Notes under the pieces: generated by a model
Seen by the model: only the letters and a program-made list of their open reading frames with translations
The model's database searches: none
Told to the model about the DNA's origin: nothing
Assembly: GCA_945861895.1 (NCBI GenBank)
Contig: CAMAWF010000003.1
Coordinates: 32,798 to 96,797, forward strand
Reading direction: 5' to 3'
Length of the DNA: 64,000 nucleotides
DNA from: Rhizobium sp. Q54
GTDB lineage: Bacteria; Pseudomonadota; Alphaproteobacteria; Rhizobiales; Xanthobacteraceae
Translations under genes and position numbers: made by a program
Part shown: positions 1-64,000 of the stretch, piece after piece
Position numbering within the stretch: position 1 is the first letter of the stretch
How the letters are laid out: every line of letters starts with the position of its first letter

Positions 1-212
1 AACAGTTTTGAAAATCCATCGCTCCCAAGTTTTTCGGGCTCGGCCACCGTCAGCAATTCGATGAAGAAGCCCGGCAACTGCACGATGCGATTGTGCGTGC
101 CCCAGGAATGCCGGTTGCGCGCACCGACGGTAAATCCCATGCGGCGATAAAGCTCGGCCGCGGCATCGAGATCGCGCACCGCATGAACGACGTGATCGAG
201 GCCGCGCGGCAT
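1..212 (-). CDS. VOC/glyoxalase-like family protein, 5' part only (runs off the window; not in the ORF track)
   Basis: Hand translation from ATG 212 gives MPRGLDHVVHAVRDLDAAAELYRRMGFTVGARNRHSWGTHNRIVQLPGFFIELL. The 'LDHVVHAVRDL...GTHN...IELL' pattern is typical of Glyoxalase_3/VOC proteins. The ATG overlaps the upstream TGA (TGATG). Confidence 0.85.
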   Translation of the reverse strand, partial: MPRGLDHVVHAVRDLDAAAELYRRMGFTVGARNRHSWGTHNRIVQLPGFFIELLTVAEPEKLGSDGFSKL

Positions 213-1342
213 CAACGCGCGCGCCAGACGAAGGTGCTCGACAGCGCGAAGTTCCACACCAGTCCGACCAGCGAGCCGAGCAGGCCGGCAAGCCACCAGC
301 TCGATTGATTGGCATAGAGCCAGTTGGCAACGCCGATATTGCTGAACGCGCCGATCGAGCAGATGACGTAAAAAAACAGCAAGCCATAGAGCATGTCCAA
401 TCCGGACAGCCGCTGGTCGCGATAGGTCAGCATATTGTTGAGGAAGAAATTGCTGGCGATCGCCACCATGGTGGCGACGATATGGGCGGTGAGAAATGGA
501 ACCGCAAACAGCGACAGGCTGAGCTTGAGCACGATCAGATGGACGGCGACGCCACTGCCGCCGACGATCATGAAATACGGAAAGCGCGCCGGCACCAGAT
601 TTCCCACCGCCCGCGCCAGCAGCACATCGGCGAAGTCGAGTATCACCTTGCTGTCGAGCTTGCTGGTTCCATGCATCCGGCTGCGGAACGTGAACGGCAA
701 TTCCATGACGCGAACGTCGGTCCCGACCGATGAAAGAATATCAGCCAGTATCTTGAAGCCCTGCGTCGATAGACGCGGCGCAACGTCGTCGAATACCGCG
801 CGCCGCATGGCGAAGAAGCCGCTCATCGGGTCGGTCGCCGTGATGCCGAGCAGGCGGCGCGCAACGACGCCGGCAAACCGGCTGGCGGAAACGCGGCGCG
901 CCGACATGCCGCCACCCTCGCCGCCAAGGTAACGGCTCCCCACCACGATGTCGGCCTTGCCGGCACTCAGTTGCTTGAGCATTTGTGCCAGCAGGGTTTC
1001 GTCATGCTGCAAATCCGCGTCCATCACCGCAACGAAGGGCGCCTGGCTTGCCAGCATGCCTTCGATGCAGGCGCCGGCAAGACCGCGCCGTCCGATGCGG
1101 CGGATGCAGCGCACGCGCGCATCATCTGCGCCGATGGATTTCGCCAGCGCCGCGGTGCCGTCGGGCGAATTGTCGTCGACAAAGACGATGCCCCAGGCGA
1201 TGCCGGCGAGCGCCTTGTCGATCTTTTCGATCAGCAGCGCAACGTTGTCGCGCTCGCAATAGGTCGGCACGATGATGTCGATTTGCGGCACTACGGCCGA
1301 ATCCTTGCCGCCGGTTTGTCTATTGGGATTTTCACTTTGCAT
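212..1342 (-). CDS. GT2 polyprenol-phosphate glycosyltransferase (DPM1/GtrB-like) fused to a C-terminal GtrA-like flippase domain
   Basis: GT2 motifs IIVPTYCERDN, VDDNSPDGT and MDADLQHD, then a 4-TM GtrA-like tail (FMIVGGSGVAVHL...NFFLNNMLTYRD...WNFALSSTFVW). Start placed at ATG 1342; the ORF is open to 1363. Confidence 0.88.
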   Translation of the reverse strand: MQSENPNRQTGGKDSAVVPQIDIIVPTYCERDNVALLIEKIDKALAGIAWGIVFVDDNSPDGTAALAKSIGADDARVRCIRRIGRRGLAGACIEGMLASQAPFVAVMDADLQHDETLLAQMLKQLSAGKADIVVGSRYLGGEGGGMSARRVSASRFAGVVARRLLGITATDPMSGFFAMRRAVFDDVAPRLSTQGFKILADILSSVGTDVRVMELPFTFRSRMHGTSKLDSKVILDFADVLLARAVGNLVPARFPYFMIVGGSGVAVHLIVLKLSLSLFAVPFLTAHIVATMVAIASNFFLNNMLTYRDQRLSGLDMLYGLLFFYVICSIGAFSNIGVANWLYANQSSWWLAGLLGSLVGLVWNFALSSTFVWRAR

Positions 1343-1349
1343 GATCGGT

Positions 1350-2780
1350 TCAGTTGGCGGCAATCTCGACCAGATAGGCGCCGTTCATTTGCGGTAATAC
1401 AAGATGGCGGACGATGCGCAAGCCGGGCCGGGCCGCGCGCAACTGTTGTTCCTGCGCCGGCGTCACGATCATCCATCCGGGTGCGTTCGCCGCGGCAACG
1501 ATGTCCTTGACGATGCGCTTTGGCGCATCGACATGAACCAGCACATTGTAATTGAAGCGGAGATCGCTCGATAGCCTGAGCGGGGCCGGATGTTGCTCGA
1601 CCGCCGCCGAGATCAGCCGACCCTCGGCGCGCGTGCGGTCGAACAGCGCGGGCGCCAGCGGCATCACCAGCCAATTGAGGATGAGCTTGTAGGCGGTCAG
1701 TCCGCACAAGACTGCAACCGACATGTTGACGAGCGCAGGTTGCTCGCTGCGCAGGCGGTCGAAAGCAAGGCCTGCGAGCGCGGCAATTGCAAACGTCATC
1801 GGCATCGCATAACGCCCCTGCGTGCCCGGCCAAAACATCAGCACCAGCGTGCAGCAAAGCGCATAGAGCGCCAGCGCAAGCACGAGATCGTTGCGGCGCT
1901 CGCTCGAATTGCGCCAGGCCGCCACCGCCGCCGGGACCGCGAGCAAGATGCCGGGAAGAAGTTTCAGGATCAGCGTGAAGCCGAATCCCGACAGATCGAA
2001 GATATAGTTCAATGGCGAGAGCTTGAGATTGAGCCTGCCGTGCGACATCCAGGTGCCGAGATCGCCCGGCTGATAGACCGCGTAATACCAAAGACCGATC
2101 AGGCCGCCGGCGATCGCGCCCGCCAGCATCAAGCCGAACACGCCGCTCCACCGCCGCTTGAGCAAAACATAGACGCCGACGCCGAGAAAAAAATACGCCA
2201 GCGGCTGCGGACCCTTGGTAAGCCCGGCAGCGGCCAGCAGCAAGCCGACGGCGGCCCAGCGCAGCGCACCGACATTTCGATGTTGTTCGCCGTTCCACCA
2301 GACGACAAACGCCGCGAAGATCAGCAGCGACAGCAGCAGGTCCGGTTCCGCCGTCGTCACCTTCTGCAACAGCATTGGCGAGACGAAGAAGCAGGCGGCG
2401 GCAAACAGCGCCGCAAGCGGGCTCGCGTGCCGCCGTACCAGCGCAAATATCAGCCGCCCGCTCGCGAGATAAAGCGCCACGATGACCAGCCGCGCCAGCC
2501 AGAGGTCCACGTGTCCTGCGGCACTCCCCAGCGCCGCCAGCAGCCAGGACAGCAACACCGGCCGTTCGATGAAGCGGATGTCGTAAAGAGACGGCTCCAG
2601 CCAGTGACCCTCGAGCGCGCCGCGCGCCAGGGCGATGACGGTGCCTTCCTCATAGTGTGCGCCGCGCAGGCTGATGGTCGGCACCACCAGCAGCAGCCAC
2701 AGGATGACGAGCCAGAATTGCGGTGGAAATTTTGCGTTTTCGACGGACGGCAATAATTTGGTGAAATCGGGAAATGTCAT
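1350..2780 (-). CDS. GT-C fold membrane glycosyltransferase, ArnT/PMT_2 (GT83/GT39)-like
   Basis: Multi-TM protein with an ArnT-like first loop (HYEEGT...ALEGHWLEP...FIERPVLLSW) plus EPDLLL and LTKGP motifs. Start placed at ATG 2780. Confidence 0.8.
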   Translation of the reverse strand: MTFPDFTKLLPSVENAKFPPQFWLVILWLLLVVPTISLRGAHYEEGTVIALARGALEGHWLEPSLYDIRFIERPVLLSWLLAALGSAAGHVDLWLARLVIVALYLASGRLIFALVRRHASPLAALFAAACFFVSPMLLQKVTTAEPDLLLSLLIFAAFVVWWNGEQHRNVGALRWAAVGLLLAAAGLTKGPQPLAYFFLGVGVYVLLKRRWSGVFGLMLAGAIAGGLIGLWYYAVYQPGDLGTWMSHGRLNLKLSPLNYIFDLSGFGFTLILKLLPGILLAVPAAVAAWRNSSERRNDLVLALALYALCCTLVLMFWPGTQGRYAMPMTFAIAALAGLAFDRLRSEQPALVNMSVAVLCGLTAYKLILNWLVMPLAPALFDRTRAEGRLISAAVEQHPAPLRLSSDLRFNYNVLVHVDAPKRIVKDIVAAANAPGWMIVTPAQEQQLRAARPGLRIVRHLVLPQMNGAYLVEIAAN

Positions 2781-2855
2781 CGTTGGCGGCGGCAACGGCC
2801 GCACCCCTCAGGGACAATCGTCAACACACCGATCCCCATAGAGCCTCGCGGCCGG

Positions 2856-4496
<1,641 letters not shown>

Positions 4497-4696
4497 TTAG
4501 CCGGGCCGAATCGATTCGACGAGTGTGAAAACGGCAAGGTTGCTATTCTCCTGTGAGCTAGCTTTAATTTACAAGCATTTACAGTCATTTGTATCTATAC
4601 TCTCAAGCAAACCATGAACCCAGGCCGGCGCCCGCCGCACAGCCGGGGCCCATAACGCCGAAGGGCCGGTTTCCCGGCCCTTCGCTATCCACGTTC

Positions 4697-5068
4697 TCAC
4701 TGCGAGCGGGGCGCCTGCGGCGGCCCCGGCGGCTCGCTTTGCTGCCGCAGCGTATCGAGTACGCCGCCACCCGCGCCGCCGAGCGGAGCCGGCGCGCCGG
4801 GAGCCTGCGGGGCACCCGATCCGCCTTGCAGGATCGAAGCCGGTTTGCGGTCGACCCCGGCCAGGATCGAAAGCACCAGGCTGGTGACAAAGAATAGCCC
4901 GGCCAGCACCGCGGTCGCCCGGGTGAGCACATTGGAGGTGCCGCGGCTGCTCATGAAGCCGCCGCCCGAGCCGATCCCGAGCCCGCCCCCTTCGGAGCGC
5001 TGCAACAGGACGACGCCGATCAGGCCGACGACCAGCATCAGGTGAATGACGATGACAACGTGCTGCAT
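4697..5068 (-). CDS. secG: Preprotein translocase subunit SecG
   Basis: VLLQRSEGGGLG...LTRAT motif; tpiA-secG-pyrG synteny. Confidence 0.96.
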   Translation of the reverse strand: MQHVVIVIHLMLVVGLIGVVLLQRSEGGGLGIGSGGGFMSSRGTSNVLTRATAVLAGLFFVTSLVLSILAGVDRKPASILQGGSGAPQAPGAPAPLGGAGGGVLDTLRQQSEPPGPPQAPRSQ

Positions 5069-5189
5069 TGACCAATCCGCTCAAAAGCTCAGCGCCGGGC
5101 TTGCCGCCCGTGAGCGCTTGTTCCCGCTCATATAGGAATTCGCCGCGGTCTCTACACGATCGGCCGGCAGTTTTCCACCCCGCAGGCGG

Positions 5190-5948
5190 CTAGCGGTAAA
5201 CGGCTGCGATACCCAGAAAATCATTGGCTTTCAGGCTTGCCCCGCCGACCAGCGCACCGCCAACATCGGCCAATTTGAGCAATTGCGGCGCATTTTCCGG
5301 TTTGACCGAGCCGCCATAGAGAATGCGGACCCGCTCGCCCTCGCCGCCAAGGCGTTCGCGCAACTGCTGGCGGATGAAGGCATGCACTTTGGCCACGTCA
5401 TCCGGCGTCGGCGTCAGGCCGGTCCCGATCGCCCAGACCGGCTCATAGGCGATCACAATATTGGAGCCGGCCGCGCCCTCCGGCAGCGAGCCCGCGAGCT
5501 GGCGGGCAACGACGGCAAGCGTCTCATTGTTTTTGCGCTGCGCGTGGGTCTCGCCGATGCAGAGAATGGCGGTGAGCCCGGCGCGGCGCGCGGCCAGCGC
5601 CTTCGCCTTGACAGCGGCATCGCTCTCGTTGTGATCGCTGCGGCGCTCGGAATGGCCGACGATGACGGCGCTGGCACCGGCATCCGCCAGCATCTCCGCC
5701 GACAGGTCGCCGGTGTGGGCGCCGGACGCCTCTGCGTGACAATCCTGCGCGCCGATCGCCACCGCCGAGCCGCGCGCCACCGCGGCAAAGCTCGCGATCA
5801 GGGTTGCCGGCGGACAAATCATGAGATCGGCCTTGCCCGCCAAAGCCTGCGCACCGGCGACGATCTGCTCAAGTTCGGCGGCCGCAGCCTTGAGCCCGTT
5901 CATCTTCCAGTTGCCCGCGACCAGCGGGCGGAGCGAAGCCTGCGCCAT
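5190..5948 (-). CDS. tpiA: Triosephosphate isomerase
   Basis: [24 protein letters not shown] and YGGSV motifs. True start is ATG 5948; the longer ORF reads through the repeat at 6000-6048. Confidence 0.98.
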
Positions 5949-5999
5949 ATCCGTTTTCCCTGTCAGCGAGCGGTTAGCAGAGCGTCCCGGTGGGCGCCA

Positions 6000-6100
6000 G
6001 AGCATGATCCCGAAAAGTGGGAACCGGTTTTCGGAAAAGATCATGCTCAAACAAAAAGATGGAGCCGGGCCCCGATTCAATCGGAGCCGATCAGACTCGA
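6000..6100 (+). repeat. Palindromic intergenic repeat (MITE/RIME-like), copy 1, long form
   Basis: GAGCATGATC-CCGAAAAGTGGGAACCGGTTTTCGGAAAA-GATCATGCTC at 6000-6048 (10-bp perfect inverted repeat, inner CCGAAAA/TTTTCGG). It is followed by an A-rich linker and a second palindrome CCGATTCAATCGG at 6072-6084. The right boundary is approximate. Confidence 0.85.
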
Positions 6101-6136
6101 AAGGTCGTTACCGCCTGCCGCCCAATCCGTCTTGTA

Positions 6137-6165
6137 TTGCAGGGATTTGGCCCGGTCCCTATGAT
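6137..6165 (+). promoter_or_regulatory. Putative sigma70 promoter of ppiD-trpE
   Basis: TTGCAG-N17-TATGAT, 76 nt upstream of the ppiD ATG. Confidence 0.6.
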
Positions 6166-6240
6166 GCGGGTCGATACCGGCTGTTGCCGGCCTTGCCGCC
6201 CACCGGCGGCACTTCCTCCATCCACCGTCAGGCGCCGCCC

Positions 6241-8148
6241 ATGCTCCGAGGTATCCACAAAGCTTCAGCCAATTGGCTCGGCAAGATCGTCTTGTCGGTC
6301 ATCATGGGCCTGCTGGTCATAAGCTTCGCGGTGTGGGGCATCGGCGACATCTTTCGCGGCTTCGGGCTTTCGACCGTGGCCAAGATCGGCCGCACCGAAA
6401 TCGGCATCGAGCAGTTCCGGAATTATTACACCGACCGCCTGCAGCAATTCGGCCGCCGCCTCGGCCGCCCGCTGACGCCGGATCAAGTGCGCGCGCTCGG
6501 GCTCGACCGGCAATTGCTCGGCCAGCTGGTCGCGGAAACCGCCCTCGACGAGCGCGTGCGCGAACTCCGCCTCGGCCTTTCCGATGCCGAGATTGCCAGC
6601 GCCATCACCTCGGACCCCAACTTCCGGAGCATCGGCGGACAATTCGACCGGCTCCGCTTCGAGCAGACGATCCGCCAGGCCGGCTTTACCGAGCCGCGCT
6701 ATGTCGCCGAGCAACGCCGCATCCTGCTGCGCCGCCAAATCGTCGAAACGCTTACCGGCGGATTGAATCCCCCGACGGTCGCGCTGGCCGCCGTCGACCG
6801 CTACCGCAACGAACAGCGCAGCATCGAATATGCCGCGCTCGGTCCGGCACAGGCCGGCAACATCGGCGCGCCGACGCCGGAAGCGCTGGCAAAATATTTC
6901 GAGGAGCGCAAAATTCTTTTCCGCGCGCCGGAATATCGCAAACTGGTGCTGGTCGCGCTTTCTCCCGCCGATCAGACGCGCTGGCCGGCGGTATCCGACG
7001 CCGACGCCAAGCGCGTTTATGATGAAAATCGCGCCGGCTACGGCACGCCCGAGCGCCGCCATGTGCGGCAGATCGTATTTCCGAACGCCGAGGACGCGCG
7101 CGCGGCATCCGAGCGCATCGCCAAGGGATTGACCTTCTCGGCCTTGGCGGCCGAGCGCGGGCTCAAGGACAGCGACATCGATCTCGGCACGATTGCAAAG
7201 TCCGCGATCATCGATCCGGTTGTCGCCGATGCTGCCTTTGCGCTCAAACAAGGCGAAGCCAGCGCGCCGGTCACCGGCCGGTTCGGCACGGCGATCGTTC
7301 AGGCCGCCAAGATCGAGCCGGCGCAGACACTGAGCTTCGAGCAGGTGGCGCCGCGGATCAAAGGCGAGCTCGCCGCCACCCGCGCCAAATCCGAAATCAT
7401 CGCGCTCTACGACAAAATCGAAGACGGCCGCGCCGGCGGTTCATCGCTCGCCGAAGTCGCGCAAAAGCTCGGGGTGCCGGCCCGCACCATCGAATCGATC
7501 GACCGTTCCGGCCGCGCGCCCGATGGCGCGCAGGTGCCCGACATGCCGGCCGGCATCGATGTCATTTCGGCCGCCTATGCGAGCGATGTCGGCGTCGAGA
7601 ACGATCCGATGCAGCAGCCGGGCGGCGGCTATGTCTGGTACGAGGTCGGCGGCATTGTGCCTTCGCACGAACGCAAGCTGGAAGAAGTCAAAGCCCAGGT
7701 CGAGACGCGCTGGCGCGATGACGAGATCGCCGCCCGCCTCAAGACCAAGGCCGACGATATCGTGAGCAAGCTCAAAACCGGCGGCAATTTCGCCGAACTC
7801 GCGCGCGCCGACGGCGTCAAGCTTGAAAATGCGAAGGGTCTGCAACGCGGCCGCGCCAGCGATCCGGTTCCCGCCAAGGCGATCGAAAGCGCATTCCGCA
7901 CGCCGAAGGGCGAACCGGCGAGCGTCGAAGGTGCGACGCAGAACATGCGCGTTGTGTTCCGCGTGACCGACGTGATCGTGCCTAAATTCGATACCGCCGC
8001 GGCGGATGCCAAGCGGCTAGCCGACACGCTGCGCTCCGCAACCGTCGAAGATTTGGTAAACGAATATATCGCGCAGATCCAATCCGAGATAGGCGTGAGC
8101 ATCAATCAGGCGGCGCTCGCTCAAGTCGTCGGCGGCAGCACGAACTAG
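6241..8148 (+). CDS. ppiD: PpiD/SurA-family periplasmic chaperone-PPIase
   Basis: MLRGIHK...LLVISFAVWGIGD N-terminal anchor, SurA_N-like domain and rotamase domain (ERRHVRQIVF). Usual tpiA/trpE context. Start ATG 6241. Confidence 0.92.
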   Translation: MLRGIHKASANWLGKIVLSVIMGLLVISFAVWGIGDIFRGFGLSTVAKIGRTEIGIEQFRNYYTDRLQQFGRRLGRPLTPDQVRALGLDRQLLGQLVAETALDERVRELRLGLSDAEIASAITSDPNFRSIGGQFDRLRFEQTIRQAGFTEPRYVAEQRRILLRRQIVETLTGGLNPPTVALAAVDRYRNEQRSIEYAALGPAQAGNIGAPTPEALAKYFEERKILFRAPEYRKLVLVALSPADQTRWPAVSDADAKRVYDENRAGYGTPERRHVRQIVFPNAEDARAASERIAKGLTFSALAAERGLKDSDIDLGTIAKSAIIDPVVADAAFALKQGEASAPVTGRFGTAIVQAAKIEPAQTLSFEQVAPRIKGELAATRAKSEIIALYDKIEDGRAGGSSLAEVAQKLGVPARTIESIDRSGRAPDGAQVPDMPAGIDVISAAYASDVGVENDPMQQPGGGYVWYEVGGIVPSHERKLEEVKAQVETRWRDDEIAARLKTKADDIVSKLKTGGNFAELARADGVKLENAKGLQRGRASDPVPAKAIESAFRTPKGEPASVEGATQNMRVVFRVTDVIVPKFDTAAADAKRLADTLRSATVEDLVNEYIAQIQSEIGVSINQAALAQVVGGSTN

Positions 8149-8151
8149 ACT

Positions 8152-9663
8152 ATGCAGATCGAGCCCTCGGAAGACGCCTTCGCGCAACGTTATGCGCGCG
8201 GCGAGCCGCAGGTGGTGTGGACCACGCTGGTTGCCGATCTGGAAACGCCGGTCTCGGCGTTCCTCAAGATCGGCGGCGGCAAGCCGATGAGTTTTCTGCT
8301 CGAGTCGGTGGAAGGCGGCGCGGTGCGCGGCCGCTACTCGATCATCGGGCTCGACCCCGATCTGATCTGGCGCGCGCAGGCAAACCGCGCCGAGGTCAAT
8401 CGCCAGGCCGGCACGGCGGCGGTTTTCACGCCCTGCCCGCAACCGCCGCTCGAAGCCTTGCGCGCGTTGATTGCCGAGAGCCGGATCGCGCTGCCCGACG
8501 ATCTGCCGCCGATGGCGGCGGGCGTGTTCGGCTATCTCGGCTACGACATGGTGCGGCTGATGGAGGAATTGCCCGCGCCCAATCCCGACCCGATCGGCAT
8601 TCCCGATGCAATTTTGATCCGCCCGACGCTGGTCGTGGTGTTCGACGCGGTGAAAGATTCCATCACCGTGGTGACGCCGGTGCGCCCGCAACCCGGCATC
8701 GGCGCGAAGGCGGCGCTCGCGCAGGCGGTCGCGCGGCTTACGCGCATTGTTGAAAGCCTCGACCGCCCGCTCGACAAATCCGCCGACAGCGATGCCGGGC
8801 CGCTCGCGGTTGCGCCGGCATCCAACACGACGCCCGCCGACTATCGCGCCATGGTGCTCAGGGCGAAGAACTATATCGCGGCCGGCGACGTGTTCCAGGT
8901 GGTGCTGTCGCAGCGCTTCGAGGCGCCGTTCGCGCTCTCGCCGTTTGCGCTTTACCGCGCGTTGCGGCGTGTCAATCCGGCGCCGTTTCTTTATTTTCTC
9001 GATTTCGGCGGTTTCGCGGTTGCCGGATCGAGCCCGGAAATTCTGGTGCGCGTGCGCGGCGGCCGCGTCACCATCCGCCCGATCGCCGGTACGCGCCCGC
9101 GTGGCGCTACGCCGCACGAGGACAAGGCGCTGGAAGAGGAATTGCTCGCCGATCCCAAGGAGCGCGCCGAACATCTGATGCTGCTCGATCTCGGACGCAA
9201 CGATGTCGGCCGCGTCGCGAAAATCGGCAGCGTGACCGTCACCGATCAGTTCTTCATCGAGCGCTACAGTCAAGTGATGCACATCGTCTCCAACGTCGAG
9301 GGCGATCTCACCGTCAAGCACGATGCGCTCGATGCGCTCGCCGCCGGGTTTCCCGCCGGCACCGTGTCGGGCGCGCCGAAGGTGCGCGCCATGGAAATCA
9401 TCGACGAGTTGGAAAAGGAAAAGCGCGGCCTCTATGCCGGTTGCGTCGGTTATTTTTCCGCCGACGGCGAGATGGACACCTGCATCGTGCTGCGCACCGC
9501 CTTGGTGAAGGACGGCAAAATGTATGTGCAGGCCGGCGCCGGCATCGTCGCCGACAGCGACCCCGCCTCCGAGCAGCAGGAATGCATCAACAAGGCCAAG
9601 GCACTGTTTCGTGCCGCCGAGGAAGCACAGCGCTTTGCCAGCGCCGCAAAACGCGGGCAGTAG
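8152..9663 (+). CDS. trpE: Anthranilate synthase component I
   Basis: LLESVEGG, RPIAGTRPRG, EHLMLLDLGRND, FPAGTVSGAPK and QAGAGIVADS motifs. Confidence 0.97.
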   Translation: MQIEPSEDAFAQRYARGEPQVVWTTLVADLETPVSAFLKIGGGKPMSFLLESVEGGAVRGRYSIIGLDPDLIWRAQANRAEVNRQAGTAAVFTPCPQPPLEALRALIAESRIALPDDLPPMAAGVFGYLGYDMVRLMEELPAPNPDPIGIPDAILIRPTLVVVFDAVKDSITVVTPVRPQPGIGAKAALAQAVARLTRIVESLDRPLDKSADSDAGPLAVAPASNTTPADYRAMVLRAKNYIAAGDVFQVVLSQRFEAPFALSPFALYRALRRVNPAPFLYFLDFGGFAVAGSSPEILVRVRGGRVTIRPIAGTRPRGATPHEDKALEEELLADPKERAEHLMLLDLGRNDVGRVAKIGSVTVTDQFFIERYSQVMHIVSNVEGDLTVKHDALDALAAGFPAGTVSGAPKVRAMEIIDELEKEKRGLYAGCVGYFSADGEMDTCIVLRTALVKDGKMYVQAGAGIVADSDPASEQQECINKAKALFRAAEEAQRFASAAKRGQ

Positions 9664-9687
9664 AGCGAGCATGATCGCGCGCTTGCC

Positions 9688-9716
9688 TTGACCCCTCTCC
9701 GGTCGCACCGTAAGAC
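9688..9716 (+). promoter_or_regulatory. Putative internal promoter ahead of trpG-trpD-trpC-moaC-moeA
   Basis: TTGACC-N17-TAAGAC within the 72-bp trpE-trpG gap. Confidence 0.5.
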
Positions 9717-9735
9717 CTTGAGCGGGCACAAGAAC

Positions 9736-10362
9736 ATGATCGTTTTGATCGACAATTACGACAGTTTCACCTTCAATCTCGTCCATTACCTGGGGGGATT
9801 GGGGGCGCACGTCGCCGTGCACCGCAACGACAAGATCGCGGTCGATGAGGTCATCGCGGCGCAGCCCGACGCCATCGTGCTCTCGCCCGGGCCCTGCACG
9901 CCGAACGAAGCGGGCATCTGCCTCGATCTCATCAAGCAGGCGGCGCCGACGACGCCGATCCTCGGCGTTTGTCTCGGCCACCAGGCCATCGGTCAGGCTT
10001 TCGGCGGCGAAGTCGTGCGCGCGCCGGTGCCGGTGCACGGCAAGCTTTCCGAAATTGCGCACAAAGCCGATGGCGTTTTCCGCGGCATCAACGGACCGTT
10101 CAAGGCGACGCGCTATCATTCGCTGATGGTGAACCGCGCGAATTTGCCGCGCGATCTTAACGTGACGGCGGAAACCGCCGACAAGATCATCATGGGCATC
10201 GCGCATGCGAAACTTGCCGTGCATGGCGTGCAATTTCATCCCGAAAGCATCGCGTCGGAACATGGCCATTTGATCCTGAAGAATTTTCTCGAACTGGCGG
10301 CGCAGTGGAATGCGGCGCATCGCTCGGCGCGGAAATCGCCGGCGCGCGAACGCGTGCATTGA
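9736..10362 (+). CDS. trpG: Anthranilate synthase component II (glutamine amidotransferase)
   Basis: [24 protein letters not shown] and QFHPES motifs. Start ATG 9736. Confidence 0.97.
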
Positions 10363-10372
10363 GGGATTTGCC

Positions 10373-11389
10373 GTGACCGATCAATTCAAGGCGTTGATTG
10401 CCAAGGCCGCGACCGGCGCTTCGCTCACGCGCGAGGAAGCCGCGCACGCCTTCGACCGCATGATGTCGGGCGAAGCGACGCCCTCGCAGATGGGCGGCTT
10501 GCTGATGGCGCTGCGCGTGCGCGGCGAGACCATCGACGAGATTACCGGCGCGGTGACCACCATGCGCGCCAAGATGCTGAAAGTGGATGCGCCGACAAAC
10601 GCCATCGACGTGGTCGGCACCGGCGGCGACGCCTCCGGCTCGTACAACATCTCGACCTGCGCCGCGCTGATCGTCGCGGGCGCCGGCGTGCCGGTCGCCA
10701 AGCACGGCAACCGCGCGCTGTCGTCGAAGTCGGGCGCAGCCGACGTGCTCGGCGCGCTCGGCGTCAAGATCGATCTTAATCCCGCGCAGGTCGGCCGCTG
10801 CATCCGCGAGGCCGGCATCGGTTTCATGTTTGCGCCCGCGCATCATCCGGCGATGAAAAATGTCGGACCGACGCGCGTCGAACTTGGCACCCGCACGATC
10901 TTCAATCTGCTCGGACCGATGTCGAATCCGGCCGGCGTCAAGCGCCAGATGATCGGCGTCTTCTCGCGGCAATGGATCGAACCGATGGCACATGTGCTGA
11001 AAAATCTCGGCTCAGAAAGCATCTGGGTGGTGCACGGCTCCGATGGGCTCGACGAGATCACCACGTCGGGGCCGACCAGCGTCGCGGCGCTGGAAAACGG
11101 CAAGGTCCGCACCTTCGAGATCGCGCCCGAGGATGTCGGCTTGAAGAAGGTCAAGCCGGAGCAATTGCGCGGCGGCGATGCGGCGGCCAATGCCGCGGCG
11201 CTGCGCGATGTGCTGCAAGGAAAAAACACCGCGTTCCGCGATATCGCCGTCATCAATGCCGCCGCGGGCCTGGTGGTCGCCGGCAAGGTCAAGGATTTGA
11301 AGGAAGGCGTTGCGCTCGCCGCCAAGGCGGTCGACAGCGGCGATGCCAAAGCCCGGCTGGAGCGGCTGATCGCCGTCTCCAATGGCTAG
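10373..11389 (+). CDS. trpD: Anthranilate phosphoribosyltransferase
   Basis: [12 protein letters not shown] and [12 protein letters not shown] motifs. GTG start at 10373. Confidence 0.98.
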
Positions 11390-11392
11390 GCC

Positions 11393-12208
11393 ATGCCCGA
11401 CATCCTCGCCAGAATCGAAACATACAAACGCGAAGAGATCGCCGCCGCCAAGCGTGCGCGCCCGCTCGGAGAGGTGGAACACGCGGCCAAAGCGGCGGAT
11501 GCGCCGCGCGGCTTTCTGCGCGCGATCGAACGCCGTCTTGCCGGCGGCAATTACGCGCTGATCGCCGAGATCAAGAAGGCGAGCCCGTCGAAGGGCCTCA
11601 TCCGCGCCGATTTCGATCCGCCCGCGCTCGCGCGCGCATTTGAGGCCGGCGGCGCATGCTGCCTTTCGGTGCTCACCGACGCGCCCTCGTTCCAGGGCAA
11701 GCCTGAATTCCTCACCCTTGCGCGCGCGGCGACAAAGCTGCCGGCGCTGCGCAAGGATTTCATCTATGAGCCGTACCAGGTGGTGGAATCGCGCGCGCTT
11801 GGCGCCGACTGCATTCTCATCATCATGGCGGCGGTGAGCGATGCGGCCGCGAAAGACATCGAGGACGCAAGCTTCGCGCTCGGCATGGATGTGCTCCTCG
11901 AAGTGCACGACGAGGCGGAGCTTACGCGCGCGCTTAAATTGCGCTCCCGCCTGATCGGCATCAACAACCGCGATCTGCGAACTTTTGCGACATCGCTCGG
12001 CGTGTGCGAGCGTTTGGCGCCGATGCTGCCGCGCGAGCGCGTCGCGGTGGGCGAAAGCGGCCTCAATGCGCCCGCCGATCTGGCGCGGCTTGCCAAATGC
12101 GGCATCTCGACTTTCCTCGTCGGCGAGAGCCTGATGCGCCAGGACGATGTGGCGGCGGCAACGCGGGCCTTGCTGGCGCGCGAGCCGCGCCGCGCGGCGG
12201 CGGAGTAG
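11393..12208 (+). CDS. trpC: Indole-3-glycerol phosphate synthase
   Basis: [24 protein letters not shown] and ESG motifs. Confidence 0.98.
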
Positions 12209-12213
12209 AACCC

Positions 12214-12747
12214 GTGGCAAAGAAGAAAGCAGCGACCAAAAAGCCGGGCGGAAAAAGCACTGCCGGCGCAAAGACGCTGACGCATCTCGGCGCGCGCGGG
12301 CAAGCGCGCATGGTCGACGTTTCCGCCAAGGACTCAACCGAACGGCTCGCGATCGCCGAGGGCCGGGTGCTGATGAAAAAAGAAACGCTCGATCTCGTCA
12401 TCAGGGGAAACGCAAAAAAGGGCGACGTGCTCGGCGCCGCGCGGCTCGCCGGCATCATGGCGGCCAAGCGCACCCACGGGCTGATCCCGCTTTGCCATCC
12501 GCTCCACATCACAAAAGTCGAAGTCGACATTGAGCCCGATCGCGCGCTGCCGGGCGTGATCGTGCGTGCAACCGTAAAGGTACTGGGCCAGACCGGTGTC
12601 GAGATGGAGGCGCTGACCGCGGTGTCGATCGCGTGCCTCACGATCTACGACATGGTCAAGGCGGTCGAGCGCGAGATGCACATCGAGGGCATTCGCCTGA
12701 TCGAAAAAAGCGGCGGCAAGTCCGGTCATTATCGCGCAAAGGAGTAA
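12214..12747 (+). CDS. moaC: Cyclic pyranopterin monophosphate synthase MoaC (Lys-rich N-terminal extension)
   Basis: MVDVSAK, LIPLCHP and TGVEMEALT motifs. GTG start at 12214. Confidence 0.97.
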
Positions 12748-12750
12748 GTC

Positions 12751-13962
12751 GTGGCGCTGATGCCGGTCGCCGAGGCACTCAAGGCCGTGCTCGACGGCGC
12801 GCAGCCATTGCCGGCTGAAACCGTGCCGCTCGCCGCAGCGCAAGGCCGCGTCCTCGCCGCCGATATTGCCGCCTTGCGCACGCAGCCACCCGCCGATGTT
12901 TCCGCCATGGACGGTTATGCGGTGCGCGCGGCCGATGTGGCGCAAACGCCGGTCACGCTGAAAACTATCGGCGAAGTTGCCGCCGGACGTCCCTTTACCG
13001 GCAATGTCAGTGCCGGCGAAGCCGCGCGCATCTTCACCGGCGGCGTATTGCCCGAAGGCGCCGACACCGTGGTCATCCAGGAAGTCACCAAACGCGACGG
13101 CGACCGGGTGGCTGTCGCCTCGGCGTCGATCAAGGGCAAACATATCCGCCGCCAGGGCGTGGATTTCGCCAAGGGCGACGTGCTGCTCGCCAAGGGCAGG
13201 CATCTGACCGGACGCGATGCGATGCTGGCTGCTGCGATGAACCATCCCAGCGTTGCGGTCTATCGCCGTCCCAAGGTCGCGATACTGGGCACCGGCGATG
13301 AACTGGTGGCGCCGGGCGGGGAACCCGGACCGGGCGAGATCGTCTATTCCAACGGCTTTGCCATTGCGGCGCTCGCCCGCGGCGAAGGCGCAGATGTCAT
13401 CGATCTCGGCATTGCGCGCGACAATCTCAACGACATCGTCGCAGCGGTGCGCCGCGCCGGCGAATCCAAAGCCGACATCCTGGCGACCACCGGCGGCGCT
13501 TCGGTCGGCGACTACGACCTGGTGCAGCAGGCGCTTGCCGCCGAGGGGCTGCAACTGTCGTTTTGGAAGGTGGCGCTGCGCCCCGGCCGGCCGATGATGC
13601 ATGGCCGCCTCGGCGCCATGCAGGTGCTCGGCCTGCCGGGAAATCCGGTCTCGGCCTATGTCTGCGCCTTGCTGTTTCTGGTGCCGCTGATCCGCCGGCT
13701 TGCCGGCCGCAGCGATCTCACGGCCGAGCCCGAATCGGCCCTGCTCGGCCGCCCGCTGCCCGCCAATGACGAGCGTGCCGACTACCTGCGGGCAACGCTC
13801 ACCAAAGACCCCAATGGCCTGCCCATTGCGACGCCTGCGGGGCTCCAGGACAGCTCTTTGATGGCAACCCTGGCAAAGGCCGATTGTCTCGTGATTCGTG
13901 AGCCTTACGCGCCCGCGGCGGCAGCGGGTTCACGCTGTGTCATCCTTAAGCTGCCCCTGTAG
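12751..13962 (+). CDS. moeA: Molybdopterin molybdotransferase MoeA
   Basis: [25 protein letters not shown] and GLPGNPVS motifs. Confidence 0.97.
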
Positions 13963-14001
13963 CGGCCTTTCGACTTGTTCACGCCAAATTAAAGGGTTGC
14001 G

Positions 14002-14042
14002 GAACAAGTATCGAACATATAGTGTCCGTTCATGATTTGTTT
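14002..14042 (+). promoter_or_regulatory. Alpha-type LexA operators upstream of lexA (autoregulation)
   Basis: Perfect GAAC-AAGTATC-GAAC at 14002-14016 and near-consensus GTTC-ATGATTT-GTTT at 14028-14042, flanking a TATAGT -10-like hexamer at 14018-14023. Confidence 0.85.
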
Positions 14043-14093
14043 CGGACCAGTTCTTGCTCTTCCTTGCGAACGTCCTTTGGGGAGGACCCCGCG

Positions 14094-14798
14094 ATGCTGA
14101 CCCGCAAACAGTTCGAGCTTCTGCGTTTCATCCACGAGCGCCTCACCGAGCAGGGGGTGCCGCCCTCGTTCGATGAGATGAAGGACGCTCTGGACCTGCG
14201 TTCCAAATCCGGCATCCACCGGCTGATCACCGCGCTGGAGGAACGCGGCTTCATCCGCCGCCTGCCCAACCGAGCCCGCGCCATCGAGGTGATCAAGCTG
14301 CCCGACTCTGTGGCGCACGGCATCGGCGGCGGACGCTCGCGCAAATTCACCCCGAGCGTGATCGAAGGCGATCTCGGCCGCGTGCGCGCCACCTCCGAAG
14401 ACGACAACAGCGGACGCCCGATCGCGGTGCCGGTGATGGGACGCATCGCCGCCGGCACGCCGATCGAAGCGATCCAGACCCGCAGCCACGTCATCAACAT
14501 GCCGGCGGACCTGCTCACGGCCGGCGAGCACTTCGCGCTCGAAGTGCGCGGCGATTCCATGATCGAAGCCGGCATTCTGGACGGCGATATGGCGCTCATC
14601 CGCCGCACGGAATCCGCCGACACCGGCGATATTGTCGTCGCACTGATCGACGACGAGGAAGCAACCCTCAAGCGCTTCCGCCGCCGCGGTGCCTCGATCG
14701 CGCTGGAGCCGGCGAACACCTCCTACGAGGTGCGCATCCTGCCGCCCAATCGCGTGCGCATCCAGGGCAAGCTGGTCGTGCTGTTCCGGCGCTACTAA
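14094..14798 (+). CDS. lexA: SOS repressor LexA
   Basis: [10 protein letters not shown] winged-HTH, IAAG cleavage site, GDSM Ser and TLKR Lys dyad. Start ATG 14094. Confidence 0.99.
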
Positions 14799-14813
14799 GC
14801 GCGGCCGTCGTCC

Positions 14814-17084
14814 TTAATCCCCCGGCTCCAAATCCTCCGTCCGCGGCGCGGCATCGCGCAGCACGGGCCGGCTTGTCGGCATGACGGCGGCATCCGCCAC
14901 AGGCGGCGGCGCACGCGACCACGGCCGGTCATAGCCGCCGGGCCGCGCGATGCTGATAGCTAATTCATCGCCGCGCCAGCGCAACGCCATCGCCCCGGAT
15001 TGCCGCCACACTTTGCGGTCGATCAATGTCGCCGCACAGGCGGCGGGCGCCTCGCGCGGACTGGCCACGACCGCGGCGCGGGCGCAGTCTTCCTCGAACG
15101 CCTCGGCGGAAAGCGCCAGCGCAACCAGGCGTCCGTCGGCAAGGCGCGCGATGCAGCCGGCCTCGTCGCAACGCACGCCATCGGCCAAGCTCTTGTCCTT
15201 GACGGTGCGCGCGTCGCCGTCGGCGGCGAGCCATTCGCGCACGGCAAAAGTGTCGCTGCCGCTGCGCATGACGACAAGCCGCCCGTCCGCGCCGCGCACC
15301 GCAACCGCCTGGCCGTTTGACGCGATCAGCACGTCGGGCCGCGGCGTTTGGATCGCCCACAGGCTGGCCGCAATCACCAGCCCTGCCCCAACCCACCGCA
15401 GCGGCGTCCGCAACAGACAAAGCACAAGCAGCCCAGCGGTGCCGATCAGCAGCGGTCCGGTGCCGAACGCCTGAATACGTCCGACCGCGCCCGGCAGGCT
15501 TGTCACCCACAGCGCGACTGCGATCATCCAGTCGATGCCGTCGCCCATCAGCCGCCAGAATATGCCGTCGAAACCGAACGGCATCGCGACGATGCCGAGA
15601 ATGCCCATCGGCATCACCCACACCGACACCACCGGCATGGCAAAAAGATTGGCGAGCACCCCATAGGGCGCCAGCCGATGAAAGTGATAGGCGGCATAGA
15701 GCGTGGTGGCGAGGCCCGCAACAAGCGACGCCAGAATAAGCCCGGCGATCTCACGCGTGCCCCACAGCGCCGCGCGGGCGCCCAGTGAGGTTTCCGCATC
15801 CGCCTTCCACGGCAGACCGTGTTGATAGGCCGCGATCAAGGCGAGCGTCGCGGCAAACGACATCTGGAAACTGGGATGCACGAGCGATTGCGGCGCGAGC
15901 AGCAGCACGCCGAAGGCGGCAACCGTGAGCGTGCGAAATGTCAGCGCCGCGCGGTCGAGCATCACGCCGATGAGCACGATGGCGATCATGATGAATGAAC
16001 GCTGCGTCGCCACCTCCGCGCCCGAGAGCAGCAGATAGAACGCCGCTGCAATGAGCGCCGCCAGCGCCGCCCATTTTTTTATCGGATGGCGGTTGGCCGC
16101 GGCCGTACTGAGCGCGAGCGAGGCGCGCACGAAGAAAAACACGATGCCCGCCACCACCGCCATGTGATAGCCGGAGATCGACAGCACGTGCGCAAGACTG
16201 GAAATATACATGGCATCGTTGACCGGCGCGGAGATGGCATCGCGTTTGCCGGTGATCAGCGCGGAAGCGATGGCGCCCCTGTCGCCGGGCAACACCGCAC
16301 GAATACGCTTGTCGATGCCATCGCGCAGCCCGTCGATGAAAGCCGCATAGCGCAGCCACAATCCGGGCGGCACCGGCGGCTGCGCCGGCTTGATTGCACC
16401 GAGCGCGAAGCCGGAAGCGCCAATGCCCTGAAAATACAGATCGCGGGCAAAGTCGTAGCCGCCGGGGCGCAGCGGCGGCAGCGGCGGAGAAAGCCGCGCC
16501 TTGAACTCGACGAAAGCGCCGACGGCGGGCGCCGTGCCCTTGCGCACCGCCACCCGTACGCGATCGGGCGCATCGTTGAGCCGCCGGCCCTCGATGCGAT
16601 GAACGCGAACGACGATGCGATCGGTGCGCTCGCGCTCTTCCCGCGTCTCGACGAAGCCCGCGATGGCGACGCCGGATGCGGGAAAATGCAAAACCGGATG
16701 GGCGACGATGGCGCTTTTAAGGGTTGCCGTGGCAAAGCCGGCGGCAGCCGCCGCAAAGGCAAGCGCGAGCGGAAATGCCAGCGGCCGGTTGCGCGCAAGA
16801 ACTGCGAGCGTAACGCCGATCAGCGTCAATGTTGCCGCCGCCCAGACCGCGGGTTCCCGGTCGGCGGCAAAATAGAGCGCAATGCCCAAACCGAACGCGA
16901 CCGGCAGCCACGGCACCAGCCGCCCGGGAGCAACTTCCGCGATCGCCCATTTCGACAGGATTTCGCGCAGACCGCGCGCGGCGGCAGTCAAGTCCGCCGG
17001 CCATATTAATGGCCGCCAGCGTCCGGCGGAAATATCCCAAGTCCGACCCCGCGCACGCCCGCGCGGCTCGTCCGGTTGAGTCAT
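14814..17084 (-). CDS. comEC: ComEC/Rec2 competence protein (DUF4131 + Competence domain)
   Basis: GGYDFARD, LAHVLSISGYH, ATQRSFIM and SFQMSF motifs; lexA/gltX neighbourhood. Confidence 0.95.
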   Translation of the reverse strand: MTQPDEPRGRARGRTWDISAGRWRPLIWPADLTAAARGLREILSKWAIAEVAPGRLVPWLPVAFGLGIALYFAADREPAVWAAATLTLIGVTLAVLARNRPLAFPLALAFAAAAAGFATATLKSAIVAHPVLHFPASGVAIAGFVETREERERTDRIVVRVHRIEGRRLNDAPDRVRVAVRKGTAPAVGAFVEFKARLSPPLPPLRPGGYDFARDLYFQGIGASGFALGAIKPAQPPVPPGLWLRYAAFIDGLRDGIDKRIRAVLPGDRGAIASALITGKRDAISAPVNDAMYISSLAHVLSISGYHMAVVAGIVFFFVRASLALSTAAANRHPIKKWAALAALIAAAFYLLLSGAEVATQRSFIMIAIVLIGVMLDRAALTFRTLTVAAFGVLLLAPQSLVHPSFQMSFAATLALIAAYQHGLPWKADAETSLGARAALWGTREIAGLILASLVAGLATTLYAAYHFHRLAPYGVLANLFAMPVVSVWVMPMGILGIVAMPFGFDGIFWRLMGDGIDWMIAVALWVTSLPGAVGRIQAFGTGPLLIGTAGLLVLCLLRTPLRWVGAGLVIAASLWAIQTPRPDVLIASNGQAVAVRGADGRLVVMRSGSDTFAVREWLAADGDARTVKDKSLADGVRCDEAGCIARLADGRLVALALSAEAFEEDCARAAVVASPREAPAACAATLIDRKVWRQSGAMALRWRGDELAISIARPGGYDRPWSRAPPPVADAAVMPTSRPVLRDAAPRTEDLEPGD

Positions 17085-17140
17085 GACGCCCCCGCGCCGC
17101 TCGCTAACCAGAGGCCATGCTACATCAAACGCGCGGGTGC

Positions 17141-18841
17141 TTATCCAGTCTTTCCGCCGGTCGCGGGGATTGCGGTTATTTTCGCATAGGTGTCGCGCAG
17201 GCCGAGCGTGCGATTAAACACCAGACCTCCCGGCGCGGAGCTGCGGTCGCGGCAGAAATAGCCTTGCCGCTCGAACTGCACCGGATGCTCCCAGGTGGCC
17301 ATCGAAGGCTCGATCCGGCAATCGGTGAGCAGCTCGCACGACTGCGGATTGATATCCTTTGCAAATTCAGATGCGCTTGGATCCGGCCGGGTGAACAGCG
17401 GATTGTACAGCCGCACATGCGCCGGCACGGCGTCGGCAGCCGACACCCAATGTATGGTCCCCTTCACCTTGCGCCCGTCCGGCGCGTTGCCGCCGCGCGT
17501 TGCAGGATCGTAACTGCAGCGCAATTCGACCACCTCACCGGCTGCGTTCTTGATCGTTTCGCGGCAGGTGATGAAATACGCGTAGCGCAGCCGCACTTCG
17601 CGCCCGGGCGCAAGGCGAAAGAATTTCTTCTCAGGAGTTTCCATGAAGTCGTCGCGCTCGATATAGATTTCGCGGCCAAAGCGAATACGCCGCGTGCCGG
17701 CGGCTGTATCTTCCGGGTGATTGACCGCTTCGAGCTCCTCGCCCTCACCTTGCGAGTAATTCTCGATTGTCACTTTCAGCGGACGCAGCACCGCCATCCG
17801 CCGTTGCGCCGTCGCATTGAGAACTTCGCGGATCGAGAACTCCAGCATGCCGATATCGACCACGCTGTTGGCCTTGGCGACGCCGATCCGCTTGATGAAA
17901 TCGCGGATCGCCTCCGGCGGCACGCCGCGCCGTCGTAGCCCGGCCAGCGTCGGCATGCGCGGATCATCCCAGCCCTCGACGTGGCCGCCCTTCACCAGTT
18001 CGGTGAGGACGCGCTTGGAGAGCAGCGCGTAACTGAGATTGAGCCGCGCGAATTCGTACTGCCGCGGCCGCGAGGGCACCGGCAGATTGTCGAGAAACCA
18101 GTCGTAGAGCGGCCGATGGTCCTCGAATTCGAGCGTGCAAATGGAGTGCGTGATGCCCTCGATGGCGTCCGATTGCCCGTGCGCGAAGTCGTAGCTCGGA
18201 TAGATGCTCCAGGCCGTGCCGGTGCGCGGATGACTGGCGTGGAGAATGCGGTAGAGCGCCGGATCGCGCAGGTTGATATTGCCGGAGGCCATGTCGATCT
18301 TGGCCCGCAATACGCGCGCGCCGTTGGGAAACTCGCCGGCGCGCATGCGGGCAAAAAGATCGAGATTTTCCTCCACTTTACGGTCGCGGTACGGGCTGTT
18401 GCGCCCCGGCTCGGTGAGCGTGCCGCGCGTGGCGCGCATGTCTTCCTGCGTCTGGTCGTCGACATAGGCTTTGCCGGCGCGGATGAGGTGCTGGCCCCAG
18501 GTGTAAAGCTGCTCGAAATGGTCGGACGCGTGATAGAGGTGCTCGCCCCAGTCGAAGCCGAGCCAGCGGACATCCGCCTTGATGGCGTCGATATATTCCT
18601 GCTCTTCCTTGGTGGGGTTGGTGTCGTCGAAGCGCAGGTGGCAGCGTCCGCCGAATTCCTCGGCGACGCCGAAATTCAGGCAAATGGATTTGGCGTGGCC
18701 GATGTGCAGATAGCCGTTCGGCTCCGGCGGGAAGCGGGTGACCACCTTGGAGCTGCGCTTGGAATCGAGGTCGGCCGCGATGATGTCGCGGATGAAGTCG
18801 CGCCCCGCCGATTCACTAATTGACGTTTCGCCTATGGCCAT
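17141..18841 (-). CDS. glnS: Glutamine--tRNA ligase
   Basis: [44 protein letters not shown] and QFERQGYF motifs. Confidence 0.96.
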
Positions 18842-18965
18842 GCTGCTTCAATCCCAATCCCAGTCCTCGTTGCGGCCACGCCGCATCAGGCGGCCTATGC
18901 CATGACGTGCGCTTGCGCTCAATGTCAATTGGTCTGCCAGCGAACGCTGTGATACACGGGCCGCG

Positions 18966-20387
18966 ATGACCGAACCCGTCGTGGCACGATTTGCCCCCTC
19001 GCCCACCGGCTTTCTCCACATTGGCGGAGCCCGGACGGCACTGTTCAACTGGCTCTATGCGCGCGGCCGCGGCGGGAAAATGCTGCTCCGCATCGAGGAC
19101 ACCGACCGCGAGCGCTCGACCGAGCCGGCCATCGCCGCCATTCTCGACGGGCTGACATGGCTGGGAATCGATTGGGACGGCGACACCGTCTACCAATTTT
19201 CCCGCTCCGCGCGGCACCGGGAAATCGCCGAGCAATTGCTGGCGGCCGGCAAGGCCTATCGCTGCTACGCCTCGCCGGAAGAACTCACCGAAATGCGCGA
19301 GGCGGCACGGCGCGAGGGGCGCTCGAAGCTCTACGACGGCCGCTGGCGCGACCGCGACCCTGGGCAGGCACCGCCCGGCGTCAAGCCCGTGATCCGCCTG
19401 AAGGCGCCGGCAAACGGCGAAACCGCGGTCGAGGACAAAGTGCAGGGCCGCGTGGTATGGCAGAACGGGAATCTCGACGATTTCGTGCTGCTACGCTCGG
19501 ACGGCACCCCGACCTATATGCTCGCCGTGGTGGTCGACGACCATGACATGAACGTCACGCATGTCATCCGCGGCGACGATCACCTCAACAATGCCGCGCG
19601 CCAGACGCAGATTTACAATGCGCTCGGCTGGCGCGTGCCGGCGATGGCGCACATCCCGCTGATCCACGGGCCGGACGGCTCGAAACTCTCGAAGCGTCAC
19701 GGCGCGCTCGGCGTCGATGCCTACCGCGCCATGGGTTATCTGCCGTCGGCGATGCGCAATTACCTGGTGCGGCTCGGCTGGGCCCACGGCGACCAGGAAA
19801 CCTTCACGACCGAAGAAATGATCGCCGCCTTCGACCTGCCCGCCATCGGACGCTCGCCCGCGCGGTTTGACTTTGCCAAACTCGAAAGCCTCAATGGCCA
19901 GTATATGCGCGCCACGGCGGACGCCGATCTGATCGCCGAGCTCGAACGGGTGCTGCCCTTTATCGCCGGCGGCAATCAACTTGCGGCGAAAATGACGCCA
20001 GCGTTGCGCGAAACATTGCTGGCCGCCATGCCGGGCCTGAAAGAGCGCGCCAAGTCGCTGGTCGAGCTTTTCGACAGCGCGCGTTTTCTGTGGGCCGAGC
20101 GGCCGCTCGCTCTCGACGACAACGCCAAGGCGCTGCTCACCCCGCAGGCGCATCTATTGATCGGCGAGCTGATCCCCAAATTCGAGGCGAACAATTCCTG
20201 GAGCGCCGCGTCCACCGAAGCGGATGTGCGCGCTTTCGTCGAGCGCAGCGGCCTCAAGCTCGGCACCGTCGCGCAACCGCTGCGCGCGGCATTGACCGGG
20301 CGGACCACCTCGCCGCCGATTTTTGACGTGCTGGCGGTACTGGGGAAAGACGAAAGTCTAGCCCGTCTGCGCGACCAGGCAGGCTAA
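18966..20387 (+). CDS. gltX: Glutamate--tRNA ligase
   Basis: [21 protein letters not shown] and KLSKR motifs. Confidence 0.98.
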
Positions 20388-20528
20388 AATACATTTCAAT
20401 TCGACTGCCGCGCCAGCCGCAGGACATCGGCCTTGGCGCGCCAGTATGGACAGCAACCGGCAAGGTTGCCTCAGCTTGCGGCGCACAGTTGGATAAGCTA
20501 CGCAAAAGTACCTCTCGAGGGCCCAATC

Positions 20529-21851
20529 ATGGACGCGAAATCAGGCGGCACGACCGACAAAAAGACCGCAGCCGGCAGGCTTACCGTCGGCAACAAGAAT
20601 TACGATTTTCCGGTCTACAGCGGGAGCATCGGCCCGGACGTGATCGACATCGCCAAGCTTTATGGCGAGAGCGGGATGTTCACCTACGATCCCGGCTTCA
20701 CCTCGACGGCGAGTTGCGAGTCCAAGATCACCTATATCGACGGCGATGCCGGCGTGCTGCTTTATCGCGGCTATCCGATCGAGCAACTGGCAGAGCACGG
20801 CGATTTTCTCGAGACCTGTTATCTCCTGCTCTACGGTGAGCTCCCGACGCCGACGCAAAAGGCGGATTTCGACTATCGCGTGAACCGGCACACGATGGTG
20901 CACGAGCAGATGAGCCGGTTCTTCCAGGGCTTCCGCCGCGACGCGCATCCGATGGCGGTGCTGGTCGGCAGCGTCGGCGCGCTCTCCGCCTTCTATCACG
21001 ACTCCACCGATATTTCGGACCCGCATCAGCGCATGATCGCCTCGATCCGCATGATCGCGAAAATTCCGACGCTGTCCGCCATGGCTTACAAATATTCCGT
21101 CGGCCAGCCGTTCGTGTACCCCAAGAACGATCTCGATTATGCCTCGAATTTCCTGCGCATGTGCTTTGCGGTGCCGACCGAGGACTACACCGCCAATCCG
21201 GTGCTCGCGCGCGCGATGGACCGCATCTTCATCCTGCACGCCGACCACGAGCAAAACGCCTCGACGTCCACTGTGCGGCTTGCCGGCTCCTCCGGCGCCA
21301 ATCCGTTCGCCTGCATCGCGGCCGGCTGCGCGTGTTTGTGGGGCCCCGCGCATGGCGGCGCCAACGAAGCGGCGCTCAACATGCTGGGCGAAATCGCGCG
21401 GCCCGAACGCATTCCGGAATTCGTCAAGCGCGCCAAGGACAAGAACGATTCATTCCGCCTGATGGGCTTCGGCCATCGCGTCTACAAGAATTACGACCCG
21501 CGCGCCAAGATTTTGCAACAGACCTGCCACGAGGTCTTAAACGAACTCGGCATCAAGGACGATCCGCTGCTGGAAGTTGCGATGGAGCTGGAAAAGGTCG
21601 CGCTACACGACGACTATTTCCTGGAAAAGAAGCTGTATCCGAATGTCGACTTCTATTCGGGCATCACGCTCAAGGCGATGGGCTTCCCCACCACCATGTT
21701 CACCGTGCTGTTCGCGCTCGCGCGCACGGTCGGCTGGATCGCCCAGTGGAAAGAGATGATCGAGGATCCCAAGCAGAAGATCGGCCGGCCGCGCCAGCTT
21801 TATACCGGCGCCACGCGCCGCGACTACGTTCCGATCTCGCGGCGGAAGTAA
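20529..21851 (+). CDS. gltA: Citrate synthase (type II)
   Basis: [37 protein letters not shown] and YPNVDFYSG motifs. Start ATG 20529. Confidence 0.99.
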
Positions 21852-22126
21852 GCAGCCCTGACGTCGCGAGCGGTCCGAGACACCACCGCAAACATCGGAA
21901 GCTATCACCTTCGGCACCGTTGCGGCTGCGCTTGAACGTTGCGTTTGACTAAACGGCTCGCGCGCCCGATCGGTTGCCCGATCGCGGCCGACGCCCTGTG
22001 TCTGTCTTGTAGGAAGGCCGGAATAGGGCGTAGATTCATGCCGGTTCGGGAGCTACCCGCGACGATGGCGAGATAGCGAAGCGCGCCAGCCGGGTGCCGG
22101 CCGACGCCACACGATGGAGCACAGCC

Positions 22127-23140
22127 ATGATCCCAAGCGGTTCACCCATTCGATCTGGCGCTGCCGTCACCACTTCGATCGCCGCCGTTCTGCTGTCCGC
22201 CGTCCTTATGGCACCACTATCCCGGTCCGCCATCGCCGCGGAGCAGATGAAAGTCGTCGTTGGCTTCGCGGCCGGAAGCGGTGTCGATGTCATCGCGCGC
22301 CTGGTCGCGGAGCGCGTCCGCGTGGCGACGGGCACGACCGTTATCGTCGAGAACCGGCCCGGAGGCGGGGGACGCGTGGCCGCCGACGTGGTGGCCCATT
22401 CCGATCCGAACGGCGCCACACTTCTTTTCGCTCCTATCGTGACGACGGCCTTCACGCCGTTCGTGTTCAAGAAGCTGAGCTTCGATCCGCTCAAGGACCT
22501 CGCGCCGATCACGCGCGTGGGCAATTTCAAGTTCACACTTGCGCTCAACAACAACGTTCCGGCCGACACCGTGAAGGAATTCGTCGCCTATGTGAAAGCC
22601 AATCCCGGCAAGATCAGCTACGCGTCGGGGGGAGCGGGAACCCCGATGCATTTCCTCGGCGCGATGTTCAACCAGGCAACCGGCACCGATCTGCTGCACG
22701 TTCCGTATGGCGGGTCCGGCCCTGCCGCTGTTGCTATCCTGGGCGGCCAGGTGCACTCGGCATTCAACACCACGGTGGCGATGGGACCGCTGTACAAGGA
22801 CAAGAAGGTCAAGCTCTTGGCCGTTACCGGTTCCAAGCGCTCGCCGACACTTCCCGACGTTCCGACCTTCGGCGAGTTGAAGATGAATCTGGGGGACATC
22901 GAGAGCGCCGAAATGTGGTACGGCTTCCTCGCGCAAGGCAAAACGCCACCGGCCGTCATCCAGAAGCTCAATGCTATTCTGGTCGATGCGATCAAGGACC
23001 CGACTGTGCGCGCGCGATTGGAGACCCTCGATATCGAAGTGGCGACCGACACGCCGGAAGCGTTCGCCAAGATCGTCGCCGCCGACTACGAGCGCTGGGG
23101 TCGCGTCATCAAGGCGAGTGGTTTCACTTTGAGCGAATAG
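22127..23140 (+). CDS. Tripartite tricarboxylate transporter substrate-binding protein (Bug/TctC family)
   Basis: Signal peptide; VVGFAAGSGVDVIAR, VENRPGGGG, PYGGSGPA and PTLPDVPT motifs. GGAG RBS before ATG 22127. Confidence 0.93.
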   Translation: MIPSGSPIRSGAAVTTSIAAVLLSAVLMAPLSRSAIAAEQMKVVVGFAAGSGVDVIARLVAERVRVATGTTVIVENRPGGGGRVAADVVAHSDPNGATLLFAPIVTTAFTPFVFKKLSFDPLKDLAPITRVGNFKFTLALNNNVPADTVKEFVAYVKANPGKISYASGGAGTPMHFLGAMFNQATGTDLLHVPYGGSGPAAVAILGGQVHSAFNTTVAMGPLYKDKKVKLLAVTGSKRSPTLPDVPTFGELKMNLGDIESAEMWYGFLAQGKTPPAVIQKLNAILVDAIKDPTVRARLETLDIEVATDTPEAFAKIVAADYERWGRVIKASGFTLSE

Positions 23141-23159
23141 ATCCACGGCACCCGTACGC

Positions 23160-24008
23160 ATGAAGGTCATTCTCCTCGGGACAGGGGGCCCCCGGCCCGA
23201 CCCCAAGCGCAACGCCACGACAACGCTGATCCGAATCGGCGAGGAGAACATCCTGTTCGACGCCGGGCGCGGCGTGGTCATCCAACTGGTGCGCGCCGGT
23301 GTGCCGCTTGCCGCCGTCAATCCGGTGTTCATCACACATCATCACATCGACCATATCGGCGATCTCTACGACCTGATGCTCTCGACCTGGATGCACGGGC
23401 GCAAGGACGCGCTGCGCATCTATGGCCCGCCGGAGACCCGGCGCATCGTCGATACGCTGCTGACCCAGGTGTACGACAAGGACTGGCAATGGCGCTCGAT
23501 CGGCGAGCCGGCGCTCGGCGGCTGGAAGCCCGTGGTCGCCGAGGATGTCGCGACCGGCCTGGTGCTCGACACCGGCCGCTGGAAGGTAAGCGCCGACATC
23601 GTGAACCACGGCGACGGACTTGGATTCCCGGCCGCGTTCCTGGAGCGATGGACCTGCTACGGCTACCGGTTCGAGGCCGAAGGCAAGGTGATCGCCATCA
23701 GCGGCGACACGATCCCCTGCGACGGCCTCGACCGCCTCGCCCGCGACGCCGACGTCCTGGTGCACTGCTGCTACATGGCGACGGCGGAAGCCGAGAACGA
23801 GCACTTCCGCAAGCTGCTGCAGCACACGATGTCGGGCGGCGACACGGTCGGCAAGACCGCGACCCGGGCCAATGCGAAGACGCTGGTGCTGACCCACCAC
23901 CGGCCGCGCAAGGACGAGCGCATGCTAAAGAAGCTGGCCGAAGAGGTCGCCCGCGACTTCTCCGGCCGCATCGTCATCGGCGAGGATCTAACCGAGATCG
24001 ACGTGTAA
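23160..24008 (+). CDS. Metallo-beta-lactamase-fold hydrolase, RNase Z/AtsA-like subfamily
   Basis: LLGTGGP, FDAG, THHHIDH (HxHxDH), YGP, SGDT and LTHH motifs. Confidence 0.9.
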   Translation: MKVILLGTGGPRPDPKRNATTTLIRIGEENILFDAGRGVVIQLVRAGVPLAAVNPVFITHHHIDHIGDLYDLMLSTWMHGRKDALRIYGPPETRRIVDTLLTQVYDKDWQWRSIGEPALGGWKPVVAEDVATGLVLDTGRWKVSADIVNHGDGLGFPAAFLERWTCYGYRFEAEGKVIAISGDTIPCDGLDRLARDADVLVHCCYMATAEAENEHFRKLLQHTMSGGDTVGKTATRANAKTLVLTHHRPRKDERMLKKLAEEVARDFSGRIVIGEDLTEIDV

Positions 24009-24117
24009 CGGCAAAGCACATCCTATAGAGCCAGCCGTTCTATCTGTTCAACCTTGAGCGGCGCATTCCAGCGAGCCTTCGTCGCGACGCTGGCGAAGTC
24101 AATCGCCTCGCGTCGTT

Positions 24118-24582
24118 CTAAGCGTTACGCTCGCGGGCGAGCAGCCCATAGATCACGCCGAGGGCTATCCCGAAACCGCCGATGATTAACAGGCCTACCA
24201 TTATGCCGGTCGGATTAAAGCCCGCGAACAGCGGCTGCGGCGGATACTTGAACACGTATTGCCGGATCATCGGGAGCAGCGTCCAGTTGCTGACGAGAAG
24301 CATCAGCATGCCGAAGATCAGCCCCTTCAGCCACATCATGGTGCCCGGCAGCCGTTGATACACGAACGCGAAAAGAATTCCCCACAGCCCGCCCCAGAAG
24401 ATGTGGTTGGCCAGCACCGGTATCCATGCAAACGGCCCATAGCCGAGCGGCTGCAGCGACCATGGTTGCGTTCTCGTGAGGCCGGCGGTCCCGAGAATAT
24501 AGACGATCCCCTGATGAACGATCAGCACGGAAATTGCCGCGGCAACGAATCCGAGCACGATACGTCCTGCGGTGCCTTGCAT
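24118..24582 (-). CDS. Hypothetical 4-TM membrane protein
   Basis: 154 aa with four hydrophobic segments and an FWGGLWG motif. AGGGGG RBS before ATG 24582. Confidence 0.8.
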   Translation of the reverse strand: MQGTAGRIVLGFVAAAISVLIVHQGIVYILGTAGLTRTQPWSLQPLGYGPFAWIPVLANHIFWGGLWGILFAFVYQRLPGTMMWLKGLIFGMLMLLVSNWTLLPMIRQYVFKYPPQPLFAGFNPTGIMVGLLIIGGFGIALGVIYGLLARERNA

Positions 24583-24766
24583 GGTTTTCCCCCTAAAGGT
24601 TCTTGTTGAAGCGAACACACATTAGATGAATTCTGGAACGGTGTAGACGATAGCAGACATCCCAACGAAACAGGTCCGCGCTCCTGGAACTCCCCCTCCC
24701 CGCAAAGGCGGCGCGGGCCGGGATGCGGGGTGCTTAAAACCCAAAGCGGCCATTGCTCAACGCGCT

Positions 24767-25234
24767 CTAGTTGCGTCGGCGCAGCCAGTCGTCAACGCTG
24801 AGCCGCCCGGCGCCGCAAACAAACAAGAAGCCGAAGCCACCCAACATGGCCAAATTCTTATAGAAACTCGAAATCTGGGAGCGCTGCGCAGCGAGATCAG
24901 TAAACTCCCAATAGCGGTGAGAGCTGAATGTCGCGACCAGCATGAAGATAATCATCACCAGCACGACGTAACGGGTGGCGAGGCCGAGGATCAGCGCAAT
25001 GCCGCCAAAGAACTCGACCGGAACGGCGATGTAGGCGAGGAAGGGCGGCAACCCGCGCGACGGGAACGTGGCGGCAAAGGCTTCCACATTGAAGAGTTTG
25101 CCGTAGCCGCTGCGCACGAAGATCCAGCCCAGCAGAATGCGCCCGATCAGAAGAACGATATCGGCCGTGCTCGCGGCCAAACCGTCGGTGCACGACAGCG
25201 CGGGGTGCGAACTACTTTCGCTGCGGAGAGTCAT
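24767..25234 (-). CDS. DoxX-family membrane protein
   Basis: LLIGRILLGWIF, VEFFGGIALILG and FYKNLAMLGG...GAGRLSVD motifs. AAGGGG RBS before ATG 25234. Confidence 0.92.
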   Translation of the reverse strand: MTLRSESSSHPALSCTDGLAASTADIVLLIGRILLGWIFVRSGYGKLFNVEAFAATFPSRGLPPFLAYIAVPVEFFGGIALILGLATRYVVLVMIIFMLVATFSSHRYWEFTDLAAQRSQISSFYKNLAMLGGFGFLFVCGAGRLSVDDWLRRRN

Positions 25235-25404
25235 GACTTGTTTCCCCTTCATTGCTGTGGACCAGACGTCTTTGCGTCGCGTCCTCGCCGTGTTTGTCAT
25301 ATCAAACAAACGCAGTGAGCCGGTATTCCTCGCATGCAAAAATAAATCGCGTGAACAATTCCGAATAGACCTGCGCCTCCTGGCGCATGTCTCTTAAGGG
25401 CAAT

Positions 25405-26451
25405 CTACGAAGAGGTGGACCTGCCATTGCCATTCGCGGCAACCGCAGCCCCATCATAGGCCCAGGTCACGTAAGCGCCCGCCCAGGTGAAGCCGCCGCC
25501 GAAGGCAGCAAGGATCATCCGGTCGCCCGGCTTGAGCTTCGGTTCATAGTCCCATAGCGAAAGCGGGATCGTCGCCGCCGTGGTGTTGCCGTATTTGTGG
25601 ATCGTCACCATCACGCGATCCATCGGCAATCCCAGGCGCTCGGCCGTCGCCTCGATGATGCGCTTGTTGGCTTGATGCGGCACCAGCCAGTCGATCATGT
25701 CGGCGCGCAGATTGTTGCGCGCCATGATCTCGCGCGCGACCTCCGCCATTCGCGCAATCGCAAACTTGTAGACCGCGGCGCCTTCCTGATGGACGTAATG
25801 CAGGCGCTTGGCGACAGTTTCCGCCGTCGGCGGCATGCGGCTGCCGCCCGCCTTCTGGTGCAAATGCGGCATACCCGAGCCGTCGGAACGGATCACAGTG
25901 TCCATGATTCCGTAGCCGCGTTCGCTCGGCTCGATCAGAACAGCGCCGGCGCCATCGCCAAACAGCACGCAGGTTGCGCGGTCGGTATAGTCGATCACCG
26001 TCGACATTTTGTCGGCGCCGACCACGACGATCTTGCGGCACATGCCTGTGGCGATGAATTGCGTGGCGATGGTGAGCGCATAAATAAATCCGGAGCAGGC
26101 TGCCTGCACGTCGAAGCTGCCGATATTGCGCACGCCCACCATTTCGCAGATCAGATTTGCGGTGGAGGGAAACACGAAATCGGGCGTGGTGGTGGCGCAA
26201 ATCAGCAGATCGATGTCGTCCGGTTGCGTTCCGGTCTTCTCGAGCAGGCCGCGCACCGCCTCCGCGGCCATGTGCGAGGTGCCAAGCCCCTCGCCTTTGA
26301 GAATATGCCGCTCCTTGATGCCGGTGCGCTCGACGATCCAGACGTCGCTGGTATCGACCATGCGCGAGAGTTCGGCATTGGTGAGCAAATCCGGCGGCAA
26401 ATAACCGTGGACGGCGGTGATCGCGGCGCGGACAGGGATTGAAGCGGTCAA
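25405..26451 (-). CDS. fabH: 3-oxoacyl-ACP synthase III (FabH), Bacteroidota/FCB-like sequence type
   Basis: Catalytic triad motifs AACSG, PHQAN and GNT, plus FGDGAGA and AFGGGFTW. TTG start, so the exact start is uncertain. Confidence 0.93.
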   Translation of the reverse strand: MTASIPVRAAITAVHGYLPPDLLTNAELSRMVDTSDVWIVERTGIKERHILKGEGLGTSHMAAEAVRGLLEKTGTQPDDIDLLICATTTPDFVFPSTANLICEMVGVRNIGSFDVQAACSGFIYALTIATQFIATGMCRKIVVVGADKMSTVIDYTDRATCVLFGDGAGAVLIEPSERGYGIMDTVIRSDGSGMPHLHQKAGGSRMPPTAETVAKRLHYVHQEGAAVYKFAIARMAEVAREIMARNNLRADMIDWLVPHQANKRIIEATAERLGLPMDRVMVTIHKYGNTTAATIPLSLWDYEPKLKPGDRMILAAFGGGFTWAGAYVTWAYDGAAVAANGNGRSTSS

Positions 26452-26576
26452 GGCGGTTTCCAGGATTCCGGTGAGATGCGGATCGGTATTGGCGTCCGGC
26501 CATGCCGCCGGAGAGACTATAAATTACGCCGTTGCCGTCAGCGAAGCTACGGCTCCGATGCCGAAGTGGTTAAACG

Positions 26577-27776
26577 CTATTGGCGGCCGCGGCAGGCAAA
26601 ATCGAGAACTATTTCCGCCGCACGGTCGCTCGGCACCGCTTTACCGATTTCCATGATGGCATCGAGGCGGCGGAAAGCCTCGCTCTGCGACCGCCACTGC
26701 GGCGTGTCGTTAAGAAGTTGCAGCAATGCTTCGGCCAGCCGCGGCGGCGTGCACTCTTTCTGCAGGAACTCCGGCACGACGTTATCGCCGAGCACCAGAT
26801 TGGCCAAAATCACCGACGGGGTTTTAATCATCAGCCGCGCGATAAATTCCTCGAAGCGCGAGACTTTGTAAGCCGCCACCATCGGCACGCCGGCAATCGC
26901 AAGTTCCAGCGTTCCTGTCCCGGATTTCACCAGCGCGGCGCGGGCATTGCGAAAGGCGGCGTTTTTCTGCGCCGGATCGACCACCACCTGGGATGGCACC
27001 TGCCACATCGCGACCGCCTGTTTCACTTCGTCGTAGAGGTGCGGCACCGTCGGCACCACGATCTCCAGCGCGCCGGCGCGGCCCGCGACCGCGGCCACCG
27101 CCTCGGCGAATATCGCCAGCATCCGTTTGATCTCGCCGCGTCGGCTGCCGGGCATGACCAGCAAGACGGGCGGCGAGGCATTGCGCCTGCGTGCTTCATC
27201 CGCGTTCGGCCGCAGCTCATCGACGCGCTCGGTCAAAGGATGACCCACGAAACTGCAAGGCGGCCCGCCAAGCCGCGCGTGCACCGCGGGCTCGAACGGC
27301 AACAGCGCGAGCACGTGATCGATATAATCGCGCATGGAGCGTGCGCGCCACGGCCGCCAGGCCCACACGGAGGGTGAAACATAATTGACGATCGGGATTG
27401 CGGGATTTTTTGCGCGAACACGGCGCGCCACCCGCAGACTAAATTCCGGACTGTCGATGACGACCATTACGTGTGGAGGCATCGCTATCGCCGCCCGGAC
27501 GGTTGCGTGCAGGTGCCGCAGGATTGCCGGAACACGCCGCGGGATTGCGCTAAATCCGATGATCGCGAAATCGCCGATCGGAAACAAGCTCGCAAGCCCT
27601 TCCGCTTGCATGGCGTGGCCGCCCACCCCGAAAAATTGTATCGGCATGCTTGAACGCTTCCGTAGCGCCCGCATCAAAGAGCCGCCCAATCGATCGCCGG
27701 ATTCCTCGGCCGCAACCAGAAATATTCGCAGCCCTTCAGACTGGCGAGCAGACCCGGCCGCCGCGTCTTCGGTCAT
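26577..27776 (-). CDS. lpxB: Lipid-A-disaccharide synthase
   Basis: AAEESGD, IDSPEF, YVSPSVWAWR, LPFE, PGSRRGE and KSGTGTLE motifs. Confidence 0.97.
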   Translation of the reverse strand: MTEDAAAGSARQSEGLRIFLVAAEESGDRLGGSLMRALRKRSSMPIQFFGVGGHAMQAEGLASLFPIGDFAIIGFSAIPRRVPAILRHLHATVRAAIAMPPHVMVVIDSPEFSLRVARRVRAKNPAIPIVNYVSPSVWAWRPWRARSMRDYIDHVLALLPFEPAVHARLGGPPCSFVGHPLTERVDELRPNADEARRRNASPPVLLVMPGSRRGEIKRMLAIFAEAVAAVAGRAGALEIVVPTVPHLYDEVKQAVAMWQVPSQVVVDPAQKNAAFRNARAALVKSGTGTLELAIAGVPMVAAYKVSRFEEFIARLMIKTPSVILANLVLGDNVVPEFLQKECTPPRLAEALLQLLNDTPQWRSQSEAFRRLDAIMEIGKAVPSDRAAEIVLDFACRGRQ

Positions 27777-28672
27777 CGGCCCGATCCATCGGCGTTAACG
27801 CCGACCACGAACACGCCTGCCGCATCGGCTGCTTCGATCACCGCTTGCAGGTCCGGCACGATCGTTCCGCCCGCTTCGACGGCAATTCCGGCAAGTCCGG
27901 CCGCCGCCGCCAATCCGATGGTACGGGCGCCAAACGAGGGAAGGTCGATGCGGCGATCCTGATTCCGCTTGGTGGCTTTGACCAGCACCCCGGTGCGTGG
28001 CGGCAGTAAAATCCGGCCGTTCTCCCGCAGTTCCCGGCAGCGCGCGAGCATGAGATCGGTTCCTTCCGCCGCTTCCAATGCGATGACATGACCTGCCGCG
28101 ACCACGACCGCCTGGCCGACGTCGAGCGGTCCCAATGTGCGGATCACTTCGAAGCCGAGCGCGATATCGGCTTCGTCCTGGGACCGCGGCCGGCAAGCTC
28201 CGAGCGCTCCCGCCGGGGCGAGTATTTCGGGCGCCACCTCGTGTGCACCGAGCAGCCGGAAGCCTTCTTGCTCGAAAGCGCCAGCCATGGCGCTCAGAAG
28301 ATGATTATCGCCACCGCGAAAGGCGCGCGCGAGACGCGGCAGCAGGCTGATCGTTTTCCAGTCGAGGCGAAAATCCCGCAGCCGCGGCCGCGTCATCGTG
28401 CCGACGAAAACGAGGTCGCGGCAATTGCGCGCGCGCAGACGCGCGAGCAAACGGCCCGCTGCGCCGATCGATATCCATTCATAGGAAAAGCGCGCCACTT
28501 CCGGCTCGGCAAAGCCGCGGATGGCGAACATGACCACCGACCAGCCGGCCTTTTGCGCGGCGTCTGCGACCACGAACGGAAACGCGCCGCCGCCGCATAT
28601 AATTCCCAAAATTCCCGAATGCGACGCCGCGCGCGATGGCATTTGTTGCGATCCGCCGGCCGTCACAGTCAC
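27773..28672 (-). CDS. lpxI: UDP-2,3-diacylglucosamine pyrophosphatase LpxI
   Basis: LGIICGGG, DVGQAVV, EAAEGTD and QDRRIDLP motifs; located between lpxA and lpxB with GTGA/ATGA overlaps. Confidence 0.93.
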   Translation of the reverse strand: MTVTAGGSQQMPSRAASHSGILGIICGGGAFPFVVADAAQKAGWSVVMFAIRGFAEPEVARFSYEWISIGAAGRLLARLRARNCRDLVFVGTMTRPRLRDFRLDWKTISLLPRLARAFRGGDNHLLSAMAGAFEQEGFRLLGAHEVAPEILAPAGALGACRPRSQDEADIALGFEVIRTLGPLDVGQAVVVAAGHVIALEAAEGTDLMLARCRELRENGRILLPPRTGVLVKATKRNQDRRIDLPSFGARTIGLAAAAGLAGIAVEAGGTIVPDLQAVIEAADAAGVFVVGVNADGSGR

Positions 28673-29460
28673 GCCTCTCGTTCCGGCACGCAGAACGCCG
28701 CGCGCTCACCGCCGGCCCGGATGAAATCGATCACCGTGCGAACCAGCGGCTCGTTGCCATGCGCGGCCATCACATCATCCAGCCGTGCGCGCAGCGGACC
28801 GGCGTCGTCGAACAAGGCGCGGTAAGCTGCCCGCAATTCATGGATCTTCGATTTTTCAAATCCGCGCCGCTTGAGGCCGACGATGTTGAGCCCCTTCAAT
28901 CGCGCGCGATTGCCGATCGCCATGCCAAACGGAATGATATCGTTTTCAACTCCCGACAAAGCCCCCACATAGGCGGATTCGCCGATCCGCACGAATTGGT
29001 GAATGCCGCTGTGGCCCGAAATGATGACGTAGTCGCCGACGACGCAATGACCGGAGAGCCCCGAATAGCCGACCATCACAACGTTGCGTCCGACCTTGCA
29101 ATCGTGCGCGACATGCGCGCCCATCATGAGAAAACAATCGTCGCCGATTTCCGTCACCAGATCGCCTTTGTCCGATCCGACGTTGATCGTCACATATTCC
29201 CGCAGCAGGCAACGGGCGCCGATTTTAAGTTTGCCGGGACGGCCGGTATATCCGGTGAGTTGCGCCGGCTGGCCAATGGACGCGAAGGGAAATATCTCCG
29301 TGCCTTCGCCTATTTCCGTGTCGCCTTTGATAATGACGTTCTCATGCAGGCGGACGCCGCGGGAAAGCACAACCTTAGGTCCGACAACGCAAAACGGGCC
29401 GATCTCCACATCGGCAGCGGCGACGCCCTCGACCAGCGCAGTAGGATGGATCGACGCCAC
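28669..29460 (-). CDS. lpxA: Acyl-ACP--UDP-N-acetylglucosamine O-acyltransferase
   Basis: Hexapeptide repeats, AHVAHDC, HQF and GLNIVGLKRRGF motifs. GGAGGTG RBS before the GTG start. Confidence 0.96.
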   Translation of the reverse strand: MASIHPTALVEGVAAADVEIGPFCVVGPKVVLSRGVRLHENVIIKGDTEIGEGTEIFPFASIGQPAQLTGYTGRPGKLKIGARCLLREYVTINVGSDKGDLVTEIGDDCFLMMGAHVAHDCKVGRNVVMVGYSGLSGHCVVGDYVIISGHSGIHQFVRIGESAYVGALSGVENDIIPFGMAIGNRARLKGLNIVGLKRRGFEKSKIHELRAAYRALFDDAGPLRARLDDVMAAHGNEPLVRTVIDFIRAGGERAAFCVPEREA

Positions 29461-29543
29461 GAACTCACCTCCCGACGATGATTGCGCAAACGCGGCAGCG
29501 GCTGCCGATCGCTGGCCGCATGTTATTCACGGCAACGCCCTCG

Positions 29544-30002
29544 CTACGGCGCGTCCACGATCATGGCGCCGACTTCAGCTTCGGCAACGAGTTCACCGGC
29601 CACTTTGGCTTCTCCGCGAAACCACCACATGGATTTTCGCCGCGCTATTCGCGTCATGTGATATTCAATGGTGTCGCCCGGCACCACCGGCTTGCGGAAT
29701 TTCGCCTTGTCGATGGTAAGGAAGTAGACCAATTGCGGCGTCGCGCGCTTGGGCAGGCTGCGGAAACACAGCACGCCGGCGGTCTGCGCCATGCCTTCCA
29801 ATACCAGCACGCCAGGCATCACCGGGTTATTCGGAAAATGTCCGAGGAATTGCGGCTCGTTGGCGGTCACATTCTTGATGCCGATACCGTGCCGATCTCC
29901 ACGGATGCCGATGACGCGATCGACCATCAAGAACGGATACCGGTGCGGAAGCGCGGCAAGAATCTCGCTAATGCCGACAGCCTCAAGTGTCTCGCCGCTC
30001 AT
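29544..30002 (-). CDS. fabZ: 3-hydroxyacyl-ACP dehydratase
   Basis: [11 protein letters not shown] and GHFP...[12 protein letters not shown] motifs. Confidence 0.98.
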
Positions 30003-31081
30003 TCCTGTTCTCCCTCGTCAACCAGCTTTTGCGAGGGTTTCGCAGTCGTATCGTGTCGGCCCAGACGCCGCATTGCGGCGATCATCCGCCACCACTCGCG
30101 CAACGGCATGGCGGGAGAGCCTCCCCAGCGCTGGCCGGGAGGAATTTTTGACATGATGCCGCTTTGCGCGACGATCGCGGTGCCCGCCCCGATGCTGGCA
30201 TGGTCCGCAACGCCGACTTGTCCGCCGAGCATGACATAGTCCTCGATCGTGGCGCTGCCGGAGACACCAACCTGTCCGGCGAGAATGCAATGCCGTCCAA
30301 TTGACACGTTGTGGCCGATCTGGACCAGATTGTCGATCTTGGTGCCCTCGCCGATCATGGTATCGCGCAGGCCGCCACGATCGATTGTGCTATTGGCGCC
30401 GATCTCGACGTCGTCCTGGATGATGACGCGGCCGATCTGCGGAATCTTTTCGTGGCCCTTCGGGCCGGCGAGATAGCCAAATCCGTCCTGGCCGATGCGG
30501 CAGCCGGGATGGATAATCACGCGGTCACCGATCAGCGTATTGGCGATCGAGACGCCGGAGCCAATCGAGCAATCGCGGCCGATGCGAACCTCAGGTCCGA
30601 TCACCGCGGTCGCCCCGATCACACTGCCTGCGCCGATCTCGGCGCGCGGACCAACGACGGCGCCGGGATCGATAGTGGCGCCATTTTCTATCCGCGCCGA
30701 GGGATGCACCAAGGCTCCCGCGACGATCCCCGTCGCCTCGAACAGCGAAGACGGGCGCAATGCATGCGGGAACAGCGCGCGCGCGACCGCGACGAAAGCC
30801 CGGTAGGGCTCGCGCACGCGTAACACCACGACGCGCTCCGGCGCTTGCTTGCTAAATCGCTCGGAAGTAAGGCACGCCCCCGCATGGGTCGATGCAAACT
30901 GATCGGCATATTTCGCGTTGTCGAGAAAACTCAGGTCGGAGGGGCCGGCCCGATCGAGCGGCGCAATGTCGGCAATACGACGATCGAGCCGTGCGCCCGC
31001 AAGCGGTTCGGCGCCCGTGAGAGCGGCGATCTCGCCGATGCTGAGACCGCGCGTGTGCCTGAGGAAATGCGGCTCATTCAT
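29999..31081 (-). CDS. lpxD: UDP-3-O-acyl-glucosamine N-acyltransferase
   Basis: [28 protein letters not shown] and GQVG motifs. Start ATG 31081. Confidence 0.97.
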
Positions 31082-31116
31082 GCCAACAACGCCGCGGCCG
31101 GGCTCGCCGCCAAAAA

Positions 31117-33549
31117 TCAGAACTTTGCCCCACCACCGAAGCGGAATATCTGCGTCTTGTCGTAGCTTTCCTTCATGACCGGGAAAGCCACATCGAAGCG
31201 GAGCGGCCCGAACGGAGAATCCCAGATCAGGCCGACACCGACGGATGAACGTATGGAACCTGAATCGGCAACCGACAAGGTTTCGCCGGTAACGCTCCAG
31301 GTGGTCGGGCCTTTGTAGTCCCACAGCGAGCCGGCGTCGGCATAGACCGACATCTTGATGCCGACCTCTTTGGGCAGGAAATAGAGCGGGGTCTGAAGCT
31401 CCGCGGTCGCGCCCCAGTAGAGCGAGCCGCCAAGAGAGTCCTGGGTCGTATTGGCCGTGAGATCGCGCGGACCAAAACCGCGCGGGGCAAAACCGCGGAT
31501 CAGTTGCGGGCCCATCTGGAAATGATCGAGCATGCGCAGGTCCTTGCTGCCCCAGCTGGTAATGTGACCGCCCTGCACGCGCAGCAAACTGACGACGTCG
31601 GTGAATACTTCATAGTAGTTGCGAATATCCGTCGAGGTGCGAACGAAATTCACGTCGCCACCGACGCCCGCGAAGTCCTGCTTGATGTCCGCGTACAAGC
31701 CGCTCGTCGGGCTCTTGTTGTTGTCGAGCGTGTTGTAGGCAAGCGTATAGCCGAGCAGCGAGGTGATGACTGCGCCCGCCGCCAGCTCCCTGCGCACCGC
31801 CAGCGAAGACTCGCCGTCGGCAAAGCAAGCATCCGACGGTAAGACGCCAGCTCCACCATTTATCGGCGCCGCTGCCGACAAAATACAATTGTTATACTGG
31901 GTGGGCAGCTTCACTTCCTGGCGATAGATCGAGTAGCGCGGCTGCAACGACAATTCTTCCGTCAGCCCCAGACCGAGACGTAGATTGGTGCCAACGGTAT
32001 TCGTCACATAAGACACGTTACTGGACGACGATGTGTGCTTGCCGAAAAGATCGATGCCGCCGGCCATCCGGTAGCCGAGGAAATAAGGCTCGATGAACGA
32101 CAATTCGAAGCCGCGCGAGCGCTGGCCGTAACTGACGGAGGCTTTGGCGTATTGGCCGCGGCCGAGCAGATTGCGTTCAGCAACGCTGACCTCCGCCAGA
32201 AATCCATCCGAAGTCGAGAAGCCGCCTGCGACGGAGAATTCCCCGGTAGAGGTTTCTTCCACTTCGACATTGAGCACAATGCGGTCGGGCGCCGAGCCCG
32301 GCTCATTGGTAATCTTCACCGTCTTGAAATAGTTCAGATTCTTCAGGCGGCGCTCGGCCCGGTCGACCAGCGCGCGGTTGTAGGCATCTCCCTCGCCGAT
32401 ATCGAATTCGCGGCGGATCACATAATCCCGCGTGCGCGAATTGCCGCGAATATTGATGCGCTCGATATAGGCGCGCGGTCCCGCCTCGACCACGAAAACC
32501 AGATTGATGGTCTTGGTCTCGAAATTACGGTCGCCGCGCGGACGTACCGATGCGAAGGCATAACCGCGTTTGGCCGCTTCAATCGTCATGCCTTCGACGG
32601 ATTTTTCGACGGCCTCGGCGTTGTAGATGCTCCCGGCGCCGACATACAGCTTCGAACGCAACGATTGCGGGTCAACCGAGCTGACGTTGGACACTACGTC
32701 GAGTGTGCCGATGCGGTATTGGCTGCCTTCCTCGATCGTGAAGGTGACGATAAAGCCCTTTTTCGCCGGATCGTACTCGCCGACGGCTGCGACGATGCGG
32801 ATATCGGCGTAGCCGTGTTTTAGATAGAAGCGCCGCAATAGATCGCGATCGGCCTCGATCCGGTCGGGGTCGTAGATGTCGCCGGTCTGAAGAAAACTCA
32901 GCCAGTTGCTCTCGTTGGTCTTGATGACGTTCTTCAGGCGGCCGTTGGAAAAGGAACTATTGCCGACGAAGCTGATCAGCTTGACGCCGGTCTTTTCGCC
33001 TTCGCTGATTTCAAAGATCAGATCGACCCGGTTGTTGGGCAATTCGACGATCTTGGGCTCGACGCGAACGTCAAAGCGCCCGTTCCGGCGATACACTTCG
33101 ACGATGCGTTGCACGTCCGACTGCACCATCGGCCGTGACAACGTCCCGCGCGGCTTTGACTGCACTTCAAGGGCAAGCTGCTCGTCCTTGGTCTTCTTGT
33201 TGCCTTCGAAAACCACGCGGTTGATGACTGGGTTTTCGATGACGGTGACCACCAGCCGGCCGCCGGATTGATTGGTGCGAACGTCCTGAAACAGGCCGGT
33301 GGCGTAAAGCGCCTTGAGGCCTTCGTCGATCTTGACGGCATCGAGGCGCTGGCCGGGAGCGGCCCGGAAATAGGAACGGATGGTATCCGCCTCGACCCGG
33401 CGGTTGCCTTCGACAACGATTGCGGTTGCGGTCTGGGCGACCGCGGCTCCAGACCAGCCCACGGACGCGACGGCCGAGACGACAAGGATGCCGCCGAGGA
33501 CAACGCTGGCGACTGCCAGTCCCCGAACCACCCGCAAACAACGTCCCAT
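31117..33549 (-). CDS. bamA: Outer membrane protein assembly factor BamA
   Basis: Five POTRA repeats, IRGF loop motif and C-terminal FRFGGGAKF. Confidence 0.98.
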   Translation of the reverse strand: MGRCLRVVRGLAVASVVLGGILVVSAVASVGWSGAAVAQTATAIVVEGNRRVEADTIRSYFRAAPGQRLDAVKIDEGLKALYATGLFQDVRTNQSGGRLVVTVIENPVINRVVFEGNKKTKDEQLALEVQSKPRGTLSRPMVQSDVQRIVEVYRRNGRFDVRVEPKIVELPNNRVDLIFEISEGEKTGVKLISFVGNSSFSNGRLKNVIKTNESNWLSFLQTGDIYDPDRIEADRDLLRRFYLKHGYADIRIVAAVGEYDPAKKGFIVTFTIEEGSQYRIGTLDVVSNVSSVDPQSLRSKLYVGAGSIYNAEAVEKSVEGMTIEAAKRGYAFASVRPRGDRNFETKTINLVFVVEAGPRAYIERINIRGNSRTRDYVIRREFDIGEGDAYNRALVDRAERRLKNLNYFKTVKITNEPGSAPDRIVLNVEVEETSTGEFSVAGGFSTSDGFLAEVSVAERNLLGRGQYAKASVSYGQRSRGFELSFIEPYFLGYRMAGGIDLFGKHTSSSSNVSYVTNTVGTNLRLGLGLTEELSLQPRYSIYRQEVKLPTQYNNCILSAAAPINGGAGVLPSDACFADGESSLAVRRELAAGAVITSLLGYTLAYNTLDNNKSPTSGLYADIKQDFAGVGGDVNFVRTSTDIRNYYEVFTDVVSLLRVQGGHITSWGSKDLRMLDHFQMGPQLIRGFAPRGFGPRDLTANTTQDSLGGSLYWGATAELQTPLYFLPKEVGIKMSVYADAGSLWDYKGPTTWSVTGETLSVADSGSIRSSVGVGLIWDSPFGPLRFDVAFPVMKESYDKTQIFRFGGGAKF

Positions 33550-33711
33550 GCGCTACGCGCCCTTTCGATCCTTGCGGCCGCCCCCTCAGGCGGATTCGCC
33601 GGATTCTTGGCTACAATTATGGCCAGTTTGTACAGCGTTTTATGAACGCTGCAAACCTAACATGTTGGCCAATTTCGCCTTTTCCCTCAAAAAGTTGCCC
33701 AATGGCAACGC

Positions 33712-34863
33712 TTATGACGTCGCCAGATGAACGATGTCATTAAAGGTTGCAAAAATCATCAACATGACAACGATTGCCAGACCAATTCGGAAGCCCATCT
33801 CCTGGGCGCGTTCCGAGAGGGGGCGGCCGCGGATGGCCTCGATGGCATAGAACAAAAGGTGACCGCCATCGAGCAGCGGGATCGGAAACAGGTTCAGCAG
33901 GCCGATGGAAACCGAAAGCACCGCCGCCAGATGCATGAGCGCGACGAAGCCCGCAGTGGCGACTTGGCCCGATACCTGGGCAATGCGGATCGGCCCACCG
34001 AGCTGATCGGCGGATTCGCGGCCCGCGAATATACCGACGATATAGGACATCGTGCGGTCGACCACGAACCAGCTTTCTTCAACGCCCATTGCCAGCGCAT
34101 CAAGCGGGCCGACCGTTTGGGTCTTCACGTCTCCAGGCGCCATCGAGCGGCTGATCCCCAGCACGCCCAGCCGGTGCACGTTTCCGAAATTGTCCTTGAT
34201 CTCCTTGAGCGTAGGGATCGCCTTAAGTCTCTGGATCACCCCACCGCGATCGACCTCGACCGTGATGGTCTGGCCGGCATTGACGCTGACGATGCGTTGC
34301 ATATCGGCGAAGCTATCGACCTTGCGGCCGTCGATGGCGAGAACCAGATCGCCCAGCTTGAAGCCGGCAATAGCGGCCGCGCTATCGGCTGCAATCGTAT
34401 CCACGCGGGCGCTGGTGCTTTGTTTGCCGTAGATCATGAAGATCCCGGCAAAAATCACGATCGCCAAAAGGAAATTCGCGATCGGGCCCGCCGCCACCAC
34501 GGCCGCCCTGGAACCCACCGGCTGATGGAAGAAGCTGTCCTTTTTTTCAGTCGCGCTCATGCTCTCGATGGCGGACTGATCGGGGACGCTTGCCGCGTTG
34601 TCGTCGCCAAAAAATTTGACATACCCGCCAAGCGGAATGGCGGCGAGTTTCCAGCGCGTCCCGTGGCGGTCATTGAACCCGGCAATTTCGGGTCCAAATC
34701 CGATGGAGAACACCAGCACCTTGATGCCGCACCAGCGTGCCACCAGGAAATGGCCGAGTTCATGAAAGAACACGACGATGGTGAGAACGAACAGAAACGG
34801 CAACACATAGCCCACAATGCCGCCGCCGAAGGCGCTAAGCCCCCCCATGATGTCAAAACTCAT
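33712..34863 (-). CDS. rseP: RIP metalloprotease RseP
   Basis: HELGH, PDZ domain and NLFPIPLLDGG motifs. Confidence 0.98.
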   Translation of the reverse strand: MSFDIMGGLSAFGGGIVGYVLPFLFVLTIVVFFHELGHFLVARWCGIKVLVFSIGFGPEIAGFNDRHGTRWKLAAIPLGGYVKFFGDDNAASVPDQSAIESMSATEKKDSFFHQPVGSRAAVVAAGPIANFLLAIVIFAGIFMIYGKQSTSARVDTIAADSAAAIAGFKLGDLVLAIDGRKVDSFADMQRIVSVNAGQTITVEVDRGGVIQRLKAIPTLKEIKDNFGNVHRLGVLGISRSMAPGDVKTQTVGPLDALAMGVEESWFVVDRTMSYIVGIFAGRESADQLGGPIRIAQVSGQVATAGFVALMHLAAVLSVSIGLLNLFPIPLLDGGHLLFYAIEAIRGRPLSERAQEMGFRIGLAIVVMLMIFATFNDIVHLATS

Positions 34864-34912
34864 TGTACCCCTCGTGCCGCCGCTATCCGGCGCCTGTCCA
34901 TAACTCGACCCT

Positions 34913-36139
34913 CTAGGATGCCTTTGCGGCTATTTCGGGCAAGAGGTCCAGGGCCAAAGATCTCGCAACATGGTCAACGCCGAGCGCCGCCTCGACGCTG
35001 GCGGGTTCCGCCATCAGGCCGCGCTGCGCGGCTGCCGCCAGCGTCGCCTCCACCAGAGACGCAATTGCCGGAAAACCGATGCGTCCGGCGATAAATTCGG
35101 CCACCGCAACCTCATCGGCCGCGTTGAGGATGGTGGGCGCCGCCCCGCCTGCCTCCAGCGCGGAGCGCGCCAGCGCCAGGGCCGGAAAGCGGACCAGATC
35201 GGCCTGTTCGAACGTGAGCGTCGCAATGCGTGCAAGATCGAGCCGCGGCGACGGGCCGGCAATGCGCTGCGGCCATGCCAGGCAGTGCGCGATGGGAATG
35301 CGCATGTCGGGCGCGCCGAGCTGGGCCACCACCGAGCCGTCGCGGAACTCAACCAGCCCGTGAACGACGGACTGCGGGTGCACCAGCACATCGATCTCTT
35401 GGCTCTTGAGCGCAAACAGATGATGCGCCTCGATCAATTCCAGGCCCTTGTTCATCAAGGTCGCGGAATCGACCGTGACTTTTGGCCCCATCGACCAGTT
35501 CGGGTGTTGCAGCGCCTGCTGCGGCGTCGCCGCAGCGATTGCCTCGCGCGACCATTTCAGAAACGGACCGCCCGAGGCGGTGAGAATAATGCGTCTGACA
35601 TCCTCGCGGCGGCCGGCGCCCAAGGCCTGGAAAATCGCGTTGTGTTCGGAATCCACCGGCAGGATCGTAGCGCCGGTTGCCGCGGCGCGCCGCATGAACA
35701 GGGCGCCGGCGCACACCAGGCATTCTTTGTTGGCGAGTGCGACCGTGGCACCGCGCTCGATTGCGGCAAGCGTGGGCTTAAGTCCCACCGAACCGCTGAT
35801 GGCCGCCATCACCCAGTCGGCAGGCCGCTCGGCGGCTTCGATCACGGCGTCTTCGCCGGCCGCCGCCTCGATGCCGGAGCCCGCAAGAGCGTCCTTGAGT
35901 TCGCGATAGGCGTTCGGGTCGGCAATGACGGCGTAACGCGCGTCCAGCTCGCGGGCGAGCCGCGCAAGTGCCGTGGCGTTGCGGCGGGCGCTCAGGGCAA
36001 CGACGCGGAAGCGCGCGCGTTCGCGCTTGAGCAGATCGACGGTGCTGGCGCCAATCGAACCGGTGGCGCCAAGGATCGTCACCGTGCGCTCAGTGGACGA
36101 AGCCACGGCCTGCGGGCGGGCGAGCGGTTTTACGTTCAT
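34913..36139 (-). CDS. dxr: 1-deoxy-D-xylulose-5-phosphate reductoisomerase
   Basis: [26 protein letters not shown] and NKGLE motifs. Confidence 0.98.
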
Positions 36140-36143
36140 CGCC

Positions 36144-36983
36144 TCACCATACCATCAAGCCGCGCCCGGACGCTTCCAGGCCGCCACGCGCATATCCGAT
36201 CAGCGCAGCGGCGACCGCGGCCGCCCAAAATCCGTCAAGACGGTCCATCACACCGCCATGTCCGGGAATGAGATGGCCCGCATCTTTGGCGTCGAAGCGG
36301 CGTTTGATCGCGGATTCCAACAGGTCTCCGCCTTGCGACACGATGGATAACACCAGCACAACGAGAACGATCCCGCCAAGGCCCGCGACCCCCCCAAGAC
36401 CCGCCTGGATCGCGACGACGACGCCTACGGTCGCCGCGCCAAGCGTGCCGGCGATCGCCCCGGACCAGGTTTTCTTCGGGCTTATGGCAGGCGCAAGTTT
36501 CGGCCCGCCGATCATGCGGCCGGCGAAATAGCCGAAGACATCGGTCGCCCAGACGATCAAAAACAGAAACACCATTGCGAGAAATCCGAAATCGGAATCG
36601 GCGCGCAGCACGACCGGCGCCATCAGCATCGCGCCTGCATAGACGACACCGCCGCCGGTCCAGAGACGTTTATCGGATTGCACGAATATCGCAGCCGCGA
36701 CGGCGCCGCACACGACAATAAGTATCGCGGCGGCAGGCCGGCCACGCTGCAATATCAGTGTGGCGACAGCGAGCGCGACCGCTCCAACAAGAAACGCCGT
36801 CCGGTTGTTGGGGCCGCTCACCAGCGCCGTCCACTCCCACAGGATCGCGAGCGCGGCGATGGCCCAGAACAGCGCAAACACCCAGCCGCCGAAATAGGCG
36901 GCGGCGATAGCGACCGGCGCCATCACCAGCGACGATACGATCCGAAGCGTGAGATTGCTGGGTGGTGGGGATTCCACGGGCAC
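36144..36983 (-). CDS. cdsA: Phosphatidate cytidylyltransferase
   Basis: [26 protein letters not shown] and [16 protein letters not shown] motifs. GTG start 36983 (or 36977). Confidence 0.96.
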
Positions 36984-36987
36984 GGGA

Positions 36988-37740
36988 TCAGGACCCGGTC
37001 CGCGCAACCAGCCCGCCGAAACGACGTTCGCGCCGGTGATATTCCGAGATCGCGCTCTCGAGCGCGGCGCGGTCGAAGTCCGGCCAATAGGTCGGAACAA
37101 ACACCAATTCGCTATAGGCCGATTGCCAGAGCAGGAAATTGGACAGCCGCTGCTCGCCGCTGGTGCGCACGATAAGATCGGGATCGGGCAGATCGGTCGT
37201 GTCGAGGAAGCCGGCAAGTTTCTCGACCGACACATCCGCCGCCGCGAGCCGGCCTTCCGCAACTTCCGTGGCGATACGGCGGGCGGCGCGGGCGATCTCC
37301 TGGCGCGCGCCGTAATTGAAAGCGACAACCAGCGTCACTCCGTCGTTGGCGCGCGTGAGCTCTTCCGCTTCGGCGATCAGCCGGCCGATATCGGGGTCGA
37401 GACCCTCGCGCTCCCCGATAATGCGTATGCGGACGTTGTTGCCGTGGAGTTCGGCAAGGTCGTGGCGAATAAAGCGGCGCAGCAATCCCATCAATTCGCG
37501 AATTTCCGCCGCCGGCCGCGACCAGTTCTCCGCGCTGAAGGAAAAGATCGTGAGTACCTGGACACCGAGTTCGCCGGCTGCGCGCACCGTCCGCCGCAGC
37601 GCCTCGACGCCACGCCGGTGGCCCTCCCCGCGCGGCAAGCCGCGCGCCGCCGCCCAGCGTCCGTTGCCGTCCATGATGATGGCGACATGGCGCGGCGCGT
37701 CGAATTTCGGGACATCCGGCTCGGACATATGCGACCTCAA
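36988..37740 (-). CDS. uppS: Undecaprenyl diphosphate (isoprenyl) synthase
   Basis: [19 protein letters not shown] and [15 protein letters not shown] motifs. Start 37740 or 37728. Confidence 0.98.
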
Positions 37741-38300
37741 ATCGTGAGGATATCTCTTTCCTTTGCCGCCAGCGTGTGATCGATCTCGGAAATGGATTGA
37801 TCGGTCGCCTTCTGTATCTCGGAGGAAGAGCGGTCGTGATCGTCCTTGCTGATGGCGTGATCTTTTTCCAGCTTTTTCACCACATCGAGACCGTCGCGGC
37901 GGATATGGCGCACCGCAATGCGCGCGGTCTCGGCGTATTTGTGCCCGAGTTTGACCAGTTCCTTGCGGCGATCTTCATTCAGCTCAGGGATGCGCAGACG
38001 CAGCGTCTGCCCCTCGGTCGCCGGCGAAAGGCCCAGATTGGAATTGACGATTGCCTTCTCCACCGCGTGCACCAGCGACTTGTCCCACACATTGACGCTG
38101 ATGAGCCGCGGCTCCGGGACGGTCACGGTTGCAACCTGATTGAGCGGCATGTGCGAGCCGTAGGCTTCGACCATGACCGGATCGAGCAGATGCGGCGAGG
38201 CGCGGCCCGTGCGCAATCCCGAAAGCTCGGTCTTGAGCACGCTGAGAGCGCCCTGCATGCGCCGCTTGAGATCGGTGATGTCGTGCGTAGCAGCTGCCAT
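37737..38300 (-). CDS. frr: Ribosome recycling factor
   Basis: LRTGRASP and [12 protein letters not shown] motifs. Confidence 0.98.
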
Positions 38301-38382
38301 GGCGGGCGTCTCCCGAAAACGGCTTCGTCAGACCAATCAGGCGTGCCCTGCTTCGGCGTTCGAAGCGCCGGCACGCAATATT

Positions 38383-39099
38383 TCAACCCGCGACGGTGGT
38401 CGCGCGCCCTTTCCCGCGCAACACGGCCTCAATCGCTCCCGGCTCGCGGATCGAGAACACGATGATAGGGATACGGTTTTCGCGGGCAAGGGCAAAGGAA
38501 GTCGAATCCATCACCTTAAGATCGCGCTCGATGGCTTCCTGATGGGTCAGCCGGTCGAACCGCTTGGCTTTCGGGTCCTTTTTCGGGTCGGCGCTGTAGA
38601 CCCCATCCACATTGGTGGCTTTGAACACCGCCGCGGCGCCCAGCTCCGCCGCGCGCAACACCGCCGTCGTGTCGGTGGTAAAGAACGGATTGCCGGTGCC
38701 CGCCGCCAGGACGATGATGCGGCCCGCGCCGAGATGCTTTAACGCGCGCGCGCGCGTGTAGGTTTCGCACACCGCGGGCATCGCCAAAGCGGAGAGCGTG
38801 CGCGCGGATTTGCCGTGACGCTCGATGGCCGCTTCGAGCACCAGGCCGTTCATCACCGTGGCCAGCATCCCCATGTTGTCGCCAACCGGCCGCGACACGC
38901 CACGTTCGGAAACTTCCACGCCGCGAAAGATATTGCCGCCGCCGATCACGACGCCGAGTTCGGCGCCGAGCGCGGACGCCGCCACCAGATCGGCGGCGAT
39001 GCGATCGACCATCGGCTGATGAATACCGAATCCTTCCGGGCCGGTGAGCGCCTCGCCGGACACTTTAACGATAACGCGTCGGTAGATCGGATCACTCAT
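38383..39099 (-). CDS. pyrH: UMP kinase
   Basis: [15 protein letters not shown] and GNPFFTTDT motifs. Confidence 0.98.
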
Positions 39100-39153
39100 G
39101 CTTGCGATCCTCCGTTTGGATCGCCGCAGCCGAGCAGACCGGCGAACGACCGA

Positions 39154-40077
39154 TCAACCCTGACCGGCGGCAGCCGCCACCTCGGCGGCAAAATCGGATT
39201 CCTGTTTCTCGATGCCTTCGCCCAGCGCGTAACGCACGAAGCCGGTGAGCTTGACCGGCGCGCCGACCTTGCCTTCGGATTCCTTGAGCGCTTGCGCGAC
39301 ATTTTTTCCAGGATCGTGAATATAGGCTTGTTCAAGCAAGCAGACTTCCTTGTAGAAAGTCTTCAGCCCGGATTCGACGATCTTGTCGATCACATTGGCG
39401 GGCTTGCCTTGCGCCTTGAATTTGTCGGCCAGCACACCCTTCTCGCGCGCGACGGTTGCGGCATCGAGACCGGCGGCGTCAAGCGCCTGCGGGCTGGCGG
39501 CGGCGACGTGCATCGCGACCATGCGGCCGAGCGCAACCAACTCATCGGCCTTGCCGGCGGATTCAAGCGCGACAATGACGCCGATCTTGCCGAGACCGTC
39601 GGTGACGGAATTGTGCACGTAGCTCGCGATTGCGCCCTTGCCGACCGAGAGCGTGGCGGCGCGGCGCAGCGTCATGTTCTCGCCGATCTTGGCGATGGTG
39701 TCGGCAATGGCCGCAGCGACGGTGATGGAACCCACCTTCGCGGCCTTGATTTTTTCCACGTCGGTGCCGGCGTCGAGCGCGACCTGCGCGGTCATTTTCA
39801 CCAAACCCTGGAACAGATCGTTGCGCGCAACGAAATCGGTTTCCGAATTGACCTCGACGACGACGCCTTTGGTCGCTTTCACCACCACGCCGATCAAACC
39901 TTCGGCGGCGATGCGGCCGGCTTTTTTGGCGGCCTTGGAAAGTCCCTTCTTGCGCAGCCAGTCGACGGCGGCGTCGATCTCGCCGTTGGTTTCGGTGAGC
40001 GCCGTTTTGCAATCCATCATGCCGGCGCCGGTCTTCTCGCGCAGCTCCTTGACCATTGCCGAGGTGATTGTCGCCAT
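39154..40077 (-). CDS. tsf: Elongation factor Ts
   Basis: [13 protein letters not shown] and [10 protein letters not shown] motifs. Confidence 0.99.
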
Positions 40078-40129
40078 CGTTTTATCCTTGCGCGTGAAGC
40101 GTGCGGCGCGGACCCGAGCGCCGTTCAGT

Positions 40130-41128
40130 TCACTCGGCAGTCAGTTCCTTGGCCTGCGCGACCCAGCCATCGACGCGGCCGGGTAGACCGACTTCCTCGC
40201 CGATATTGTGGGCGGCGGTGCCGTTGAGTTCGGCGATCTGCCAGAAATGAAAGATGCCCAGATCGTTGAGCTGCTTTTCGATCGCCGGCGAGACGCCGGT
40301 GAGCTTCTTGAGATCGTCGGAAACTCCGCGCGGCCCGGACAAAGGCTCGAAGCCCAAGGTGGCGGTCACGGGCGCGGCCGGCACATCCTGGACGATCGGT
40401 TTTTCGGCCGCACCGATGTCGCGCCCCATCTCGCCTTGCGCGCGGGAAATGCCGTCGATCGCAGCCTTGGCCGCGAGATCGCAGTACAGCACCAGCGCGC
40501 GGCTGGCATCGTCGTTGCCGGGAACCACATAGGTGATGCCGGCCGGATCGCAATTGGTGTCGACGATGGCCGCGACCGGGATGCCGAGACGCCGCGCCTC
40601 TTTGATCGCGATGTCTTCCTTGTTGGTGTCGATCACGAACAGCAAATCGGGCACGCCGCCCATGTCCTTGATGCCGCCGAGCGAGCGGTCGAGCCTGTTG
40701 CGCTCGCGCTGCATCGTGAGGCGTTCTTTTTTCGTGTAGCCGCCGGCATCGCCGGCGCTGAGCATTTCATCCAGCTTGCGCAGGCGAGAAATCGAGCCTG
40801 AAATCGTCTTCCAGTTCGTCAAGGTGCCGCCGAGCCAGCGCGAATTGACGTAATATTGCGCGCAGCGCTTGGCGGCGTCGGCGATGGCGTCCTGCGCCTG
40901 GCGTTTGGTGCCGACGAACAGGATGCGTCCGCCCTTGGCGACCGTGTCGCTCACCGCCTGCAACGCGCGGTGGAGCATCGGCACGGTCTGCGCAAGATCG
41001 ACGATATGGATGTTGTTGCGGGTGCCGAAGATGAATTCGCCCATCTTCGGGTTCCAACGGTGGGCCTGATGGCCAAAATGCACGCCAGCTTCGAGCAGCT
41101 GGCGCATGCTGTAGTCGGGCAGCGCCAT
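40130..41128 (-). CDS. rpsB: 30S ribosomal protein S2 with C-terminal HhH-like extension
   Basis: [18 protein letters not shown] and PGNDD motifs; the tail reads [29 protein letters not shown]. Confidence 0.99.
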
Positions 41129-41272
41129 TCATGTTCTCCGGTTGATCCGCCGCGGACGTGTGGGCCCCGCGTGGGGCCACCGGACGGCCTTATTGACCCA
41201 TTGTCGGGGCCTAAAGCCAACGATCCGCGTGTGAGTTGGCGTGCGTATAGCGGGGTGCCGCGCCCGGCGCAA
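41129..41272 (-). promoter_or_regulatory. rpsB promoter and structured 5' leader (candidate S2 autoregulatory RNA)
   Basis: On the minus strand, TTGCGC (41272-41267)-N17-TATACG (41249-41244). The leader begins ACUCACACGCGGA, whose CGCGGA can pair with UCCGCG just before CAACCGGAG (RBS), with an internal GGCCCC/GGGGCC hairpin at 41163-41178. Confidence 0.65.
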
Positions 41273-41306
41273 GCGAAGCGCGCGTAAGGGGCGGTTTTTC
41301 GCCCGA

Positions 41307-44300
41307 TTAAACCGCCTGCACCTCGACCACGCCCGGCACCGCCTTGATGGCGCCGGCAATCTGCGGGGAGACCTTGAAACGGCCGGGCAGCTTTACCTCC
41401 GCTTCGCCGCCATCCGCCAGTTGCAGGACGAAGGTGACTTCGCCCTCGCCGCGCGGCTCCAGCCGCTTGCGGATGCTCTCAAGCGGCGCGTCGCTCTTGA
41501 GATGGATGCGCAGATTGGCCTGCATCTTTTCCGCCGCCTGATCGAGCGGCTCGACCGACTGGATGCGCGCGCGCACCTCCTCGCCCTGCACTTCGGCGGA
41601 CAGAAACAGCAGCACCGCCGCACCCGGTTCCAGCATGTCGCGGTACTCGGCCAGCCCTTCGGAGAAAATCACCGCCTCATAATGGCCGGTCGGGTCGGAT
41701 AGCCCGATGATGCCCATCTTGTTGCCGGTCTTGGTGCGCCGCTCGGTGCGCGCGATCACGGTGCCGGCAACGCGGCCGGCGGTGGCGCCGGCCTTCACCG
41801 CGCCGGAGAACTCGGCCCAGGACTGCACCCGCAGCCGCTTAAGAGTAGCAGCGTAATCGTCGAGCGGATGGCCGGTGAGGAAAAATCCGATGGCGTCGTA
41901 TTCGTGCTTGAGCCGCGCGGCGGCAAGCCATGGCTCGATCGAAGCAAGCGGCAGCGGCTCGCGCACCGCGCCGCCGCCGAACAACTCGCTCTGTCCCATG
42001 GCGGCAGTGTCGTGCGCGCGTTGCGCGCGGCCGAGCATGACATCGACGGCGCCGAATACGCGCGCTCGGTTCGGCTCAAATTCATCGAATGCCCCGGCCG
42101 CGGCGAGACTCTCCAAGACCCGTTTGTTGACGGCGCGCGGATTGATGCGGGTGGCGAAATCGGCCAAATCGACGAATTTTTTTTCGGCGCGCGCGGCTAC
42201 GATCGACTCCACCGCCTGCGCCCCGACGCCTTTGAGCGCGGCGAGCGCATACAGGATGGTGCTGCCATCGACCTCGAAGGCCGCGCCCGAGCGGTTGACC
42301 GAGGGCGGATCGAGACGAATGCCGAGGCGTTCAACTTCGGCGCGGAACTCCGCCAGCTTGTCGGTATTGCCCATGTCGAGCGTCATGGTCGCCGCGAGGA
42401 ACTCAACCGGGTAGTTCGCCTTCATATAGGCGGTCTGATAGGCGACGAGCGCGTAGGCGGCGGCATGACTTTTGTTGAAGCCATATTCGGCGAAGCGTTC
42501 CAACAAATCGAAAATCGCATCGGCTTGCGCACGCTCAATGCCACGCTCGATCGCGCCGTTGACGAACTCTTTGCGCTGCGCCTGCATCTCCTTGCGGATT
42601 TTCTTGCCCATGGCGCGGCGCAGCAGGTCGGCCTGGCCGAGCGTGAAGCCCGCCAATATCTGCGCGGCCTGCATCACCTGTTCCTGATAGACGATGACGC
42701 CGAATGTCTCGCGCAGGATCGGTTCCAGCTTGGGATGGATGTAGTCCGGCGGCTCCATGCCGTGCTTGCGTGCGCAATAGGTCGGGATATTGGCCATCGG
42801 ACCCGGCCGGTAGAGCGCGACGAGAGCGATGATGTCCTCGAAGCGGTCCGGGCGCATGTCGAGCAGCGCGCGCCGCATGCCCTGACTTTCCAGTTGGAAG
42901 ATGCCGACCGCTTCTGCGCGCGCCAGCAAGTCGTAAGTCGACTTGTCGTCGAGCGGTATCTCGGCGAGATCGAGTTCGATCCCGCGCCGGCGCAACAGAA
43001 CTACCGCCCGCTCCAGCACCGTGAGCGTCTTGAGGCCGAGGAAATCGAACTTCACCAGGCCCGCCTGCTCGACCCATTTCATGTTGAACTGGGTCACCGG
43101 CATGTCGGATTTGGGATCGCGGTAGAGCGGTACCAGCTCGATCAGCGGCCGGTCGCCGATCACGATGCCGGCGGCGTGGGTGGAAGCGTGGCGGGTGAGA
43201 CCTTCCAATTTTTTGGCGATGTCGAAGGCGCGCTTGACCACCGGATCGCGGTCGCGCTCGGCCTGCAAGCGCGGCTCGTCGTCGATCGCGCGCGTCAGCG
43301 TCACCGGATTGGTGGGGTTCTGCGGCACCATCTTGCACAGCTTGTCGACCTGGCCGTAGGGCATTTGCAGCACGCGGCCGACATCGCGCAGCACGCCGCG
43401 CGCCTGCAACGTGCCGAAGGTGATGATCTGCGCCACCTGATCGCGCCCGTAGCGCTCCTGCACATAGCGGATGACCTCGTCGCGCCGCTCCTGGCAGAAG
43501 TCGATGTCGAAATCCGGCATCGACACGCGTTCGGGATTGAGAAAACGTTCGAACAAAAGCCCGAAGCGCATCGGGTCGAGATCGGTGATGGTGAGCGCAT
43601 AGGAGACGAGCGAGCCGGCGCCGGAGCCGCGGCCGGGACCGACCGGAATGCCTTGCGCCTTCGCCCACTGGATGAAGTCGGCGACGATGAGAAAATAACC
43701 GGGATATTTCATGCCTTCGATCACGCCGAGTTCGAAGGCAAGCCGCTCCTGATAGTCCTGCGGCGTCAGGCCAGGTGCCGTGCCGTGCGCGGCGAGCCGG
43801 CGCTCGAGTCCGGCGTTCGCGCGCGTGCGCAGTTCCGCCCCTTCATCGACCGCAGCCTTGCCCTCGCCGACGGAAAAACGCGGCAGAATGGGTTCATGTG
43901 TGAGCGGCCGGAACGTGCAGCGCGTCGCGATTTCCACCGTCGAGGCCAGCGCCTCCGGCAGATCGGCGAATAACGTGGCCATCTCGGCGCGCGACTTGAA
44001 ACGGTGCTCGGGGGTCAACTGGCGGCGATCAGATTCCGCCAACAGGCGTCCTTCGGCAATGCAGATGAGCGCGTCGTGGGCTTCGTAGTCCTCGCGCTGC
44101 GCAAAAAACGGCTCGTTGCTGGCGACCAGCGGGATGCCGTTGCCATAGGCGAGATCGAGCAGCACCGGCTCGACCGCGCGCCGCGCGCCGCCGCCGTGGC
44201 GTTGCAACTCGATATAAAGCCGGTCCCCGAACAGCCGCAGCAGCGTCGCACACCGCGCGGTGGCGAGATGGCTTTGCCCGGCCAGCACCGCCATGTCGAG

Positions 44301-44747
44301 CGGGCCGCCCGGTCCGCCGGTGAGCGCGATGATGCCTTCGGTTTCACCCGTCAGCCAATCGAGTTTGAGATGCGGCGGTTCGTTGGACGGAGTTTCCAGG
44401 AAGGCGCGCGAGTTGAGCCGCATCAGACTGCGATAGCCGGCCTCGCGCGCGGCAAGCAGCACAACGCGCGGATAGACGATGCTGGTTGCACGCTGATCCT
44501 GGTCGGCGAAATCGACCGCAAGCGCGCAGCCGACGATCGGCTGAATGCCGGAGGACGCCATCTTGTCGGAGAATTCCAGCGCACCGAACATGTTGTCGGT
44601 GTCGGTGAGCGCCAGCGCGGGCTGTCCGTCGGCTTTGGCAAGTTCCGCGAGCCGCGCAATGGTCAGCGCGCCTTCGAGCAGCGAATAGGACGAATGCACA
44701 TGCAGGTGAACGAAGTTCAGCGGCACGATAGCGGGATCGGCGGCCAC
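41307..44747 (-). CDS. dnaE: DNA polymerase III subunit alpha
   Basis: HLHVHSSYS PHP domain, GPGRGSGAGS, PDFDIDF, KFDFLGL and YGFNKSHA motifs. GTG 44747 follows a GAGG RBS. No intein visible. Confidence 0.99.
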   Translation of the reverse strand: MAADPAIVPLNFVHLHVHSSYSLLEGALTIARLAELAKADGQPALALTDTDNMFGALEFSDKMASSGIQPIVGCALAVDFADQDQRATSIVYPRVVLLAAREAGYRSLMRLNSRAFLETPSNEPPHLKLDWLTGETEGIIALTGGPGGPLDMAVLAGQSHLATARCATLLRLFGDRLYIELQRHGGGARRAVEPVLLDLAYGNGIPLVASNEPFFAQREDYEAHDALICIAEGRLLAESDRRQLTPEHRFKSRAEMATLFADLPEALASTVEIATRCTFRPLTHEPILPRFSVGEGKAAVDEGAELRTRANAGLERRLAAHGTAPGLTPQDYQERLAFELGVIEGMKYPGYFLIVADFIQWAKAQGIPVGPGRGSGAGSLVSYALTITDLDPMRFGLLFERFLNPERVSMPDFDIDFCQERRDEVIRYVQERYGRDQVAQIITFGTLQARGVLRDVGRVLQMPYGQVDKLCKMVPQNPTNPVTLTRAIDDEPRLQAERDRDPVVKRAFDIAKKLEGLTRHASTHAAGIVIGDRPLIELVPLYRDPKSDMPVTQFNMKWVEQAGLVKFDFLGLKTLTVLERAVVLLRRRGIELDLAEIPLDDKSTYDLLARAEAVGIFQLESQGMRRALLDMRPDRFEDIIALVALYRPGPMANIPTYCARKHGMEPPDYIHPKLEPILRETFGVIVYQEQVMQAAQILAGFTLGQADLLRRAMGKKIRKEMQAQRKEFVNGAIERGIERAQADAIFDLLERFAEYGFNKSHAAAYALVAYQTAYMKANYPVEFLAATMTLDMGNTDKLAEFRAEVERLGIRLDPPSVNRSGAAFEVDGSTILYALAALKGVGAQAVESIVAARAEKKFVDLADFATRINPRAVNKRVLESLAAAGAFDEFEPNRARVFGAVDVMLGRAQRAHDTAAMGQSELFGGGAVREPLPLASIEPWLAAARLKHEYDAIGFFLTGHPLDDYAATLKRLRVQSWAEFSGAVKAGATAGRVAGTVIARTERRTKTGNKMGIIGLSDPTGHYEAVIFSEGLAEYRDMLEPGAAVLLFLSAEVQGEEVRARIQSVEPLDQAAEKMQANLRIHLKSDAPLESIRKRLEPRGEGEVTFVLQLADGGEAEVKLPGRFKVSPQIAGAIKAVPGVVEVQAV

Positions 44748-44903
44748 AAGGTCCTCGCGAATCTGGATGCCGCGATGGTGCGGATCGCCCCGCCCGCTGT
44801 CCACCACCATCGGCCCGGGCGGGCCGGCTATGCCGGTTTTCCCCAGCCCGGGCCGTTGGCAGCGTGACGCGATTACAAGGGCGGCGGACGCTGACGCGGG
44901 CGG

Positions 44904-45002
44904 TCAAATGGCACTGATAACCTGCGCCCAGATCGCGATCATTCCGACAAACAACGCAAGCGACGTGAGAGCGGCAGCTTCTTGAACGACGGCGCGGATC
45001 AT
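44904..45002 (-). CDS. 32-aa single-TM small protein, SidA-like SOS cell-division inhibitor candidate (not in the ORF track)
   Basis: MIRAVVQEAAALTSLALFVGMIAIWAQVISAI*. AGGGAG RBS, LexA-covered promoter, and position directly upstream of dnaE. Confidence 0.8.
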   Translation of the reverse strand: MIRAVVQEAAALTSLALFVGMIAIWAQVISAI

Positions 45003-45018
45003 GAGAATCTCCCTTCAG

Positions 45019-45059
45019 GAACGAAGAGAGAACATAGTTCCCGTTACGTTCCAAGTCAA
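45019..45059 (-). promoter_or_regulatory. LexA-repressed sigma70 promoter with two perfect alpha-type SOS boxes
   Basis: On the + strand, GAAC-GAAGAGA-GAAC (45019-45033) and GTTC-CCGTTAC-GTTC (45037-45051). On the minus strand, TTGACT (45059-45054)-N17-TATGTT (45036-45031). Confidence 0.92.
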
Positions 45060-45100
45060 GTTTTTTGCAAAATTCCATTTTCCGCAACTATCTCAATCAC

Positions 45101-45808
45101 TTAATCCAATTCCACCACCAGCCCCTCGCGCAAGGTGACACGGCGGTCCATGCGGGCGGCGATGTCCATGTTGTGGGTTGCGACAATGGTGGCGAGACCC
45201 GACGCGCGCACCAATTGCGCCAGCGTCGAGAACACATGGTCCGCGGTGTGTGGATCGAGATTTCCGGTCGGCTCGTCGGCAAGCAGAATGCGCGGCGCAT
45301 TGGCGACCGCGCGCGCGATGGCGACGCGCTGCTGCTCGCCGCCGGAGAGTTCCGCCGGCCGGTGCATGAGCCGTTCGCGCAAACCGAGATAGCCCAACAG
45401 CTCGGCTGCGCGCTTGCGCGCCTCGGCACGGGTGAGGCCGTGGATCATCTGCGGCATCATCACATTTTCAAGCGCGGAAAATTCCGGCAGCAGATGATGC
45501 GCCTGATAGACAAAACCGATCTGGTTGCGCCGCGTCGCGGTGAGTTCCGCGTCCGGCAGGTTGGCGGTCGCCTTGCCGTCGATATAGACATCGCCGCTGT
45601 CGGGATGCTCCAGAAGTCCAGCCAGATGCAGCAGCGTCGATTTGCCGGCACCCGAGGGCGCCACCAGCGCCACCGATTGCCCGGCCCACACCGCAAGCTC
45701 CGCGCCCTTGAGGATGTAAAGCGTGGCGTCGCCCTGCTTGTAATGCCGCTCGACCGCATGCAGGAAAATGACGGGAATTTCCTCAGTCGCAGCGCGTGCG
45801 TCACTCAT
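45101..45808 (-). CDS. lolD: Lipoprotein-releasing ABC transporter ATPase LolD
   Basis: [22 protein letters not shown] and [10 protein letters not shown] motifs; downstream of lolC/E. Confidence 0.94.
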
Positions 45809-47069
45809 AGCGCAGCGCCTCCACCGGATCGAGACGCGCCGCCCGCCATGAGGGATACAGCGTCGCCAGCAGCGAAAGCGTGAGCGCCATCACCACCACC
45901 GCGGTGGTCTCGCCCATGTCCATGTCGGCCGGCAGCTTGGAGAGGAAATAAAGTTCCGGCGAAAACAGTTCGGTGTTGGTGAGCCAGGAGAGGAATTGCC
46001 GGATCGACTCGATGTTGAGGCACACCACCACGCCGAACAGAAATCCCATCAGCGTTCCAACCCAGCCGATGGCCGCGCCGGTGATGAGAAACACCCGCAT
46101 GATGGCGCCCTGCGTGGCGCCCATCGTGCGCAAAATGCCGATGTCGCGGCCTTTGTCTTTCACCAGCATGGTGAGGCCGGAGACGATGTTGAGCGCGGCC
46201 ACCAGGATGATCAGCGTCAAGATCAGGAACATCACGTTGCGTTCGACCTGCAGCGCGTTGAAGAACGTCGCATTGCGCTGGCGCCAGTCGACCATGAAGA
46301 TCGGGCGGTTGGCGGCATCGGTCACCGGCTTGCGGAAATTCTGGATGCGGTCCGGCGTGCCGGTGTAGACCTCGATGGCGGTGACGTCGCCGGAGCGGTT
46401 GAAATAGGCCTGCGCTTCCTTCAGCGGCATGAACACGAAAGCGGCGTCGTATTCCGACATGCCGATTTCGAACACCGCGGCGATCTTGTAGATCTTGATG
46501 CGCGGCGTCGTTCCCATCGGCGTCACCGCGCCGCGCGGCGCCACCAGCGTGATGTTGTCGCCGGAACGCAGCGACAATTGGTCGGCCAGCCGCCGGCCGA
46601 TCGCCACGCCCTGCCCTTCGTCGAAACCTTCAAGCGAGCCTTGCTTGATGTTGTTGGCGATCGAGGGAAGCTTCATCAAATCCGCGAGCCGGATGCCGCG
46701 CACCAGCACGCCACCCGCATTGAACGGCGATGACGCCAGCGCCTGTCCCTCGACAATGGGTGCTGCAAGACGCACGCCGGCAACGCCGGAGATGCGCGCG
46801 GCCACCTCTTCCCAATCGGTCAGCGGTTTTTCCAGCGGCTGGATCAGCAGGTGCCCGTTAAGGCCCAAAATCTTGTCGAGCAGTTCCTTGCGGAAACCGT
46901 TCATCACCGCCATGACGATGATCAGCGTCGCAACGCCGAGCATGATGCCGAGAAAGGAAAACCCGGCGATGACCGAGATGAATCCTTCCTTGCGCCGCGC
47001 CCGCAGGTAGCGCAGCGACAGCATCCATTCGAACGGAGAGAAGGGCCGCGTCCCGGTGGGCTCGCTCAT
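45801..47069 (-). CDS. lolE: Lipoprotein-releasing ABC transporter permease LolC/E
   Basis: [33 protein letters not shown] and [19 protein letters not shown] motifs. Confidence 0.95.
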
Positions 47070-47160
47070 TTAGTTTTTGTTCCCGCGCGCCTGATTTTCA
47101 CACGATTCTGGCGGATTCAAGCCACTGCTGGCTCGCACAAAGCCGGAAAACGCACAGAAA

Positions 47161-48483
47161 TCATCGCGATAGGCGGTCGAGCGCGGCGGCCGGGCTCATC
47201 AACTCACGGCTGCCGTCGGCGCGCTTTTTGACCTCGACCTTGCCGTCGGCAAGGCCGCGCGGGCCGACCATCACCTGCCAGGGCACGCCGATGAGGTCGC
47301 TGGCGGCGAATTTGGCGCCCGCCCGCTCGTCGATGTCGTTGTAGAGCACCTCGACGCCCTTGGCACTCAGGTCGCGATAAAGCTGCTCGCAGGCGGCATC
47401 GGTCGCGGCATCGCCCTGCTTGAGATTGAGGATCGCCGCATGGAACGGCGCCACGGCCTCCGGCCAGATGATCCCAGCCTCGTCGTGCGAGGCCTCGATG
47501 ATGGCGGCGACCAGCCGGCTCGGACCGATGCCGTAGGAACCCATGTGAACCGGTTTCTCGCTGCCGTCGCCGGCGGCGACCACGGCTTTCATCGGTTCGG
47601 AATATTTGGTGCCGAAATAGAAAATATGTCCGACCTCGATGCCGCGCGCGGACACCTGCTTATCGGCGGGCAGCTTGGCGAAATTCGCCGCGTCATGCTT
47701 TTCCGAGGTGGCCGCGTAGAGCGACGTCCATTTGTCCACGATGCCTTGCAGGCCGGCGATGTTGTCGAAATTCACGTCCGCGCCCGGCACGGCGAAATCC
47801 AGATAATCCTTGTGGCAATAGACTTCGCTCTCGCCGGTGTCGGCGAGGATGATGAATTCGTGGCTCAGGTTGCCGCCGATGGGGCCTGACTCCGCGCGCA
47901 TCGGGATCGATTTTAATCCCAGCCGCGCGAAGGTGCGCAAATAGGCCACGAACATTTTGTTATAGGAGTGCACCGCGCCGGCCTGATCGCGGTCGAACGA
48001 ATAGGCATCCTTCATCAGGAATTCCCGCCCGCGCATCAGCCCGAAACGCGGGCGCACCTCGTCGCGGAATTTCCATTGGATGTGGTAGAGATTAAGCGGC
48101 AGGTCCTTGTAGGAGCGCACATAGGCACGAAAGATTTCCGTGATCATCTCTTCGTTGGTCGGCCCAAAGAGCATGTCGCGCTCATGCCGGTCCTTGATGC
48201 GCAGCATCTCCTTGCCATAAGCCTCGTAGCGGCCGCTCTCGCGCCACAGGTCGGCCGGCTGAATGGTCGGCATCAGCATTTCAATGGCGCCGGAACGGTT
48301 CTGCTCCTCGCGCACGATGGCGTTGATTTTTTGCAACACGCGCAAGCCGAGCGGCAGGAAGGCATAGATGCCGGCGGCCTCCTGCCGCATCATGCCGGCG
48401 CGCAGCATCAAGCGATGCGAAACGATCTCCGCTTCTTTGGGAGTTTCGCGCAAGATTGGCAGGAAGTAGCGGGACAGGCGCAT
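47161..48483 (-). CDS. proS: Proline--tRNA ligase (short alphaproteobacterial form, no INS editing domain)
   Basis: [28 protein letters not shown] and MGSYGIG motifs; 440 aa. Confidence 0.98.
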
Positions 48484-48754
48484 GACGCTCGCTTGAGAAT
48501 CGGGATGTTACGGGCGTTGCTTGAGTGAAAGCGGATCGCCCGGCAAAACACAAGAGGCGCGGCCACAGTGCGGCGCGAACAAGTCAAACCGAAAATCGCG
48601 CGCTCAGACCCGTTTGTGATTGAACCTTAGGCAGCGGCATTGCCGGAACACTGGTGACAGCCGGTATCCAATCGGCTAGCGTGTCTTGCCGCGTGAAGGG
48701 CTTCCGGCGCAGAACCGGCACCTGAGCGTGCGGATCAAGTCTTGCGGTTCAAGT

Positions 48755-48873
48755 CTTGGGAGGCAACAAGTCCAAAGGCGCGAAATACGCAGCCACCCTG
48801 TAGACAACAAATAATAACGACAGGGACAGTGACTTGATTTTCGACGAGCAGGGCTTCGGCCCTGCCTTTTTTT
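48755..48873 (+). ncRNA. Candidate trans-encoded sRNA between proS and DUF1467 (possibly alpha-r9 family by synteny)
   Basis: Lies in a 388-bp intergenic gap, antisense to both neighbours. CAAGTC (48767-72)/GACTTG (48831-36) outer stem, CCCTGT/ACAGGG stem with an A-rich loop, and an intrinsic terminator in + orientation. The 5' end is a guess. Confidence 0.6.
48848..48873 (+). terminator. Rho-independent terminator
   Basis: GCAGGGC-TTCG-GCCCTGC-C-T7: a 7-bp GC stem, cUUCGg tetraloop and U tract only on the + strand. Confidence 0.88.
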
Positions 48874-49141
48874 AGCGCAGCACGCCCAATAGCCCCGCAA
48901 GATCGTCGAGCGTGATAAGCTGGCGCGTATAGACGACGTAGCATCCCGCAAAAATCACGCTGGCGACAATCGTCGTCCATAGCAATTTCATGGCCACGCG
49001 CGGGATTGCCGGCGCGCCCGGATCGGTGCCTGGCGCAAACTCGCCGCTTTCCTGCTGGCTGCGCACGCCCCAGGGCAGCACGGCGAACAGCGTGACCCAC
49101 CAGATCAGAAAATAAATCGCGATGGCGGTGGTGGTCTGCAC
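48872..49141 (-). CDS. DUF1467-family small membrane protein
   Basis: AIYFLIWWVTLFAVLPWGVRSQ...PGTDPGAP motif; GGAG RBS before GTG 49141; usual position after mce. Confidence 0.88.
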   Translation of the reverse strand: MQTTTAIAIYFLIWWVTLFAVLPWGVRSQQESGEFAPGTDPGAPAIPRVAMKLLWTTIVASVIFAGCYVVYTRQLITLDDLAGLLGVLR

Positions 49142-49151
49142 GTCATCTCCT

Positions 49152-49200
49152 GCGCATGGTCTTATCCGAAAATCGGCACCCACTTTTCGGGACCATGCGC
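49152..49200 (-). repeat. Palindromic intergenic repeat, copy 2 (between mce and DUF1467)
   Basis: Minus strand GCGCATGGTC-CCGAAAAGTGGGTGCCGATTTTCGGATAA-GACCATGCGC; it begins on the G of the mce TAG stop. Confidence 0.88.
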
Positions 49201-49604
49201 TATGCCTGTTCCAATTCGACCAGCGTGCCGCAGAAATCCTTGGGGTGAAGAAACAGCACCGGCTTGCCGTGCGCGCCGATTTTCGGCTCGCCGTCGCCAA
49301 GCACCCGCGCGCCGGCGGCTTTAAGCTGGTCGCGCGCCGCGCGAATGTCGGCGACTTCGTAGCAGACGTGGTGAATTCCGCCGTCCGGATTGCGCTCGAG
49401 GAATTTCGCGATCGGCGAATCCGCCCCCAGCGGCTCCAGCAGTTCGATCTTGGTATTCGGCAGCGTGATGAACACGGTAGAGACGCCGTGTTCGGGCTGC
49501 GGCACGGTTGCGGAAATCTGCGCGCCGAGCGTGTCGCGGTAGACCTCCGCGGCTTTGGCGATATCGCGCACGGCAATGGCTACGTGATTGAGCCGTCCGA
49601 TCAT
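49200..49604 (-). CDS. mce: Methylmalonyl-CoA epimerase
   Basis: MIGRLNHVAIAV, KIELLEP, GGIHHVCYEV and GAHGKPVLFLHPKD motifs. Start ATG 49604. Confidence 0.96.
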   Translation of the reverse strand: MIGRLNHVAIAVRDIAKAAEVYRDTLGAQISATVPQPEHGVSTVFITLPNTKIELLEPLGADSPIAKFLERNPDGGIHHVCYEVADIRAARDQLKAAGARVLGDGEPKIGAHGKPVLFLHPKDFCGTLVELEQA

Positions 49605-49611
49605 GCCGCCG

Positions 49612-51282
49612 TTATACCGCAAGAACGTGCACGTGGCACACGGGCTTCTTGCTCCAGCGCCCGGCGATGGCCGCGCGCACGGCCCGCCGCACCGCCTCGG
49701 CGACCGCGTCAGGATCGCGGCGGCGGCCGCGCGGCATCGACTCGAAACTATCGACCGCGGCGTCGTAGGCGATGTCGAGGATCGATGCCCCGTCGGCGTC
49801 CTTCTCCGGTATGCCGACCATGTCGATTTCCGGATCGGAGGCGAGTTCGCCTTTGTCGGTGAGCGCAAGCGCGACCGAGACGATGCCGGCAAAGCCAAGC
49901 CGCCTGCGGTCGGCGACCGTGCGCGCCTCGGATTCGACGATCAGCCTGCCGTCCTTGTAGAGCCGCCCGGCCGGAATCTCGTCGATGACGCCCGCGCCGC
50001 CGGGCGCGAGGCGAACCAGATCGCCGTTGCGGCATACGACGACCTGTTTGACGCCGACGCGCCGCGCCAGCGCCGCATGTTCCGACAAATGCAGCGCCTC
50101 GCCATGCACCGGGATCAATATGCGCGGGCGCACCCAGCGGATCAGGTCTTCCATCTCGTCCAGGCGCGGATGGCCCGAGACATGCACCAGATGGGTGCGA
50201 TCGGTGATGACTTCGATGCCCTGGTCGATGAGACCGTTGAGCACCCGCCCGATCGCCTTTTCATTGCCCGGGATGGTGCGCGCGGAAAAAATCACCAGGT
50301 CGCCCTTTGCCAGCGTGACCTCGGGATGCTCGTCCGAGGCAATGCGCGAAAGCGCCGCGCGCGGCTCGCCCTGGCTGCCGGTGCAAAGTGCAACCACTTT
50401 CTCCGGCGGCAGATAACCATAGGCCTCGACGCTGCGGAATTCCTGCACGCCGTCGAGATAGCCGGTCTCGCGCGCGACTTGCGCAACGCGCTCCATGGCG
50501 CGGCCGACCAGCACGACCTCGCGGCCGGCGGCGCGCGCGGCATCGGCGACCGCCCGCAGCCGCGCCACGTTGGAGGCAAAGGTGGTGACCGCGACGCGTC
50601 CGCGCGCGGATTTAACGAGTTCGGCAATCGTCTTGGCGACATCGGCTTCCGACGGCGAGCGCCCTTCGCGCACAGCGTTTGTGGAATCGCCGATCAGCGC
50701 CAGGCAGCCTTCCTCGCCGAGCGCCTTGAGCTTGGCTTCATCGGTGGGGGGGCCGAGAATCGGGGTCGGATCGAGTTTCCAGTCGCCGGTATGCAATACC
50801 GCGCCGGCCGGCGTGCGGATAATCAGCGAATTCGATTCCGGGATCGAATGCGCAACCGAAACAAATTCGACATCGAAGGCCCCGATCGTCAGGCGTCCGC
50901 CGAGCGGAACGATCTTCACCGGTATGACCGGCGCGCCCGGCTCGCTCGCGCGCTTGGCCTCCAGCAGCGCGGCGGTGAACGGCGTCGCATAGACCGGCAC
51001 CTTGAGGCGCGGCCACAAATCGATCAGCGCGCCGAAATGATCCTCATGCGCATGGGTGAGTACGATGCCGGCCAGATTTTTCCGTTCCGAAACCAGATAG
51101 CGGATGTCCGGAAAAACCAGATCGATGCCCGGCAGATCGTCGCCGGCAAACGAGACGCCGAAATCGACCACCAGCCAGCTTCGGCGGCGTTCGTCGCCGA
51201 CGCCATAGATCGCCAGATTCATGCCGATCTCGCCGACGCCGCCGAGCGGCGCAAACACCAGTTCGCTGCCTGTCTGTGCCAT
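49612..51282 (-). CDS. rnj: Ribonuclease J
   Basis: PLGGVGEIGMN, THAHEDH, HTGDWK, CTGSQGEP and HVSGHP motifs. Confidence 0.97.
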   Translation of the reverse strand: MAQTGSELVFAPLGGVGEIGMNLAIYGVGDERRRSWLVVDFGVSFAGDDLPGIDLVFPDIRYLVSERKNLAGIVLTHAHEDHFGALIDLWPRLKVPVYATPFTAALLEAKRASEPGAPVIPVKIVPLGGRLTIGAFDVEFVSVAHSIPESNSLIIRTPAGAVLHTGDWKLDPTPILGPPTDEAKLKALGEEGCLALIGDSTNAVREGRSPSEADVAKTIAELVKSARGRVAVTTFASNVARLRAVADAARAAGREVVLVGRAMERVAQVARETGYLDGVQEFRSVEAYGYLPPEKVVALCTGSQGEPRAALSRIASDEHPEVTLAKGDLVIFSARTIPGNEKAIGRVLNGLIDQGIEVITDRTHLVHVSGHPRLDEMEDLIRWVRPRILIPVHGEALHLSEHAALARRVGVKQVVVCRNGDLVRLAPGGAGVIDEIPAGRLYKDGRLIVESEARTVADRRRLGFAGIVSVALALTDKGELASDPEIDMVGIPEKDADGASILDIAYDAAVDSFESMPRGRRRDPDAVAEAVRRAVRAAIAGRWSKKPVCHVHVLAV

Positions 51283-51285
51283 CTC

Positions 51286-52050
51286 CTAGCGTCCTGCGCC
51301 AAGCGCGAAGACTTCGCCGGCCGCAATCGTTTCCATCGCGCCGCCCGGCAGCTGCAGCAGCAGCCGCCCGGCCGCGTCGAGCCCGTGAAAACGCCCATCG
51401 ACCTCGCGGCCGGCCACCCGCACCTGAATGGCTTCGCCGAGACCGGCGGCACGCGCGAGCCAGTCGGCGCGGATCGCGGCAAAGCCAGCGCCACGCGCCC
51501 ATTGCTCCAGCCGCAGCGACATCGCAACCGTGAGCGCGGCAAACAGCGCATCGGGACCGATGGCGGCGCCCGCTGCCGCCAGATCGGTCGCCGGAAAAAC
51601 CACAGCGCGCGGATGGTTTACGCAATTGACGCCAATGCCGATGGCGGCTGCAAGCGCAAGCGTGCCATCGCCTTCAATCAGGGTGCCGGAAAATTTCGCC
51701 CCATCGAGCAAGAGATCGTTCGGCCATTTGACCCTGAGCATCGCGCCGAGCTGCGGCGCAAGTTCCACCACCGCATCGTGGACCGCCAATGCCGCGACGA
51801 AAGACAATTCCGGCGCGCGCTCCGGCGCACATGGATCGGTCAGCAGCAATGTGGCGTAGAGATTTCCAGGCTGCGACACCCATGCGCTGCCGCGCCGGCC
51901 GCGGCCCGCGCTCTGCGTGCGCGCGGTAATCCACAGCGGGCCCCGTTCGCCGGTGCGCGCCAGCGCCAGCGCCGCTTCGTTGGTCGAGCCGACCGTTTCG
52001 CGAGCGATATGCGATATGCCCGACGCGGCCGTCTTGGTGTCAAGCTGCAT
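51286..52050 (-). CDS. birA: Biotin--[acetyl-CoA carboxylase] ligase (no HTH domain)
   Basis: GSTN, QSAGRGRRG, KWPND and GIGVN motifs. Confidence 0.96.
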   Translation of the reverse strand: MQLDTKTAASGISHIARETVGSTNEAALALARTGERGPLWITARTQSAGRGRRGSAWVSQPGNLYATLLLTDPCAPERAPELSFVAALAVHDAVVELAPQLGAMLRVKWPNDLLLDGAKFSGTLIEGDGTLALAAAIGIGVNCVNHPRAVVFPATDLAAAGAAIGPDALFAALTVAMSLRLEQWARGAGFAAIRADWLARAAGLGEAIQVRVAGREVDGRFHGLDAAGRLLLQLPGGAMETIAAGEVFALGAGR

Positions 52051-52053
52051 CGG

Positions 52054-53499
52054 CTAGAACAACGATTTCGCCGCGGCGGTCGCCGCATCGAGCAGCGGTC
52101 CGGGATAGACAAAAAACAGCATATTGGCCAGTCCCGCCACGCCCAGCACCCATTTCAACGACGGCGCCATGCGCGCAAAACCTTTCGCCGGTTCGTCGAA
52201 ATACATGATCTTGACGATCAGCAGATAATAATAGGCGCCCACCACGCTGGTGACGACGCCGATCACGGCGAGCGCAAACAATCCGGATTTGATGGCGGCA
52301 AGAAAGACGTAAAACTTCGCGAAGAACCCGGCGAGCGGCGGAATGCCCGCAAGCGAGAACAGCAGCATCGCCAGGAAGAACGCCATGCCGGGACTGCTGC
52401 GCGCAAGCCCGGCGAGATCGTAGATGTCTTCCACCGCGCCGTCGTCGCGCCGCATCGCCAGGATCACGGCGAAGGCGCCGAGCGTCATCGCCACATAGAT
52501 CGCCATGTAGATCAGCACGCCCTGCACGCCTTCCGGCGAACCGGCGGCCAAGCCCACCAGCGCAAAGCCCATGTGCCCGATGGAGGAATACGCCATCAGC
52601 CGTTTGATGTTGCGCTGGCCGATGGCCGCGAACGCGCCGAGCGCCATCGAGGCAATGGCGACGAAGACCACGATCTGTTGCCATTGGTGGGTCATGTTGG
52701 GAAACGCGACCATGGTCGTGCGCACGAAAATGGCGATGCCTGCGACCTTGGGGGCCGCCGCAAAAAACGCGGTCACCGGCGTCGGCGCGCCTTCGTAGAC
52801 GTCCGGCGTCCACATGTGGAACGGCACCGCCGAAATCTTGAAGCAGAAGCCCGCGAACAAAAATACTAGCCCGAACACAAGTCCGATGCCGGCGTTCCCA
52901 GTCCCTTGCCCCGCCGCTTTGGCGATGCCGGCAAAGCTCACCGTGCCGGTGAACCCGTAAATCAGCGAGGCGCCATAGAGCAACATGCCCGACGACAGCG
53001 CGCCGAGGACGAAATATTTCAGCCCCGCCTCGGTTGAGCGCACCTGGTCGCGGTTCGACGCCGCCAGCACATAAAGCGCAAGGCTCATCAGTTCAAGCCC
53101 GAGATAGAGCGCGATCAGATCGGCGGCCGAAATCAGCATCAGCATGCCGGTCGTCGACAGCAAAATAAGAATGGCGTATTCGAACTTCTGCTGTTTCTCG
53201 GCGCGAAGATAATCCAGCGACAAGATGATGGCCGCCGCGGAGCCGAGCAAAGTCAGAATTTTAAGGTAGCGGGCAAAGGCGTCGACCACGAAACTTCCGC
53301 CAAAGGCGACGAGTTTTCCGGGGGGAAGTTCAATCACCATCACGCCCACTACCGCCAAGAGCACGATCGAAAGTAGATTGATACTCGATGCGCTGCGCTC
53401 GCCGCGGAACGCCCCGAACAGCAGCAGCAGCATGGCGCCGCAGGCCAGCGTGATTTCCGGCAAGGCTGGCAGCAGCGCGACGATTTGCGGATCGTTCAT
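52054..53499 (-). CDS. nuoN: NADH-quinone oxidoreductase subunit N
   Basis: EAGLKYF, FKISAVPFHMWTPDVYEGAP and KRLMAYSSIGH motifs. Confidence 0.98.
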   Translation of the reverse strand: MNDPQIVALLPALPEITLACGAMLLLLFGAFRGERSASSINLLSIVLLAVVGVMVIELPPGKLVAFGGSFVVDAFARYLKILTLLGSAAAIILSLDYLRAEKQQKFEYAILILLSTTGMLMLISAADLIALYLGLELMSLALYVLAASNRDQVRSTEAGLKYFVLGALSSGMLLYGASLIYGFTGTVSFAGIAKAAGQGTGNAGIGLVFGLVFLFAGFCFKISAVPFHMWTPDVYEGAPTPVTAFFAAAPKVAGIAIFVRTTMVAFPNMTHQWQQIVVFVAIASMALGAFAAIGQRNIKRLMAYSSIGHMGFALVGLAAGSPEGVQGVLIYMAIYVAMTLGAFAVILAMRRDDGAVEDIYDLAGLARSSPGMAFFLAMLLFSLAGIPPLAGFFAKFYVFLAAIKSGLFALAVIGVVTSVVGAYYYLLIVKIMYFDEPAKGFARMAPSLKWVLGVAGLANMLFFVYPGPLLDAATAAAKSLF

Positions 53500-53506
53500 G
53501 CGACCC

Positions 53507-55012
53507 TCACTGCGCCATCACGGCGGCGAGCTTCGCCGCCTTGAGCGCCGCCCCGTAGTTTTCCAGCAATTGGGCTACCGATGCCGCCGAGATGTCGAGC
53601 ACGGGCTTGGGCGCAATGCCGAGCAGGATGGTCAGAATAACGAGCGGCGCGAATATCAGAATTTCGCGATAGCCGAGATCCTTGATGCCGGCGAGGTTCG
53701 GCTTGTCCAGCGTGCCGAACACGATCTTGCGGTAGAGCCACAGCGCATAGGCCGCCGAGAGAATGACGCCGACGGTGGCCAGCGTGCCGACCCAGACATT
53801 CACCTTGAAGGTGCCGATCAGCGTCAAAAATTCGCCGACAAATCCAGAGGTGCCGGGCAATCCCACATTGGCGAGCGTGAACACCATGAACACCGACGCG
53901 TAAAGCGGCATGCGGTTGACCAGTCCACCATAGGCGGCGATTTCGCGGGTATGAATGCGGTCATAGACGACGCCGACGCAGAGGAACAGCGCGCCCGACA
54001 CGATGCCGTGGGAAATCATCTGGAAAATACCGCCGGCGACGCCCTGCGAAGTCGCCGCGAAAATGCCCATGGTGACGAAGCCCATATGCGCCACCGACGA
54101 ATAGGCGATCAGCTTTTTGATGTCCTCCTGCATCAACGCGACCAATGACGTGTAGATGATCGCGACGACGGAGAGCGTGAAGATCAGCGGCGCAAAATCA
54201 TACGATGCGGCCGGGAACATCGGCAACGAAAACCGCAAGAACCCGTAGCCGCCCATTTTCAGCAGGATCGCGGCGAGGATGACCGAGCCCGCGGTCGGCG
54301 CCTCGACGTGTGCGTCCGGCAGCCAGGTGTGCACCGGCCACATCGGCATTTTCACCGCAAAGGAGGCAAAGAATGCCAGCCACGCCCATTTCTGCAGGCC
54401 GAGCGGGAACCCATGACGCATCAGCGCCGGGATGTCGGTGGTGCCGGCCTCCCAATACATCGCCATGATGGCCAACAACATGAGCACCGAGCCGAGCAGC
54501 GTGTAGAGAAAGAACTTGAAGCTGGCATAGACCCGGCGCGGGCCGCCCCACACCCCGATGATGAGGAACATCGGGATCAAGCCACCCTCGAAGAACAGAT
54601 AGAACAGCACCAGATCGAGCGCCGCGAAGGTGCCGACCATCAGCGTTTCGAGCACCAGAAACGCGATCATGTATTCCCGCACGCGGGTCTGGATCGCGCT
54701 CCAGCTCGCGATGATGCAGATCGGCATCAAGCCGGTGGTGAGAATGACGAACGGCAACGAAATGCCGTCGACGCCCATGTGGTACGCAGAGACGCCGAGC
54801 CAGCGGTGCTTTTCGACGAACTGGAATTCGGCGGAACTGGCGTCGAAGCGCCAGACCATGACCAGCGAGATGGCGAAGGTCACCAGCGTCGACCACAGCG
54901 CCACCCAGCGCGCCGTGTTCTTGGCAAAGCGGTCGTCGCCATGCACCAGCATGAGGAACAGCGCGCCGACCAGCGGCAAAAATGTCGTGACGGAGAGAAT
55001 TGGCCAGTTCAT
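53507..55012 (-). CDS. nuoM: NADH-quinone oxidoreductase subunit M
   Basis: [20 protein letters not shown] and [13 protein letters not shown] motifs. Confidence 0.98.
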
Positions 55013-55024
55013 GGCTTCACCTCC

Positions 55025-55071
55025 GCCATGACCTTGTCCGAAAACCGGTGTCCACTTTTCGGGATCATGGC
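55025..55071 (-). repeat. Palindromic intergenic repeat, copy 3 (between nuoL and nuoM)
   Basis: Minus strand GCCATGATC-CCGAAAAGTGGACACCGGTTTTCGGACAA-GGTCATGGC; it begins on the G of the nuoL TAG stop. Confidence 0.88.
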
Positions 55072-57116
55072 TAGCGCATCCCCGGAGCGAACATAAACCA
55101 GGTGATGAAGGCGGCAGCGCCGATCAGCATGGCGAAGGCATAGTGATAGAGATAACCGGTTTGCAGGCGCACAACATTGCGCGTCACGTCGAGCACGCGC
55201 GCGGAGACGCCGTCGGGCCCGAAGCCGTCGATCAGCCAACCGTCACCACCCTTCCACAGCAGGCGGCCGAGCCACTTCGTTGGGCGCACCAGCAGCGCGT
55301 CGTAGATTTCGTCGAAGTACCACTTGTTGAGCAGGAAGCGATAAAGCACCTCGTGCTGGCGCGCGAGCTCCACGGGGATGTCCGGGCGGCGGATGTAAAA
55401 CTGCCAGGAAACGAGAAAGCCCACCGCCATCAGCACCGTCGGCAGCAATGCGACCGTCAGCGGCACGTGGTGCATTTCTTCCAGAATACGGTTGTCTTTG
55501 GCGAAAGTGAGCGACTCGCGGAAAAATTTCGCCACGCCCGGCCCGGCGAATATCTCCTTGAATGGGAGACCGGCAACGATGGAGCCGATGGCAAGGAATG
55601 CAAGCGGTATCAGCATCACCATCGGACTCTCGTGCGCCGCTTGATAGTGCTTGCGGTCGTGCGGCTCGCCGTGGAAGGTCTTGAAGATCAGCCGCCAGGA
55701 ATAAAACGACGTCAGCAACGCGGCCGCCGCCGTGCAGACGAAGGCATAAAGCGCCATCGGGTTATGGCCGGCGAAAGCCGCCTCGATGATGGCGTCCTTG
55801 GAAAAATAGCCGGCGGTGAGCGGGAACCCGGTGAGCGCCAGCGTGCCGATCACCATGACGATGTAGGTGAACGGTATGCGGTCCTTGAGGCCGCCCATGT
55901 GCCGGATGTCCTGCTCATGATGCATCGCATGGATGACCGAGCCGGAGCCGAGGAACAACAGCGCCTTGAAGAAGGCATGCGTGAACAGATGGAACATGCC
56001 GACCGAATAGGCGCCGACGCCCATCGCCACGAACATGTAGCCGAGCTGCGAGCAGGTCGAATAGGCGACGATGCGCTTGATGTCGTTCTGCACCAGCGCG
56101 ACCGTGGCGGCGAACAGCGCGGTCGTCGCGCCGATGAAGGTCACGAATGTCTGCGCGCTCGGCGCGAGTTCGAACAATGGCGATAGCCGCGCCACCATGA
56201 ATACGCCCGCCGTCACCATGGTGGCGGCATGGATCAGCGCGGAGACCGGCGTCGGGCCTTCCATCGCGTCCGGCAGCCAAGTGTGCAGCAGAAACTGCGC
56301 GGACTTGCCCATCGCGCCCATGAACAGCAGCAGGCAGATGAGCGTGAGCGCGTCGGCGTGCCAGCCGAGGAAATTTATGGACTTGCCTGCAAGCGAAGGC
56401 GCCTGCGCGAAGATCGTATCGAGATCGACGGAGCCGACCAGCATGAACAGCGCAAAAATACCGAGCGCGAAACCGAAATCGCCGACCCGGTTGACGATAA
56501 AGGCCTTGATCGCGGCGGCGTTGGCTTCCGGCTTGTGATACCAGAACCCGATCAGCAGATAGCTCATCAGCCCGACGCCCTCCCAGCCGAAGAACATCTG
56601 CACCAGGTTGTCGGACGTCACCAGCATCAGCATGGAAAACGTAAAGAGCGACAAGTAGGAGAAGAAACGCGGCCGGTACGGGTCTTCCGCCATGTAACCG
56701 ATGGAATAAAGGTGCACGAGCGCAGAGATCGTATTCACCACCACCAGCATGACCACGGTGAGCGTGTCGATGCGCAGCGACCATTCCACCTTGAGATCGC
56801 CCACTGCGATCCAGGTGAACAGCGGCACCCGCGCATCCTGCGGGCCGAAGCCGACCTGCACGAATGCGATCCAGGATAGGATCATAGAAATCATCAGCAG
56901 CGTCGTCGTGATCAGTTCGGCCGTGCGCGAGCCGACCGCCGCCGGTTCATGTCCATGCGCGTCGTGGTGCGCGGCGTGATCGCTGTGGTGATGCGCGGCA
57001 TGATCGCCCCCCGGCGGCGGCCCAGCGCCGGGGTGACGCGCACGCGCGCCGGCGAGCGCGATCAGCGCCGCCAGAACCGCGCCGAGCAAGGGCAGAAACA
57101 CGATAGCCTGATACAT
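55071..57116 (-). CDS. nuoL: NADH-quinone oxidoreductase subunit L (His-rich insertion after TM1)
   Basis: [27 protein letters not shown] and [10 protein letters not shown] motifs. Confidence 0.98.
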
Positions 57117-57123
57117 CCGCGTT

Positions 57124-57432
57124 TCAGCCTTTCATTAAATTAATATCTTCGACGGCGATCGAGCCGCGATTGCGGAAATAGACCACGAGAATGGCAAGCC
57201 CGATCGCTGCCTCGGCCGCCGCCACCGTGAGCACCAGCAGCGCGAACACCTGCCCAACCAAATCGCCGAGATGGGCGGAAAAGGCGACGAGATTGATGTT
57301 GACCGCGAGCAGAATGAGTTCGATCGACATCAGAATGACGATGACGTTCTTGCGGTTGAGAAAGATGCCGAAAATCCCGAACGTGAACAGGATGGCGGCA
57401 ACCGAGAGATAATGCCCGAGCCCGACGGTCAT
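57124..57432 (-). CDS. nuoK: NADH-quinone oxidoreductase subunit K
   Basis: [12 protein letters not shown] and [10 protein letters not shown] motifs. Confidence 0.98.
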
Positions 57433-58067
57433 GGCGCGCCTCCTTGCGGGTTGGGGTCTTGCAGCCCCTGCCCCGGACGCACCTGGCGTATTTCAATGGA
57501 TGTCGCGGGCGTGCGCGCGACCTGCGCGCCGATATCCTGGCGGCGCACCCGCACCCGATGTTGCAGCGTGAGCACAATGGCGCCGATCATGGCGACGAGC
57601 AGGATCAAACCCGCCGCCTGGAAGTAATAGACATATTTCGTATAGAGCACGAGGCCGAGCGCCTCGGTGTTGGAAATGGAGGCGAGCGGCGGGATCGGCG
57701 CGACAGCCGTCACGTTCGCGCCGATACTCCAGGCGCCGACGACGAACAGCAATTCGGCGAGAAAAATCAGACCGACCAGCGCACCGACCGGCAGATATTG
57801 CAGGGATCCCTGGCGCAGTTCGGCGAAATCCACATCCAGCATCATCACCACGAAAAGAAACAGCACGGCGACGGCGCCGACATAGACGACGATCAGGATC
57901 ATCGCCAGGAATTCCGCGCCCAGCAGCATGAACAGCCCGGACGCATTGACGAAGGCTAGAATGAGAAACAGCACCGAATGCACGGGATTCTTCGCCGCGA
58001 TCACCATGAACGCGGACGCCACGCACACGCCGGCGAAGAGATAGAAAAACAGCGCCGCTACGATCAT
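57429..58067 (-). CDS. nuoJ: NADH-quinone oxidoreductase subunit J
   Basis: NPVHSVLFL and [16 protein letters not shown] motifs. Start ATG 58067. Confidence 0.97.
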
Positions 58068-58074
58068 CCGCGTC

Positions 58075-58563
58075 TCACCGGTACGGCGCATCGAGCGCCA
58101 TGTTCTTTGCGATCTCGCGCTCCCAGCGGTCGCCGTTCGCCAGCAGTTTCTCTTTGTCGTAGTAAAGCTCTTCGCGCGTCTCGGTGGCGAATTCGAAATT
58201 CGGGCCCTCGACGATGGCGTCGACAGGGCAGGCTTCCTGGCACAGTCCGCAATAGATGCACTTCACCATGTCGATGTCGTAGCGGGTGGCGCGGCGCGTG
58301 CCGTCGTTGCGGCGCGGCCCCGCCTCGATGGTGATGGCCTGCGCCGGGCAGATCGCCTCGCACAGCTTGCAGGCGATGCAGCGCTCCTCGCCGTTGGGAT
58401 AACGGCGCAGCACATGCTCGCCGCGAAAGCGTGGCGAGATCGGCCCCTTCTCGAAAGGATAATTGAGCGTCGACTTCGGCTTGAAGAAATAGCGCATAGC
58501 GAGGAAAAATCCCGTCACGAATTCCCACATAAAGATCGATTTCGCCGTTCGGTCGAGCCTCAT
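58075..58563 (-). CDS. nuoI: NADH-quinone oxidoreductase subunit I
   Basis: [12 protein letters not shown] and [12 protein letters not shown] 2x[4Fe-4S] motifs. Confidence 0.99.
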
Positions 58564-58584
58564 CTCATCCTCACTTGATCGTCT

Positions 58585-59610
58585 TCATTTCGGCGCCAGA
58601 CCGCCGAATTGCAGCACGGCAGCGACGATCGCGACCATCGCCAGCGACAGCGGCAGGAACACCTTCCAGCCGAGCCGCATAAGCTGGTCGTAGCGGTAGC
58701 GCGGGACAATGGCCTTGGCCATGGCGAACAGAAAAAACATGAACAGCAGTTTGAGCGTGAACCAGATCACGCCCGGCACCCAGGTGAACGGCGGATACGG
58801 GATCGGCGACAGCCAGCCGCCGAGGAACAGAATGGTGCCCATGGCGCACATGGTGGCGATCGCCACGTATTCGCCGAGCATGAACATCATGTAGGGGGTC
58901 GAGCCGTATTCCACCATGAAGCCGGCGACGAGTTCGGACTCCGCTTCGACCAGATCGAAGGGCGGACGGTTGGTTTCCGCCAAGGCGGACACGAAGAACA
59001 CCACGAACATCGGAAACAACGGCAGCCAGTACCAGTTGAACAATCCGTAGCGGCCGTCCTGCGCCTCCACGATGGCCGTGAGATTGAGCGATCCGGCGCA
59101 CAGCAGCACGGTGATGATGACGAAGCCGATGGAGACTTCGTAGGACACCATTTGCGCCGCCGAGCGCAGTGCTGCCAGGAACGGATATTTCGAATTCGAC
59201 GCCCATCCACCCATGATGACGCCGTAGACCATCAGCGAGGAGATGGCGAAAATATAAAGCACGCCCACATTGATGTCGGCGATCAACCAGCCGGCATTGA
59301 CCGGGATCACCGCCCAGGCCGCGAGCGCCAGCGTGCAGGTGACCAACGGCGCCAGCAGGAACACGCCCTTGTTGGCGCCGGCCGGGATCACCGGCTCCTT
59401 GAGCACGAATTTCAACAAATCGGCAAACGACTGGAACAGGCCCCACGGCCCGACCACGTTCGGCCCGCGCCGCATCTGCACCGCCGCCCAGATTTTGCGG
59501 TCCGCCAGCAAGATATAGGCAATCCCAACAAGCAGTATCACCAGCAGCAGCAGCGACTGCGCCACCATCACCATCAGCGGCCAAACATAGTCGAAGAAGA
59601 ATGCGGCCAT
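58585..59610 (-). CDS. nuoH: NADH-quinone oxidoreductase subunit H
   Basis: [11 protein letters not shown] and [16 protein letters not shown] motifs. Start ATG 59610. Confidence 0.98.
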
Positions 59611-59614
59611 GATG

Positions 59615-61684
59615 CTACTCAGCTGCCGTCTGCGTCGCGCGGCCGGCAAGCGCCGAACATTCCGCCATGATGGCGGAGGCGCGCGCGATCGGATTGGTGA
59701 AGTAGAAATTCTCCACGCTGGAGCGCAACGCCGCCTTGTCCGGCGTGCCGCCAAGCGCTGCGAGCTTGCGGATGTCGGCTGCCTCGCCCGGCGCGATCTG
59801 ACCGATGCGCAGCATGTGCGGATGCGCCGCGTACAGCGCCTGCCGCAGTTGCACGAGCGAGTCATAGGGTAGCTTGTGGCCGAGCACGTCGGAGAGCGCG
59901 CGCAGGATCGCCCAGTCTTCGCGCGCGTCACCGGGCGGGAACGCGGCGCGCGCCGCCATTTGCACGCGGCCCTCGGTGTTGACATAGGTGCCGGATTTTT
60001 CCGGGTAAGCCGCGCCCGGCAGGATGACGTCGGCGCGATGCGCGCCGCGGTCGCCGTGGCTGCCGATGTAGACGACGAAGCTGCCGGCTGCGATTTCGAT
60101 TTCGTCGGCGCCCAGCAGAAAAAGAACATCGAGGCCGCCGCGCGCCATCGCCATCGCATCCTGCGCGCCTATGCCCGGCACAAAACCGATATCGAGCGCG
60201 CCGACGCGCGATGCCGCGCTGTGCAGCACACTAAATCCGTTCCAGCCGTCCTTCACCGCGCCAATATCGATTGCCGTCTTGGCGGCAAGCGAAGCGATGG
60301 CGGCGCCGCCCTTGCGCGCCAATGCGCCGGCACCGAGCAGTACAAGCGGACGCTCGGTTGCCTTAAGCGCATCGGCGAATTTGCTTTTCGAAAGGCCTGC
60401 GAGCGTCTCCGCACCGGCGCCGAGATACTCATAAGGGTAAGTCAGATCGGCCTTCTCGCCGATGACGCCGATCGGGAACTGGCCGGCGCGCCAGCGCTTG
60501 CGGATGCGCGCGTTGAGCACGGCGGCTTCGCGGCGCGGATTGGCGCCGACGATCAGCAGCGCATCGGCCTGCTCGATGCCGGCGACGGTTGCGTTGAACA
60601 GATAGCTCGCCCGGCCCCACTTCGGATCCAGCATCGAGCCATCCTGACGGGCATCGATATTGCCCGCGCCCAGCCGCGTCATCAGGTCCTTGAGCGCGAA
60701 CATCTCCTCGACAGTGGCAAGATCGCCGGCAATGGCGCCGATGCGTTTGCCGTCGGATTTCTTCACCATTGCCGCGATGGCCGCGAAGGCTTCGCTCCAC
60801 GACGCCGGGCGAAGTCTGCCTTTTTCGCGGATATAGGGCTGATCGAGCCGCTGCGTGCGCAAGCCGTCGACCACATGCCGCGTCTTGTCGGATATCCATT
60901 CCTCGTTCACGTCGTCGTTGACGCGCGGCAGAATGCGCAACACTTCGCGTCCGCGCGTATCGATGCGGATGGCGGAGCCGAGCGCATCCATCACGTCGAT
61001 CGACTCGGTCTTGTCGAGCTCCCACGGCCGCGCGGAAAATGCGTAAGGCTTGGAGGTGAGCGCGCCGACCGGGCAGAGATCGACCACGTTGCCTTGCAGC
61101 TCCGAGGTCATCGCCTGTTCGAGGTAGGTCGTGATCTCCATGTCCTCGCCGCGCCCGATGGCGCCAAGCTCCGACACGCCGGCTACTTCGGTGGAAAAGC
61201 GGATGCAGCGCGTGCAATGGATGCAGCGCGTCATGATGGTCTTGACCAGCGGCCCGATATATTTTTCCTCGACCGCGCGCTTGTTCTCGCTGTAGCGGCT
61301 GGCATCGACGCCGTAAGCCATCGCCTGGTCCTGCAGATCGCATTCGCCGCCCTGGTCGCAGATCGGGCAGTCGAGCGGATGATTGATGAGTAGGAATTCC
61401 ATCACGCCTTCGCGGGCTTTTTTCACCATCGGCGTACGCGTGTTGATGATTTTCGGCGAGCCGTCCTTGTTGGGCGGAAGGTCTTTGACGCCCATGGCGC
61501 AGGAGGCCTGCGGCTTCGGCATGCCGGCCACTTCGATCAGGCACATGCGGCAATTGCCAGCGATCGAGAGCCGCTCGTGGAAACAAAAGCGCGGAATCTC
61601 GGCGCCCGCCATCTCGCACGCCTGCAACAGCGTGTATTCGGGCGGAGCGTCGATCTCTTTGCCGTCGACGATGATTTTCGTCAT
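59615..61684 (-). CDS. nuoG: NADH-quinone oxidoreductase subunit G
   Basis: [29 protein letters not shown] and CIHCTRC motifs. Start ATG 61684. Confidence 0.98.
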
Positions 61685-61688
61685 CGCG

Positions 61689-63008
<1,320 letters not shown>

Positions 63009-63017
63009 CGGAAAATC

Positions 63018-63650
63018 TCATCGCAGGCGCGTGGCGGTTGGATAAAGCGAAGCGTCGGTGAGCGTGGTCGGGCCGCCCACGGGCGCCGACATCTGCCGGT
63101 CGGTCTGCGGGCCGGGCTTCGGCGTCTTGCCGGCGGCAAGCTCGTCGAGAACTTTTTCGAGCGTCTCGGCCGTGAGGTCTTCGTAATAGTCGGCGTTGAT
63201 CTGCACCATCGGCGCGTTGACGCAGGCGCCCAGGCATTCCACCTCGGTCCAGGAGAATTTTCCGTCTTTGGTGATATGGCCAGGCTCGCCGATCTTGTCG
63301 CGGCAGACTTGCTTGAGCGCGTCGGCGCCGCGCAGCACGCAAGGCGTGGTGCCGCAAAGCTGGACGTAGAATTTTCCGACCGGCTCCAGGTTGAACATGG
63401 TGTAGAAGGTCGCGACTTCGAGCGCGCGGATATGCGCCATGCCGAGGATGTCGGCGACGTAGCGGATCGCCGCTTCCGGCAGCCAGCCGCCGGATTGCTG
63501 CTGCGCGCGCCACAATAGCGGAATGATCGCGGAAGCCTCGCGGCCGAGCGGATATTTGCCGACCTGCTTCTCCGCCCAATCGACATTGTCTTTGCTAAAC
63601 GCAAAGCTCTTGGGCTGAAGCTCGGGCGGCGCGAGGCGGCGAACGCTCAT
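63018..63650 (-). CDS. nuoE: NADH-quinone oxidoreductase subunit E
   Basis: CGTTPC and ECLGAC [2Fe-2S] motifs. ATG 63650 overlaps the nuoD TGA. Confidence 0.98.
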
Positions 63651-64000
63651 CGGTCCACCTCGCCGAACACGATGTCGATCGAGCCCAAAATCGCCGACAC
63701 GTCGGCCAGCATGTGGCCCTTGCAGAGAAAATCCATCGCCTGCAAATGCGCAAAGCCAGGCGCGCGGATCTTGCATTTGTACGGCTTGTTGCTGCCGTCG
63801 GCGACGAGATAAACGCCGAATTCACCCTTCGGGGCCTCGACCGCGGCGTACACCTCGCCGGCGGGCACATGATAGCCCTCGGTGTAAAGCTTGAAATGAT
63901 GGATCAGCGCCTCCATCGAGCGCTTCATCTCGGCGCGTTTGGGCGGCACGATCTTGTTGTCGTCGACCGTCACCGGCCCCTGCCCCTCGGCCATGCGCAG
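63647..64000 (-). CDS. nuoD: NADH-quinone oxidoreductase subunit D, 3' part (truncated by the window)
   Basis: [11 protein letters not shown] and [10 protein letters not shown]-terminus. Confidence 0.97.

Follow-up and report, generated by a model that had tools for sequence, protein, structure and literature searches.

A Bacteroidota-type second FabH behind the lipid A genes of an alphaproteobacterial lineage, with a possible role in branched-chain initiation

FabH selects the starter unit of fatty-acid synthesis and thereby sets straight versus branched chains. Branched primers have been measured for FabHA and FabHB of B. subtilis and for the FabHs of S. aureus (1zow), L. monocytogenes and X. 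campestris (PMC5011732), and this is the mode proposed below for FabH2, the enzyme described here. These measured enzymes are not its close relatives (S. aureus FabH matches it at 258 bits). Exchange of one FabH is sufficient to yield ~34% branched fatty acids in a straight-chain proteobacterium, and the Xanthomonas FabH prefers branched primers despite 61% identity to its E. coli counterpart (PMC5011732). V. cholerae (FabH2, PDB 4wzu), P. aeruginosa (PA3286) and R. solanacearum (RSp0194) each keep a second KAS III in addition to their housekeeping initiator, and its primer range is presumably different. Unlike the FabH2 described here, these belong to other clades and other contexts, and none is reported as Bacteroidota-derived at the end of a lipid A operon. 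Searches of the literature returned no measurement of primer choice for a Bacteroidota (FCB-type) FabH.

Alphaproteobacterial fabH normally lies in a plsX-fabH-ihfA locus, as the earlier note stated, and such a locus is present on another contig (C21) of the same genome, which belongs to a Pseudolabrys-like bacterium of soil and lakes. Its product, FabH1, scores 406 bits and shares with FabH2 the TIGR00747 family, the fold domains and the catalytic triad, but has neither the indels nor the tail of FCB FabH and falls in a well-separated clade. With this canonical copy elsewhere in the genome and only 43-44% identity between the two proteins, the gene behind lpxB is a second copy, as had been suspected. 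FabH2 stands outside the alphaproteobacterial housekeeping class, being found neither in plsX-fabH-ihfA nor in the alphaproteobacterial FabH clade.

Within the window, the 64,000-nucleotide stretch of DNA that was analysed, fabH2 occupies 25405..26451 on the minus strand, starts with TTG and encodes a 348-residue predicted beta-ketoacyl-ACP synthase III of the Bacteroidota/FCB type. The protein scores 377.8 bits against TIGR00747 (cut-off 292.1) and 409.4 bits against NF006829 (cut-off 249), both whole-protein HMMs, and contains both KAS III domains in Pfam, ACP_syn_III (PF08545) and ACP_syn_III_C (PF08541). Alignment equates its triad, Cys119-His259-Asn289 (codons at 26095-26097, 25675-25677 and 25585-25587, minus strand), with C112/H244/N274 of E. 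coli. All motifs quoted in the earlier note are found in the translation: AAITAVHGYLP at residue 9, ILKGEGLGTS at 50, ADKMSTVIDYTDRATC at 146 and WAYDG at 330. Phe87 (E. coli numbering) is conserved in both FabH1 and FabH2, and the positions of E. coli Leu142 and Met207 are occupied by Met and Gln, respectively, in FabH2 and in FCB FabH. These pocket differences cannot be interpreted from sequence alone. Sequence in general does not foretell the primer: the Xanthomonas enzyme described above combines 61% identity to E. coli FabH with a preference for branched primers. Overall, FabH2 is a real, ordinary enzyme of unusual origin, a second KAS III that is intact and under strong constraint.

The gene closes a string of seven, bamA-lpxD-fabZ-lpxA-lpxI-lpxB-fabH2, in which NCBIfam assigns a name to each of the upstream genes. 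The placement of fabH behind lpxD-fabZ-lpxA-lpxI-lpxB, 125 bp after lpxB and on the same strand, had been described correctly, with the correction that this strand is the minus strand. The string begins with bamA (31117..33549), an ORF whose family orthologues are 50-72% identical, followed by lpxD, whose longest ORF spans 29999..31324. The family match of the latter begins only at residue 94 (TIGR01853, 367.9 bits over residues 99-424), so the true start probably lies downstream of the longest-ORF start. Next come fabZ (29544..30002; TIGR01750, 182.3 bits), lpxA (28669..29460; TIGR01852, 303.7 bits), an lpxI-like gene for UDP-2,3-diacylglucosamine diphosphatase (27773..28672), with 244 bits against NF047836, under the cut-off of 400, and a fitting operon position, and lpxB for lipid-A-disaccharide synthase (26577..27776; TIGR00215, 245.8 bits, cut-off 190). 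The citrate synthase gene gltA (20433..21851, plus strand) converges on this string. It directly follows fabH2 in most relatives within the genus and is separated from it here by four genes (22094..25339): DoxX (24767-25339) and a 166-residue membrane protein with no family match (24118-24618), both on the minus strand, and an MBL-fold hydrolase (23160-24008) and TctC (22094-23140), both on the plus strand.

The lpxB-fabH2 spacer (26452..26576, minus strand, 125 nt) shows no significant secondary structure (fold z-score -0.57) and contains a GGA Shine-Dalgarno-like stretch 8-12 nt before the TTG start. Of 25 related loci, 24 have a gap of 49-137 nt, and most start fabH2 with TTG or GTG. The hexamer TATAGT, previously proposed as an own -10 element of fabH2, is present at 26521..26516 (minus strand), 65 nt before the start codon. 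The proposal finds no support, as a consensus scan for sigma-70-like promoters returned 0 sites at 24000-28000 and the hexamer is not conserved in relatives. In most relatives within the genus, its position aligns with a -35-like CTTGC followed 17-19 nt on by GTATGT/TATGC. Terminator-like sites were no commoner than chance in the scan (5 seen, 4.2 expected). A GC-rich hairpin without a U-tract at 25372..25387 (minus strand), ~18 nt past the fabH2 stop, has a z-score of -1.6, which is not significant; on this weak evidence, the transcription unit may end there.

Over its full length, FabH2 is 68-70% identical to the FabH that Dyadobacter-like Cytophagales encode in their plsX-linked housekeeping locus and 51-64% identical to the FabH of other Bacteroidota, and the nearest ESM Atlas clusters are also Bacteroidota. 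FabH2 and FCB FabH share a one-residue insertion in ILKGEG, a two-residue deletion in LWDY--E and a C-terminal tail beyond the final Trp, of the form W(A/G)Y(D/N); none of the three occurs in 10 outgroups. Thirty signature columns are common to FabH2 and FCB FabH only, against two common to FabH2 and the outgroups only. A sparse "quick" tree proved unreliable, a constrained tree having the higher likelihood, and a denser "careful" maximum-likelihood tree was used instead. In the dense tree, the FabH2 clade is monophyletic (support 100/99) and groups with six Cytophagales FabHs, including that of Dyadobacter sp. CY347 (100/100), while an FCB clade that excludes FabH2 appears in 0 of 200 bootstrap trees. 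The split of FCB plus FabH2 from the outgroups receives 100/100 in this tree and 98-100 in three others, and in other respects the gene tree agrees with the Bacteroidota classes. A FabH of this type occurs in 91/91 Cytophagales genomes, and each of the named Bacteroidota classes that were sampled has one as well; a search of 400 other alphaproteobacterial genomes at E <= 1e-105 gave none. This distribution speaks for transfer out of Bacteroidota, as does the housekeeping setting of the nearest Bacteroidota copies described below. Together, the trees, the identity to Cytophagales FabH, the indels, the WAYD tail and the signature columns support assignment of FabH2 to the Bacteroidota/Rhodothermota (FCB) type rather than the alphaproteobacterial type, as the earlier note had recognised; the FabH phylogeny it had called for shows no clustering with ordinary alphaproteobacterial FabH.

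The closest counterpart, the housekeeping FabH of Dyadobacter sp. CY347 (Cytophagales/Spirosomataceae; NZ_JAKFFT010000007.1, locus L062), has the same three indels, a KWAYD-type tail and the triad. It differs in genomic setting: both nearest Bacteroidota loci read plsX-fabH-(efp)-accB, and the Dyadobacter locus is confirmed to include efp and accC. This housekeeping plsX-fabH(-efp-accBC) context is absent at fabH2, where the neighbour is lpxB, an arrangement that fits a transferred copy. FabH2, for its part, coexists as a second copy with a native FabH and carries a variable tail of 10-25 residues after WAYDG. Cytophagales are the donor in the best tree. That placement is not proven, because a position of FabH2 as sister to all FCB FabH survives AU testing (p = 0.117 with the denser set; p = 0.80 with a sparser one) and discrete characters on nesting inside Bacteroidota divide 2 for and 2 against.

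The base composition of fabH2 is fully ameliorated. Its GC content is 0.624 and its GC3 0.797, compared with a GC3 of 0.82 for the FabH1 gene, 0.70-0.81 for most neighbours and 0.89 for the MBL gene, which bears out the host-like codon usage noted earlier; Dyadobacter fabH has a GC3 of about 0.46 vs 0.80. The gene is present in 112/123 genomes of the genus and in about 30/121 of the family (GTDB Xanthobacteraceae), with the order lpxB-fabH2 held in 25/25 loci examined. Later insertions, in this window and in loci L018, L020 and L124, sit 3' of fabH2, and none lies between lpxB and fabH2. Median dN is 0.17 for fabH2 vs 0.36-0.37 for lpxB, lpxA and lpxD. Ameliorated composition and maintenance at one site across about 17 genera argue for an old acquisition, in agreement with the earlier suggestion of old horizontal transfer, and we consider an FCB origin followed by long fixation highly probable.

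Every copy belongs to one clade and occupies one site, which points to a single gain, in an ancestor shared by the Pseudolabrys group (GTDB Xanthobacteraceae). From then on the gene was passed down at the end of the lpxD-fabZ-lpxA-lpxI-lpxB string, and the native plsX-linked FabH1 was kept. BamA identity, used as a proxy for phylogeny, shows carriers enriched among the closest relatives, yet interleaved with non-carriers (g29, g55, g60), and is therefore not decisive as proof of one carrier clade. In relatives that have no fabH2, gltA abuts lpxB, and a search of three such genomes (G150, G077 and G136) at E <= 1e-3 yielded no fabH2 remnants. Eleven genomes of the genus with completeness of at least 90% do not have the gene, which is thus dispensable in some backgrounds. 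Near-identical FabH2 proteins number in the thousands in metagenomes. A search for sequencing runs listed DNA runs from lake water, sediment and groundwater and no RNA run.

By analogy with any FabH, FabH2 would condense acyl-CoA primers with malonyl-ACP. Because the single main FabH of the donor lineage starts iso/anteiso fatty acids, FabH2 probably accepts isobutyryl-, isovaleryl- and 2-methylbutyryl-CoA beside or instead of acetyl-CoA; to this branched-primer role we give about an even chance. Transcription of the lpx genes probably reads through into fabH2, as the spacer after lpxB is short and holds no detectable terminator, perhaps with the addition of an internal promoter. The resulting minor pool of branched acyl-ACP would be usable by LpxA and LpxD and by phospholipid acyltransferases. 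Retention of both FabH1 and FabH2 fits a division of labour rather than replacement. Taken as a whole, with origin, fixation and branched-primer role combined, this explanation is about evenly balanced between right and wrong. That capture of FabH2 lets the abundant soil and freshwater Pseudolabrys group make iso/anteiso chains, including iso-3-OH acids in lipid A, is put forward tentatively, as rather less likely than not.

Reported fatty-acid profiles provide a weak and partly doubtful lead for Pseudolabrys. One source (PMC7397251) cites iso-C15:0, iso-C15:0 3-OH and iso-C17:0 as minor acids of Pseudoxanthobacter and/or Pseudolabrys. P. taiwanensis, whose cultured type strain very probably carries fabH2, has a reported profile with about 56% iso/anteiso acids, and R. 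oryzae YC6860, in the same study, has none (PMC12470966). The genome of YC6860 (G150 above) is without fabH2. The P. taiwanensis profile also comprises 10-methyl-16:0 and 13% 20:0 and no 18:1w7c (PMC12470966), and for these reasons it looks like a contaminant or artefact. FabA scores over its cut-off in 98/98 good-quality family genomes, carriers and non-carriers alike (120/121 overall); this retention with or without fabH2 rules out replacement of unsaturated acids by branched ones in carriers.

Several other accounts of FabH2 can be set against this explanation. Vertical descent of an ancient FabH paralogue, lost nearly everywhere else, would draw on the AU tests that leave a position outside the sampled FCB open (p = 0.117; 0.80). 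Set against the 0 of 400 other alphaproteobacterial genomes with the gene, the 68-70% identity to Cytophagales FabH vs 43% to native FabH1, the 30 columns and three indels common with FCB FabH and a gene tree that otherwise matches Bacteroidota classes, it is scarcely credible. If transfer is accepted, the primer could still be a medium-chain acyl-CoA, such as octanoyl-CoA from beta-oxidation, taken up as by PA3286 and V. cholerae FabH2 and providing a shortcut to the C12-C16 3-hydroxyacyl chains of lipid A. FabH2 is likewise a second FabH beside a housekeeping one, V. cholerae FabH2 (4wzu) is among its PDB matches (235 bits), and some FabHs accept C4-C10 as well as branched primers (Xcc FabH, PMC5011732). 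However, FabH2 is no closer to either of these paralogues than it is to the E. coli enzyme, its closest relatives are housekeeping initiators, and the conserved Phe87 closes the pocket against long primers, all of which makes such recycling improbable.

FabH2 could also be a redundant initiator that uses acetyl-CoA and builds straight chains as FabH1 does, kept to supply 3-hydroxyacyl-ACP to lipid A through co-expression with lpx or for a difference in regulation or inhibition. Cytophagales make many straight-chain acids as well, so their FabH must accept acetyl-CoA. Retention of FabA in all carriers and the place of fabH2 behind lpxB, after a short spacer and with no significant terminator, suit this reading, as do the reported profiles of Pseudolabrys relatives, composed mostly of 18:1w7c and 16:0 (PMC12470966). 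A plain duplicate, however, is expected to be lost or to drift, and across about 17 genera fabH2 has kept its dN at half the value of the neighbouring genes; moreover, it did not arise as a copy of FabH1 but is of a foreign type, and minor iso-branched acids are cited for Pseudolabrys (PMC7397251). We therefore regard simple redundancy as unlikely. The position may itself be incidental, the gene having landed in a permissive gap between convergent lpxB and gltA and serving membrane lipid synthesis at large (e.g. to adapt fluidity to cold or acidic soils and waters) rather than lipid A in particular. Gaps between convergent genes are generic permissive insertion sites, so the lipid A link may be incidental, and the direct abutment of lpxB and gltA, with no remnant seen, in relatives without the gene agrees with this. 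The semi-conserved CTTGC-N17-19-GTATGT pair in genus spacers resembles a promoter and suggests own expression of fabH2. Insertions confined to the 3' side and a spacer of at most 137 nt in 24/25 loci speak against it, and we regard an incidental position as doubtful. This reading bears on the target lipid alone and could hold together with the branched-primer mechanism.

In this locus, the main FabH type of another phylum, long fixed under strong constraint, adjoins lipid A genes in a host lineage of which soil metagenomes contain a great deal. If FabH2 starts branched chains, as in the reading we propose, the puzzling iso acids reported for Pseudolabrys would be explained, an unusual lipid A would be predicted, and the iso/anteiso PLFA markers of Gram-positives and Bacteroidota in soils would derive partly from Alphaproteobacteria, which would make them harder to use for assigning taxa. 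A cross-phylum transfer would then have altered the envelope chemistry of an alphaproteobacterial lineage. If FabH2 instead uses only acetyl-CoA, it would represent a clean case of a foreign isozyme kept for regulatory reasons.

The gene fabH2, the genome's second KAS III gene, occupies 25405..26451 on the minus strand and encodes a protein of 348 residues from a TTG start. It lies 125 nt downstream of lpxB (26577..27776, minus), which is preceded on the same strand by an lpxI-like gene, lpxA, fabZ, lpxD and bamA. FabH2 scores 377.8 bits against TIGR00747 (cut-off 292.1), matches both Pfam KAS III domains and places Cys119, His259 and Asn289 at the E. coli triad positions in alignment; by its sequence it is a complete KAS III. 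All four motifs quoted in the earlier note are found in the protein, and the host-like codon usage claimed there holds (GC 0.624, GC3 0.797, equal to the neighbours and to the FabH1 gene). Most genus relatives carry gltA directly after fabH2; in the window, four genes (22094-25339) encoding DoxX, a 166-aa membrane protein, an MBL-fold hydrolase and a TctC receptor stand between fabH2 and the convergent gltA. The membrane protein matched no Pfam or NCBIfam family. Upstream, the lpxD ORF at its longest shares 208 nt (31117-31324) with the end of bamA, and its LpxD family match starts only at residue 94, so the true lpxD start probably lies well downstream.

The window's genome (3.77 Mb, 194 contigs, 99.8% complete), DNA of which is contained in lake-water metagenome runs, encodes two FabH proteins above the family cut-off. 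The native FabH1 gene is located on contig C21 between plsX and ihfA, the usual alphaproteobacterial arrangement. FabH1 and FabH2 are 43-44% identical, bearing out the view of fabH2 as a second FabH.

FabH2 was assigned to the Bacteroidota/Rhodothermota (FCB) type of FabH. A maximum-likelihood tree of 62 rows (LG+C20+F+G4 PMSF) separates FCB sequences plus FabH2 from the outgroups with support of 100/100. Three rare changes are common to FabH2 and all FCB FabH and occur in none of the 10 outgroups: one additional residue in ILKGEG, a two-residue deletion in LWDY--E, and a W(A/G)Y(D/N) tail. Alignment columns exclusive to FabH2 and FCB number 30, against two exclusive to FabH2 and outgroups. 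On these characters membership in the FCB type is solid, as the earlier note had proposed.

Database searches gave the same neighbourhood. Among 1.8 billion representative proteins, the nearest clusters outside the host's family came from Desulfobacterales MAGs (62% identity) and, at 54%, a Bacteroides sp. MAG, and the closest ESM Atlas clusters are Bacteroidota. A one-genome-per-species scan with an alignment of these relatives returned 80 loci, 76 of them labelled Bacteroidota (Cytophagia, Flavobacteriia, Sphingobacteriia, Chitinophagia and Bacteroidia); the remaining four comprise two Rhodothermales, one FabH2-carrying Hyphomicrobiales MAG and one bin labelled Lachnospiraceae bacterium (CAVCSC010000077.1). 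The FabH of this last bin falls within Prevotella sequences (support 99); the contig is probably misbinned and gives no evidence of a Firmicutes gene. Identity to FabH2 is 68% for the Dyadobacter sp. CY347 enzyme and 66% for a Cytophagales MAG sequence; for the other Bacteroidota sequences it lies at 51-64%. All 91 sampled genomes of the Dyadobacter order encode FabH of this type (46-70% identity). The nearest FabH2-like copies belong to a housekeeping locus of the order plsX-fabH-(efp)-accB; in Dyadobacter, efp and accC were confirmed as well. Dyadobacter sp. CY347 and the Cytophagales MAG each possess a pair of FabH genes that score above the TIGR00747 cut-off; of the pair, the plsX-linked copy is related to FabH2.

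FCB-type FabH is universal and housekeeping in Bacteroidota, and among the Alphaproteobacteria searched FabH2 was found in the host's family only. Of 400 alphaproteobacterial genomes spanning over 200 families besides the host's, none encodes the FabH2 type at E <= 1e-105, and 12 further families in the host's order possess the native FabH alone, roughly 44% identical to FabH2; vertical descent of FabH2 is very unlikely. In the family sample, fabH2 is present in about 30 of 121 genomes from about 17 genera (66-85% identity), with a clean gap to the next value, 46%. Within the genus it occurs in 112 of 123 genomes of at least 90% completeness, including one (G353) with lpxB-fabH2 at 80% identity. 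The order lpxD-fabZ-lpxA-lpxI-lpxB-fabH2 is kept in 25/25 loci examined, with an lpxB-fabH2 spacer of 49-137 nt in 24 and 859 nt in one; added genes lie downstream of fabH2 (the window and loci L018, L020 and L124), never between lpxB and fabH2. In relatives lacking the gene, lpxB adjoins convergent gltA (or TctC and gltA), and no fabH2 remnant was found at this lpxB-gltA site, G150 included. FabH2 is monophyletic (100/99), which, together with the single site, points to one gain followed by several losses. Fully ameliorated base composition and retention at one site across these genera agree with the old acquisition suggested previously. Median pairwise dN is 0.17 for fabH2, 0.24 for fabZ and 0.36-0.37 for lpxB, lpxA and lpxD; dN/dS is 0.20 against 0.34-0.38, a rough estimate with dS near saturation. 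In four genus genomes of few contigs (G005, at C2:932476-933499, G306, G331 and G333), FabH2 is broken into two frames, in all of them at one point near residue 268-269; the four have either a genuine frameshift in common or an assembly error that recurs.

The best-supported donor is a Spirosomataceae-like member of the Cytophagales. In the 62-row tree, FabH2 groups with six Cytophagales sequences, including Dyadobacter (100/100), and no bootstrap tree recovers the FCB rows as a clade without FabH2. This donor is not formally proven because a tree holding all FCB rows together survives the AU test (p = 0.117, log-likelihood 27 lower) and characters for FabH2 inside Cytophagales tie, two for and two against. 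On an earlier, sparse set with a poor free search, the AU test gave p = 0.80.

The hexamer TATAGT, put forward earlier as a possible -10 element of fabH2's own, exists at 26521..26516, but a promoter scan of the fabH2 region found no site and relatives do not conserve the hexamer. In genus members, the spacer has in common a CTTGC-N17-19-GTATGT/TATGC pair similar to the sigma-70 consensus of Alphaproteobacteria; an insertion breaks up this element in the window. Most of the aligned orthologues (L006-L028, L124) begin with TTG or GTG at the position of the window's start codon (26449-26451), and no aligned genus member has ATG there. A conserved GGA(T/A)TCC stretch precedes the start. A terminator-site scan and spacer fold revealed no significant terminator between lpxB and fabH2, making transcriptional read-through into fabH2 plausible.

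In type II synthesis FabH joins malonyl-ACP to an acyl-CoA primer, which sets the methyl end of the resulting chains; iso and anteiso chains abound in the lipids and lipid A of Bacteroidota. The most likely function, of which we are about half persuaded, is chain initiation with branched-chain acyl-CoAs among the accepted primers, since FabH2 derives from the principal FabH of Bacteroidota and has long been kept beside the native enzyme (almost all carriers also retain FabH1), and since a swapped FabH alone suffices to give a straight-chain proteobacterium about 34% branched acids (PMC5011732). FabH2 would then take branched-chain primers into fatty-acid synthesis, and its products would be at the disposal of LpxA/LpxD and phospholipid synthesis. 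A less likely alternative, compatible with branched-primer use, is that the gene's position is incidental and has no particular connection with lipid A. That FabH2 is a redundant initiator which uses acetyl-CoA and serves the lipid A supply appears rather unlikely, and an enzyme recycling medium-chain acyl-CoA improbable.

Published fatty-acid data provide a lead, and no more, for a branched-chain role. Iso-C15:0, iso-C15:0 3-OH, iso-C17:1 and iso-C17:0 are minor acids in a joint listing of Pseudoxanthobacter and Pseudolabrys (PMC7397251). P. taiwanensis was reported with about 56% iso/anteiso acids, and Rugositalea oryzae YC6860 and Rhodoplanes elegans grown alongside it with none (PMC12470966). 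Its profile lacks 18:1w7c and 16:0 and contains 10-methyl-16:0 and 13% 20:0 (PMC12470966 Table S1). No good-quality genome in the family sample lacks FabA, whether or not it carries fabH2; the presence of fabA in all three genus genomes there fits this profile badly. With FabA kept, the missing 18:1w7c and the 10-methyl-16:0 suggest that the profile may be an artefact of culture or peak calls, and a wholesale change to branched lipids in carriers is unlikely.

The enzyme family is ordinary. Known second FabH enzymes that differ in primer range include V. cholerae FabH2, P. aeruginosa PA3286 and R. solanacearum RSp0194, and branched-primer FabH enzymes are known from Bacillus, Staphylococcus, Listeria and Xanthomonas. 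The FabH2 described here is special by origin, as another phylum's housekeeping FabH, and by place, as the gene that closes the lipid A string; our literature search found no paper describing such an enzyme fixed behind alphaproteobacterial lipid A genes. The gene is fixed in an alphaproteobacterial group that is abundant and for the most part uncultured. The Bacteroidota-type FabH of the Desulfobacterales MAGs (cluster P0121 and its members) groups with Marivirga and Cyclobacterium among Cytophagales sequences, apart from the FabH2 clade, and looks like a separate between-phyla transfer of the same enzyme type.

Follow-up and report, generated by a model that had tools for sequence, protein, structure and literature searches.

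The closest described system to the locus analyzed here is sidA of Caulobacter, which encodes a 29-aa inner-membrane peptide that is the main SOS-induced division inhibitor of this organism and acts on FtsW (PMC4211646; PMC9578287). Published supplementary tables place sidA (CC_1927 / CCNA_02004) adjacent to dnaE (CC1926 / CCNA_02003), with two LexA boxes in the sidA promoter—GTTCACAAGATGTTC and TTTCTTGTTTTGTTC, 49 and 15 bp from the annotated coding sequence—and a single transcription unit of 3557 bp comprising sidA and dnaE, which bears out the statement in the initial annotation of our sequence that sidA lies directly upstream of dnaE. The gene gives the highest LexA ChIP peak among early genes and is induced with a log2FC of 2.6-3.4, while dnaE rises by a log2FC of 1.2 under mitomycin C and of 1.45 in a double mutant of lexA and sidA (about 2.3-2.7-fold) and the upstream gene CCNA_02005 is not induced.

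Several other division inhibitors share part of this profile. DidA, also from Caulobacter, is a 71-aa, DriD-activated and SOS-independent protein that acts on FtsW/FtsI/FtsN (PMC4211646); the peptide described below would resemble it as a small membrane division inhibitor directed at this module, but DidA is not LexA-regulated, is larger, and sits at another locus. YneA, which targets FtsW (PMC13396833), SosA, ChiZ and DivS of Gram-positive bacteria and SulA of gamma-proteobacteria are all SOS-induced, yet they are either larger with extracellular or LysM domains or, in the case of SulA, a cytoplasmic FtsZ binder, and their sequences and contexts are unrelated to the peptide of interest. In the literature we searched, no paper describes this peptide family, a SidA counterpart in Hyphomicrobiales, or any SOS-induced division inhibitor in that order, in agreement with the initial annotation, which knew of no characterized example there.

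Layout of the locus and anatomy of its proposed SOS promoter

We analyzed a stretch of 64 kb (hereafter the window) from an organism that had been guessed to be a Hyphomicrobiales-type cell from its letters alone, and that is in fact a Pseudolabrys-like member of Xanthobacteraceae. On the minus strand, the genes run in the order proS, lolC/E, lolD, small ORF, dnaE, rpsB, tsf and pyrH, and direct reading of this strand across 44500-45400 yields cTTGACTtgGAACgtaacggGAACTATGTTCtctcttcGTTCctgaAGGGAGattctcATG. The initial annotation had described a sigma-70 promoter with two LexA boxes, a ribosome-binding site and a 32-residue ORF upstream of dnaE, and every one of these elements was found in its place, correct to the base (Table 1).

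Table 1 Features of the small ORF, its promoter P1 and the region leading into dnaE
Feature	Position in window	Strand	Basis or remark
-35 hexamer TTGACT of SOS promoter P1	45059-45054	-	sequence and promoter scan
P1 spacer, 17 nt, between TTGACT and TATGTT		-	sequence
LexA box 1, GAAC-N7-GAAC, GAACGTAACGGGAAC (coding strand)	45051-45037	-	fills the -35/-10 spacer
-10 hexamer TATGTT	45036-45031	-	3-nt inter-box gap plus first 3 nt of box 2
LexA box 2, GTTC-N7-GTTC, GTTCTCTCTTCGTTC	45033-45019	-	inverted relative to box 1
Shine-Dalgarno AGGGAG	45014-45009	-	6 nt before ATG; sequence
32-codon ORF plus stop, MIRAVVQEAAALTSLALFVGMIAIWAQVISAI	44904..45002	-	ATG at 45002; SidA-like candidate membrane peptide
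GC-rich hairpin GGCCCGGGC...GCCCGGGCC	44813..44853	-	without U-tract; folding
DnaA-box-like TGGGGAAAA	44845-44837	-	in hairpin loop
P2, second promoter-like element, TGGACA-N17-CACCAT	44803-44775	-	no LexA box
dnaE, DNA polymerase III alpha	41307..44747	-	Pfam PHP, DNA_pol3_alpha, finger, HHH_6

Scanning both strands of 44600-45300, we found P1 to be the sole sigma-70-like site, with 0.1 expected from shuffled sequences. Its transcription start would fall near 45024, under box 2 together with the -10 hexamer, giving an inferred leader of ~22 nt, and a pair of bound LexA dimers would mask P1 from its spacer to about +8. A terminator scored inside P1 was rejected, as it consists only of the palindrome that the inverted boxes 1 and 2 create. 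The small ORF is present in the mechanical ORF list of the window, and an in-frame TGA at 45017-45015, five codons upstream of its ATG, excludes a longer N-terminus.

LexA boxes in the window and among related loci

We counted 5 copies of GTTC-N7-GTTC in the 64 kb, where 1.7 would be expected, and 2 of the 5 are located at P1. A third, at 14002-14016, is flanked by -35-like and -10-like hexamers and sits immediately in front of the window's own lexA gene, which we recognized by its LexA_DNA_bind and Peptidase_S24 domains, and box 1 of P1 takes the same position and orientation in its promoter as this lexA operator does. The lexA operator thus serves as an internal positive control for box type and for placement within a promoter spacer. 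The remaining two boxes, both located within genes (DoxX and LpxI), are probably due to chance.

To assess the P1 boxes, we compared 81 species-level loci carrying the same module. Box 2 is perfect in all 81 and box 1 in 78, with a single mismatch in the other 3; the TTGAC of the -35 hexamer is kept in 78 of 81, as is the 3-nt spacing between the boxes. Among the 78 loci with perfect boxes at this spacing, the gap reads TAT in 55, AAT in 17 and ATT in 4, and the -10 hexamer is thus composed of this gap together with the opening three bases of box 2. Conservation of this extent across the 81 loci shows the boxes at P1 to be more than chance occurrences. Most of the listed loci also have a GGAG-type motif ahead of their start codon.

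Coding status and family of the 32-residue peptide

NCBI and ENA assemblies already include the exact peptide among their called products, though without a name, and it matches no Pfam or NCBIfam model. Using a mis-called 45-aa relative (P0002) as a protein-search query, we recovered 391 proteins, all of them unnamed or labeled "hypothetical protein" and none with a Pfam domain, that share the core M-[FVIL]-[RK]-A-V-V-[EQ]-E-A-A-A-L-[AT]-S-[LI]-x-L-F-[VIL]-G-M-I-A-[IV]-W-A-Q-V. Where such proteins carry N-terminal extensions (MNYVP..F.., LT.EQ..), these are translations of the promoter and its operators (TTGAC..GAAC..AACTATGTTC..GTTC). The annotated Caulobacter sidA coding sequence, at 123 bp, is 33 bp longer than the 29-aa form, an over-extension of the same kind.

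Scanning the core alignment against one genome per GTDB species matched at least 599 stretches, from which tblastn confirmed the peptide in at least 520 species genomes; the best 80 of these belong to Pseudolabrys, Pseudorhodoplanes, Variibacter, Undibacter, Afipia, Bradyrhizobium and further metagenome-assembled genomes of Xanthobacteraceae. Searched with a profile, 1.84 billion cluster representatives yielded 560 clusters (50% identity) at E<=1e-3, of which the best 150 consist of strong family members only. The window sequence itself was found only in DNA metagenomes of lake water, groundwater and soil, and RNA-labeled runs matching a Bradyrhizobium locus gave short, ambiguous contigs that extend upstream of the promoter and are possibly DNA-contaminated.

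Across the 81 species-level loci, the ORF is always 32 codons long, opens with ATG in 80 cases and GTG in 1, and closes at the same position with TGA (47), TAG (21) or TAA (13). Averaged over columns, entropy amounts to 0.70 bits at the first codon position, 0.17 at the second and 1.17 at the third; pN/pS is 0.29 (uncorrected, with pS near saturation), and the invariant residues A9, L12, S14, F18 and G20 each draw on 2-5 synonymous codons (4 for A9, 5 for L12, 4 for S14). Fixed length, third-position variation and synonymous codon use argue that the peptide is translated and selected rather than merely embedded in conserved regulatory DNA, and by these comparative measures the small ORF is a real and strongly conserved gene.

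Given the family alignment, AlphaFold2 predicts one unbroken helix spanning residues 2-31 (pLDDT 97.5). In the sequence, a hydrophobic core extends from A9 to I32, with R3 and E8 at the N-terminus. Both the reading frame and the hydrophobic helix originally claimed for this ORF are kept under purifying selection across the 81 loci. The polar and small residues E8, S14, G20, W25 and Q27 are also strongly conserved, which suggests a specific interaction partner.

Linkage to dnaE and elements of the spacer

Synteny upstream of dnaE, on which the initial reading leaned, holds among relatives: of 80 related loci, 79 have dnaE downstream in the same orientation and one is too short to tell. lolD, by comparison, lies within 2.5 kb upstream in only 60 of the 80, so dnaE is the constant partner of the small ORF.

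The longest dnaE ORF begins at ATG 44810, 93 nt from the peptide stop and upstream of P2. Since P2 lies downstream of this ATG, and from an alignment of the spacers, the probable initiation codon of dnaE is GTG 44747, which is preceded by GAGGA and matches the MAAD.. starts of relatives. The distance of 156 bp between peptide and dnaE given in the initial annotation fits this GTG, and not the ATG of the longest ORF. In 64 of 74 loci, P2 keeps a constant distance from the HLHVHS motif of DnaE (shuffle mean 1), and it is probably the housekeeping promoter of dnaE.

Between the small ORF and dnaE, we found no intrinsic terminator in a scan of 44600-45300, and a P1 transcript would thus run on into dnaE. 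The spacer does hold a stable structure, as the 126-nt minus-strand stretch 44790-44915, which contains the hairpin of Table 1, folds with an MFE of -73.5 kcal/mol (z -3.3). Of 74 spacers, 23 contain the DnaA-box-like motif TGGGGA[AT]AA, where shuffling gives a mean of 0.09. A sigma-54 reading of TGGGGAAAA..GGCATAGC was rejected by hand because its GG/GC spacing is unfit.

These observations bear on the earlier proposal that the SOS promoter boosts dnaE by read-through. The proposal is borne out in Caulobacter and is plausible here given the missing terminator, but P1 is probably not the main dnaE promoter: with the box-free P2 in front of this essential polymerase gene, the SOS promoter would only add to its output.

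Diverged relatives upstream of dnaE in other Alphaproteobacteria

To look beyond the immediate family, we used an artificial consensus of the alphaproteobacterial DnaE N-terminus as query and examined the contigs of eleven matches. Comparable modules were found upstream of dnaE in Bauldia litoralis (Kaistiaceae), with the peptide MTAFVKDITALIVVTTFIASIGVMSEAVRLVL and the box GAACAAAACAAGAAC; in a Methylovirgula metagenome-assembled genome (Beijerinckiaceae), with MLPFVEDAAELASLAAFVALIALLARAVGAS and boxes carrying one mismatch; and in Mycoplana dimorpha (Rhizobiaceae), with MTEFMRDLAAFASITMFVASLSVLALGM and tandem boxes. The Mycoplana spacer additionally contains GGGGATAA and a P2-like TGGACT-N17-CTTATC before dnaE. 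Two further lineages carry a short hydrophobic ORF with GAAC-N7-GAAC upstream of dnaE. Peptides of these diverged relatives measure 28-32 residues, and the distance from box to ATG is 48-49 nt in Bauldia and in loci L085 and L087, compared with 49 nt from the start of box 1 in the window. The module is not universal: among the alphaproteobacterial dnaE loci examined, five—including one Roseiarcus (L090) and one whose DnaE N-terminus is like that of the named Mesorhizobium match—lack it upstream of dnaE.

The peptides fall into five sequence types, from Xanthobacteraceae/Nitrobacteraceae, Beijerinckiaceae, Kaistiaceae, Rhizobiaceae and one further lineage, and profile-profile comparison links them in a chain: the window family matches the Methylovirgula type (E 2e-5, 45% identity over 31 columns), Methylovirgula matches Mycoplana (E 5e-5), Mycoplana matches Bauldia (E 1e-6), and Bauldia matches the fifth type (E 2e-5). 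Each real score exceeds those of all 60 controls in which columns were permuted while keeping composition. This chain, together with the shared position and shared operator, argues for one diverging peptide superfamily across the types rather than repeated invention. Box layout differs among them, being inverted with a 3-nt gap in the window but tandem or single in the other lineages; the head-to-head double operator is specific to the Xanthobacteraceae-type branch.

Comparison with Caulobacter SidA

The claim that the small ORF is a SidA counterpart stands with respect to position and regulation, with adjacency to dnaE, LexA boxes, size and helix all in agreement. Both loci encode a tiny single-helix membrane peptide (the helix being predicted in our case), immediately upstream of dnaE and in the same orientation, behind a promoter with two GTTC-N7-GTTC LexA boxes. 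They differ in peptide length (29 residues in SidA vs. 32 here), probably in operator architecture (boxes listed 34 nt apart vs. head-to-head, 3 nt apart and overlapping the core promoter), and in taxonomic order (Caulobacterales vs. Hyphomicrobiales). The comparison covered position and regulation, and the case for homology with SidA is one of context.

Two finer similarities are suggestive only, as both depend on the distance and orientation convention of the published list. Provided that the published distance is counted from the start of the box, the proximal box of Caulobacter begins 48 nt before the true ATG, and the Bauldia box GAACAAAACAAGAAC is identical at 14 of 15 positions to GAACAAAACAAGAAA, the reverse complement of the second Caulobacter sidA box. 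Two metagenome scans with the published sidA boxes gave 0 matches, perhaps because the orientation or spacing in the query was wrong or because the scanned collection has no exact copy, and primer sidA_R, located next to the 3' end of the sidA fragment that was cloned, had no match in the examined loci.

Discussion

We think it reasonably probable, from the combined analyses, that the small ORF is a LexA-repressed, damage-inducible gene for an inner-membrane peptide, the positional and regulatory counterpart of SidA, and that its product acts on the late divisome as SidA does. For the window, our analyses establish the sequence elements, the coding status of the ORF, its conservation and its synteny. 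LexA binding, induction, co-induction of dnaE and the FtsW target have been shown in Caulobacter only; for the window organism, we infer repression, induction, read-through and division arrest. The kind of system, in which a small membrane peptide induced by the SOS response inhibits division and is coupled to dnaE, is known, and what is new is the unannotated family.

The main rival, which we regard as unlikely, is a membrane-damaging toxin that is SOS-induced but depolarizes the inner membrane and leads to dormancy or persistence without touching the divisome. TisB/IstR-1 and DinQ/AgrB of Escherichia coli are LexA-controlled type I toxins of this sort, with ~27-29 residues, one hydrophobic helix and a LexA-repressed promoter, and our peptide of about 30 residues fits that description in its general features; sequence by itself separates no divisome binder from a pore-former. 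The loci are built differently, however. Type I toxins are paired with the promoter of an antisense or divergent RNA, and our consensus scan of both strands of 44600-45300, which a weak or non-sigma-70 promoter could escape, detected none; the short leader with its strong, exposed Shine-Dalgarno sequence is likewise unlike the long, processed and structured 5' UTR of tisB. The type of LexA box and the syntenic partner differ as well, with linkage to dnaE kept across four families here, as for sidA, and the conserved E8, S14, G20, W25 and Q27 suggest a specific partner, contrary to what this rival would have us expect.

That invariable position directly upstream of dnaE, in the same orientation, could also be read as that of a leader peptide or uORF, whereby the act of translation and not its product tunes dnaE after damage. 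The stable hairpin between the two ORFs and the co-induction of dnaE in Caulobacter would suit such a role, but we consider it quite improbable, as the amino-acid sequence is under purifying selection at fixed length, the stop codon lies 93-156 nt from dnaE with the conserved and independent P2 in between, the hairpin lacks a U-tract and stands clear of the ORF stop, and in Caulobacter the SidA product itself is the active agent (PMC4211646). A last idea holds that the ORF is incidental and that only the LexA operator and dnaE regulatory DNA are conserved. Some longer called "proteins" of the family do translate promoter and operator DNA, as this idea would predict, yet within the 32 codons themselves the second position is nearly fixed while the third varies (0.17 vs. 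1.17 bits), invariant residues are spelled by as many as 5 different synonymous codons, the single stop position is filled by each of the three stop codons, and most loci listed place a GGAG-type motif before the ATG, leaving the idea with hardly any credibility.

Under the SidA-like reading that we prefer, two LexA dimers would occupy the 33-bp head-to-head double operator in undamaged cells, with box 1 between the -35 and -10 hexamers and box 2 over the -10 and start site, keeping a near-consensus sigma-70 promoter shut. DNA damage would bring about RecA-stimulated cleavage of LexA and free P1, and the short leader with its strong Shine-Dalgarno sequence would let ribosomes translate the peptide at once. 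Acting as SidA does, the peptide would then insert into the inner membrane and restrain the late divisome (FtsW/FtsI) until repair is complete, while the transcript would continue into dnaE and supplement the constitutive output of P2.

In a wider reading, towards which we lean somewhat less firmly than towards the function of the peptide itself, the sidA-dnaE module would be ancestral to much of Alphaproteobacteria, the diverging superfamily of 28-32 residues would form a general damage-responsive division checkpoint coupled to a polymerase boost, including in polar-growing Hyphomicrobiales such as Bradyrhizobium, and the Xanthobacteraceae branch would have evolved the double operator for tighter control. 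At least 520 species genomes contain this gene for a small protein, which has either been missed or been mis-called with an operator-derived N-terminal extension. Hyphomicrobiales—including rhizobia, Bradyrhizobium, Brucella and Agrobacterium, and thus organisms of agricultural and medical relevance—grow from the pole and divide asymmetrically, and the peptide offers a concrete candidate for a DNA-damage checkpoint in such cells, with Bradyrhizobium, Afipia and Mycoplana as cultured carriers. The pairing of a division brake with extra replicative polymerase is suggested to be an old design in Alphaproteobacteria.

Operator layout and linkage to dnaE

Comparing the window with loci retrieved through the DnaE N-terminus, we found that the LexA operator layout is not uniform across lineages (L083, L085, L087 and L093 vs. 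the window). Xanthobacteraceae-type promoters carry LexA boxes arranged head-to-head with 3 nt between them, Mycoplana-type promoters and L086 carry tandem boxes in the same orientation that share or abut a GAAC, and those of Bauldia and L085 carry one box, located in the promoter spacer. Among the best 80 of 599 peptide matches listed, the sole clear exception to tight peptide–dnaE linkage was a Variibacter MAG (L006), in which the peptide lies at 2501-2599 and the dnaE match begins at ~4545, leaving a gap of ~1.9 kb. In five other alphaproteobacterial dnaE loci (L088-L092), the region upstream of dnaE (positions 1500-2000) contained neither a LexA box nor a small hydrophobic ORF; these include one Roseiarcus MAG and another whose DnaE N-terminus resembles a named Mesorhizobium hit. 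In the metagenome assemblies L085-L092, dnaE has been called as several short genes, a pattern consistent with frameshift errors. The small ORF of L086 also appears frameshifted near its 3' end.

Gene starts of the peptide and DnaE

Gene callers often place the peptide start at a promoter-internal ATG or TTG (protein relatives P0002-P0121; fetched loci L003-L082, at ~2440-2500), yielding "proteins" of 44-79 aa whose conserved N-termini, MNYVP..F and LT.EQ, are translated -35, LexA-box and -10 DNA. These N-terminally extended calls are a systematic annotation artefact, and a further consequence of the miscalling is that the peptide family falls into hundreds of separate clusters when grouped at 50% identity. 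For dnaE itself, a conserved promoter-like element lies downstream of the longest-ORF ATG; the true start is probably a GTG further downstream, and DnaE is therefore likely ~21 residues shorter than called.

Features of the window discussed here
Feature	Position	Strand	Description
lexA	~14022-14798	+	LexA_DNA_bind and Peptidase_S24 domains; 14002-14798 with operator
dnaE start, ATG	44810	-	longest ORF; same start called in ENA contig
Promoter-like element	44803-44775		conserved
dnaE start, GTG	44747	-	probable true start
GC hairpin	44813-44853	-	DnaA-box-like TGGGGA[AT]AA in loop; between peptide gene and dnaE promoter

Regulatory context

A perfect GAACAAGTATCGAAC box sits directly 5' of the window lexA, between TTGCGG and TATAGT, indicating that lexA is autoregulated. 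The sidA-like gene and lexA are ~31 kb apart in the window; their Caulobacter counterparts, lexA (CCNA_01979) and sidA (CCNA_02004), are separated by ~25 locus tags. Within the spacer between the peptide gene and dnaE, the hairpin-loop motif recurs in 23 of 74 related spacers, compared with a shuffle mean of 0.09, with the Mycoplana (L093) version reading GGGGATAA at ~2691. This DnaA-box-like motif may be a sign that dnaE is under the control of DnaA or the cell cycle.

Follow-up and report, generated by a model that had tools for sequence, protein, structure and literature searches.

The closest described relative of the locus studied here is ar9 (RF02343) of Sinorhizobium meliloti, named SmrC9, Smr9C, Sra32, Sm12 or SmelC289 in different reports. 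This RNA of 149 nt, which has been seen on Northern blots and whose 5' end has been mapped, is encoded between SMc01933 and proS (PMC2780559, PMC2573895). Smr9C co-immunoprecipitates with Hfq (PMC3346310, PMC3927594). Surveys of 2011-2012 found ar9 only in the families Rhizobiaceae, Brucellaceae and Phyllobacteriaceae (PMC3346310, PMC3927594), and all of its relatives but one adjoin proS (PMC3927594). Our search of the literature returned no report of a target or function for any member of the family.

A second point of comparison is provided by AbcR1 and AbcR2 (ar15), chromosomal RNAs of the Rhizobiales which, like the RNA considered here, have an intrinsic terminator and a short conserved single-stranded motif, and which share with it, in our case by analogy, an association with Hfq. 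AbcR sRNAs carry the motif CUCCCA; their seeds are C/U-rich mimics of the anti-Shine-Dalgarno (SD) sequence, whereas the RNA described below presents a G-rich, SD-like sequence.

Here we report that the gap between proS and a DUF1467 gene in a Xanthobacteraceae genome holds what is, by sequence and by position, a divergent orthologue of ar9. Taken as a whole, the best explanation of the data, which we consider very likely, is an ar9 orthologue that forms its own + strand unit and probably acts as an Hfq-associated RNA pairing with its partners in trans.

Relationship of the locus to ar9

The original prediction proposed a candidate sRNA on the + strand of the window (the whole 64-kb stretch of DNA analysed) at 48736-48873, between two genes on the minus strand. 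Its listed sequence features were all found in place, and Pfam puts both neighbours on the strand that it gave. The elements of the locus are as follows, in window coordinates.

47161-48483 (-): proS, prolyl-tRNA synthetase (Pfam tRNA-synt_2b and HGTP_anticodon), divergent from the sRNA
48654-48659 (+): -35 element GTGACA; TGACA is conserved at this position in at least 117 distinct loci, from Rhizobiaceae to Xanthobacteraceae
48676-48682 (+): -10 element CTAGCGT; CTAGnnT lies 15-19 nt past TGACA in the same loci, at least 117 in number
48689-48873 (+): predicted sRNA, about 185 nt, start given to within 2 nt on either side (Rfam ar9 and model R1)
48704-48718 (+): 5' hairpin H2, CCGG-CGCAGAA-CCGG; 87.9% paired in 93 sequences, with four of four pairs changed on both sides
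48730-48757 (+): lineage-specific 14-nt tandem duplication, gcggAtcaagtctt followed by gcggTtcaagtctt
48744-48763 (+): signature GCGGUUCAAGUCUUGGGAGG, a candidate seed with an SD-like GGGAGG at 48758-48763; nearly invariant in 93 members
48767-48836 (+): multiloop domain with closing helix 5, CAAGUC/GACUUG (48767-48772/48831-48836); 76.5% paired, compensatory changes in four of four pairs
48777-48794 (+): hairpin A, GGCGCG-AAAUA-CGC-A-GCC; 95.7% paired, almost invariant in sequence throughout the family
48796-48825 (+): hairpin B, CCCUGU/ACAGGG (stems 48796-48801/48820-48825); 81.9% paired, compensatory changes in five of five pairs
48802-48819 (+): loop of hairpin B, AGACAACAAATAATAACG, 18 nt and A-rich, read from the sequence
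48848-48865 (+): intrinsic terminator GCAGGGC-UUCG-GCCCUGC, continued by C-U7 to 48873 (terminator scan)
48872-49141 (-): DUF1467 gene, start codon approximate (Pfam DUF1467, E 7e-31), convergent with the sRNA

The comparison with Rfam ar9 that had been suggested as a check produced a full-length match at 48709-48873 (+), covering model positions 1-149, whose score of 37.6 bits (E 1.1e-4, at a permissive threshold) lies below the gathering score of 45 bits, a cut-off that is operational. At gathering thresholds, Rfam returned no match at the locus and none in 20 proS loci of relatives. Part of the shortfall is explained by the Rfam alignment of the window, which contains insertions of 22 and 23 nt and a deletion of the long-range helix; the 14-nt tandem duplication in this copy probably lowers the score, and it adds alternative pairings. 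Across families, ar9 scores form a continuum. They reach 144 bits in Sinorhizobium (L081), 141 in Rhizobium (L084) and 135 in Falsochrobactrum (L135), stand at 118 in Mesorhizobium (L131) and 105 in Zhengella (L083), and fall to 66.3 and 59 in Pseudolabrys (L138 and L159) and to 60.1, 53.4, 45.1, 42, 40.3 and 37.9 in the closest relatives of the window (L113, L122, L009, L013, L137 and L096, respectively). The clade of the window straddles the 45-bit cut-off (37.9-66.3 bits), with the window itself at the lower edge.

A covariance model, R1, was built from 20 Xanthobacteraceae relatives (alignment A1), with the window left out and the structure set by hand. It matched the window at 48686-48873 with 93.1 bits (E 2.3e-27) and recovered the Rfam-confirmed ar9 genes L081, L084, L131, L135 and L083, which represent Rhizobiaceae, Brucellaceae and Phyllobacteriaceae, exactly where Rfam places them (57-66 bits; E values of 1e-16 to 1e-19). 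Since a model made from this clade alone finds Rfam-confirmed ar9 genes, the homology to accepted ar9 is supported independently of the Rfam model.

Gene order points the same way. Searches by tblastn with four neighbouring proteins established the order RNase J, DUF1467, sRNA (on the opposite strand), proS and a lolC-like permease in approximately 145 loci, Rhizobiaceae included; transcription of the sRNA converges on DUF1467 in 147 of 148 loci and runs away from proS in 144 of 145, Rfam-confirmed ar9 loci among them. The window's RNA thus shares with ar9 the slot between DUF1467 and proS, on the strand opposite to these genes and divergent from proS. It also shares the TGACA-N17-CTAGnnT promoter, the intrinsic terminator, the signature GCGGU(C)CAAGUCUUGGGAGG and the GGCGCG/CGC-GCC hairpin within a multiloop. 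Both the ar9 signature CGCGGUCAAGUCUUGGGAGG and the GGCGCG...CGC-GCC hairpin of the window align with the Rfam consensus and with 92 relatives.

In other respects the copy departs from its described counterparts. The predicted RNA is approximately 185 nt long, compared with 149 nt in S. meliloti; it has an extra 14-nt duplicated motif and no long-range CGCG helix; its terminator stem reads GCAGGGC instead of CAAGGC; and the loop of hairpin B is 18 nt and A-rich, compared with 1-7 nt in Rhizobiaceae. Unlike the surveyed members, it belongs to the Xanthobacteraceae, outside the three named families (PMC3346310, PMC3927594). The original prediction had offered a relative of alpha-r9 beside proS or else a new sRNA. 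The first of these is borne out by the full-length Rfam match, the reciprocity of R1, the gene order and the conserved promoter, and by that prediction's own criterion the locus belongs to a known family, ar9, rather than to a new one. The position of Smr9C next to proS, to which it had pointed, agrees with the published maps (PMC2780559, PMC3927594). SorX (RF02784) and SorY (RF02651) of Rhodobacter, considered as other possible affiliations, were rejected: they scored 19.7 and 15 bits at 48791-48874, against gathering scores of 46.6 and 111, and the likeness is limited to the terminator hairpin and U-tract, so that the window's RNA is not a member of either.

A protein search with the prolyl-tRNA synthetase (ProRS) gave 80 loci, with a best identity of 89%, mostly from Pseudolabrys, Pseudorhodoplanes or Xanthobacteraceae metagenome-assembled genomes (MAGs). 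As the closest ProRS proteins belong there, the window is assigned to an uncultured, Pseudolabrys-like member of the Xanthobacteraceae from lake water. An nhmmer search with the window's stretch detected homologues in 31 of the 80 ProRS loci, upstream of and divergent from proS, and the pattern CAAGTCTTGGGAGG-N4-20-GGCGCG occurred in at least 120 further loci of the genome collection. The matches listed include Sinorhizobium, Rhizobium, Agrobacterium, Mesorhizobium and Falsochrobactrum, as well as Methyloceanibacter, Methyloligella, Methylopila, Hyphomicrobiaceae and Pseudolabrys. A scan with GGTCCAAGTCTCGGGAGGAT for a cultured relative of Bradyrhizobium type for which transcriptomes have been published returned only uncultured MAGs. 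As side observations, the pattern scan gave a few chance matches outside the order, and R1 also picked up weaker homologues in Microvirga, Methylobacterium, Enterovirga and Alsobacter.

Transcription unit and conserved structure

The promoter of the window reads GTGACA, a 17-nt spacer and TAGCGT (48677-48682), and is of the sigma-70 type. The full-length Rfam match in Sinorhizobium L081 has its 5' end 7 nt downstream of the -10 box; by analogy with this spacing, we infer a start near 48689 for the RNA of the window and a length of approximately 185 nt. The transcription unit would consequently begin about 47 nt upstream of 48736, the start originally proposed. The -10 box and the signature motif are 46-48 nt apart in Rhizobiaceae and 54-57 nt apart in the clade of the window; in the window itself they are separated by 66 nt, an excess of about the size that the 14-nt duplication would add. 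At the other end, the terminator is the only such site found by the scan within 48300-49300, and it is found on the + strand only, as had been claimed; its helix is paired in 97.6% of cells across 93 members. An independent + strand transcript, the central claim of the original prediction, is thus predicted from a conserved promoter and a terminator.

RNA runs were searched for the window's sequence and for that of a relative, L001, and none contained either. One RNA-labelled run, X20, touched only the coding part of DUF1467. For another relative, L011, short metatranscriptome contigs cover the conserved sRNA core at 90-95% identity: one of 172 nt with a word depth of 42 in a sediment run, and two of 151 and 167 nt in a soil run. 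They run on into sequence typical of a relative's variable hairpin, and none reaches the neighbouring genes. These contigs, which come from relatives, carry no strand information and have unreliable ends, are consistent with a discrete small RNA that is fairly abundant in related bacteria. In run X22, a contig end that was joined to an adapter was not taken as an RNA 5' end.

Folding of the single sequence is unremarkable: the z score is -2.2 over the span originally proposed, -1.6 over the full RNA and -0.9 when the opposite strand is folded. The case for a structured RNA rests on comparison, in which the decisive points are covariation and the conservation of the element in over 90 orthologous loci. 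We scored 37 pairs of the structure in alignment A3, a model-guided alignment of 93 members. Standard pairs occupy 83.3% of cells, against 66.4% in column shuffles and 33-47% when partners are slid by 1-3 columns; 558 cells are changed on both sides, against 199 in shuffles; and the covariation score is 0.36, against 0.13 in shuffles and 0.04-0.10 with slid partners, all of which has to be read with the qualification that A3 was fitted to the model's structure, favours that structure and inflates the covariation figures somewhat. RNAalifold applied to a plain MAFFT alignment recovers only the invariant hairpin and the terminator, the variable helices requiring the model-guided realignment.

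Within this alignment of orthologous gaps, five helices show covariation, namely the 5' hairpin, the closing helix, hairpins A and B, and the terminator. The CAAGTC/GACTTG and CCCTGT/ACAGGG stems of the original prediction are among them; both are helices of the family, conserved and covarying across the 93 members. The closing helix in particular occurs in the variants AAGUCC/GGACUU, GUCCUC/GAGGAC and ACCGG/CCGGU. The weak helices are the first small hairpin and the long-range helix, CGCG/CGCG in Rfam, which is absent from the window's copy and paired in 58% of cells family-wide.

The A-rich loop presented by hairpin B, which had been put forward as an Hfq-type feature, is conserved within the window's clade but is not a property of the family: loops of 10-24 nt in 47 relatives contain 49% A, compared with 23% A overall, whereas Rhizobiaceae, with their loops of 1-7 nt, are without it. 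AAC and AAU triplets in the window's loop, and the U7 tail in which the RNA ends, are features compatible with Hfq binding.

The signature block, its repeat and competing readings

The family signature GCGGU(C/U)CAAGUCUUGGGAGG is nearly invariant and sits between the 5' hairpin and the multiloop. Its palindromic core may, we suggest tentatively, form a 4-bp mini-hairpin, (U/C)CAAG-UC-UUGG or CCAA-GUC-UUGG. Paired states fill 93% of cells at these positions; the 12 cells with double changes belong mostly to one clade, and 15 cells are A.C. An A-U pair is replaced by G-C in Microvirga, Methylobacterium and two other loci, and some G.U states occur. A DNA operator recognised by a protein would likewise keep symmetric changes, but we consider this the less likely reading of the palindrome, which lies about 50 nt inside the predicted transcript and shows G.U states in relatives.

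In the window, the palindrome is repeated as CAAGTCTTG-N5-CAAGTCTTG at 48736-48758, and this direct repeat had been proposed as a regulator site. Tandem Repeats Finder describes it as a repeat of period 14 with 2.1 copies and 93% matches (score 53, 48729-48758). The unit gcggNtcaagtctt, which belongs to the 5' half of the signature, occurs twice in the window alone, while relatives carry one copy; other small duplications at the same spot, of independent origin, are found in L096, L027 and L040. Contigs of two lake-water metagenome DNA runs are identical to the window over 48500-49000, with zero differences. Although these runs are probably the source samples of the MAG and hence not independent support, their agreement argues that the 14-nt duplication is not a local assembly slip. 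Placed as it is inside the transcript, the repeat appears from comparison with relatives to be a lineage-specific slip and not a shared regulator site. It does enlarge the range of possible folds: one copy can pair with the other, and the single GACUUG has three possible partners, namely either copy and the family-type third CAAGUC. The alternative folds differ by no more than about 1.5 kcal/mol, and constrained folding puts the hairpin between copies equally close to the minimum free energy. A constrained fold that forced the first copy onto GACUUGAUUU was probably mis-registered and was left out.

The SD-like element at the end of the signature invites a different account of what the RNA does. 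On this account the SD mimic UUGGGAGG would serve as a decoy that titrates anti-SD-like sRNA seeds, such as the CUCCCA of AbcR-type RNAs, or the 16S rRNA 3' end, and mRNAs would not be repressed directly. UGGGAG is the exact complement of CUCCCA, the GAGG portion of the hexamer lies outside every supported helix, and all 93 members keep GGGAGG although only six of them have a start codon at a usable distance past GGAGG. The conserved block, at 20 nt, is however far longer than an SD mimic requires; no experimental or computational link to AbcR or to ribosomes was obtained, and Rfam found no AbcR (ar15) gene within the window. We regard such a decoy as unlikely, and its extension to the whole family, in which ar9 would be a conserved SD mimic (UUGGGAGG beside a small hairpin) acting as an order-wide sponge across Hyphomicrobiales, as quite unlikely. 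Were it true, the recurrent small motif duplications in the window, L096, L027 and L040 would alter the valency of the decoy.

The position of the gene might instead be what matters, if convergent transcription, or pairing with read-through from DUF1467 into proS, were to uncouple the expression of proS or tune it. Position and orientation are indeed kept in approximately 145 loci, and the terminator hairpin has no U-tract in the DUF1467 direction, so that read-through antisense to the sRNA gene is plausible. In the window, the sRNA T-tract and the DUF1467 stop codon share 2 nt and the predicted sRNA start lies 205 nt from the proS start, on the opposite strand. Spacing to both neighbours nevertheless varies widely: by an approximate measure, on which the window has -2 nt to the DUF1467 stop and 217 nt to the proS start, the medians across loci are 60 and 278 nt, and the values run from -2 to 2303 nt and from 112 to 5027 nt, respectively. 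In several near relatives a 3-kb cassette (a 332-aa ORF, copC and copD) splits the sRNA from proS while the sRNA still adjoins DUF1467, and in Phreatobacter-like loci the element is inverted. An invariant single-stranded motif and the binding of Hfq in S. meliloti also fit a trans-acting RNA better, and a cis-acting antisense or insulator role seems to us very unlikely.

The reading of the locus as a small protein gene, for which the mechanical ORF list offers a 42-codon frame with a TTG start at 48686-48814 (+), was rejected as extremely improbable, because no reading frame is conserved among the 93 members: the median length of the longest ORF is 22 codons, these ORFs are spread over the three possible frames with respect to the motif (35, 23 and 23 members), 12 members are without any, and frame-shifting indels, of which the window's 14-nt duplication is one, are common.

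Proposed mode of action and breadth of the family

With these alternatives weighed, an ar9 orthologue acting as an Hfq-associated base-pairing RNA is the reading we prefer. Transcription would proceed from the sigma-70-type promoter GTGACA-17 nt-TAGCGT, starting near 48689, and would stop at the intrinsic terminator at 48873. As comparison of the family shows, the RNA folds into the 5' hairpin, followed by the multiloop that is closed by CAAGUC/GACUUG and contains hairpins A and B, and then by the terminator. Like S. meliloti Smr9C, which co-purifies with Hfq, it probably acts in trans by base pairing in association with Hfq. That one species is the source from which Hfq binding, action in trans and use of the invariant motif as a seed are all extrapolated. 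The invariant 5'-proximal block would then be the contact surface for base pairing, and CCAAGUCUUGGGAGG the stretch to which mRNA partners would be complementary; the sites of Hfq contact would be the U-tail and, in the window's clade, the A-rich loop. Within the 64-kb window, a search for the seed complement found only the seed's own site and one match with three mismatches, which is at chance level.

What is new here is modest: a copy below the family threshold, a duplication of 14 nt private to this lineage, and a wider range for the family. Standard Rfam annotation misses the ar9-type gene in the proS-DUF1467 gap of the window, as its 37.6 bits fall under the cut-off of 45. As traced by homology, the range of ar9 across Hyphomicrobiales is much wider than in the original surveys, with promoter, gene slot and an invariant motif of 15-20 nt all kept; beyond the three surveyed families, homologues are present in Xanthobacteraceae, Methylobacterium, Microvirga, Methyloceanibacter, Methyloligella, Hyphomicrobiaceae MAGs, Methylopila and Alsobacter. 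The depth of this conservation contrasts with the absence of a reported target, and the wider ar9 alignment, with its covariation and its invariant single-stranded block, offers an improved starting point for predicting targets and for revising the Rfam seed.

Divergent and inverted homologues of the sRNA

Homologues of the sRNA in Microvirga and Methylobacterium (comparison loci L043, L050-L058, L064 and L075-L077) carry CCGAGUUUCGGGAGG in place of CCAAGUCUUGGGAGG, an exchange that preserves the proposed 4-bp mini-hairpin by converting A-U to G-C. With R1, the covariance model built from 20 Xanthobacteraceae relatives, these homologues reach only 28-42 bits, and no Rfam match at the gathering threshold was obtained for the six of these loci that were scanned.

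Strong sequence divergence, with R1 scores of just 17-22 bits, also characterizes the element found in Phreatobacter-like loci, where it occupies the interval between proS and DUF1467 and shares the strand of proS, an orientation reversed relative to all other loci. The TGACA-N17-CTAGCCT promoter is retained:

L065, L068, L070 and L080, ~2110-2325 (+): sRNA element of Phreatobacter-like loci

Other RNA elements in the window and compared loci

Rfam searches additionally returned the following elements:

Window, 41124-41233 (-): rpsB sRNA (RF01815), 42.9 bits against a gathering score of 40
L065, 4297-4345 (+): Guanidine-II riboswitch 3' of proS, 43.2 bits
L089 (Paramesorhizobium), 3002-3192 (-): Atu_C9 sRNA, 50.5 bits
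L137, 5556-5703 (+): weak, sub-threshold matches to the Brucella sRNAs BASRCI27 (30.3 bits) and BASRCI408

The L137 matches, which lie near the DUF1467 gene (5639-5896 in that locus) and possibly overlap its 5' end, may be due to chance.

Sequences upstream of the sRNA promoter

In Rhizobiaceae loci, e.g., L084, L090 and L125, an A/T-rich block, GTCAACAGAAAAAnTTT...TGTAGCAAAAATGCAAAAAAA, is found ~75 nt 5' of the -35 box of the ar9 promoter. It is strongly conserved within this family, could serve either as an UP element or as a site for a regulator, and is absent from the clade of the window.

Several close relatives of the window harbor a cassette in the gap between proS and the sRNA, oriented in the direction of the sRNA and ending ~50 nt 5' of it, directly upstream of its promoter. 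One example is:

L138, 1813-4460: 332-aa ORF, copC and copD

A Pfam search with the 332-aa ORF gave no match. The cassette is missing from the window; at the same time, a stretch 5' of the sRNA -35 box (~48590-48625) resembles the 3' end of copD in the cassette-bearing relatives, and this similarity suggests that it is a remnant of cassette deletion.

Duplications at the invariant motif

Three comparison loci carry small tandem duplications within or adjacent to the invariant motif, the signature of the sRNA family, and these are independent of one another:

L096, 1170-1355: small tandem duplication, CCAAGTCgacaaCCAAGTC
L027, 2133-2324: AAGTCTTGGGAGGAAT present twice
L040, 417-593: ATAGGTCCAAAA present three times

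Together with the 14-nt duplication in the window, they make slippage at the palindromic core of the motif look like a recurrent event.
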